From: the human T2T-CHM13v2.0 reference genome, Homo sapiens
Strand: one strand, 5' to 3'
Length of the DNA: 64,000 nt
Assembly: GCF_009914755.1 (NCBI RefSeq)
Contig: NC_060931.1
Position 1 is the first letter of the stretch. Every line of letters starts with the position of its first letter. The position numbers and the translations under genes were made by a program. The notes under the pieces are model-generated. The model was not told where the DNA came from. It ran no database searches and saw nothing but the letters and a program-made list of their open reading frames with translations. Shown here piece after piece: positions 1 through 64,000 of the stretch.

Positions 1-509
1 TTCACATACCCCTAACCCACTTTGCCTCAGATGCCAGACAACTAAGCTACACTAGAATCTAGCCAGCAAGTTATTTTAAGCTACATGCAGGGCTATGCTG
101 GAGGACAGGTTGCTAGATATCATTGCGTTTCTGCTATAAAGGTGTTAAAAACTCAACTTTGGATTCAACTCCCATTAGCAAATAAACAAACCTGTGTGTC
201 GCATCAGAGAGAGAAATTCAAAACCTCAAATCAAAAGAGGAGTTAAGGCCTCCTCCCACTCAGTTCTACATGGCCTCCAGCAATGGCAGAAAGACACAAA
301 AGGGCAGGACTCTGCTCATCTCATCCTCCTTTGAGGATTCCCCAGCCACATTCTCTTTTCTCTTCCTTCAGCAACCTGAATCACAACCTACAGAAAAATG
401 GAACCTTTCTCTCCAGGGTCCCAGTTAAAAGCCAGACTCATTCCCTTTGAGCCACATCTCCCCACTGTAATTAATGAATTCTCTGCAACTCTTTAATGTC
501 TATATCCCC

Positions 510-635
510 TTCTAGTCTGTAAGCTCCTTGAAGGGAGGTTCCACATCTGTTCAATTCATCGCCACATCCCCTGCACCCAGCCTGGTGTCTGGCACATGGC
601 ATGTGCTTAATAAATATTTGTGAAACGTATGAGCA
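510..635 (+). mobile_element. L2 3' end fragment
   Basis: ctgtaagctccttgaaggg...ctggcacatggcatgtgcttaataaatatttg resembles the L2 3' terminus. Confidence 0.6.
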
Positions 636-1897
636 AAAATCTTAGCGCATGCTTTAATTCTAGGGAGGCATCTACTTCAAATTTAATAAGAGTTGCTGAG
701 ATTAAAAAATATATACATACATAAATATACACACACATATATATACATATATGTAGATTAAAATATATATATTAGCTTTAGCTTCTAAACATTTCAGATG
801 ACTGTCCACCACAAATTACTTGGGGAGGGAGAAATATTTGTTTTATAAGATGTAAACTATAATTTTAAAGTTCTTGTAACTATTACAATATTTGATATCA
901 AGACAGGAAACCAGTGTGGGAATCTTTACAAGTACTACATTTTAATACATATTTGGAGAAATGTTACATTGAGGAAAGTATCTGACCCACACAATACTAA
1001 AAATAAAGATTTTAGTATTTTAACTGTAGAGGGTAAACAAAATAGCAAACTTTAGTTATAGTAACTGTCAGAGATCCTCTGCCAATCCCACACTGGATTG
1101 CTCATTGCAATTTGATTCTGCTCTGCTTTACATTTAAGCTATTTTTTTAACTCAGATCTACTCTCACACAATCTCAGAAATCACAGATGAAAATTCCACT
1201 AAGATTGTTCATCCAGCCCACACCCACTCAGAGAACTGGGCTGATTACCTCAGATATTTTTTTCATAAGTAAACACAGACATATAGACAGCAACATAATT
1301 TTCATCTAAAGAAACTTTTATGAAAGAAATTTGCTTCTTGGCTTTAAACCCACACAATATTATTATTATTCCCTAAGAATCATATTCCACTCATACTCAA
1401 GGGGTCTTGGAGCATCTAGAAACAACCATATTCTGGCTCTCAAACAACAGACTTAGGTAGAGGCAGTTATAAACCAAGTCCAGAGAAAATTCAATTTCAG
1501 GGGTACAAACAATGTGGCTAAGAACAAGGAAATTACCAGTGAGTCTTCTGTATTTTTCCAAGATGAAGGAAATATATCACCAACTTCAAAACAAAATCAT
1601 TTAGATTAATAACTAAAGAAGCAATTCTTCACACTGCTATTCCATTTATTATTATAAAAGAATTTTTAAATGTTCACATAGCTTAAATAAGCCCAGGAAT
1701 GATATTGGAAGGCTACAGCCTGCCTGCACAAGCTTCTGCAAAGAAGCATCTTTGAAAAAAATCAATATTTCCCAATCCTTTCATACCAGAGGAATCCTTT
1801 ATAAAAAATATTATACTCCAGACTTTAAAAAAGATGACTTTGATATTTCTAAACTTTTTATGATGAAAAATTTCAAACAGGTACAAAAGTATAGCAC

Positions 1898-2191
1898 TGC
1901 ACTGCCCAGCTGAAATGTAATAGGAGCCATAGATGTAATTTTAATTTCTTAAGTAGACAAAGAGTAAAAGAAAACAAGTTAGTTTTAATTACACAGTATT
2001 ACAATATATTCAAAATATTATCATTTCAACACGTGATGTTTAAAAATTGAGGTATTTTTACATTATTTTTCATACTAAATCTTTGAAACTCAGTGTATGT
2101 GTTATCCTACGGCGCTTCTCAGTAAGGACTAGCCACATTTTAAAGGCTGAATAGCCACATGCGACCAACGGCTGCCTGGCAGACAGCACAG
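1898..2191. mobile_element. MER33-like hAT-Charlie DNA transposon inside an old L1M fragment
   Basis: Characteristic ctagccacattt...aatagccacatg...gacagcacag end and aaaatattatcatttcaacac core. Confidence 0.65.
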
Positions 2192-2609
2192 ATAGAGAAT
2201 TCATCACCCAGTTTCAACGATCGTCAGCTCACGGACAGCCTTGTTTCCTCTGTACTCCCTCCTCACCCCCAGATTATTTCAAAGCAAATCCTAAAAACTG
2301 TAGCATTGCAGCCATGTTCAAAGTTCCTTGACTCTTTTTAACAGTTCGTTTGTTCAAATCAGTGGGTAAACCATCAACTATGAGGACCTCTTTTTAACGA
2401 CAACACATTTTGCTGACTGCAACATAATAGGAGTTACACTTTTAGTAAAATGCTGCAGTCATCTGAATGTTTATTACGCATCTATCTTGGGCCAGGTTCT
2501 GTTCTAGCCCCAAGATAAAACAGCGAACAGGGCCCAAAGGAACTTCTGGACTACACATTAGGGTCACATTAGAATCAAACTTTTTTAGAAATGCCAGTCC
2601 CGTCAGCTA

Positions 2610-3010
2610 GCAAATAGATAAATAAAACCGTGGTATATACATACAATGGGGTATTACTAGGCAATAAAAAGGAATGAAGTACTGATACATGCTACAACAG
2701 AAATTAACCTTGAAAACAACATACTAGGTGAAAGAAGCCAGACACAAAAGGCCACATACTATATGACTCCCCTTATATGAAATGTCTAGAATAGGCAAAT
2801 CCATACAGGCATAAAGTAAATTAGTGGGTGGGGATTAGGGGAATGGACAGGCAGTATGGGGAATGACTGGTAATGGGTGCAAACTTTTTTAGAGGGTGAT
2901 AAATGTTTTAAAATTATGGTGATGGTTGCACAACTCTGAATATACTAAAATCCATTAAATTTTGTACCTTTAAACGGATGACTTGTATAATATGTGAATT
3001 GTGTCTCAAT
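2610..3010 (+). mobile_element. L1MB-type 3' end
   Basis: aaaaggaatgaagtactgatacatgctacaac...gaaagaagccagacacaaaaggccacatac...gatggttgcacaactctgaatatactaaaa. Confidence 0.8.
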
Positions 3011-3344
3011 GGTGAGTGGTGAGCTATGAGTCTAGACAGGGAAGCAGGAGCCAATTCAGAAAGGGTCTTTCAAATCTGCTTTAAAATGTGAAATATTCAT
3101 TGATCCATAAAATATTCACAAAAATTCCATTTGAATTCCATAACAATTTTAGTACATTTTTAGTAACAGCATTACCGTAGATATGAAAAAATAGTACATA
3201 ACATAGGCAAAATATTTATTCTACAGACAATGATTACTACATGTGTGAATTTGAGATCTCCTTGCAATATCTCCTTGGTCCAAAGATGAGAGCAACCAGA
3301 ACAGGTGCTTTTCATGGACTTAACAAGGAATTCTGTTACTTCGA

Positions 3345-3422
3345 CATAAAATGATGATGGCATATTCTATTGCTTCATCATAAAATGATGATGGCATATT
3401 CGTTGTTTCATCATAAAATGAT
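3345..3422. repeat. Tandem repeat, 33-34 bp unit, about 2.3 copies
   Basis: cataaaatgatgatggcatattctattgcttcat / cataaaatgatgatggcatattcgttgtttcat / cataaaatgat. Confidence 0.9.
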
Positions 3423-4069
3423 AAAATACTGTGGATCAAAACAAATCAGAAAACTAGAAAACAAAATGTCACATTCCAATTAACTTTTCACAGAATACTC
3501 TAACAAAATTTAAGCAAATATAATTAATACTTTTTTCAATTGAGCAGTTACTATAGATAGGACACCATGTTTAGTGATGTGAGGAATAGAAACCTAAGGA
3601 ATACACACTCACCCTGCCTTCAAGGCATTTAAAATCTAGTAAGGGAGGCAATAAGTTTGAATACATTACTAGCACAGGAGGCAACAGGGTGAGAGGAATA
3701 GGGGAAGATAAAAGGTAAGAAGTGCTGAAGGAAGGAAGGACATCAGCAACAGAGTTTGTGATCAGAAACTGAACTGGGAAGTTTCTCATATTTTAAAAAA
3801 ACAAATGATCTGGGAAATTGGGTTTAGAGAGATTATGCTGACAAAAGCAGTTTATGAGTTCAGCTTTGAAAGACTTAGGTTTTCACACGGAGAGAACAGA
3901 GAGCTTTCTAGGCAACAGGAGTGCATGGACAAAGGCAAAACGCTTTGTTGATTAATAAAACTCAGACTACCAGCTCACAGGGGTGGGGAATGATAGGATG
4001 AGGCCAAAGCTGAGCCCAGTCTGCTGGATCGTGACTTTAGGCTAAGGAATCTATATGCAAATAAGTAGA

Positions 4070-4290
4070 GAAAATAACTTGGGGATTGAGTCTGAGATCC
4101 ACCATATGTTAGTTGCAAAGCAGTTGTGAACTTAACTTTTCCTAGCCTCATCTGGAGACTGGAGATATAATAACAATGCCTGCTTTGATATTGCCCTGAG
4201 GATTAAATGCAATAATGCATGTACAGGAACTTCTGACAGCACCCGGCACATACAAGTTCAGCACCTATTACTACTGTTATTAATGTTATT
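4070..4290 (+). mobile_element. MIR
   Basis: gaggattaaatgcaataatgcatgta...acagcacccggcacatac...tattactactgttatt core and tail. Confidence 0.6.
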
Positions 4291-4329
4291 ATTCACTATG
4301 TAAGCCACCCAAGAATTTTTAACAACATA

Positions 4330-4612
4330 ATGACAGTGCTTAAATAATTTACCTGACCATGGAAAAAACAGAGACAGAGGTAGGAAAACCCACCTGTAGA
4401 CAATGTTAGGACAGAGTGCATAAGTCCCTAAGACCCTGAACTAAGATGCTGCAGGGCCTCCAGGAAAGGACCAATGTGAGAGACACTGAGACAAGAGTTA
4501 GGGTGAGCCTGAAGGTGATCTGAACAGTAGTAATTGGAAAGTCAAAAAAAAAAATTCCAGAAGGGGCCAGAAAGCTGATGAATGTGTAAATTTAGACAGG
4601 AAAGGAATGTGC
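4330..4612 (+). repeat. Local duplication, donor copy (pairs with 7075-7361)
   Basis: About 283 bp aligns directly with 7075-7361, with about 15 substitutions by eye plus a poly-A length difference. Confidence 0.95.
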
Positions 4613-5575
4613 AGAGAACCATAAACAACTCTCAATTATGCATGGAAGACTTTTTCCACCTAACAGTTTCCATCTTCCCTAGTATCCTACACCTCAATCT
4701 CTTCCTCAGGCATTCTAGGTTGCAGGGTTCTCCAACCCTCCCTGGAGTACTACTGAAATAGAATTAACAAATAGGAAAATACAGTACTGCCGAGAAGCAC
4801 ATTATAAATAAAACTGCATTATCCAGACTCTTATGCAGGGGGAAATGTTACACCAGCACCCAAACTGGAATGAAGTGGAAGAAAGAAGGAATCACTAATT
4901 CCTTCCCCATCCTCTGTTTTGCCATGAGCCCCTTAGGTGGTACCCATGCCACTCTTCCCCAACTTCTCACCCTCAGTGTCAGCGTAAGAGTAGAGAGTTG
5001 AAATGTAGTTGTTTTACTGAAAGCCTACTGCAGGAGCTTTTGGAATTAGTAGCAGTTTCTAACTCTCTACTCTGCATTAGAGAACAGAGGAACTAGCTGG
5101 CTTTCCAGCGCTTTCTTTAAGAGGTATAAAGCATTACTGTTCAGGGTTCATTTACCACAATGGGTAAAACAAATCAGATTTCTCTTTAGATTTAGATGAA
5201 AGGAGGATTTCCTTTCCTTCTGTATTAAAAGTCCCCAGTCTATCAGGCCCACAAACCATAAACCCAAGCACAAAAATCAATGGCAGTAAGAGTCTCAGGG
5301 ATTCTGAAAACAGTACATCTAGACACTTGATATCAGCACCAGAAAGTTTACAGCCCAATCTCAGATGGTTTTAATATTTGTATCACTGGATTCTATCATG
5401 AGTTAACATCTAATTAGTGGGGCGAGAATTGAAGTCAGACTATTAAAAAATCTAGCTCAGCAATTTACTGGTGACCTTAGGCAAGTTCCTAAACCTCGTT
5501 TTCCAATTCTTCACCTGAAAAATGGAGATAACCTCACAACAATGCCCAGCAAGACGGTGAAAATTACAGCTTACG

Positions 5576-5912
<337 letters not shown>

Positions 5913-7049
5913 TTATGATGTAACTATTAACGATTACTGAAAATATATCTCAATAATAAAACAGTAAATCTTTTGGCTAAGCCATAGCTTTTGATACAAA
6001 TAAAGCTAAATGCCTATTAACTAATGGTGGAAACCACATTTTAGTTTATTGGAAGAGGTCAAGCACAATAGAGACAAAATGGGCTGGAATCCTAGTTCTG
6101 CCAGGATAACCTTGGCAACACAGGTTAACCTGCTGGACCCTCAATTTCCCATCTGGTTAAAAATACCTAGCTAACAGACTTCTGTAAGTTTAATGCGGTA
6201 ATGTACAAAAGTTCCTAGTATTGCTATTTGTTAATTTTCCCAACAGTAAAAAAAGGATAAAGATGAAAATCAAAATCAGCTATGAAATCCTCATTCCTCA
6301 TATTTACAGAGAAGGTTTCATTTATTCATTCTATAAATGTTTATTGCAAACCTACTGCGTGTTCTTGACACAGGGGATCAAGTGATGAACAAGACAGACA
6401 AGGTCTCTGCATTCCTGGTACTTACATCCTAATGAGGGAAGGCAGATAACCCAATAACCCAAAGAGACAATTTCAGAGAGAAATTTAAGTGCTATGAGCA
6501 ACAGCAAACGGGTGATGTGGCTTGGCTGGAGGGGATGGTCATTTAGCTTGGATGCATAAGAACCTAGGCCTGCTTGACTGATCTCCTTTAGCCAAGTATA
6601 GTCCTTTAGCCAAGGACCTCACCTTGTATGATACTTGCGGGGTACAGTGCAGATGATGAGAAGCCAGGCCTTCGCTTTCACCCATCTGTGGAAGTATCTC
6701 TTTTGCAGCTGTAGTTTAAAATATTTCTAAATGCCCTCATCCCAATACTCAAACTCTGAGGGTCAGAGCAACACCTAGGGGGTCTCAAGCACCTCTGCGC
6801 AGTACGCAGACACATGGAAACCGACAACTTCACAGTCCCCTCAGCTCCAAGAGTCCCGACTGAGGAGACTGGTGGCTTGTGAGGCGGAGAAGGACAAGCA
6901 CAAGTGTGCAGAAGGCAGCAAGCAAGTTGCGTTGCCGAAGGAAGGGCGGCGCGCCCCTGCTTAAGAAGTATCTGGACGACCTGCGACAGTGCCCATCAGC
7001 GACTCCAGAGGCCACAAACGCTCCCCGGGAAGCTGGGCAGCGCTAAGAG

Positions 7050-7361
7050 GCTGCCTGGGAGTTTCTGGCTTATGATGACAGTACTTAAAGAATTTACCTG
7101 ACCACGGAATAAACAGAGACAGAGGTAGGAAAACCCAACTGTAGACAACGTTCAGACAGAGTGCATAAGTCCCTAAGACCCTGAACTAAGACGCTGCAGG
7201 GCCTCCAGGAAAGGACCAATGTGAGAGACACTGAGACGAGAGTTAGGGTGAGCCTGAAGGTGATCTGAACAGTAGTAATTGGAAACTAACAAAAAAAAAA
7301 AAATTCCAGAAGGGGCCAGAAAGCTGATGAATATGTAAATTCAGACAAGAAAGGAATGTGC
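7050..7361 (+). repeat. Composite templated insertion (copies of 5893-5920 and 4330-4612)
   Basis: 7050-7077 matches 5893-5920 at 26/28 positions. 7075-7361 matches 4330-4612. The two segments share ATG at the junction. Confidence 0.9.
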
Positions 7362-8700
7362 CCTGGGCCTCCAGCCCAGCACCGGGGAGCTGAGCAAGCC
7401 GGGGTTGGGAAGGCGGGCGAGCGGAGCGCCTGCCCCGCGAGCGTTGTCTCAGTCTCTCCGGCGCGCCCCATCCCGCGGATGTGGTAAAGCTTCGCGCTCG
7501 CCCCAATTTACCAGGCTTCCTGAGCCTCTAGCCCCGGCGTAGCGCCTCCCCGCTGCCCAGGACAGCTCCGCGCGCCGCGTCCTCCCGCACCTGCGCCGCG
7601 GCCCCTGCGCTCGGCTCCTCCTGGCGGTCAATCCTCTGAGCCGTCCCTCGAGGGAAGGTGTCCTGGGGTGGGTGAGACCCGGGTCCTCCTTCCCCGGGAG
7701 CTGCAGCCGGCACCCAAGCTCCCAGGCTTGGGTCTGCCCCAGGGCCGGAGCCTCCCCGGGCGACTCGGACAGACCCCGGTCCGGCAGAGAACCGCGGCGC
7801 CCCGCAAACAGCAGCCCTTCCGAGCCCGCGCCGCCGCCAGGCCCCCCGACACCCAGGCCCCATTTAGGCGGGCGCCCCGCCACTCACCTGAGCGCTGTGC
7901 AGCCGGAGACGCTCCCTAGTTCCCCGGGGCCGGGCTCCGGGGTTAGCGCACAGAACCGGGAGAAGGCAACCCCGGCTTCTCCGGTACCCCCGCAACGTGC
8001 AGCTGACAGCTCCCGCACCGGCCGCAGGAGTCGGGGGCGGGGATGGCCACTTGCAGACAGACTGCGGGGCCGGAGCCGCGCTGCGCACCGGCCGCGAAGC
8101 GCTCAAGTCCCCTCTCCCGGGCCGGCTGGCGGGCGCCACCAGCACGCGGCCAGTTCTGAGTACTTTGCCCAGAACTTCTCGGCGCGCGCCGCCCGGCGAT
8201 TAGCCCGAGGAGCCGCGCAAGGGCGGGAGCGCAGGGGAGGGGCCTGAGAGGCCCAGGGGCGGGGCCCCGAGGGGGCGGGAGGGCGGCAGAGTGATGCACA
8301 ATCCCACCAATCAGAAGTCGCCTTTCGGGGAGGAGGTGGGGCGATGTCCTCGGAAGAAGCCAGCGGATTCCATGACGCGGCGGGGGAACTAGGGACCCCG
8401 GATTCCGGATGGGTTGGGAGGGCGGAGGGAGGCGAGTCCTGCGGCGAGGCACTGGGTGGGGCTCCCGGTGGCCCAGCTCGGTGCCTGCGCGCGGTAGGCG
8501 TTCGGTAAATGTTCCTCTAGTGGCTTTTCCGGGCCAGGGAAGGAGGAAAAAGTGAGGGCAGCGCGGGAGGGGCAGGTTTACGGAGAAGGCTCCAGGGGAC
8601 CCTTGCGGTCGCACAGGCTAGGAGAACTCGACCTCCCGAGAAAGTCAGACTGTGGCAGAGGAGTCGAGAACAGAGGAAATACATAGGGAGGCAGCACTCT
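7360..8700. promoter_or_regulatory. CpG-island promoter of a minus-strand gene
   Basis: Very GC- and CpG-dense segment. GC boxes GGGGCGGGG at 8256-8264 and GGGGCGGG at 8272-8279, and CCAAT at 8307-8311, lie just upstream (minus sense) of the putative first exon. Confidence 0.9.
7888..8230 (-). other. Putative non-coding (5' UTR) first exon; TSS approximate
   Basis: Consensus donor CAG|GTGAGT (plus strand cactcacctg, 7881-7890) inside the island. No minus-strand ATG between 7888 and 8230. Positions 1-6500 look A/C-rich on plus, consistent with a minus-strand intron. Gene identity not recognised. Confidence 0.7.
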
Positions 8701-9229
8701 AGGCACGAGATGACAAAGGACAGCATCAGTGTGAGACCCGGGGCTCGGAGACCGTGACCCTACCTCCAGAGGCAGTCGTGCAGATTCGTGCCGGGGTGAT
8801 TTTGTTCTGTGCAGTTTATGTGCAAGGGGGTAGGAGGTGGGGAGAGCACCGTCGTTACTATTAAATCTCCCTGAAAGACGGAAAAGTCCACCCGACTTGA
8901 CTTCCCACTAGCCCAATGGCCTTCTTTGATCCTAGGACGAATGCAAGCAGCTGATGGTTTGGGGTCAGTTTGCAGACTGCAAATGTGTCGAGTGCCGCAG
9001 GTGGCGGGTGGGAAGGGCATGAGCATTTAGTGAGCACCTAGTATATGCCAGGAGCAGTTGCGAGCTTGCAACTGTGAGAAAGGCGCACCAGGCTCCAGTA
9101 CTCACGGGGCTTGCATTTTTTGTGGAAAGACAGACAATAAAGAAGAGAAAATACATATCTATGCAAAAAATAAAAGGCTGACAGACTGTTAGTACTGAGA
9201 GGAGGGCCAAGTCCACTTTCGAAAGTGGT

Positions 9230-9950
9230 TTAGCGCGTGATGGGGCGCTCACCCTGAGGGCCTCTAGGCGAGGGTGGCTTTTACCCAGATTCCTGAGCCT
9301 GGGAAAGGAGCTGCCACACCCAGTCTCGCACAGAGCGTTCCAGGCGAAGGGAATAGCAAATACAGGGTATTTAGCCTCCCTGAAGACCCAACTAACCGAC
9401 CTCACCGAGCTGGGCACCGCGCGTGGCTCGCTGGGCTCAGCGCCTGGGACGGAGTAAGGGCTCCACAGTGTTAAATCCCCCTGCCAACCACCACCTGCAG
9501 CGCTCGACGCATTTTCAGTCTCCAAACTGACCCCAATTCAAGGTTTCTGAGACTCTTTCCGGAGCTATTCTGTTCACATTTCATTCACCACGCTCAGATC
9601 TTCGCTTTCTGGAACCATCCCCCTCGCGAAATGTCTGGGACTGTCTGTTTCGGATCTGGCAGGCGGCGGGCGAGGGCGGGAGGCGCCAGAGATGCTGCCG
9701 AGCAAATCCACTGTCATGCTGCCCACGTCGGCACACGGAGAAGCTTATTGGAGAAGATTTCAAATCGAATGACTCCGCGGTTCCTAAACCACCTCGCAAA
9801 GCCCGACCAGCGCCAGGTGGCTGGACGGGTAGTGGAAGGACGCGTCTGGCAGGCGCGCGGACCGTCCAAGGAGGCACCTTGCCCACGCCCAGCCCCGCCG
9901 TCGGAGCAGCTTAGACTGGGTTTTCCCAAACCTCCTTCCGTCTTTCTGTA
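9230..9950. promoter_or_regulatory. Second CpG patch; possible alternative upstream or divergent promoter
   Basis: CpG-rich. SP/KLF-type boxes (cccacgcccagccccgcc, ~9882-9899). Minus-strand donors AGG|GTGAGC (exon end 9253) and TCG|GTGAGG (exon end 9406). Confidence 0.55.
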
Positions 9951-10199
9951 ATTTCTCTCTGAGAGAGGCTTGCTCTGTCCTCCTCCTGCCAGTCCCTTTC
10001 CTCGTTCAAGCTATTTTCTTTCTTTTTCTTTTGCTCTCCACCTTCAGCCTCTCCGCCTGTTTCTTTAGCATTGGTTTTTCTGTAGGAGACAAGCCTTCAA
10101 TCCGAAAGGAAGTGATTTGCATAGGGCTTTGTTGTTTAGCATCCCGTTCCGAGCTTTTTCATTAATGTCTTCCTAATCAAATAATAATAGAGTGTACAT

Positions 10200-10200
<1 letters not shown>

Positions 10201-10262
<62 letters not shown>
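10201..10262. repeat. Compound microsatellite (CT)12(GT)19
   Basis: Read directly. Confidence 0.98.
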
Positions 10263-10266
<4 letters not shown>

Positions 10267-10896
10267 GAGGCAGTTAATTGGACAGGATGAGAGAATTATT
10301 CACATTGTGCCTTGTCTCCAAGTAAAGGAGGAATCGTACTGTGGCTTTTCATAGTTTCATTTCCTCTTCTACTCCTAAATAAACTTCCAGGCTCTCCAGC
10401 TCCTAAAATCAAAAGGAAAAAATAAAAATAAAAGTTGAAACCCACGCAGAGCTAATTATTCTTGAAAAAGTTTGTTAATGTTCTAAAATCAGCTTTCTCC
10501 TCAGCGTCTTATTTTAAAATAACGATTTGAATGTCTAATAAAGACCAGTGGTTCCATATTAAGAGTTCCTAGAGACCCTCTTCTTTGAACTGTTGAACAA
10601 ATAATTTTTCTCTTTGGAGACAAGCCCACCACAGTGGGAATTTTTCACATGTGACACAGTGGTCTTAGCTTCTGAAATTGGTAATAGGTAAGCGGGTGCT
10701 ACTTGAGTTTGCATGTTTTGATAGTAAAGGAAACTGAGGGCCTCTAGAATCAGACTACCTCAGTTCCTGTCTTGTGATGACCACCTGATTCTGCAATCAC
10801 CTTTCCTTGTCTGTAAAATGGAGATATTTATGTAGCTGCTGGACTACAGGAAGAGTTTGATCATCCATTTGCAAACAATTTCCGCATAGTCTAGTG

Positions 10897-11119
10897 CAGA
10901 GTTCTCAACCTCAGCTCTATTAACATTTTAGGGAGATAATTCTTTCCTGCTGGAGGTAAAGGTTGGGGGGGTGCTGTCTTGTGCATTTAGCAGCATCTCT
11001 GGCCTCCACCTACTAGATTCAAGGAACACCCTGTCCTCCCCAGTTGTAACAACAAAAAATCTCCAGACTTTTGCCAGAAGTCCTCTGGAGGGCAAAATCC
11101 CCCCTGATGAGAACCACTG
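10897..11119. mobile_element. MER20 (hAT-Charlie)
   Basis: Termini cagagttctcaacc...gagaaccactg; core gcagcatctctggcctccacctactagat. Confidence 0.85.
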
Positions 11120-12481
11120 GCATAACACATAGTACGTGCCTGCAGGAGGCGATATAGGGAAATGCTTATGGATATGGGTTTCTAAGGTGTGAACCTCAGG
11201 CAAATTTTGTTTTCTTAAGCCTCATCTGTAAAATAGGAATGATAATAATGCTAACTTCTTAAAGTTGTCTAAGGATTAAATACAATTGTGAATGTAAAAG
11301 CAATTTGCATAGTGCCTGGCACATGGTAAACTCAAAAGACGAGCTTCTGGTCTCATTTTTTTCCTGTGAAGAGAAGGCATTGGGCTAAATTAGGGATGAC
11401 ACATCTTGACTTATTTGCTGCCACTTTCCTCCCGCCTTGTAGCAGACATCATTATGGCAGTCAAGGCTGCCTTTTCCGCTAAGTCCAAATAGAGCCTCAG
11501 AATCGTTCTCAACACTGCAAGAAGCTGCCACTGATAGGCCAAGATCAGCATGTAAGATAATGCTGAATTGCCATTCTGGGGCTAGATGAACTTTAAGATC
11601 CCTAATAGTGTCAGTCTTCTGATATGATTACAAGTGAGGAGGAACTATTGTTTATCACTTCATCAACTTCTTTTATGAAGGGGTGGCGGAGCAAGGCCCA
11701 GAAAGTTGCTAGTGTCTTGACCATAATCATACAGCCTATGAATGGTCAGAGGCTAAGTCTCCTCTTAAAGAGCCATCTTTTTGCCACATCTACTGCCTAT
11801 GGAAAGTGGGAAAAGCACTTGTCTAAAGCAGAGTTGCCACCCTCTCCACCCTGTACAGCCCTACTCATCTTCTTCCTCCTTCACTTTTATCTGAAAAATG
11901 AATCAAAGTATTTAGTTGCATATGAACACCTTGTAAGCATTCTTTTACAACTGTTAGTATAATTCTTGACAAGGATTGTTCAAAAATTCACCAATTCCTT
12001 TATTAAATATAGATTGCCTGCTTTGTGTAAGGGATCATTCTTAGCAAGCACTTTAAAGTGAATAAAAATGAATTAGTGAGTGTCCCTTCAGTGCTTTTGT
12101 AGTTTTCTATATTGGGCAGATCAGATGTGGACATAAATAACTACAACACAAGCTAAAAAATGGAAGATGTCCTAAGAGGTACCAAAAATGTGTTCAGAGC
12201 AGAGAGAAATTATTTTGGGAATTAGGAGCAGAGAGCCATTTCCTGCATGTCTTTGTTAACGTTTTTAACTTTTGAACAAAAATGTATTTATTACAGTAAA
12301 GTTATCCTTGTAGAGGAAGTTGCAACATTGTTAGTTTTCCTGGTTCAGATATATTTCCTGCTTAGTTTAAGTCAATACGATCAGTGCAACTAAAAGTCAC
12401 AGATTATTCTAATTCTAAATTGTTTTTCATCAGCTGTTTACAATTTCTGGGACATTCTAGAGGAAGATTGCTCACCTTTAG

Positions 12482-13466
12482 TTTCCTTTCTTTTCTTTTC
12501 TTTTTTTGTTTTTTTTTTTTTTGAGACAAGATCTCACTGTTGCCTAGGCTGGAGTGCCGTGGTGGTGTTCCCAGACCAAACTAAGTGTTGGGCTGCTATT
12601 TCTCGTGGCCCAATAATGAGATGCAGATGAACTGGGGAGGAAAAGAGTTTTTATTTTTGCAACTGGGTACGGGGAGAAGGCCTGGAGATCATCGCCAGAC
12701 CAACTCCAAATTACAAAGTTTTCCAGAGCTTATATACTTCCTAAGTTATATGTCTACATGTAAGTATGCATTCATCTAACACATAAGTAATTAACTTCTT
12801 TTAATCTGTAACTAAGGTCTGAGTCCTGAAGACCTTCCTCTGGAGCCTGAGTAAATTTACTTAATCTAAATGGGTCCAGGTGCTGGAATGATTACCCTTA
12901 TCTTGTCTCCTGCTAAAGCATGGAAGTTTGGGGAGTTCCTTCCAACCCCCCCAATAAGCTTGTTTGTGGAAGCCTGGGGAGTTTCTTCAGACCCACAATA
13001 AAACTTGTTTAATCCTAAATGAGTCCTGTTAAGAATTCCTTCATTATTTTGTCGTGCTTTAAGTCCCAGGAAAGGCCTAGGCAAAACTCTTGGTGGGCTT
13101 TTCTTACACCTCAGCCTTTGTATAAGGGCACTGGCTTTTAATATTTAAATTATCCACTCAGTCAGTACTGAAACAGTTGTTATGGAGGCCTGCATTAGTG
13201 AGACCTGGCTTGCCACAGTGTGATCTTGGTTTGTCACAACCTCTGACTCCTGGGTTCAAGTGATTCTCATGCCTCAGCCTCCCCAGTAGCTGGCACTATA
13301 GGCACACACCACCACTAACCACACCCGGCTAACTTTTGTATTTTTTGTAGAGATGGGGTTTCACCATGTTGCCCAGGCTAGTCTCAAACTCCAGGGCTCA
13401 AGTGATCTGCCCGCCTTGGCCTCCCAAAGAACTGGGATTACAGGCATGAGCCACTGCACCCAGGCC
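12482..13466 (-). mobile_element. AluJ-type element split by an LTR
   Basis: Poly-T and Alu 3' end at 12482-12565. Alu resumes in register at 13218 (gtgtgatcttgg...) and ends near 13466. Confidence 0.9.
12566..13217 (-). mobile_element. Solo ERV1 LTR (LTR15-like) inserted into the Alu
   Basis: TG...CA termini and degenerate 4-bp TSD gtgg/gtgt. Reverse strand begins tgtggcaagccaggtctcactaatgcaggcctccataacaactg. Family name from recall. Confidence 0.85.
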
Positions 13467-14375
13467 TCCTTTGGTTTCAACAGGCTAGCTTTCTCCCAAG
13501 CATTTGACAGAATCAGGTTTGTTAGCATGTTATACTGTGAAGCATAGGCTACTTGTAAAAAGGAATATAACATGGGCTTAGGGACACCAATGTCATACAC
13601 ATTATTAAACCATGAAACAATATTCCCTTCACGACTGAACTACCTCAGAATTTGCGGTGAGCATTTAATTATCCTTTAGTTTCTGTCTCTGTAGCACATA
13701 GACATACTATATTATTATCTGCTGTATATCCTAAGTGTAATAATAATAGCCCATGCGTTTTAAGCATTTATGTGCCAGGCATTGCCAAACTGGGCTGCCA
13801 ATTGCCATAGCTCCTGCCACCATTAGGAGGCCGCCTGTCAAATCAGAAAGATTTGGCAGAATTGCCAGAACCCTACTCCTTCTGTTACAAGCCACACCAG
13901 CAAAAAGTGTGCTTTGAATCCTGCTTCTTCCTTTATTACCTCTTTCCCGAATTCATGTCTTATGTAAGTGCATTGGGTTGGTACCTTCTAAACCACATCT
14001 GCAAATCTAACTGCGGGGGATTTGCAATGCAATTTTATCTCTCTGGCCTCTACACTATAGAAAAGCATATTAGAAGGAAATTGGGTTAGAAGTTGAGTGA
14101 TCCAAGCCACAGCATTCACCATATATTTTCCTCCAAATCTCCAACAAATATGTTGGCAGAAAAAGTCGTTATGTGTTATGCTTTCGAGTATGTTTCCTTT
14201 TTTATAGAGTAACCCAGAAGACCTTTGTGAATTCCCCTTCATTTCCCATCTCCATATCCACTAACATCACCACTGTAGTATAAACCACCATCGTTTCTTG
14301 CCTGGAAAATTGCAACAGACCAGGAGCCACCATTGCTCTTACTATAAGCCCTTCTCTACTCTGAAGCCAGAGTGA

Positions 14376-14681
14376 TTTTTTTTTTTTTTTTTTTGAAGCT
14401 GGGTCTCACTCCACCCCACAAACTGGAGTGAAGTGGCAGGCAGAATCATGGCTCACTGCAGCCTCAAACTCCTAGGCTTAAGCAATACTCATGCCTCAGC
14501 CTCCCGAGTAGCTGAGACTACAGGCACACACCACCATGCCTGTCTAATTTTTGCATTTTTTGCTAGAGATGGGGTTTCACCATGTTGCTTAGGCTGGTCT
14601 CAAAGTCCAGGGCTCAAGCTGTCAGCCCACGTGAGCCTCCCAAGATGCTGGGATTACAGACATGAGCCACCATACCTGGCC
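14376..14681 (-). mobile_element. AluJ
   Basis: Diverged full-length Alu with TSD cagagtgattttt on both sides. Confidence 0.92.
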
Positions 14682-15225
14682 CAGAGTGATTTTTTTTTAA
14701 CCCAAATCTGATCATGAACATCTTCCACAGTTTCCCATTGCTCTTAGGATAAAGACTAAACTACTTACATGGTTCTCAACGTTCCACGTGGTCTGACATC
14801 TAACCAGCTTCATCCTGTGTCAAGTTCCCCCTTCTTCCTTTCCCTTTCTCCACATTGATCTGCTTCCAGGACTTTGTTCCTTCCAGGCATGGGGCATTGG
14901 GACAAACTTGCCCCACTCTCTGCTGGAATATGCTGTTCCTTTCTCTTCATTTAGTTAACGCAGACTTCCTTCAGACCTCCTTCAGTCATCTGTTCCTCTG
15001 GGAAGTCCTCCTTGACGTTCACAGTCAGGTCAACTCAGCCTATCATTGCTCTGGTTGAAACTAAGTTGTGTGTTTTTTTGGAGGGGTGTGGAGGAGTTGT
15101 TTGTTTTGGTAGAACCTATCACAGTTGAAATTATGTTTATTTTTTGTGATTTTTCTGATTAATTTCTGTCTTCTAGCTGGATTGTAGGCTCCACAACGTG
15201 AAGATCATGTATATTTTTAGTCTCC

Positions 15226-15642
15226 TGCCAACCTAAATAACAAACAGAGAGGCTCTCTAAAAGAAAATGATATTTATTCATGGATAGGGCATTCCAGTGG
15301 GAGTATGTGTGCCATAGTCACCTATGTGTGTATTCAGGGAGGTAAAGGCTTTTAAGGGAAAAGTGAAGAGCATTACATTAATTGTTTCTGAGATAATTAT
15401 CCTTGGCTTCAAGGATCAATAACAAAGGTGGTGCCAGTTTGAGGTTGGACAGGCAGTTGCTGGGTAGACACCCTTGCAGAGGTATTTTTTTGTGCAAGGT
15501 TGTGGTTTCTGCAGAGTCTTTGGGGACAGTTCTGGGTATCAGGCATACAAGCCTGGGAACTCTCCCTTCATGGCTTTCCCCACCTCTATTTGTCAGAGTT
15601 TTTAACACAAATGACTCCATTTTGATTCTGACAACTTTCACA
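15226..15642 (-). mobile_element. Solo ERV1 LTR (LTR37-like) inserted in an L2
   Basis: TG...CA termini, TSD ctcc/ctct. Reverse strand begins tgtgaaagttgtcagaatcaaaatggagtca. L2 3' end continues on both sides. Confidence 0.75.
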
Positions 15643-16176
15643 CTCTCAGTGCCTGTCTCAATACCTAGCACCTAGTAAGCATTCAAATATTCGTTGAATG
15701 AATAAACAGAATCCCAAAGAATAAACTTGAATGGTGGCTGGAGCTGGGGAGATGGGAGGTGGATGCCCATTCCAGGCCCAGTGAGCAGAGATGTTATTAG
15801 AGTTAATGTGCTAGTGTTCAGGTCACAGAGATAATTTTGTAGCAACTTGACAACGGAAAGATGCTGCCTCCTTTAAAGTTGCTATTTTGCCAAGGTCATA
15901 AGTTAACTGATTTTTATTTTATCCCTTTCCTTTTCAATATATTTCCTTATTCCTTAAAATGTCCACATCAACTCTGCCAAATGTATCAAAAGAAATGGCA
16001 GAAGTGGGCTTAGTTTGGCTGCCTCCATCCTGCCATAGCCGGGTTCACATAGACCTTTCCCTATTTACAGAAATGGAAACTAGGAATCCTCCATGTCTGT
16101 GTATAGTGTTACCTTTACTTGAAGTAAATTCTTCACCTTTGTGTTAGCCTCTTCTTAACTCCACAACACTGTGGAG

Positions 16177-16450
16177 TGTGATAGTCCAGTTGCTGTGGAT
16201 CAGTAGGGAATTGTATGTAAGAGTCATTTCACGATAATTCTTGAGAGTATTTCACAAAGGTGAAAATTGTGTTTTCGCATTATGTTGTGGTATCTCATGT
16301 GACTTAAGATGCCTCATATTATATTTATTATATATTTATTTGGGTGCCCATTTTATATTTCTTTCTAAATTATAAGCTCTTTTTCTTATTCTTCTTGGGT
16401 GTCCTCCTTTCACATAGCACATAAAAGACATTCCGTATATTGCTGGTTAA
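16177..16450. repeat. Patchwork templated insertion with 14-bp flanking duplication
   Basis: acaacactgtggag at 16163-16176 and 16451-16464. 16174-16222 is the reverse complement of 16552-16600. 16277-16454 copies 18451-18667. Confidence 0.9.
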
Positions 16451-16937
16451 ACAACACTGTGGAGATATGAAAAAGGCTAGCACAAAGGTGAAAAACTTTT
16501 TTCAACCTGTGGTTTCATCAAAAGAAAGTGCCCTGTTCCCTGATGCTTATTTCTTACACGCAATTCCCTACTGATCCACAGCAATTGGAATATCACACTC
16601 AGATGAAATTGGTACTTCAGGGAAGAAACTGTGACTATCTTGCTCTTGTTCTTACAGACTGTTAAGATAATAAACTGAATTCCTGTAACCAAAAATAAAC
16701 TTGTCTATGAAGAGTATATGCTTAGAATGAGACATATCAATACCTATATAATCCTTTTTTTTTTTTTCCTTCCTCAAGGTGAGTGCAACTTGCTAGGACT
16801 ATGAGATGGGGAAGAAAGTCTGATGATTCCAAAAGAATGATCTTTCAGTGTTTGCTTTACCCCAGTATTTCTTGCAAAAGAAACTGTGTACAAAATAACA
16901 TCAAAACAATAGCAAAAACAAAAAACAATAGAAGTTA

Positions 16938-17118
16938 GACAAGCGTGGTGGCACACACCTGTAGTCCCAGCTACTTGGGAGTCTGAGGTAGGAGGATCAC
17001 TTGAGCCTAGAAGCTCAAGGCTATAGTGGGCTATGATCATGTCTATGAAAAGCCACTGCACACAAGCCTGGGCAATATAACAAGACCCTGTCTCTAAAAT
17101 AATATTAATAATAATAGT
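16938..17118 (+). mobile_element. FRAM / Alu right-arm monomer
   Basis: Right-arm-only Alu with TSD aatagaagtta at 16927-16937 and 17119-17129. Confidence 0.88.
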
Positions 17119-18450
17119 AATAGAAGTTAAAGAAAATGAATAAAATTGCCTATAATGCTACCTACAAAAAAGCTATTTTTATTGTTCAATGTTTCCTTCT
17201 AATATTTTTTCATGTAGTTGTATTTTTAGAGTAAATACACACTTAAGTTATATTTCTGATTTGATATTATATACGTTTTCCTAATTGTTATTTCATGATT
17301 ATCAATACAATATTATATATTCATTCAAATGATCATCATGAAGACTACAAAAAGCCCTGAAAAATATGTATAATATCAATTTAACTTGTACCATAACAGA
17401 AATAACTGAAGTTTGAATACAAAAAAGACTAGGTTTAAGTACTATTTTTTCAATTTAGTAGTTCTTTCATCTTAGGCAAGTAATTTAACCTTTCTCAATT
17501 TTTGCCTCTTCATTTTAAAAATGAAATTCCTAATAGCTGCCTCACAGTTTATTACAGGGATTGAAAGCAATAACATGATCAGCTGAGGTAGGTCCTTAAG
17601 GAAAGGAAGATACTTATAAAAATTTATTTTTTAGTAATTTCACTTTTAATAAACCTCCCTTTCACAAAGAAATCTAATTGATCTCTCTTTTAATCATGTT
17701 ACAGTGAAGTATCTATTTGCCCACTAGTTCCTTCTTAGGGAAATTTCTAGAGTGGAGTTACTGGGTTAAAAGATGTGCCATGAATATGGCTCTGAAAATT
17801 GCTCTCCTCGAGCCTGTGCTAGCTGGTGTTGCTGTGGCGATGTTGGAGCCTGTTGCTCTCACCCCATCCTCTCCCACATTATAGAGCCACATTTCTAAAG
17901 GAAGTGGACAATAAGTATACATTGAACCAATAAGAGTCAGAAATACTGCTTGTTTATCCAGTAAGCTGAACCATGTATTCCTTGAATAGGATGGTACCTG
18001 GGCAACCTCTTCCCAACTAACAGAAATGGAAAATCATAATAGCTCCGTAGGATGAAGGAGTCTGAGCTCTGGGAGGCTGAACATTCTTCGCTGCATTGAC
18101 CATTTGTGTTTAGCTGAAGGCTAGCTAGCGTGTGCTTGAACCACAAGCAACTGTCACTTTAAGGAGCTTGAACCCCGGGGAGTACCTCACGTGGGTACTC
18201 TTCTTACTGGGGGAAGCAGACCAAAAAGACCTCAACTTTACAAGTTCTGTCCTGATCACCACTCCCAGAGACTCAATCTGTCATGGTGGGCATTCGCTTG
18301 TCAGTGACTGCTCTAAGCATGAATGGGCTTATGCCCCAATTCTGGACAGCAAGACAGGAAGGTAGCTCTGCTCAGGGATTTGGAATCACTTGTGTCCTGA
18401 ATAACATGAACTCAGAACAATGTTGGTATGAAACAACTTACATAACACCA

Positions 18451-18667
18451 GCATTATGTTGTAGTGTCTCATGTGACTTCAGATGCCTCATATGATATTT
18501 ATTATATATTTATTTGGGTAAACAATTGTATATTTATTTATATTTGGGCATATAAATGTGGGAATTTATATTCCCTTCTGAATTGTAAGCTCTTTTTCTT
18601 ATTCTTCTTGGATGTCCTCCATTCACATAGCACATAAAAGACGTTCCATAAACTGTTGGTTAAACAA
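18451..18667 (+). repeat. Donor of 16277-16454 (degenerate L2 3' end)
   Basis: gcattatgttgt...gatgcctcata...aagctctttttcttattcttcttgg...cacatagcacataaaagac...ggttaaacaa shared with 16277-16454. Confidence 0.9.
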
Positions 18668-18703
18668 ATGCGTAAATACATTTTGTTCAAAAACTACAAT
18701 CTA

Positions 18704-18848
18704 GGCCAGGTGCAGTGGCTCACACCTGTGATCCCAGCACTTTGGAAGGCCAAAGCAGGAGGACTGCTTGAGCCCAGGAGTTTCAGATTAGCCTAGGCAA
18801 CATAGCAAGAGCCTCTTCTCTATGAAACAACAAAAATAACAACAAAAC
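18704..18848 (+). mobile_element. FLAM (Alu left monomer)
   Basis: Left-arm-only Alu with TSD actacaatcta at 18693-18703 and 18849-18859. Confidence 0.9.
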
Positions 18849-18894
18849 ACTACAATCTAAATTCACTTAACAAGGTAGTGGAATTATATTTTAA

Positions 18895-19866
18895 TTGTCT
18901 GCTAGGATACTTTAGCTCCAAATAAGAGAAATTCAATTAAAGATCACTTAAAAAAGATGTATTATCACACAGCAAGAAGTCTGGAGATATGGTGACTTCA
19001 GCCTGGGTTCATTCAGTGGTTCAAACATGTCAGCAAAAGACTCAGGTTCTTTCTGTATCTCTGCTTTGCCAAGTTTACCATGAGGATTTTCTCCTCAGTC
19101 TGGATGTACATAGCAGTTATCAATATCATGTCAGGAAATATTCATGTCCAGAGGCAGAAAAGAATACACCTTCCTTGAGCACATTCTATAAGTACAAAAA
19201 CCTCTCCTAGAAGCCCCCAGCTGAATTACCTTTGTGTATCATTGGTCAGAATTGGGGCCCATGCCCATTCATACTTAAAGCAGACATTAGGCAAGACAAA
19301 ATTTCTGCCATGACTGATTTAGACCATAGGGTTCATACCTGAAAAACAAAACAAAAAACTGGAGTTCAATTCGTAAATGTAGAAGGAAGGCAGGTGTGCA
19401 GCATAAACCACACAGTTTGCACAGACAGTTCAGGCCACTCTTATGAGTTAAGGAATTTTGAGAACCTTCCCTACATCTAGGTTCCCAGAGGCCAGTCAGG
19501 GGCCAGCCTTGCAAGCAGGCCTTTCTAAGGAAGCAGTCTTAGGCCTGCCATTCATTTTTTCTGCACATTTCTACATTCGAAGTGTGGCTTGTCCACAAGC
19601 CAAGCCCCTTGAGCCCCATTGAAGAAGGAAAGAACTTCATTGTTTCCTTCTCAAGAGCAGGCTGAGCAAGTGCATTTTCAAGTATTTCTTTACGGTCTTG
19701 GCTGTGTATTCATGGCAAGACCCACATGGCTTCTTTTAGGAAATGAAATGACGTTTCGTTAGGAAATGCATGTTAGACTGAGGGAGCTGGTGTGGAAACC
19801 TTTCTAGGGCTGCTCAAAGGGTGCTAAACCATGTCAGTGAGACCTCAACCCACTGTGACTGATACA
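18895..19866 (-). mobile_element. Old MLT1 (MaLR) LTR interrupted at 19381-19845
   Basis: cattggtcagaattggg...gccatgactgatttagacca...aaacaaaaaactggagttc. The MLT1-like terminus caacccactgtgactgataca appears to resume after 19845. Confidence 0.55.
19381..19845 (+). repeat. Local duplication of 32023-32482 (MER21 end plus unique flank)
   Basis: Colinear and diverged. Shared non-LTR blocks include cttggctgtgtattcatggcaagacccaca and gactgagggagctggtgtggaaacctttctagggctgctcaaa. Confidence 0.92.
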
Positions 19867-20807
19867 GCAAGGGAGAAATGGGAAATAGATCTCACGAATG
19901 CAGCCAAGAGTGTTGCTATATCTCCTTTTAATCCTAAATAGAAAGTAAAACGTGTGGGAAGACAGAGGTGTCAAAGCAGTCCTTCCTGCCCTTTCCAACT
20001 CTCTAATTCCCATGTGTGACATTCCTGCCCTTCCCTCACATAAGCTTAGAACATTTGTTCTGAATCTTCCCTTCTCCTGCGGGTCTCTTCCCATTTTCTA
20101 TCAATTTTTCATACAAGGTGGCTGCCAGGTACGTTGCTTCTTCTTCATATGGCCAGTCGCCTCTCCAGGACAATCCCCCAACCTCTGTACAAATATCCAT
20201 TCTGGTCCTCCTACTTCCACTCACATCTCACATCTACTGGGCTCAGAAGTTCCAGGGTGCTCTTCTTCATTTATCATTTTCGTCACATAATTCTACTGCT
20301 TGAGATATGGCACTCAAAGTCCCTTAGAACATGAGCTAATCTTCATGCCGCCTCTTCAAACTAAAAGCTTATTACTTTTAAAAAGGCATTTGACTCTCTG
20401 TAAGGCCTTATTTATTTCCCCTGTCTAATGCTAGGTTTTGATGGAAATCCGTCAAGATGGTATCATACTTATCCCTGCCTTTTTACCTCCCAAAAATGCT
20501 GACCATAGTTGAAATTTTAACCTTTCACATATAATTCAGGGTCACTATTTCTTACATTAATTATTAAAGTAAGATAATGATGACTTCAAGAATTGAGATG
20601 TTTAAAGTCATTTGTCCTACCACAAACCAACTTCTGATACTTTGAGTGCTTACGTATTACGAAAATAATAAAGATTTATTGAGCCTTTCCCATGTTCTGG
20701 GCACAATTCTAAGTGCTTAAGCCTCATTTAATCCTAACAATTTCATGAGCTAATTACCATTACCAACTCGGTTTTAGAGATGAGAAAACTGAGGTGGAAA
20801 AGTTAGG

Positions 20808-21588
<781 letters not shown>

Positions 21589-21624
21589 TAATTTTTAAAA
21601 TTTTACCTTAATTATGATTCATTT

Positions 21625-22040
21625 TTCTTTTGTAAAATTGTAGATTTAGGAGGTATATGTGCAGGCTTATTACACGGATACATCACATGGAGATATGGTG
21701 AGGTCTGGGCTTCTAGCATACCCATCACCCAAATAGTGAACTTTGGGTTCACCATTACCCAACAGGTAAGTTTTCAACCCTTGTCCCCTTGCCACCCTCT
21801 CGCCTTTTGGAGTCCCCAGTGTCTGTTATATCCATCTTTATATCCACGTGTACTCATTGTTTAGCTCCCATGCGTAAGTGAGGACATGCGGTATTTGATT
21901 TTCTGTTTCTGAGTTTGTTCACTTAGGAAAATGGCCTCCAGCTTCATCCATGTTGCTGCAAAATACATGATTTCATTCTTTTCTTATGGCAGCTTTGTAT
22001 TCTGTGACGTATATGTACCACATTTTCTTTATCCAATTAT
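21625..22040 (-). mobile_element. L1PB/L1MA 3' end fragment
   Basis: tgtttagctccca...aagtgaggacatgcggtatttgattttctgtttctgag...catccatgttgctgcaaa. Confidence 0.8.
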
Positions 22041-23434
22041 TTAATTGATTAAAAGTCATAAGAAAGGGAGAAAGGATTCAACATTAAAAATGCTGCCAAG
22101 AGAATTAGTTCATAAGTGAAAGGACGTTATTTTCTCAAGGAAGGCACTGATGTCCACTGACAGCAGTTTTAGTGGAGGCTGAAGTCAGATTTTTTTTTCC
22201 CATAAAATAAGAATAAATGTACTCTAGGTGAGGACCAAAGCAGCAACGCTTTTGAGGAAAGCATATGAACTTTTTGACATTCTTTCTGACTGTTAAGAAG
22301 TATTTTGTGTTTAATTTCCACACAAGATTTTATTTGTTGTCCTAAAAATACATGAAAATATTGAAAATAAGTAAAAGTTTACAACTAGCAGCTTTATTAT
22401 GTACTCTTGCACAATAAGGATTTCCTAAAATTTCATTAGATTACGGCTGTTCTCTGGAAATTGTGATTAAAAGAATGTCCAACATCATTTTTAAAATATA
22501 GCAAAATTCTGCATTCAACTATGTATGAAAACAAATTCTGTCATCTAATAAAATATTAATACACATTTTCCCAAACAGGAAATTATCTTCCAGAATTGTA
22601 AAAATGTGTGTTTTTAAGGAGCCAGAAATGACAGAAAATTAGAGTTAGGAAGCAAAGATATATAAGAAGCACCTATTATAAATATGTTCGATTTTCTAAA
22701 TATGTTACAATAATAAATCATGAACAAAATTAGAAAAAATGGAAATAAAGTAAGCAAAAAGTTTTCAGTAGATTAAAGAAAAGAAATATTTGTGGATTGG
22801 ATTCAGTTCAATTTTTAAATGGCATTCTTTGGAAAACAATGTTAATCAACTGACTTGGTATTTCTATTATTTTTTAATTTATAGTTTCAGTTTTAAATAT
22901 TGCAGAACATGTTAATGATTGGTTTTTAAAATTTTTGTATTTGGTTTCTTAAATTGTAACATCTTATCTGTGTATTTTCATCTAGTTATTTTCTTATACA
23001 TTTTGAGAAAACTTTATAAACTTGACCTTCACATTTTCATTTGATTTATTTTACTCTCAATCCTGTTTTCTCTATTAAGTACTTTAATGCTTTTTTTGTT
23101 TATTATCATATATTCATCTCATTTGTGTCATTATACATTTTACCTGGCTACATTTTAGCTCAGTTGTTAATGCCTTAAAATTGTTTAACTTTATTGAATT
23201 TATACTTTCTTACTTTGAACTGCTGAAGAGTTTTCAAATAATATATTCTGACCCATAATTTAATAATTAAATAATTTTATGAGGTGTCTTCTTACTCTGT
23301 CTTCAGAAAGATGTTTCTCTTTTTAGTTTTTTGCTTTTGTTTATATTTTCAATTTTCTGTTTTGTTTAATTGGCCCTTATATTGGTTGCTGTCTCATTTT
23401 TTTAATAAGAAATCATGCTTACATATGAATTTCA

Positions 23435-23780
23435 TGTTTTCATCTTATTTATATAAATGTCTGAGATACAGATGTAATTTTGTTACATAGATATATTGTG
23501 TAGTGGTAAAGTCAGGGCTTTTAGGGCATCTATCATCAGAACAAAGTACAATTGTACCGATTAAGTAATTGCTCATCCTCCACTTAAGTCCCACGCCTCA
23601 CCTTTCTGAGTCTACACTGTCTATCATTCCACACTCTATGTTCTTGTGTACACGTTATTAAGCTTCCACTTATAGGTGAGAACCTGTGGTATTTTTTTTC
23701 TGTTTCTGAGTTGTTTCACTTAAGATAATGGCCTCCAGTTTCATCTGTGCTGCCTTAAAAAGACATGATTTCATTCTCTG
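23435..23780 (-). mobile_element. L1MA 3' end fragment
   Basis: gtaattttgttacatagatatattgtgtagtggtaaagtcagggcttttag...tcacttaagataatggcctccagtt. Confidence 0.75.
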
Positions 23781-24241
23781 AGAAATGAATTGTCAAATAA
23801 GAATTGAATTTCCTTTGGCTCTATTCTCTTTTTAATTGGGTTCTATGATGCACTTCAATAAACTAAAAACACAAGCTAACAGAAGAGGGGCAAGTCTAAA
23901 ACCTAATAAAGTGCTTTTCTCAAATGTGACTGTGTAGGACCTAATGGGATCTCTCCTTATCTATTAAACCCCACCCAGCCCCTGAACGTCTACTTGAGAG
24001 TGTCTTCTCTGCTTCTACAATGTTTAGATTCCAAACGTATTTATCAATCTAAAATTACACAATTATCAGTAATTGCAAATCTTCCCGTAGAGTTCATGCA
24101 TTTAAGTCACTTGTATAGATTTCCTCTTATCTATACCATTTTATAAACTGAAAGTTCTTAAGTATAAGATATCTCATACCTTGAAAAATAGGGTAAAAGT
24201 AGAATTTTAATATCCAAAATGCAAGGCTTCCAAATAATACC

Positions 24242-30406
<6,165 letters not shown>

Positions 30407-31672
30407 TATTTTGTGTTTAATTTCTAAGTTTTATCTGGGTTCCAGAAAATTGAGATTGTTGGATAACCAATCTTTCAATAAGGAGTCCATGCTTCTTGAT
30501 TAATTCCTTTCATCCTGTTGGTATGATACACATGTCAGATTGCACACAGCTTTAAGGCCATGAATGGTTCCTCTATCTTGATCAGTTCCTGCTTCCCCAG
30601 GTCATGCTGTGTATACCTAAGACTCTCAGCGATGTGGTCCCATTGCTTACAGTTCGCTCTGCCCTCCTAGCCAGTGCAACTCCAGACAGCTCTCTGTTCT
30701 CCAGAGAAAGCAAATGGGGCACACAAAAACTGTCAGCCATGTATTCCAGCTCCACAAGAGTCATCAGAAACATCCTGGACTTTTTATGCCCAAAACTGGA
30801 CAGTAGAGAATTATCTTTGGTGCCTGTAGCTGACATGTTTTGTGTCATGTGGCTCTCCCCACCAGAAGAGGGGAAATGGGTGAAGTGTGGACTACTCCAT
30901 TAACATATCTGACTGCAGACCATTTGGCTCCTGCATCCCTTCTGAGCACTCTGAGTATGATCTAACTGGTGAGAAAGTACACTGAGCAATTCCAGGGTTT
31001 GGTGCAGAGTTCCAAGTCCTAAAACACCAAGGCTGGATGGAACGCTCAATTCTAAAGAATCTCTGAGAACCACACATTAAAATCAGAGATTCAGTAAATA
31101 ATTCCCTCAGGACAGTCATCCTCAGTTTCCTGCATACTCATTATTCACTATTCATTTTTATTTCCCTTTCTTAAAGTGCTTTGGACTGTTCTTTAAAATG
31201 ATATTACTCTAAAGTTTTTTCCAGAGACTGCATTCAAGCCTCAGATAACAACATTTGTATACATTTTCTTCAGTAGCTGTTACTCCAGTAAAGAAGGGCT
31301 GAATCTAAATCTTCAAGAGAAATTTGAATTTTCCAAGTAAGTTATGTCCTGAGATTGAGTGACTTTTAACAGTTTAGGAGGAAGAAAAACGTTTCTAATT
31401 AATTTTCAGCTGGTTAGTCCCTGCTTCCAGCTCTCTCATGGTTTTCTCAGGAGAGTCTTACATAAAAGGTAGAAACAACCTACCACATGTTTGATTGCCT
31501 TGGGCTGCTTCTAATCCAGAAAATTGTTGTTTATGTACTCAATTGTATGCTATAGTAATCCCATCTGGAGTGCTATTGCTTGAATAATTTAAAAGTACCA
31601 ATGATGTCAAGTGTCAAGTTTTTTAAGTATTTAGCTTAAAAGGTCTTTTATTTCTGCTAACAGCTGCTCTTC

Positions 31673-32210
31673 TGCATCAAGGATCTCCAAGACCATCCCC
31701 AGGTTGGAGGATTTGCTAAGAGGAATCACAGGACTCAGTGTACAGTCATCTGCATGGGTATGATTTATTTCAGCAAAACAACACAAAGCAAAACCAGTAA
31801 AGAGAAAATACACTGGGGTGATGTCTCAAGGAAACTAGGCACAAGCATCTAAGAGTCCTCTCCCAGTGGCATCACACAGGACACACTTGATTTCTCCAGC
31901 ATCAAGTTGTGACAACACATGTGAAGATCTACCAACCAAGAAGGCCAAGCGCCCAGAGTTTTTGTTGGAGGATGGTCACATAGGCACCCTTTGCCTAACA
32001 TATACTAAAATACCAGACTTCCAGAGGAAGGCTGGTGTACAGCATCAACCACACTGTTTGCACAGACACTTCAGGCCACTTTTACCAGTTAAGGAATTGT
32101 GGGAACCCTCCCTACATCTGAGTTCCCAGATGCCAGCCCAGGGCTAACCTTGCAAGCAGGCATTTCCTAAGGACAGCGATCTTAGGTCTGTAATTAAATC
32201 TGTTCTGCAC
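31673..32210 (-). mobile_element. MER21-family LTR
   Basis: ccaagaccatccccaggtt...cacaggactcag...agttcccagatgccagcccagggctaaccttgcaagcagg...ttctgcac. Confidence 0.85.
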
Positions 32211-32443
32211 CTCTTCTCTACACTCCAGCTGTGGCTTGTCTACATGCTAACCCCATTGAATTAACAAATTTCATTCTTTCTTTCTCAAGAGCAGACTGAG
32301 CAGATGCACTTTAAAGGACCTCTTTATAGCCTTGGCTGTGTATTCATGGCAAGACCCACACGGCTTCTTTCAGGAATGAAACGATGTTTTGTTGGGACAT
32401 ATGTGTAGTTGGACTGAGGGAGCTGGTGTGGAAACCTTTCTAG

Positions 32444-32858
<415 letters not shown>

Positions 32859-34288
32859 TAAAAAACATATTTTCTTTTATACAATGTTCCTAAAATGTTG
32901 TTTCAACATGTAACCAATGAGAATATATTAATGAGACATTCCAGTTTAAAATGTCAATAGTACTTCAAGATTGAGAAACTTTGGTTTAGATACTGGTTGC
33001 ATCACTAACCAAATATATGGCTTTGAGCTTACCCTTCTGAATATCACTCAATATTCCCACATAAAAATGGGGAGAATAATACTTATGTCACAGTGGTAAT
33101 ACCTAAAACTTTTTGAAAGTACTCACAATGGGCCAGGCACAGGAAACCAAAATAAGGAGACTGAAGTTCAGAAAGGTTGGTGAACTCAAGTTTTACCACT
33201 AGTGAGTGGCTGAGCAGGATTAGAAACTAGTCCAAATATGATCCTTTACATGCCTCTGAGCCTCCAGCTTGAGGGGTGTATGGCTCCCTTGACCATTCAG
33301 TTGGAGGGGTCACTTGCACTTCCATGGCCTCCTTGCACAGAGCTGATCAGAATTACGCAGATCATTGACAACAACTTGCTCATCTGGATAAAGTGTCAAA
33401 AAGGGTGGTAGCCAGGAGGAAAGAATGTGATAGAATTGATGCCCAAATATCTCCAGAGTGCTGTGATGCATTACAATCAGTAGTTAATAGACTTACTGGA
33501 TGTAAATGGAGAATCTAATGTCACTTCCAGGAACAAAAACCCTGACTCCAGCTTTCCAGAAACACCGGGTGTTTAAGAGTCCCAACACCACTGCTGCCAA
33601 AAGTTACAGCTAAAGTGCTTTAGCTGGAAGCTTCTTACTTAGATAGATTTCTTTAACAGAAAACAATGGCTCTGTATACACAAACGCCAAAGGTCCTGTC
33701 TTTTTCTTTTACAGATATGTATTTCCAATGCTTTTCTCTCTTCAAACCTACAACACTTATTTCATATCTCAAAAAGATTTTATGAACAAAAGTATAAAAT
33801 TCTAATTTACATGTCAGATATGGTTCTAATTCTGGACAAACTGTCCTATTTCCCTGGATCTAGGAGTCCATATTTACAGGCAATGACATTCTCTGCTATA
33901 AATAATCGTAACAGCAGCCATTTCTTACAGGTGTATTATGCCCACATGCTTGACATGTGCCATCATTTTCATCTTACTGTTGAGGAAACTGAGGCTCAGA
34001 GAGGTCTAATGACTTGCCCAATACTACAGAGATAGAAAGTGACTAAGTTTGAAACAGGGGCTCTTGAAATCTGAAGTCTGACCTCATGCTGCTACACCAC
34101 AGCAATGACAACTGTGATGCAAATCCAGGGAACTAGCCTAACAGATTCAAGGAAGTAAAGGAAATTTTAGAAGCAAGATGAGCAATATCATCTTTTGGTT
34201 ACTTAGTAGGAGGCAAGGGGTGGTTGGTAAGAGGAGCGGGGAATTTGGAGTCAAGTTAGACTTGAATCTCATGTTCAAGGGTCTAAAC

Positions 34289-34514
34289 CAAGGTTTCTCA
34301 ATCTTAGCACTGTTGACATTTTGGGACAGATAATTTTTGTCAGGGAGTGCAGCATTGTATGCGTTGTAGGGTGTTTAGCAGCGTCCCAATAGATGTTGTT
34401 AGCATCTCCCCAGCCCACCCCAACCTCCAACTGAGATGACCAAAACTGTACTCAACATTGCCCAGTGTCCCCAGAGAACAAAAATGGCCCTTTGCCCCAG
34501 GTAGAGAAATAATG
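34289..34514. mobile_element. MER20
   Basis: caaggtttctcaatcttagcactgttgacattttgggacagataatt...gtttagcagcgtccc. Confidence 0.8.
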
Positions 34515-36278
34515 ATTTAAGCCAGGTCTTTCAGGCTCCAAAGTCCATAGTTATTCTACTACATCATGTTATCATCCATACATATGTATTTTCAAATCAC
34601 TATGTTGTTTTTCTTCCTCACTTTATATAATTTCATATTTATTTGTATGATCATTCCATCTGTCTCCCCAACCTATATCACCATATTCAAATGCCAAGGT
34701 TTTTGCTAACTTTTTTTCCTCAGGACTTAGTAAAGAGCTTGGCACATAGTAAGTGCTCAATAAATGTTTGTTAAATGGCTAGAGGTAGGGAAGGAAGAAA
34801 GCAAGCTTTTCCTGTACTTGTATTTCTGTACCTTGGCAGTCAGTAGATAGTCTTATACGCCCAACACTGTCAGTGACTGTTCATCGGGTGTGTGTTTTCT
34901 CCTTGACCAGATTATAAGAACTGATGGGCAGGGACATACACTGCAGGATGTTTGGATCCCATGGCTTCCAGCACCATGCTCAGCACAAGGGAGACACGCA
35001 ACACATAGCTATTACACCAGAGGAGTGTAATGGCCCTGGGGGTTTGCAACCTTTCAGAGGAAAAGGACGATTAAGATGTTTAGGGAATGCAGGAATGGGA
35101 ATATGGATGGAGAATTACCTTCCTTCAGATATTTTAAAAGCCAAGCTGCCATCTACTAAGTTGTTTTTTTCCCAATTTATACTGTCATCACACTATTTGA
35201 GAGTTCCCATTTCTCTGCACTCTGGAGCTGACCTCATTTACTGATAGTTTTTGGAGCATTGCTTAGGGGATAATTGGGGGTGCCAGTAGTCTTATGAAAA
35301 TGTCATCGTTATTTCTCCAGGCTTCGCAATCCTGGGGTTAAAACTGGATCACCAGTCAGTCAGGAAACAGAATTTCTCTGACTCTCCCACAGTACACAAA
35401 TGCTAGCTTTTTGGCACCCCTCAAAGTTCCTTTTAATGAATTCTGGGTGTTTCACAGGTGTTTATAGCAAAGGCCTCTTGGTTACTGGTGGTATCACCAT
35501 TTTCCTCTCTTGCTGTGTCTCATGTCACCACTGGGGCCACCAACACTCATCCCTGTCTGTGTCATAGCTATTGGTGCAAATTATGTCATAATTGATGACT
35601 CTTATGCCATCAACATCTTACAGAGATTTTAATGAAACAGCTCCTTCAAATTTTTATCAATAAACGCTTGCTAATGAAATTTCAAATCTAAAAGAAGAAC
35701 ATAGACTACAATTTTCATTGCTTCCTTACAAGGTTTTTATGTGCCAATATTTACCTCTATACATACATAACTCTAATAAATTCTATTCTCCACATAGTCC
35801 AGTCTCTAAACAAAATTAAATTTAAAGAAATATAGTCTATGCATGAAATGCTCATTAAAAAGCATTTCCAACCCCTGTACTGACCTTTTGAAAACCCTTA
35901 AAGGTGCCCCAATTCACACCACACACTCCACTTTTCAAGCTGCTCTAGGGATCTCGCATGCTAAATTACAAAACTCTTCTCAAGCCTCAGTTTGTACCTG
36001 TCTTTCTCCTCTCTCTTCTCCCTAATTTTCGGCTCTGTACTGGGTAGACTAGCTTGGCCTCTCAGTAAATCCTCCCTACTTTCAGGCACATCCTTTTATA
36101 TGCTTTGTCTCAATTCAGTATCTAAAAGCAGGGTGGGAGGAGCAAAGACTCACTTTAGTGTGTAGAGGGAGGATAAGGAGGAGAGGAAAGGCAGGAATAA
36201 TTACATATCAATTAATCTTACTCTGTCTACCTCCCACACATTTTTATTTTTGTGTTTTTAATATATATGGGATCTGAC

Positions 36279-36640
<362 letters not shown>

Positions 36641-36667
36641 TTATACTTAATGTTAAATTATAGCTAC

Positions 36668-37175
36668 TGTATTAGTTATCCATTGCTGCAGAAAAATTAC
36701 CCAAAAACTTAGGGGTTTAAAGCAACCAACATTCATTATCTCACAGTTTCTGTGGATAAGTTTCACATATAACTCACTTAGGTGACCTGGCTCAAAGTCT
36801 CTCATGGGACTGCAGGCAAGCTGTTGGCTGAGGCTGTGGTCTCATCTGAATGCTTGACTGGGAGCGAGAGAATCTTCTCCTAAGCTCACTCACGTGGCTG
36901 TTGCCAGGCCTCAGGCCTTTGCTACCCAGGCCTCCCCACAGAGTTGTCTCGGGACATGGCAACTGGCTTCCTCCAGGGTAAGTGATCCGAGAGAGTGCAA
37001 GAGAGTGAGAGTACACTCAAGATGGAAACCAAATCCTTTTAATGACCTAATCATGGAAGTGACATCTCATCACTTCTGTTCAAGAAGAGAGCCAGTAAGT
37101 CCAGCCCACACTCAAGGAAAGGCAGTTACACAAGGGCATAAACGTCAATGAGCAGGAATCACTGGGTGCTGTCCA
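36668..37175 (-). mobile_element. MLT1 (MaLR) LTR
   Basis: tgtattagttatccattgctgc...ttatctcacagtttctgtgg...ggaagtgacatctcatcacttctg...agtccagcccacactcaagg. Confidence 0.8.
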
Positions 37176-37519
37176 ACACTGCTATGACACATACACAGCA
37201 TACCTCATTCTTTCTAACTGCAGCACAGCATTCCAAAATTTGAACGGACTATAATTTTTAAAATATCAGCCATGATTTCTGGGGTTTTTTAATTTTGTCT
37301 TCACTTTCTGCCTTTTGTTTGATGACTTCTACTTTTTTCTTCAGTATTTTAGAATTTATACATTATATTTATATTGGTTAATATTAATTCTTAAGATTTT
37401 TTGGTCAGCATTTTTACCTTGCTGCCTGCTCTGAGAATAAGAAAAGACTCTTTACATGCTTTTACTCCCCACCTACATCTTCATTTTCTTAAAATCATCT
37501 GAACTCTTAACTCTAGATT

Positions 37520-37848
37520 TGTGCTGTCCAGTACGATAGGTCCAGACACTTGTGGCTGTGGAGCACTTGAAATGTGGCTAGACTGCATTGAGATGTGCTG
37601 TAAGAATAAAATATACACCAGATTTCAAAACCATAGTATGAAAAAAATGTAAAATCTATTGCTAATAATTCTTATACTGATATTTTGAAATGATAATATT
37701 TCTGATATATTGGGCTAAATAAAATACATTATTAACAGTAATTTTACCTGTTTCTTTTTACTGTTTTTAATATGGCTACTGGAAAATTTTAAATTACATA
37801 AATGGCCCGTATTTATGGGTTGCATTATATTTTTCTTGAACAGTACTA
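37520..37848. mobile_element. MER33
   Basis: gtgctgtccagtac...gagcacttgaaatgtggctag...tggctactggaaaattttaaattacata. Confidence 0.8.
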
Positions 37849-38910
37849 CTGTGGATTGTGATAGCAGTTTTTATTTTTAACATAAGGCTTTTATTTTCTT
37901 AGGAATAATTCCTAACAATTGCCTTAAGGTTTTCATCCATATTATCAAGAATTATTTGGACTTAAATATAAGTTTTACTAGTATCTTTGTTCATTTTCCT
38001 TGTATCCTATGTCTTTCTCTTTCCTGGATTTATTTTTCATTTTGATACCTTCAATTTTGAGTAATTCTTAATGTAGAGTCTGTGAAGGATAAACTTTTCA
38101 AGTCCTTACATATCTGAAAATATCTTTATTTTTTTCTCATTCTTGATTTATATTTTGGCAGGGTAGTGCATTACTCCATTTTCTCTGACAATCTATTTTT
38201 GGTGATTCTGATTCAATATAGGTAATCTGTTCCTTTTTCCTGACTATAAGCTTTCAGGACTTTTTCCTTATTTTTGTAGTTCAGATTTTTTAGTAGGATG
38301 TTTCAATGACTAGTTATTTTTTCACTAATTCTGCTAGGTACTTAGTGAGCCCTTTTAAAACTGAACTCTTGTTTCTTCAGCTATGGGATTTAGAAAAGAA
38401 ATATTCTATTGATTGTTTTTACCTTTTCAACATCTCTTCATGACCTATGATAAAGTTATTAGAAACTTTAGATCTATCCTTCATAACTCATTTTTTTCTC
38501 TTATTTTCCATCATTTTGGGAGAACCCCTCAGCTCAGTCTTCCTCTGATTTGATTTTCAACTGAGTCCATTCTTCTGTCCTGATGCTGATTAGATTTTGT
38601 TTGTCTTGTTTTGTCTCCTAGCTTTCATTTTCATTCTGTCAAAAGGGATTGGAAAGGAAGGGTAAGTCAATGCCCGCTCAGTCGGCCATTTTGAATTGCA
38701 TCTTCTAATTAATATTTGCTCTTTTATTGAATGTGTCTTGAACATTCATACCTATAAGGGCTTGGTGACAGAAACCAAGTGTGCCTACAACTCACCCTCC
38801 TCTCTGAGCTGGAGGACTATTCTTAGGTCAAGCTTGGGTACCTCAAATCTCTTCTCTTAGAATTAGCTATTTCTTAGGTGTATCTTCCATTTCTCATGCA
38901 GATCTTCTGA

Positions 38911-39282
<372 letters not shown>

Positions 39283-40408
39283 CAAGCTATTTTTTTATTG
39301 TGATAAAATGCATATACATACATTAAAGTTACCATTTTAACCATTTACAATGTACAGCCAATGTACAACCATGTATAATTCAGTGATGTTTAGTACAGTC
39401 ACAACTTTGTGCAAACATAGCAACCATGTAGCTCCAGAGCATTTTTATCACCCTAAATGGAAACCCAATTTTCAGGGCATGCTTAGACAAATAGAAAAAA
39501 AAAAAGAAAGGCTCTAATTTACAAGTGCCTGCAAATTGGGGGGCAGGGGTGGTTTCTATAGTTGGAGAGAAGTTTTATGGTAACTGTAATCAACAAAGGG
39601 AATCCATAAATGGTCTCTTGTATATGTACTAAAAGCTTGCCCAAACTGTAACTAAGTATCATCCCTTAAAGATGACAGAAGGGCCTTGGGTATTATGCTA
39701 GAAACTAGCACTCAGTTCTATGGTGAGCTACAAACTCAGCCACCTGCAGGACTGAAACAAATGATCAACAGATGAAGTGCTGACAATGAAATGCAATGGC
39801 AATAAATTACACCTTGTAGTATTGATCACTGTATTATTAATATTCCATTAACTGAAGACTTTTCTACTTGACCATTTTTCCTTGAATTCCAATGGCTACT
39901 TCCAGTTTAATGTAAATATGTGAGTGAGACTTGGTTTTGTAAGTTAGTATCAAAAATAACAACTGCAACTATGTTAAAGCCTAGAGTGAGTATATATAAT
40001 TTCTTTTCTAATCCTTGGACTCAAAAAAAAAAAAAGCATCCAGCCACCTAAGGGCACACATGTGTCATCCTTCCCACTTACTATCTGTCATCATTTAAAA
40101 TAAGTTTCATCAAGCATCTTTCAGAGTTTTTACACAATAAACCTGTGGGGACAGGCAGCACTGTATTACTGACCCTGATTCACAGGGGATATGTCATTTA
40201 GGAGGCTTTTGGCTGCAAGTAATAGAAAACCCAATTTAAGCAATAAGGAACATTGTTTATCTCACAAAATAATTGCAAAGAAAGACAAAGCTGGTTTTTC
40301 CACATAAGGAGGAAGTTAATTAAAATCACTGACTGACAAGACAGAATTTACATATCTATCAGTTACCTACAACTTACAAAGACAATAAATAGGGCTAAAA
40401 GACAATGA

Positions 40409-40712
40409 GGCCAGGCATGGTGCCTCATGCCTGTAATCCCAGAACTTCTGGTGGCCAAGTTGGACAAATCACTTGAGGTCAGGAGTTTGAAACCAGCCTC
40501 CCCAATGTGGCGAAACCTTGTCTCTACTAAAAATACAAAAATTAGCTGGGTGTGGTGGCGGGGCGTGCCTTTAATTCCAGACACTTAGGAGGCTGAGCCA
40601 CAGGAATCTATTGAACCCATGAAGCAGAGGTTGCAGTGAGCTGAGATCATGCCACTGCACTACAGCCTGGGTGACAGAGTGAGACTGTTTCAAAAAAAAA
40701 AAAAAAAAAAAA
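40409..40712 (+). mobile_element. AluS
   Basis: Full-length Alu; TSD gacaatga on both sides. Confidence 0.93.
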
Positions 40713-41474
40713 GGACAATGAACAAGGATTTGATCATTTGATCATTTAGAAGGATATGCCCTAGACAGTGTATAGTTTCTATTGAAATACAAATTTTTCT
40801 CCATCCCCAAAGATATCATGTAGTAGATATTTGTTTAGCCACTTAGAGATTTTTAAAAAAGAGAAAATATCCATTTTTAGAACTTTTTTTAATTCAAAAG
40901 ACAGGCTCATGTCTTGCAATTGCTGGGTCATAAATTCCAAGGAAAAATAAAAAGCTCTACAACCAAAGGGAGGATCAGCACTTCAGACTCAAAGGGACAT
41001 GGTTGTGGAGAACATGTCCGGGGTCAGAAGCTGGACAAGCTTGAGCCCAGCACGGTAGTGCTCTGAGCTTGGACAAAGCCCCCAAAACCAGATGGTGAAG
41101 CTAAGGTGAAAGTCAGGCTCCTGGTGCGCAGGTCTTAGAATCTGAGCAAAGCAGTTGGTGGAAGCCAAAATGGTCAGGGGGCCTCAGAGAGCACTCTGGG
41201 GCCCCAAATCAACCAAACAGGACATGTGCTGATGACCTCCAGAATGACAAGCCTTTTAAACAGCCATCCTTTTTCATCGTCAGCTCTAAAGAGGATGGGC
41301 TGGGTTTCATCTGCTCCCCTCTTCAGAGTCGCTCCCCACTGTTCCGCACTCTCCTTTGTGCCCAGGACTACATCTGTGGTTCCAGACTACTTGTATTGGA
41401 GTTGTGAGTTGAGCTAGGTGTTTTTTATTTGCTCGCTTTTTCCCCCGTGGAACATTATCTTTGCTTAAAAAGAC

Positions 41475-41968
41475 TACTGGCTGATAAACAATGGGTATTT
41501 GGTAGTATGTAACATATGGTTTAGAAGAAGAATATCCAAGGATCTAAAAAGGCTAATAAAATACTTCTCCTTTTCCAATTTCATGTTTGTGCAAAGCCAG
41601 ATTGTTTCCATATACTTTAATAGATGGTAACAAATTGAATGCAGAAACAGCTATAAAAATCCAGTTACTTTACATTGCATCAAATTTCTAAAAATGTAAA
41701 ACAATGTCACTCTTCTCAGTATTTTTTGTTGTTTTGGGAAATATAGTTATTGAACATAAAAATGTTGCTTATGTTAACATTGACTGACTTTGTTATTGGT
41801 TGTCTGCATATGCATTAGTAAACATTTAAAAATGTATTAGTTTTATGGTACAATATGGTAAATATCATAGAATTTACCCTACATGAGCAAAAAAAATGTT
41901 CTTTGGGGTCCTCAATAATTTTTAGAGTGTGAAGAGGTCCTGGAACAAAAACTTTGAGAACTACTAGT
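41475..41968 (+). mobile_element. Charlie1-type hAT transposon 3' fragment
   Basis: aaggctaataaaatacttctcc...aaaaatgtaaaacaatgtcactcttctc...ctttggggtcctcaataatttttagagtgt...tttgagaactact. Confidence 0.75.
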
Positions 41969-42148
41969 CTAACAAATAGAGAGACAAGTGGTTCTGAGTT
42001 GATAGCAAGCAGCATCATGTTACTTAGCCAGCGAGTGAGTCTGGCCTTTACCAGGAGCCCTAGCTCAAGGCAACCTTTGGAGTTTTTATTTAAATTGTAT
42101 CTGCACTATATTAAATTTAAGGATTTGAGACAGACTTGGGAAATTGGT

Positions 42149-42719
42149 TGTGATAGTTAATTTTATGTGTCAATTTGGCTGGGCCACGATGCCCAGATAT
42201 TTGGACAAACATTATTATTTATTTGTTATTTTTTTAAGGGACAGAGTCTCACTATGTTGCCCAGACTGGACTCAAACCACTGGGCTCAAGCAATCCTCCT
42301 GCCTTGGCCTCCCAAAGTGATGGGATTACAGGCATGAGGCACCGTGCCTGGCCTGGCCAAACATTATTCTGGATATATGTGTGAGGGTGTTTTTGTGGGT
42401 GGGATTAACATATAAATTGGTGAATTCTGAATAAAGCACATTATCCTCCAAAATGTAGGTGAACCTCATCCAATCAGTTGAAGGCTTTAATAACATGAAG
42501 GCTTGCCTCCAAATAAGAAGGAATTCTGCCAGCAGACGGCCTTCAGACATGAATTGCAACATCACCTCTTCCTGAGTCAGTTTGCTGGCCCACCCTACAG
42601 ATTTGGGATTTGCTAGCCTCCATAACTGTGTGAGTCAATCCCTTAAAATAAATCTATTTCTCCTGATATATACACACATCTAATTGGTTCTGTTCCTCTG
42701 GGGAACCCTGACTAATACA
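42149..42719 (+). mobile_element. MLT2 (ERVL) LTR containing a FLAM insertion at ~42217-42353
   Basis: tgtgatagttaattttatgtgtcaa...gaaccctgactaataca. Antisense Alu left monomer flanked by ggacaaacattatt / ggccaaacattatt. Confidence 0.88.
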
Positions 42720-42847
42720 TTAGTCTTCTCAAATATAAAGGATTTACAATAGCAGCCAATAAATCCTTGGTGAAGAAGCGATTAAAAAAAGGGGAGATAA
42801 ATTTTTTTAAAGTTGTACTAATAATGTTAATTAAAGTATAAAATGTT

Positions 42848-43189
<342 letters not shown>

Positions 43190-44491
43190 TTATATGAAAT
43201 CAGTCATGGTTCTGTATCTAAGGCTGTGCCTGGCAAAATCACAAAATAGTCAACTTGCCTTCCACAGTTTCTCCCGTTTCCTCCTCCCCAACATCCCTTT
43301 CAGAGGATTTCTCCAACCCCCAGGGTTTACGTTTCTAAATAGTGTCAGTTTCTTTAATTTTGAGAAACTATTTTCAAGTAAGGTGTTAATGAGTTTGCAC
43401 CTCCAAAACTAGATTTACATATTAAATGACATCTAAAGAGAAACAAGAATGTTTAGCCCAAAAGTACTGAATTTCTAATAGTGGGTGTTGAGAACTGTAG
43501 CATCTGAGTAGGGGGAGATATCTGGGGTAGAGGTCTTCCTGAGTCCCCTCAAGTTGAGCAAAATAGTTGACTACCTATCCCACTGGTACTTGCCGCCTCT
43601 TTACAAAACACTGTCATTGAAGCTGCATAGGCGTGGGAATCCTACCTTTGTATCTGGCATATTGGAAGAAATAATGTGCATGGCAGGTGGCTGTGAGTGG
43701 CATAGTGAAGAGTTCAGTGGAGCCCTTTGTGGAGTAAAGGGCTAGTGGCTGCTATCCTACATCAGCTCATGAGGCCAAGTCCTGTGCGGGTACTCTCATG
43801 AACCACCCAAGGGTCCAAATAATTTTTCCAGAGCAAGAAAATCAGAATTACAATCAGGGGTAAATATTTTTGTCTCTTCCTAATCCAAATACAGAATATT
43901 ATTTGTATCTGTGGATTTAATATTTGGAATAGTGAAGGGCCATGCATTATAGTGATTTGAAGTCAACCATACCGCCATATATAGGTAGTATGCTGCCATA
44001 GCACAGTAAGTGGGGTTCAATGATTTCAACGGTATAAAATGCGTGTTGAATGACTGCAAGATCAATAAAGTGACTGGAATAAGCCTATGCAGGGTGGCTT
44101 GGATTCTCTTGCTGCTTTATTCAAATCTGTTTCCACTCCTTGGATTTTAATAGATGTTGACTGGTAGCAATTCCACTCTAGCTTAAATATTAATGGTGAC
44201 AATTCTGGGTCCTGTGGCTGGCTGAGAACTCCAGGACAGAGGGAAGTTTCCAGAAATCTCCTCGTTAGTTGGCATGCATTCCACTGATCCAATTCAGGGA
44301 GTCTATGCTGGAAAATACTGGGAATACAGAGCCTTACTCAATGCCTTCTCCCTACCCAAGAAGGAGCCGTCTGCTGGAACTTCAGTTTGCTGACATTTGA
44401 CAAGTGGGTGGGTCAAGAGCCAATCAGCAATCAAACAGTATCCAAATTTCCATTATTATGGAATGTGTGTGTGTGTGTACATATATATAGC

Positions 44492-44579
44492 TTACTCTCT
44501 CTCTCTCTCTCTCTAGATATGGAGAAACATATATACATATATATGTTTCTCCATATCTAGAGAGAGAGAGAGAGAGTAA
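44492..44579. repeat. Near-perfect 88-bp palindrome
   Basis: ttac(tc)n tagatatggagaaacatatata - ca - tatatatgtttctccatatct(ag)n taa; arms differ by one dinucleotide unit. Confidence 0.95.
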
Positions 44580-44584
44580 TCTTT

Positions 44585-45700
44585 GAATAAATGAAGAGAT
44601 ATAAAAAAATACATTCCTGTATGGAAGACTAAATATTAAAGAAAAAAACAGTTATCCATATGTTGTTTCATAGCTTTAAGTATCCTAGTCTAAAATCCAA
44701 AGGGACTTTTTTTGTAACTCAAAAAAAAAAAATTCTAAAGTTGATCCAGAAGAGTAAAGAGACTAATATAGTCAAAATAATATTTGAAAAGGTTAAATAA
44801 TTATGGGAAAACATGCTTAGCAAAAATATAAACAAACAAAACTTCAAACAGACAAAAACCCTATGAAAAACCAAAAACCTATTTAAAAACTAAATTCTAA
44901 ATGAGAACTAACATACAAATCAAGAATCAGCATAGATAGCTAAGAAGCAAATTATAGCATATAAACTAATTCAATTTATTATAAAGGAGACATTATAAAT
45001 CAATTAAAAAGAGAAGAATCATCCAATTAATAAAAGGAAATTTAATCAAAGGTATTAGGAGAAAATAAATCAGCTTAGATTCTTGCCTTACAATATCATC
45101 CAAATAAATCCTACATGAATCAAAGAGCTAAATGTAAAGAAGAAAAATGAAATGAAATAAAAAACAAAATAAAAATAAAAAGCCACAACAATTAGAAGAA
45201 AATATATTGTTTCCAACAGCTAGATAAGAAAAGACTTTTTAAACCTAAAGTAAATGCAAAAAAAGTCACAAAAAATATGATTGGACAATCTTAATAGCTA
45301 TTATAAATAGTTATAAGGCAAACAAGTTACAAAAAATATTTAGGCCCAAATATGCAAAATTTTTCATAATATAGAAACATTTAATAGTAATCAATAACAA
45401 AAACTTATTTTATAGGAAACAAGTACTTTCATATCCTGTTGGCAGAACTGTAAATTTATTCAGCCTTCTTGGAAAGCTAATTAGGAATATGCATAAGAAA
45501 TATATAAAGTCTATGTTCTTTGACCCACTAATTCCATCTACATGAATCTATCTTAAGGTGATAATGATAAAATAAGGAAAGAAGTTATGACAGTATACAA
45601 AACTGTGTATAAAACTATGTACATACAATATAATCGAAACTATTCTAAATACACTTAGAAAAAAAAAAGACTGGAAGGAAATATACCACGAAAGATTGTT
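44585..45700 (+). mobile_element. Highly decayed L1M fragment(s)
   Basis: A-rich. L1 ORF2/3' remnants such as ctaaagttgatccagaagagtaaaga and ctttgacccactaattccatctacatgaatctatc. Confidence 0.55.
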
Positions 45701-45721
45701 CATCCAACAAGCTTTTATCGT

Positions 45722-46088
45722 TCAGATGGGCTCAACATTTGGGTCTCCCGCAAATTCCTGTGGTGAATCTCTAACCCCCAACGTGATGGTATTAGTGGGT
45801 GAGGCCTTTGCAAAGTAATCAAGTTTAGATGTGGTCCTGAGGGTGAAGCCCTCATGATAGAATTAGTACCCCTGTAAGAGATGAAAGCTCTCTCTCTCTC
45901 TTCACCATGTAAAGCCACAGCAAGAAGGTGGCCATCTGCAAGCCTGGAAGACAGCCTTCACCAGAACCAGACCCTATTGGCACTCTGATCTTGAACTTCT
46001 TGGCCTCCAGAACTGTGGGAAACAAATGCTTGTTGTTTACACCACAGTCTATGATATTTTATTACAGCAGCCCAAGCAGATGAAGACA
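45722..46088 (+). mobile_element. MLT1A-type MaLR LTR
   Basis: aacccccaacgtgatggtatt...acagcaagaaggtggccatctgcaagcc...gcctccagaactgtg...cagcagcccaagcagatgaagaca. Confidence 0.85.
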
Positions 46089-47169
46089 TTGATCACTAGT
46101 TATATCTCAGTTTGTAAGATTATGAGTGATTTTTGTCTATCCTTCTCATTTTCCAAATTTAACACAAAATTTATGATTTACATCTTAATCTTTATAAAGC
46201 ATAAATTACTCATTAATATATAACTACACCCCCATTGTAAAAGTCAAGCAATTTAAAAAAGAGCAAAATATAAAAATTCTCCTTTAACATTTTATCTTAC
46301 CAGTCCCCCATGGTGGGTTTGATTTCTCAAAAATAAGCACCAATAGCAATTTATGGATTTATCTTTTTAGGTATTTTACATTGCATATATAAACATGCAT
46401 ACATATGTAAGGAAACAGTCATATGCAGAGTTTTTTTTTTTAATTTATTGCTTACAGAAAACTGTAGAGGAGCTATATACTTCTAGTATAGTGTTTTGTT
46501 TAACACACACAATAATTTAACAGTCGCATAGCTACACAAGTAGTACTTCCCTACCAAATAAACTGTTTAACACCTATTGTCTCATGCCTGACCCTTCACA
46601 TTTTCATATCTGTTGGCCTCTGTGCTTTTGTGTTTATCACCTTGGATTTCCTTAATATTTTGTGAAATGCTTCAAAACACCCCCACACACACCCCAAATA
46701 AGCTGTTTGCATGTCAATATGTCTAGATCTTTTATACATAGTATTCTTTTCTACATAATATTCAATAGTACACATTGCTTTTATAATCAGAATTTTGAAA
46801 AGTACACATGATTTATTTTAAAAGGGTTTAGATGCAAATTTTCAAATTGCTTCAAGTTTCCTGAATGTGTCCCTGCCTGTTCATTAGCTGTGAAGCAGGA
46901 AGTCTCTTAGTCTCTGTTTAATTTTTCATCAAAGATGGTTTGTGAAAGGGTGCAGTGGTGATCTGGAAGGCATTCTTATACTGAATGGCTACATCAATAA
47001 AGACTCCTGTTTGTACAGTAGAAAAGCAAAATTATTATTTAGAAACTCCCCTGAGGAAACTTGCTTTTCACACAGAATGGATTATGTGTCTAAATGTCAA
47101 AGGAATTTCCATAGTTTTCATAAATACGCTTCATACCCAGAAAACAGCAGTTGGTTTAAGATTTTGTAA

Positions 47170-47530
<361 letters not shown>

Positions 47531-48321
47531 TAAACCTGTATTCCCTAAATATAGTATATGTATACACATAGGTATATATGAATATATTATATATTGCATA
47601 TATAATATGACATGTTATTGTTATATATTAATGTACAATATATTAATATTTTTTATATATAAAGGTTTTATACACACACCCACAGACAAATTAACTCCCC
47701 CAGGCACTCACCTGGCTTGGTCTCAGCAGGGTGTCGCAGATTGATCCCAGCAGTGAAAGGTAATTAGAAGTAATCCCAATCTTACTGGCATCTCTCAAAT
47801 CTCTCAAATATCATTAGAGAGGATCCAATGCATAGCCTATAGTAACAACAAATGCTCTTTCCTTATTCCTCTTCTTGCCCCTCACCACAAAAATCTGTCC
47901 AAGAGCCTCTCTCCCTATAGCTCACTCTAGTCCCTCCCCTTTCAAAGCCTAGAGTCCCTCCCCTTTCAAAGTCAATTCCCATCCTTGCTTCTCTGTTCTT
48001 CCCCACTGGATTTCCTGGGTTCTGTAGTTTAGGATCCTAGAATGGGGGCAGACGGGAAGATGGACCAGGAGATGGAAGGAGACAATCCTATCAGACACCA
48101 AGAGCTCCTCAGCACAAGGGAAAAGGGCACAAGAGATGGAATAAGATCTAGACACTTTTGTGTCATAATATTTTGTACTTGCTAAATATGTCTACAGAGA
48201 CTATATTTTTCAGATGAATTTTTATATACAAGGTCTAGAACTGGGCAGCATATTAAAGCTGGATTTTGGAAAATCAAGGGAGAGATTTTTGAGGGTTGTT
48301 TACTGGTTTTTTTCTTTAAAA

Positions 48322-50447
48322 CTTTTTTTTATTTCAATAGCTTGTGGGGTACAAGTAGCTTTTGGTTACATGGATGAATTGTATAGTGGTGAAGTCTTAA
48401 GATTTTAGTGGACACTGTACCTAATATGTAGTTTTTTATTCCTCATCCCCCAACCCTCCCCCTTCAGAGTCTCCAAAGTTCATTATATCACTCTGTATGC
48501 TTCTTTTGTACCCACAGCTCACGCTTGTAAGTGAGAACATATGGTATTTGATTTTCCATTCCTGAGTTACTTCATTTAGAATAATGGCCTTCAGCTCCAT
48601 TCAAGTTGCTGCAAAAGACATTATTTTGTTCTTTTTTATGGCTGAGTAGTATTTCATGGTGTATATGTAACAAATTTTCTTTATCCACTCATTGGTTAAT
48701 GGGCACTTAATTTGGTTCCATATCTTTGCAATTGTAAATTGTGCTGTAATAAACATATGCATGCAGGTGTCTTTTTGATAAAGTGACTTCTTTTCCTTTG
48801 GGTGGATACCCAGTAGTGGGATTACTAGATTGAGGTAGATCCACTTTTAGTTGTTTAAGAAATCATGCTGTTTTTCACCAGTTGTAGTCATTTACATTCC
48901 CATCAGCTGTGTATAAGTGTTCCTTTTGTGCCACATCCACCCCAATATCTACTGTTTTTGACTTTTTAAATAATGGCTACTCTTTCAGGAGTAAGGTGGT
49001 ATCTCACTGTGGTTTTAATTTGCATTTCTCTGATGTTTAGTGATGTTGAGCATTTTTGTTTGCTCCTGCCTATATAATTACTTATGCAATTACTTCACAA
49101 GTTACTGTGAAATGCCCCCATCCAATATTATATATTACATAACTATATATATTATATGTCATATTATATATGTAATATATAGTATATTCATATATACCTA
49201 TGTGTATGCATGTACGCAAATACTATATTTAGGGGATACAGCTTTAAATACTTAAATGCCAGTTTGGGCAACATGGCGAAACCTCGTCTCTACAAAAAAA
49301 CACAAAAAATTAGCCAGGTGTAGTGGTGCATATCTGTAATCTCAACTACTTGAGGGGCTGAGGCAGGAGGATATTTGTTAGTCATTTGTATATCTTCTTT
49401 TGAGAAATGTTTATTCATGTCACTTGCCCAATTTTTGATGGGATTATTTATTTTTTCTTACTGATTTGTTTGAACTTCTTGTAGATTCTGGATTTTAGTC
49501 CTTTGTTGGATGCACAGGTTTGCAAATATTTTCTCCCATTCCGTAGGTTGTCTGTTTATTCTCATGATTATTTATTTTGCTGTAGAGAAGCTTTTCAGTT
49601 TAATTAGGTCCCATTTATTTATTTGTTTTAGTTGCATTTGCTTTTGGGGTCTTAGTCATGAATTCTTTGCCTAGGCTGAGGTCCAGAATAGTTTTTCCTA
49701 GGTTTGCCATTAGAATTTTTATGGTTTCAGGTTTTAGATTTAAGTTTTTGATCCATCTTGAGTTGATTTTTGTATAAGGTGAGAGATAGAGATTCAGTTT
49801 CATTCTTCTACATGTGGCTGTCTAGTTTTCTCAGCACCATTTATTAAATAGGCTGTCCTGTCCCCAATTTACATTTTTTGTATGCTTTTGTGAAAGATCA
49901 GTTGGTTGTAAGTAATTGGCTTTATTTCTGGGTTCTCTATTCTGTTCCTTTGGTCTATGTGTCTACATTTATACCAGTACCATGCTGTTTTGGCAACTAT
50001 AGCCTTGTAGTATAATTTGAAGTCTGGTAACGTGATGCTTCCAGATTTGTTCTTTTTGCTTAAGATTGCTTTGGCTATTCAGGCTCTTTTTTGATTCCAT
50101 ATGAATTTTAGGATTGTTTTTTCTAATACCGTGGAAAATAATGTTGGTATTTTCATGGGAATTGCATTGAATCTGTAGATTGCTTTGGGCAGTGTGGTCA
50201 TTCACCATATTGATTCCTCCAATCCATGAGCATGGGGTGTGTTTCCATTTGTTTGTGTCACCTATGTATTCTTTCAGCAGTGTTTTGTAGTTTTCCTTGT
50301 AGAGATCTTTCATTTCCTTGGTTAAGTATATTCTTAGGTATTCTATTTTTTTGGCAGCTGTTGTAAAAGAGACTGAGTTATTGATTTGATTCTCAGCTTG
50401 GCAGTTGTTGGTTTATAGCAGTGCTAGTGATATGTGTACATTGATTT
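48322..50447 (-). mobile_element. 5'-truncated L1MA1/2-like (or L1PB) element, interrupted at 49058-49370
   Basis: L1 3' UTR and ORF2 remnants (49615-50313 in track). TSD-like tggtttttttctttaaaa (48304-48321) / tggtttgtttcttgaaaa (50448-50465). Confidence 0.88.
49058..49370. repeat. Templated insertion in L1 (inverted copy of ~47400-47650 plus direct copy of 50486-50510)
   Basis: 49123-49372 is the reverse complement of the AluJ part and unique AT-rich flank at ~47400-47650. caagttactgtgaaatgccccc matches caagttactgtggaatgccccc at 50486. Confidence 0.9.
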
Positions 50448-52146
50448 TGGTTTGTTTCTTGAAAAGAGGAGAGTAACACTGAGTGCAAGTTACTGTGGAA
50501 TGCCCCCTATCAGATACTATTTTGTTGAGCTAGCACAACATTGCTGAAAGGAATGTATCATTGCCTCTGTTTCATTCATGAGGAATGTAATGTGACCTTT
50601 GGTATATCTGTCCTTCCTTTCTGGTCAGAGTGAACTGAACCAGAGTCAGCTTGCTCCAGTGTGCATATGGCATGAGGTAAGCCAATCAGATATTCTCTTC
50701 CAGGAGTTTGGAATCAAGGTTCAGTGATAGCAGGGGCTGGAACTGTAACTTGTGAGTGAGTTAACCCTCTGAGAGACTGGGTCCTGGTCTGGAGAATCTT
50801 TGTTTGCTGACTCCCAAGATAGGACAGGCAATGCTGAGTGTTCACATCCAGCTGTAGAAGCCAGGAGAAAGTTGGTGCCCCTGCATGGAAGGGTTGAGAG
50901 ATTGAGGAGCCTGGTGGAATTGGGTGCAGAAGGGGGTGACCCAGGAGCACACTGGATGACGTATTTAGAGTAGGGGCAAAAGAGAAGAACCCTAATTAGA
51001 GGTGCTGCTGGGAAGATTTGGAGGCAGAGAATGGGTTTGAAGAATTTGCCTGGGAGTATGTAGGGTAACCCCTGCATTGTCCTGCGAACTCCTCAGTAAA
51101 GTCAGATGGGCCTCTTATGTTTTGGTGAGTGCAGAGCCCTGTGTCCATGCTTGTGTGAGACAAGAACAGGGGCTGGACAGGGGAACGGCTGGCATTTGGG
51201 CTAAATGGGCCAACTCAGATGTTATAGGAGGTACCTCTTGGCAGAGGAACAGATAAAGCTGGACAGTAGAGAGAAAAGAAGAAATATGCCATTAAGAGAG
51301 AAATAAAGGTGAGAGAAAGAGTGAAAGTCTTGCTTTGTGGGTGGTGGTGATGTCTTGTTAGCCACTAGTTCTGGTTCTAGTTCTGTCCTGAGGACTAGAT
51401 GGTCTCCTGCCCTTGCTTTCTGGGAGGCATTCTTGTATACTTATTATACATTCTCTTTTTTAGTTAACCTAGCTCAAAATTGGGTTCTGTTAATAGCTAT
51501 CAAAAACCTTAATAATTACAAGAAATCCATAGCACCTAGAATTTAAGTAAATCGAGCCAAGTCCTGTGGCTACTTAGCAGTAGGAGCTGGGTTCAGACCC
51601 ATCTCCTAGCGCTCTCTCCATCACACTCTGAGTGGCCACCCTGGCTGCCTCATTGTTTTGCAAATACACCGACCTCAGGAGCTCATGCTGATCCTATTAG
51701 AGTTTGCTCCTCCTGTCACAAACAGCCCTAGAGGCCACTTCCTCACCTCATTTAGGTCTCAATTCTAATGTCACTCAGAGATACCTACCCTGACAACCTC
51801 ATCTAAAATAGTCTCTAAATTCTTTCTTGTATACTTACTATAAATATTAAGTTTCTAGGCTTTACATATTTATTTATTTTTACTAAAACTTATTGCTACT
51901 AGAATTTATATTGCATGTTTATTTGTATACTTTTTTATCTACCTCCCCCCGTCCCCACCAGAATATAAGCTCTTTGAGGTCTGGGATCACCTTTCTTATC
52001 CATTGCTGTATTTTCAGTGCACTGACTAGAACTGCACCTGGCATATGGAAGATATCCATAAGTGTTTGTTTCATCAGTTCATTAAGCCTAGATCAATGCC
52101 ATTTTCATGGCCTTATAATATTTGATCACAAACCTAGGAACACTCA

Positions 52147-52567
<421 letters not shown>

Positions 52568-53689
52568 TTATCAGAACAAAACAAAATACGTGTACATTCA
52601 TTTCTAGTTGTTCTTTCACAGTTTTTCTGGCCTGGGAAAACAAAGCTTCAGTGACAGTCAAAACGCTTTTGTTCCTATGATACCACACTTTAAATTGCAA
52701 ATGGTATCTACCTTGTTCTTGGCTTCATGTTATTTTCTGGGTCTGTTTTAAAAGATTGTTCACTGTGTTCATGCTCACTGTGTCCAGTCGGCCTGAGATG
52801 GTCTGGCTTGCTGAGAGTAGCCTGTCCCCACAGCTGTATGGGAGGAGAGCTGCTAGGACCTCAAAATGTCCAAATAGTGGCACTCACAGGAAGTCAGGAA
52901 GGGCGAGCTGAGGGAGGAAGCAGAGGAAATGGGATGTGCTCCCATCTGAGCCTGACTAGGATCTCTCAGTTTATAATTTTGAAACCCGACTATCAAACAG
53001 AGGGTTACTTTAGCTGTGGCTTTCAGACCCTGGTCCCCGTGTAGCCATGTCAATGGTAGCCCCTGACTAGCTACCCTGACACGCCTGCTATTTCATCCGT
53101 TGCTTTTAACAATGGGCTAATGAAAGGATGCAAGTAGCCGGAGAGTTAGCACCAGTCCATAACCAACACTGAAAAAATGGAACTGAAGAATTTAATAATA
53201 ATATTAATTTGTGCTTGTATGTTACTCTTTCATGTTAACTTCTTCACTTTCATAGCACTTAATTTTAATCGATAAGAAACTCACTGTGATTTGGTGGCTG
53301 AGTGTGGTTGTTCAGCTAGTGAGTAGTAAGGTCTGGACTCAAACTCAGATCTCTTGACTGCAAGATCAGGGCTCTTTCCACCGCAGCTGCCTCCCTATGT
53401 CTGCATTCAAAGAATGGCTTGCTATACAATTTATTTTCGTGATTATGTTACATTGCCAAATAAGCACGGTCTTTTAGAGTCACAAATTCAGAGAAAGCTA
53501 AAGATAAATCAGCAGCCTGAAAAAGACAGTTAGTAGTCTTTATTTGGTAAATCACAACACGAAGCCAGACCTTGACCCAAATTTGATGGTAGCCTTGTTT
53601 CTAATGAGGGCCCTGTCTGATGCAAGTGAAAAATGCAGTAACTCAGATTTATAGGCAGCCATCTCCATGCCTGGGGAGGCAGTGCCTGG

Positions 53690-54200
53690 AGCCTTCTCAT
53701 CTGGCTTGCTGAGTCAAAGTCACTAAGTCTTTCTGCTCCAGAAACCACAAAAGTCACTTTGTTCTTTGACTTAGTCCTGCCAAAATTCAAAACTTGGTGA
53801 AATCGTTGAAATGGCCAGCCAGATGCCATTCCTTCACCAGACTCCCGATAGAAAATGACGTCGTGAAAAAATGACGTCGTGAGTTCAGCAACTCCCTAGC
53901 TAATTCCTGAGATTTCAAAGGCATTAGTAATTAATTCCACTTCTCCCTTCCTTCCACTAGCCACTCATGTCAAATAAGGGGAGTCAATGTTTGCTTGAAT
54001 TACGCAGATAATTGCTTATTCTTTCCACTTGCCTAGGCATGTTCTGAAAGCCTAGATAACAATTACCACAGGAAGTGGTGACTTTCCATCTCACCTCTTT
54101 GCTTTGTTTATCATTTTAAAAAATGAACTGTGATCAGACAGATATTCCAATGCCCAGGGGCTGAGATGTGTAAACAGAGAAGATGGTAGAAGGGAAGGGC
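53690..54200. promoter_or_regulatory. Candidate distal enhancer or CRE-containing promoter
   Basis: Non-repeat-looking segment with AP-1 TGAGTCA (53710-53716), two TGACGTCG CRE-like sites (53852-53882), ETS ACAGGAAGTG (54068-54077) and FOX TGTAAACA (54169-54176). Confidence 0.4.
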
Positions 54201-54338
54201 CCTGAGCTTGCTCAGAAAGTTACAGGTGGAAGAAAGGCCTTGGGGAGAGTAAGAAAGCATAAAGACATCTCTTTAACCTTCCTTTTAAAGTCTTAAAGTT
54301 TGTGATGCAGCAATTAAACTTCTGAGAATTTACCTTTA

Positions 54339-54770
54339 TGTCAGTCAGGGTCTAACCTGGAAAAGAGAAAGCTCTCTGAGTGTTCAGAGCAGAGATCAAT
54401 GCAGGGAAGTGGTTGCTAGGGTAAGGGGTGCACCCCAGAGCTGAGCACCACCAAGAAGCCCTCTAGCTGCTGGGCTGAGGGGACCTGGGTGACAGGTGGT
54501 GTCATCAGAGCTGGGACCTTGATGGGCCTGCCTGGCAGCGGTGAGACCAGTGGGGAGAGACATGGCTGCTGGAGCCTGAGCTTCTCCCCGCCCCCCTAGC
54601 CAGTCTCCCATTGCACAAACCCAGCTGGAAACCAAGGGACTCAGGGCCCTGAAAAGCCCAGCCTGCATGGGGTCACACAGCCCTGTGACATAGGGCAGAA
54701 CTGGGGGAGGGCAAGAAATGGATCCAAGAGCTCACCGGCCCAAGGAAGCAACCTAAAAAGAAATCATCAA
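54339..54770. mobile_element. Old ERVL-type LTR remnant (LTR16/LTR33-like)
   Basis: tgtcagtcagggtctaacctggaaaagagaaa...tctcccattgcacaaacccagctggaaaccaaggg resembles this group; highly diverged. Confidence 0.45.
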
Positions 54771-57700
54771 TAAGTAAATGTTTGTGAATGGATAGAAAAA
54801 GTCACAGATTCTTGTACCTAAAGACTAAGTTTGGATTTAAGATAAGTGAGATAACGAGAAATCATTCCAGAAAAAGAAGTCCTGGAAAATATATCAGGCG
54901 AAGGATAGGTGGAATAAAAGCTAGAGTTAGGAGAAGTAAAAATAGACTATGTACTTGTTAAATGATAAGACGGAGAGAAACAACCCGAGTCAAAGTAGAT
55001 AAAACATGCCACGACAAACTGCAAATTACAGCTCAAGTTCTCACAAATGAGTTGGACCTCATTTATAAGGGGAGAGTGTCAAAATAATTCCCTGTGAGAT
55101 GTGACATGGGACGAAGCAGTGACAAAGAATCACAGAAGACAAACCTTTATCTTGAGGTCTTACCACACACTCAGGCACAAATTCGGTGTGCTGAGAGGCT
55201 GGAGTCCATGTCCTGATAGGTGATGGGGAATAAAGGATGAAATTGACAAAGAAACAGTGACACGAGGTCACAGTAAAGCTGTGGTATAGGCCTTTGAGGG
55301 CATGAACAGAATAAGATCAAAAAGCAACAGGAAACTTGAAGAGAGGATTCCCAAAGGAAAACCCAATTTTTATTTTGCCAAGAAAAGCCTAAACAAACAA
55401 AAGCTATATATCGCTGAAGAAATAGGAGAACAACAACAACAAAAAAATCCCAGAATAAAGCCAGGTCTTTACGTTGAATTCATTTAGATAAAATAAAACT
55501 CATTACATTGTCCTATTTTTCTCTATGTGTTACAAAGTGGTATTCGGTAAGCACTGGATTTTATGACCCCTGAATTTCTTCCTAGTCCTAAGATTCTACG
55601 ATCTTGGCCTGTTTCGTTAAAGCGGTTGTGGTTCTGTGTCGGGCATTAGGTGAAGAGACTATTAGGGTTAAGAGCAGATTTTAATTTAATTGATATCCAA
55701 CCAGATGATCGACTTGTCACCAATCGCCACTGAAGAACTGTATTGATAATGGGAAAATTAATCTCCTTAACAGTAGGAAGGAGGAAATGTGTTGGCCACA
55801 CTCTCATCCCCAATGACCCTTCACCATGTTTGTACCAGATGAACTTGACTTTCTTTGGCTGAAGCTCTTTGGACACACTTAGCATCTAACCCAAGAGCAA
55901 ACAATCTCTAAATTGGTCCGAAATTTAGGGAGTGGCCTGGTGCAAGAAATACCATCCATACAGAGACGAGGGACCTAAACAGACTCTAGCTCCTTTTGAG
56001 AATTTGACTGTGAGATATGTGTAGAAAGAATTTAATTCCTCATTGTGTTAATGGTGGGGCAATTGTCAAGCTGGAGACTTCCTGATACCAAAAGATTTAG
56101 CAGCTCTCCTTTAGTGGCCCAGTTCAGCAGTGTAGCTCCGTGAGTGGTTCCTGGAAGCTTCATCTTGAGTCTTTCTTTTCCCCTCCCAATGACGCTACAA
56201 GCCATTTAATATCCATTCCTGCTTAAACCGGTTAGAGTGGATTCTGTTCTCTGAAACTTACCAAATGTAATTCCTGCATTAAAGGTATTACAGCCTTTTG
56301 GGGAGATAGACATGTGAACAAATCTATGAGGGTAATGCACTTTCAGGTACATACCTGGTGCACTGGGAGCATAGAGGAGTGAGCGCCTAAACTCAAGGAA
56401 GCCGAGGAATGACTCACACTGAAACTTGAGAGAAGACACTGCCCAGGTTGCAGGTGCTAAGTCAAAGACCCATGCATTTGAGGGCTGCACGGAGCTTCAG
56501 GCATAATCTGCAGGCAAAAAGGCATTGCCCTGTGTGGTTACAAATGCAAATACTGAAGGCAGAGAGATGAAATAACCAGCTCAAGGCTTAACAATTAGTT
56601 TCGTAGTCCACACTGGAGCACAGGTCTGATTCCCAGGTCAGTGTTGATTTAGGTAATATTCATGGACTCCTACATTTATCATGTGTGGATAAATGTTACA
56701 ACAGAATGGAGAAAGTGGGCATATGACAAAATGTTTACGGAACAAGAAAGGTGAGAGAGTTGAGAAGTATGAAGCTGTTTGGCAGCCCCTGTGAGTGCCC
56801 TGAACCAAGGTGGCTGGAGCCCTTTCTGACTGTTCTGCCCAATGGGCCTTACAGGGCCATCTGCAGGGGGTGCCATAGCACAGTTCTGTCACATCAGCCC
56901 TTTGCCTGCTGTCTGCCTCATGTGGGGCAGTGGTCTGGTGTTGATTAGTCATTGTGGTCTGTCCCACAAAACAAAGAGCACCTGTTATCCTGGACACTGG
57001 ACAGAGGAGAAGGGGGAGAGTGTGGCTAGATTTACTCAAATGTGTGACTGCTTTTGCAAAGACATTCTGGGAACCATGCTCCTACCTTCATCTCCCACAT
57101 CTAGGAGGCATTTGTCCATCTCTTCACCATCCCTCCCTCCCTTCATATATCTCTTGCTATTCTCTGTACCTATGTATTCCTATATCTACAGCTATTAACA
57201 TCAAATACTTATCTAGTGCTTACTATGTGTCAGGCAGTGCTCCAAGTGCTTTATGTTGATGAACTCAATTAATGTAGTCCTTACAACGGCCCTGTGATGT
57301 GGGTATTCTCTCATTTTCCAAGGAAGGAAACTAGACACATGGAGGCTAAGTCAACTGCTTAAGGCCACACATCTTATATCTACCTGTTCACCCACCTTCA
57401 TGTTTACATCGCTTCTCTTTCCTCAAAGGGTGACTCTCTCATCCCATTGATCACCAGGTTTGTCGGTTCTATTTCCTAAATACTCCTCAATTTGCCCCCT
57501 TGGCTCTTTTCATCCTGCTTCTATTTTACCCAGTATAGGCTTCCTCCCCTGTCACCAGCCACTCCTGGTTTTGGATGATTGTCATAGTTTTCTAGCCAGT
57601 CACTCTGATTTCAACCTCCCCTTCCTCTTCCTCCATCCTGCACAAACGTACCCCAGCACAGGTAGCATGGTTTTTCTAAAACAGCATTTCCCAAGGAAGC

Positions 57701-57828
57701 TGCCTTGAGGCTTGAGGAACATCTAGCATGCCCGGCCTTGGACTTCTAGATGGCAATAGCACCTCTCAGTCATTGTGAGAAACAGATGCCCCAGACATTT
57801 TCAGACCGCTTAGCTGAGAATCTCTATT

Positions 57829-57830
<2 letters not shown>

Positions 57831-57873
<43 letters not shown>
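57831..57873. repeat. (AC)n microsatellite, about 21 units
   Basis: Read directly. Confidence 0.97.
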
Positions 57874-57875
<2 letters not shown>

Positions 57876-57914
57876 TCAACTCCCTTAAATCTATTTAAAA
57901 CCCTCAAATAGGTT

Positions 57915-58810
57915 TATGCATTCAACAAATATTTGTTAATCCCTTACCATGTCACGCACTGGGCTAGGTAGTAAGAAGAGTTGGTGAATAAACAATCCTC
58001 ATGAAGCACACTGTGTAGAGGGCATGAGAGATGCCGAATAGCTGCTCACAGATGTGCTCAGTGTTGCACAGAAGTGTGAGTGGGGGGCAACAGGAGCCGG
58101 AGGAACCAGGAACGGCCCCTGCAGGATCTAAGATTTAAGCTGCAACCCGCAGGATGAGCAGGACTCAGCTGGTGAAGTGGACAGCGGAGAGAGGATGAGC
58201 ATCCTGGCCAGAAAGAGCCACATAGGCACAGTTCCTGATGAGAAGCAGGGCACGTGGAGTCCCACAACAGAAAGAAACCTGGCAAGGCTAGGGCAGAGTG
58301 CTGAGTGTGGAGGGCGCAGGGGTGGGCTCCAGAAGGGGGCATGAGAAAGAGGCAGGTCATGCAGGGCCTGATGGGGTCACAGCAAGGGTACTGGCCTTCA
58401 TCCCAAGACAAACAAAGTTGTTGGTTTAAAATCAACTTCACAGAGGTATAATTTAAAAACAGTAAAATGCCCTTTTGTTGAGTGTGTGGCTCATTGAGTA
58501 GCCACCACAGCCAAGATACAGCACATCACTCAGAAATTCCCTCCTGCTTCTTTGCAGTTAGTCCCTGGCCCCTGGTAACTGCTGTTCCTTGTTCTGATTC
58601 AACTGTTGCTTGCTATAGATTTAAAGAAAGGGGTCTGAAGGATCTGTCAGGCTGCAGTGTGGACAACAGATCAGAGGAGAGCAAGAATAGATGGGAGAGA
58701 GCCATTAGCAAGCTGTGGTCGTACCACAGGCAAGAGCTGGATTGTGACAATGGCAGCAGGGATGAAGAGGATGGAAAGGCATGACACATGAGAGAGGCAT
58801 TTAGGATGGA
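57915..58810 (-). mobile_element. L2 fragments (interrupted)
   Basis: cattcaacaaatatttgttaatcccttaccatgtcacgcactgggctagg start, followed by typical L2 antisense segments. Confidence 0.55.
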
Positions 58811-59269
58811 ATCCAGGTCCTCTGCATGGCCCCCAAGGCCCTGAACCCAACAGCCCAAACCCATCCTTCCCGCTGAAAGTCCACAGATGCTAAGCTCCAG
58901 CCAAGAGAGCTGCTCCCCACTTCCGGGGCCAACCAAGCTCCTCCACACATACAAGCCTTCGCATGTGCTGTTACCTTTCCCTGGAAGTGTCCTTTCTCCC
59001 TGTCAGTGCATCGAGTCCTCTTTCATGACCCAGCATAAAAGTCATCTGTTCCATATTTTCCACTTAAATTATGTCCTTTACGTGAAATATTCACTGTCAG
59101 TAGCTAAAAGCTGCAGAGTAGATAGATTTCTAAATCTCTTCTTGATCACAATGTATAAAATTAATTTGAAATTTGAGTTTTTAAATACAAATTCTTATTT
59201 GTTTAAAAAATACATACTCTTGATTAATTGGACTGGAATACCCTTAATAAAGGGGCAATCTAATTGATT

Positions 59270-60095
59270 TTTTTTAATAGGCTTTTAATTTTAGGATGTT
59301 TTAAATTTACAGAAAATTATGAAGATAGTACAGAGAATTCTTATATGTCTCACATTCAGTTCTCCCTACTAACATTAATTAATTAGTAACATTAGACCTA
59401 TTTTAGTACAGTACATTTGTTACAATGAATGAACCAGTGTGGATATGTTATTATTAACTAAAATCTATACTTTTCCTTTTTCCCTGATACCCTTTTTCTG
59501 TCCCCGGATCTCACTGGGACACCATGTTACAGTCAGTGCTTGTGTCTCCTTAGGCTCCTCTTGGCTGTGGCGGTTTTCCTTGTTTTTGCTGACCTTGATA
59601 CTTTTTCTGTGTTTGTGTTGTTGTTGTTCATTTTTAAAAATTGTGTTAAAATATACATAACATAAAATTTAAAATTTTCACCATTTTAAGTTGTACAGTT
59701 CAGCAGCATTAGTACATTCACACTGTTGTGTAGCCATCATCACCATCCATCTCCAGAACTTTTCTATCATCTCAAACTGAAACTCTCTACCCCTTAAATA
59801 CTAACTCCCCATCCTTCCTTTCCCCAAGACCCTGGCAATCACCATTCAACTTTCTGTCTCTGAATTTGACTATTCTAGGTACTTCATATAAAAGTCATCA
59901 TATAGTATTTGTCCTTTTGTGTTTGGCTTATTTCACTTGATATAATGTTCTCAAGGTATATCCACATTGTAACATGTCTTTTATTCTTTTTTAAAGGTGA
60001 CTAATAATCTATTGTTTGTATACACCACGATTTGTTTATCTATTCATCCAAGATGGACATTTGGATTGTTTACACCTTTGGGCTATTGTATGTAA
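59270..60095 (-). mobile_element. L1MC/L1MB 3' end fragments
   Basis: aaatatacataacataaaattt...catccatctccagaactttt...gaatttgactattctaggtacttcatata. Confidence 0.75.
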
Positions 60096-60212
60096 TTGAC
60101 TTTTAAATTGTCAAATATTATTGCTACATTACTTCCTGGAAGAAGGCCAAAAAACCCAAAGGTACTAAAACCTGCATAGAAACTGATCCTTTCAGTTAAA
60201 AAACAGTTTTAA

Positions 60213-60622
<410 letters not shown>

Positions 60623-61183
60623 TCAGCATTGCAAAATATATATCTATTTAAGGAAAAAGGTAATAACAAAAATGGATAATGGTCTACAGAGAAGGGGAAT
60701 ATGAAATCTTCATAGAAGAAGTGATATTAGAGCAGGGTTTTGAAGGCTAAATAGGAGTTCGTCAGGCAAATAAGTGGAAGAAGTGTATTCCAAGAGAGGA
60801 AACAGCACATGCAAAGTCAGGAAATAATACTGTATTTTGTGTATATGCAAATCATGACCATTCAGGTTTGCTGGTGTGTGCATGTCCAGGTTGGGGGCTT
60901 GGGAGGTTGGGCGCTTATGGTCAAAAGCAGACCCTGATGCCAGAACACCTGGGTTCAAGTCTCAGCATTACCACTTAAAAAATCTGTGTAAATTTGAACA
61001 AAATTCTTTTTACATTTTTATTTTTTTCTCACAAGCCTTTGGAAAGAATTGAATGCAATTCTTGACCACACTTTAAAAATTATCTTTCTATAAGGACAGG
61101 GGAGAAGGGATGAGAAAATAATGCCATCACCTAAGGACTTTTGTGAATATTAAATCAAATAACTCACATAAAATACAGAGCAT

Positions 61184-61688
61184 TGATGCAGTATTTTTAC
61201 TCCTTAGCTCAGCTAGGTCCAGGTTCTTGTCTCATGACCAGGAAGAATTAGGCACATGGACATCAAAGAGTGAGTGGAGTAGAATTTATTAAGTGAAAGG
61301 AAAGCTCTTAGCAAAATGTGGGGACTCTAGGGGGGTGATTCTGTTACCTAAAGACAGGAAAGTTCTCCCAATATGACTGAGCCTGGGGCTTTTTATGGAC
61401 TCAGAATAGGGAGTGTGTGCTGATTGGTTTGACAGTAGACAAAAAGGTCAAAGAGAAGATACCACTCAAAAGTGGGTACGGCAGTGGAGAAAATCAATTA
61501 GGAAAGGGTAGGTATATGTAAAATAGGTGAAGGATGCGAATTAATCAGAGGAAAGTGTGCCAAATGGGAAGCCAGGTTCTCAATACAGTCCAAGGATTTA
61601 CTTGGGACAATTTCTGGCTTGAAGGTCGGGTTTCACCAGACACCTGCCCCTATCTGCCTAGACATTTGTCTGCCTTCTGCCTCTATCA
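61184..61688 (-). mobile_element. Solo ERV1 (MER4-group) LTR
   Basis: TG...CA termini. Reverse strand begins tgatagaggcagaaggcagacaaatgtctaggcag. Antisense AATAAA (tttatt) and CCAAT (gattgg) present. Exact family uncertain. Confidence 0.75.
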
Positions 61689-62468
61689 TTATTACACTTT
61701 CTAGCATGAGGGAGGCCTTCAATAAAAATTCTTATGGAGGTAGAAAACGAGGATTTGAAGTGGAGAAGGGCCAGATTAAGAAAGGCTGTGCAGGCCACAC
61801 TAAGAGAAACCTGAAATGTTTCATTCCAGGGCTTGGGGAGGTAGCTGTACCTGGATAACATATGGAGGACAGATGGAAGGTCAGGTAAGAGAGAGGGCAA
61901 GGAGAGCAGAGGGACGGCTATCTCAATAGTCTGGGCAAAAATGAGGAAGCCTGAGTCCAGGCAATGGCAGTAGGGATTGGGAGTCAGTGGTAAAGAATGA
62001 GTTTGGAAGAACGGTGGTAGAACTGGTGGAAATTGATGAACACTGAGATATGAGAAGAAAGAGATAGGCAAGTGTCTACGACCACATACAGGGTCTAGCT
62101 TGGGTGACTTGGGTGATAGAAGAGCCACCAACCAAGATCATGGAATAGAAGGAAACTGTGGCTTGGGAGGGTTGTTTGCTCATTAGTGTGGAGATAAACT
62201 ATGAGCTCAGTGTTTGACCCAATGACTTTGAGGCACCAAAGACTTGGAGAAGGGAAGGAGATGGATAGGGAAGTGGCTATAGATGGGTAAAGGTCCAAGG
62301 GAGGAATTGTTTCTATTTATTCATTTATTTATTTACTACCTTTATTTATTTCTTTGGGCAGAGCAAAATATTTTTTTAGTCTTCCTAGCCATCTGTCTTT
62401 TGTTCAAAGAGATCTGAGTCAACTCCAGATGGGTCCCAGGAAGTAAGGGAGAGAGACCTGGACATGTT

Positions 62469-62864
62469 TGTTACCCAGACAGTGGGTGGGTTAGGTCACT
62501 TGGTGGGTATCAACCCAATGGTCACAACCAAGGAGGATTTAGCAAGGGGATTTTATTGCTTGCAACAAGTAAGTAAAATACCTGGGATATTTCCTGATGC
62601 AGTGCCTCCCCAAGCTGGCTGGGTTGGGTTTTATAAGCATAGGGTAATGAGGCATGATCTGATTGGATCCTGAATCCTGCCTTGTGGTGCTCACATCTTA
62701 ATTCAGTCCCCCTCCTGTGTCCAAGCACTTAGGTTCCCCCTGTGCTTGTATGCTTGGTTCATCTGAGCACGCTTAGGTTATGCAACCTGAGTCCATGGCA
62801 ACTGAAAAACAACTCATAACTTTGTTACATAAAAGTTGAACCAGATTGGTCTGGCATGGCTACA
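62469..62864 (-). mobile_element. Solo LTR (LTR47-like)
   Basis: TG...CA termini with exact 4-bp TSD tgtt (62465-62468, 62865-62868). Reverse strand begins tgtagccatgccagaccaatctggttcaacttttatgtaacaaag. Confidence 0.8.
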
Positions 62865-63680
62865 TGTTGGCAGCATGATGGAAGGAGCCAGAAGAGAAGA
62901 GGTTGAAGATGCAGGAGTGAGGGGCATCACTGGGGGATGGGTGAGATGGGAGGCTTAAAGCAGTAATACTCAGTAGGGTCCCCAGTCCTCATGGTTATCT
63001 AGGGGCAGAATTGACAGGGAAGCCTTGCTGGGGAAATGAATTGTGCCAATTATTCAATTACCTGCAATTATGAAAAGTGGTGTGATAGGTGGTTCTCCGG
63101 GGAGGCTGCATCTCAGAAATGAGATGAATTAGTTGAGCTCTTTGATGAGAATCTGATTGACCTCACCCCTTATTAAGTGAGCTCTGTTCATCCCATAACT
63201 CACCTTCTTTTAGGTTAATTGATTTAAATTGCAATCGATGGGCTCTCAACAGCAAATGTACAATTGCAGAGGTGGGAATTGGGGAGTCATCTTCCCTCTC
63301 TGAAAAGGAAAGTCTCTCTACCTCCTCTTACTGGTCTTGCTTGCTGACCCCAAGCACAACTTGGGTAAATGTTCTTGTCTCCCAAAAGTGAGAAGAGCTA
63401 AAAAACCCAATGCTTCTGTTCTGGTTAAAGAATAGCTCTGTCAGCTGCAGTGTATTACACTGTGGAAGAGTGTATGCTCTTTATACATAATTATGCAGAT
63501 TATAACAATTTGTTAGACTCCGAATTCATTTTAAAAAGAGAAAGACAGTAGCTTCTCTATATCCCACAGCCCTTTGCTCATCTATCTGTTATGAAGCTTA
63601 TCATATTATACTGATTTCTTTTTTCATTTTTATTATCCTCATAGTACTGTAAATTTTTCAAGAGCAAAGACCAAGTACTA

Positions 63681-64000
<320 letters not shown>

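What the first reader, a model, noticed from the sequence alone, without database searches (positions are those of the whole stretch)
16132..16492. Multi-template patchwork inserted at the tip of a palindrome
Seen: 16132-16165 (ttcacctttgtgttagcctcttcttaactccaca) is an imperfect inverted repeat of 16458-16492. Removing the insert and one copy of the 14-bp duplication acaacactgtggag restores a ~70-bp hairpin with loop acac. The insert contains a 49-bp inverted copy of 16552-16600 (4 mismatches, GAG microhomology), 30 unassigned bp, cacaaaggtgaaaa (as at 16481-16494), 10 bp, then ~178 bp from 18451-18667. Inference: a break at a hairpin/cruciform tip repaired by three or more template switches, preserved as a fossil.
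Basis: partly seen in the sequence, partly recalled or inferred. Interest (0 to 1): 0.72.

Follow-up and report, generated by a model that had tools for sequence, protein, structure and literature searches.

The report
Ancient multi-template DNA repair scar
About 6 kb upstream of the human OSBPL3 gene lies a roughly 330-base patchwork of pieces matching nearby DNA, likely the scar of one error-prone repair event in an early monkey-ape ancestor; it is an ordinary case of a known mutation type, and the flanking palindrome is about as likely a product of the repair as its cause.

Summary
The patchwork is real. All pieces check out: a 49-bp inverted copy (45/49), two exact 14-mers, a long tract from 2.2 kb away (two blocks, 65/69 and 92/103), and GAG and ACAA junction microhomologies. 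No other genomic copy was found, so it is not a detectable mobile element. Copies differ at 19 of 221 sites, dating it near the simian ancestor by published branch lengths.

The palindrome arms have diverged no more than the inserted tracts (4/34 plus one gap, p=0.52). The left arm's template lies on the same side as every other donor. So the arm may itself be the fold-back step of the same event (0.48) rather than an older hairpin that broke at its tip (0.40). Only outgroup genomes can decide, and none were available.

The class is known: complex germline templated insertions (MMBIR or Pol-theta type), 33 and 26 per person in PMC8421209. A second two-donor patchwork lies 9 kb away (7050-7361). 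No function is suggested.

The parts
16114..16128 (.). Perfect 7-bp inverted repeat with 1-nt loop at the outer end of the left arm; possible snap-back junction (inferred)
   Evidence: such sites occur 165 times in 264 kb, about 0.012 for a given 20-bp span; noticed after the fact
16119..16165 (-). Left palindrome arm, inverted copy of 16458-16505 (core 16132-16165 against 16458-16492); either an older flank or the fold-back tract of the same event
   Evidence: core 30/34 plus one gap; 39/47 plus one gap overall
16163..16176 (+). 14-bp direct duplication of 16451-16464; holds the 4-nt loop and the inner 7-bp stem; 7 bases after removing microhomology
   Evidence: 14/14
16174..16222 (-). Inverted templated tract from 16552-16600; GAG microhomology at its left join
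   Evidence: 45/49, two mismatches at a CpG
16223..16252 (+). 30-bp filler with no donor found; with its edges it carries an internal direct repeat (about 16220-16232 and 16244-16255, 12/13), consistent with re-priming (inferred)
   Evidence: no donor; score reached by 3 of 2,000 shuffles and 42 of 3,000 genomic 42-mers; span chosen after inspection
16253..16266 (+). 14-bp direct tract matching 16481-16494 (right arm)
   Evidence: 14/14; the left arm matches 12 bases in a row in reverse
16267..16276 (+). 10-bp filler made of two 5-mers, each the reverse complement of part of the preceding 14-mer; consistent with snap-back (inferred)
   Evidence: 602 of 200,000 random 10-mers can be tiled this way; test designed after inspection
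16277..16345 (+). Long direct tract, block 1, matching 18451-18519
   Evidence: 65/69
16346..16351 (+). 6 bases in place of donor 18520-18564 (45 bases); 16345-16350 is the reverse complement of a 6-mer inside that donor interval; an extra micro-switch or a later deletion
16352..16454 (+). Long direct tract, block 2, matching 18565-18667; ends in ACAA microhomology with the right flank
   Evidence: 92/103
16451..16505 (+). Right flank: return point, loop and right palindrome arm; template for three pieces
16552..16600 (+). Donor of the inverted 49-bp tract
18451..18667 (+). Donor of the long tract, about 2.2 kb to the right; no other genomic copy found

Best explanation
The segment from about 16122 to 16450 is a patchwork of copies of nearby DNA, all matching templates that lie to its right within 2.2 kb, likely laid down in one germline repair event by repeated microhomology-primed template switching (MMBIR or Pol-theta-like) near the common ancestor of monkeys and apes, with the left palindrome arm likely being that event's last fold-back step rather than an older hairpin. 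Inferred path, read as a bottom-strand 3' end growing leftwards from a break at 16451-16455. It primes with ACAA at 18667 and copies to 18451, skipping 45 bases. It makes short snap-back and re-priming products (10-bp filler, 14-mer, 30-bp filler). It folds back onto its own strand to copy 16552-16600. It re-primes with GAG at 16464 and runs to the break end. It folds back with a 3-bp primer around a 4-nt loop to copy 16458-16492/16505, then joins the left end near 16121-16131. The pieces, their donors and the microhomologies are shown; the order, the enzyme and the single-event timing are inferred. No function is proposed.
For: Every piece of 14 bp or more has a local donor, none found elsewhere in the genome. 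All 5 donors lie at or right of 16451. Microhomology is present at the GAG, ACAA and ACA joins. Tract divergences agree: 4/69, 11/103, 4/49, pooled 19/221; the arm core at 4/34 is indistinguishable (Fisher p=0.52). The hairpin has no family in the genome, so it probably arose by a local switch in any case. Type 1-4-3-2 switches create inverted repeats and make up 31% of 794 events (PMC5453318 passages). Over 6,000 hairpins were made this way on the primate lineage (PMC10710096 passages). A 3-nt primer around a 4-nt loop fits the favoured geometry of synthesis-dependent end joining (3-4 nt, under 10 bp apart; PMC5728401 passages). There is a junction-like 7-bp palindrome at the arm's outer end.
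Against: No outgroup test was possible. The full 47-bp arm is more diverged (8/47 plus a gap; p=0.11), and the core's 95% interval is 3-27%, so an older palindrome is not excluded. This path needs the growing strand to stop at the same break end twice and needs both strands of the right side as template. Three joins show no microhomology: the end of the 49-mer and the starts of the 14-mer and the long tract. Pol-theta tracts are rarely over 10 bp (PMC7165422 passages), so Pol theta alone fits the 49-217-bp tracts poorly. The filler statistics were designed after inspection. A short arm copied shortly before the insertion would look identical.
Confidence: 0.48

Rival explanations
1. One reading: a near-perfect hairpin (34-47-bp arms, 4-nt loop), probably itself made by an earlier template switch, already stood here. 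It was cut at its loop and repaired by multi-template synthesis. The 14-bp duplication is an aborted first round across the break, and the 288-bp spacer then stabilised the palindrome.
For: The return point (16451-16455) lies at the loop edge and no flank deletion is needed. The empty site folds strongly (z about -9.7) and such hairpins are rare (2 in 264 kb). Palindromes break centrally and are stabilised by loss of symmetry or by spacers (review PMC8701086 passages). Insertions at pre-existing quasi-palindromes were the largest germline class in PMC8421209 (42 of 103 and 47 of 99, section 10 part 1), though that search looks for inverted templates. The second patchwork at 7050-7361 also has weakly inverted flanks (11 of 1,000 shuffles; 1 of 104 GC-matched sites).
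Against: The arms are not measurably older than the insert. It needs two events at one site close in time. In the reviewed mouse palindrome 93% of 118 centre rearrangements were deletions, and spacer inclusion was uncommon. The duplication is off-centre to the hairpin axis by 2 bases, unlike a symmetric double nick.
Confidence: 0.4
2. The pieces arrived in several independent events over millions of years at one fragile spot.
For: The 45-to-6-base replacement inside the long tract could be a later deletion. The intervals on each tract's age are wide.
Against: Tract divergences agree (4/69, 11/103, 4/49). The pieces abut and all donors lie on one side. Single events with up to five templates are documented (PMC8421209).
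Confidence: 0.08
3. A mobile element or retrocopy inserted with a 14-bp target-site duplication into a small palindromic transposon (MITE).
For: A 14-bp flanking direct repeat is within the usual range for retrotransposition (recalled). The genome search skips common words and is of limited sensitivity.
Against: No second genomic copy of the insert, arms or donors was found. There is no poly(A) tail. The insert is explained by local donors, and the stretch is not among the longest masked stretches listed in the hub note (that list is partial).
Confidence: 0.04

Closest known systems
Complex germline MMBIR-type templated insertions (MMB-TI, class CM; Osia et al. 2021, PMC8421209)
   Same: Several nearby templates copied in both orientations into one insertion, with microhomology at joins; a germline event with no larger rearrangement seen in the window; up to five templates reported.
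   Different: Those are recent variants against the reference. This one is old (copies 8.6% apart), uses a donor 2.2 kb away (beyond that tool's 100-bp template search), and three joins lack microhomology.
Pol-theta end joining / synthesis-dependent MMEJ templated insertions (PMC7165422, PMC5728401)
   Same: Direct and inverted copies of flanking DNA, repeated aborted rounds, 3-4-bp primers, AT-rich insert (32% GC), short snap-back and loop-out fillers.
   Different: Those tracts are usually 3-30 bp and rarely over 10 bp per round; here tracts are 49, 69 and 103 bp, one from 2.2 kb away.
Four-point short-range template switch, type 1-4-3-2 (Loytynoja and Goldman 2017, PMC5453318; PMC10710096)
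   Same: Creates an inverted repeat with a short loop in one step; fits the left arm.
   Different: That model allows only two switches; this locus needs at least four to six.
Palindrome centre-break and stabilisation (mouse transgene palindrome and PATRR, as reviewed in PMC8701086)
   Same: A rearrangement at the palindrome centre that destroys symmetry.
   Different: Those palindromes are hundreds of bases to kilobases long and mostly suffer deletions. Here the arms are 34-47 bp, the outcome is an insertion, and prior existence of the palindrome is unproven.

Membership tests
Complex templated insertion (MMB-TI class CM) | Insertion built from two or more distinct templates | tested here: met
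   16552-16600, 16481-16494, 18451-18667 and 16451-16464
Complex templated insertion (MMB-TI class CM) | At least one tract copied in inverted orientation from nearby DNA | tested here: met
   49-bp tract, 45/49, donor 329 bp away
Complex templated insertion (MMB-TI class CM) | Microhomology at resolvable joins | tested here: met
   GAG, ACAA and ACA at the three donor-to-donor joins; none where tracts meet fillers
Complex templated insertion (MMB-TI class CM) | Absent from the ancestral or reference allele, arising in one step | not testable with these tools
   No non-human mammalian genome is held (no relatives)
Pol-theta templated insertion (TINS) | Synthesis tracts short (3-30 bp) and from close flanking DNA | tested here: not met
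   Tracts of 49, 69 and 103 bp, one 2.2 kb away; only the 14-mers and fillers fit
Pol-theta templated insertion (TINS) | Dependence on POLQ | not testable with these tools
   Ancient fixed-looking event
Hairpin/cruciform centre-break | Junction at the palindrome centre | tested here: met
   Return point 16451-16455 at the loop 16454-16457
Hairpin/cruciform centre-break | Palindrome older than the rearrangement | tested here: inconclusive
   Arm divergence 4/34 (p=0.52) or 8/47 (p=0.11) against 19/221; no outgroup
MITE or other interspersed element | Dispersed copies in the genome | tested here: not met
   Only local matches; 0 matches for the paired-arm pattern; the search has limited sensitivity and Dfam was not available
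Known structured RNA (Rfam) | Match to a covariance model | tested here: not met
   5 matches at E up to 1 in 15000-19500, none over 16119-16600 and none reaching its gathering score

The most novel reading that the evidence does not exclude
A template switch created a perfect short palindrome that soon broke at its tip and was neutralised by a patchwork of six or more switches. Such fossils are frequent enough (two patchworks in this 64-kb window, both with inverted flanks) to be mined genome-wide across primate alignments. That would give a direct test of whether hairpin tips start multi-template repair in the mammalian germline.
Probability: 0.2. Interest if true: 0.5.

Novelty: new member of a known kind. 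Interest (0 to 1): 0.27.

Why it matters
On its own it matters little: a probably neutral intergenic scar of a described mutation class, outside the RefSeq functional elements listed in the hub note. Its value is as a clear ancient example showing that multi-template repair with long tracts ran in the primate germline and can still be read about 40 million years later (calendar date recalled). It also poses one cheap test, whether short palindromes cause such events or are made by them, which a primate alignment could answer here and at scale.

Tried and rejected
Genome-wide copies: searches of the human assembly with the whole locus, the right flank, the left flank (twice; the first was swamped by a 44-base repeat edge), the long donor, the filler region and the right arm found only local matches. 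The paired-arm pattern gave 0 matches. So no repeat family could stand in for an outgroup.

Donors for the fillers: the best ungapped window match to the 30-mer was 20/30, and 8-12-base local matches were judged chance and not separately tested. A 12-base inverted match at 20892-20903 is not collinear with the neighbouring weak match at 20912-20946 and was rejected. Rfam gave nothing over the locus.

Retrotransposition was rejected: no poly(A), and the duplication is half microhomology.

Background: 13 local pairs in 264 kb after masking 56,355 bases. Three belong to the finding and two to the second patchwork. An adjacent pair in L026 was dropped because the stretch lies in a locally repeated unit, leaving 0 clear patchworks in the 200 kb outside the window. 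That sample is all chr7 and small.

Literature: 'OSBPL3' with 'template switch' gave 2 unrelated papers; 'FoSTeS, templated, insertion, primate, ancient' gave 2 papers, neither about such loci. Supplements of PMC10710096 and PMC5453318 were not read and could list this site.

Full report
Observation. The region was read and compared with the whole window. From left to right: an inverted arm (16119/16132-16165 against 16458-16492/16505), a 14-bp direct duplication (16163-16176 = 16451-16464), a 49-bp inverted tract (16174-16222 against 16552-16600, 45/49), a 30-bp filler, an exact 14-mer from 16481-16494, a 10-bp filler, and a long direct tract from 18451-18667. Window E-values were 7e-43, 1e-14 and 6e-6 for the three long matches. 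An exact 14-mer copy within 400 bp was seen for 70 of 19,188 random genomic 14-mers. The empty site, built by coordinates in a script, folds as a 73-nt hairpin at -26.9 kcal/mol against -6.3 +/- 2.1 for 500 shuffles.

Refinements. The long tract is two ungapped blocks (65/69 and 92/103) with 6 bases where the donor has 45. Six bases at that spot are the reverse complement of a 6-mer in the skipped donor interval, which hints that 18451-18667 is the donor and that one more micro-switch occurred. The 14-bp duplication overlaps the neighbouring tracts by GAG on one side and ACAA on the other, so it reads as a templated re-copy with microhomology, not a clean target-site duplication. The fillers have no donor in the window or genome but are not random-looking. 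The 30-mer with its edges holds a 12/13 direct repeat (3 of 2,000 shuffles; 42 of 3,000 genomic 42-mers). The 10-mer is two 5-mers reverse-complementary to the adjacent 14-mer (602 of 200,000 random 10-mers). Both tests were designed after inspection and are only suggestive of re-priming and snap-back synthesis.

Not a mobile element. Searches of the human assembly with the locus, flanks, arm, filler and donor returned only local matches; one search returned 40 distant or repeat-edge hits to the first 53 bases of its query, far from the locus. A paired-arm pattern had 0 matches. The tool warns that absence does not prove rarity, and Dfam was not available. Rfam gave nothing over the locus.

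Age. The inserted tracts differ from their donors at 19 of 221 sites: 0.091 corrected, or 0.046 per copy (95% interval 0.027-0.072). Published neutral branch lengths to hominoids are 2.68% from the ape-Old World monkey ancestor and 4.23% from the ape-New World monkey ancestor (bioRxiv 10.1101/036434, passages). The event therefore falls near the simian ancestor, at the youngest about the ape-Old World monkey split. Those rates exclude transposons and conserved sites, so the match is approximate; about 40 million years is recalled.

Cause or product. The palindrome is not a bystander. A dense scan found 7 hairpin sites of score 30 or more in 264 kb and 2 at or above the empty site's score of 49, so a chance landing within about 5 bp of such a tip is around 1e-4. 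But the link can run either way.

For a product: the arm core is as diverged as the tracts (4/34, p=0.52). Its template lies to the right of 16451 like all the other donors. The hairpin has no family. A perfect 7-bp palindrome sits at the arm's outer end (about 0.012 per 20-bp span). The fold-back needs only a 3-base primer around a 4-nt loop, the geometry favoured in PMC5728401 (passages). Switches of type 1-4-3-2 create such repeats and are 31% of 794 human-chimp events (PMC5453318, passages).

For a cause: the strand returns at the loop edge with no flank loss. The 47-bp arm is somewhat more diverged (8/47, p=0.11). Palindromes are known to break centrally (review PMC8701086, passages). Quasi-palindrome-associated insertions were common in PMC8421209. 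I put 0.48 on the same-event fold-back and 0.40 on the pre-existing hairpin. No outgroup genome is held, so this could not be settled.

Mechanism. The simplest single path is a bottom-strand 3' end at 16451-16455 growing leftwards. Every template then lies behind it. Inverted tracts would be fold-backs onto its own strand, and direct tracts would be loop-outs or invasions of the top strand or sister. Tracts of 49-103 bp and a 2.2-kb jump fit MMBIR-like synthesis better than Pol theta alone, whose tracts are rarely over 10 bp (PMC7165422, passages), while the fillers look like Pol-theta scars. The order and enzymes are inferred.

How ordinary. Osia et al. report 33 of 103 and 26 of 99 germline templated insertions per person as complex, with up to five templates, and propose that such events accumulate in evolution (PMC8421209, passages and section 10 part 1). 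PMC10710096 (passages) found 53,666 putative switches in genic regions on the primate-to-human lineage and noted multi-switch cases its method misses. In this window a second patchwork exists: 7050-7077 matches 5893-5920 (26/28) and 7072-7361 matches 4327-4612 (93%), overlapping by 6 bases, with both donors on one side and no copy elsewhere. Its flanks are weakly inverted (11 of 1,000 shuffles). In 200 kb of other chr7 sequence no clear patchwork was found, after dropping one ambiguous pair in a locally repeated unit. Two literature searches found no description of this site; supplements were not read. PMC7615360 and PMC7407515 (passages) support template switching and Pol-theta repair acting in germlines generally.

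Verdict. It is a new, unusually legible member of a known class of repair scars, with no sign of function. Interest 0.27.

Noticed in passing
window 7050-7361: Second two-donor patchwork in OSBPL3 intron 1 next to the GC-rich promoter region: 28 bp matching 5893-5920 and 290 bp matching 4327-4612 (93%), with a 6-base overlap, both donors on the left, and no other genomic copy. It is 44% GC between flanks of 59% and 73%, and the flanks are weakly inverted.
   Followed up: partly
window 44497-44576: Near-perfect palindrome with arms of about 39 bp that include CT/AG and AT microsatellites; probably a young fold-back product.
   Followed up: partly
window 8959-9020 and 9475-9536: 62-bp inverted pair (84%), 454 bp apart, in the OSBPL3 alternative first-exon region; the second copy overlaps the listed enhancer 9480-9649.
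   Followed up: no
window 19384-19845 and 32025-32482: About 460-bp direct pair at 79% identity, not matched in the 200-kb background; probably two copies of an interspersed repeat.
   Followed up: no
window 18620-18690: The end of the long donor loosely resembles the 3' end of an L2 element; resemblance recalled, not tested.
   Followed up: no
L023 3107-3152 and L024 6121-6210: A 46-bp near-perfect palindrome in unique-looking DNA (L023), and a 90-bp palindrome resembling the small mariner-derived element MADE1 (L024; name recalled).
   Followed up: no
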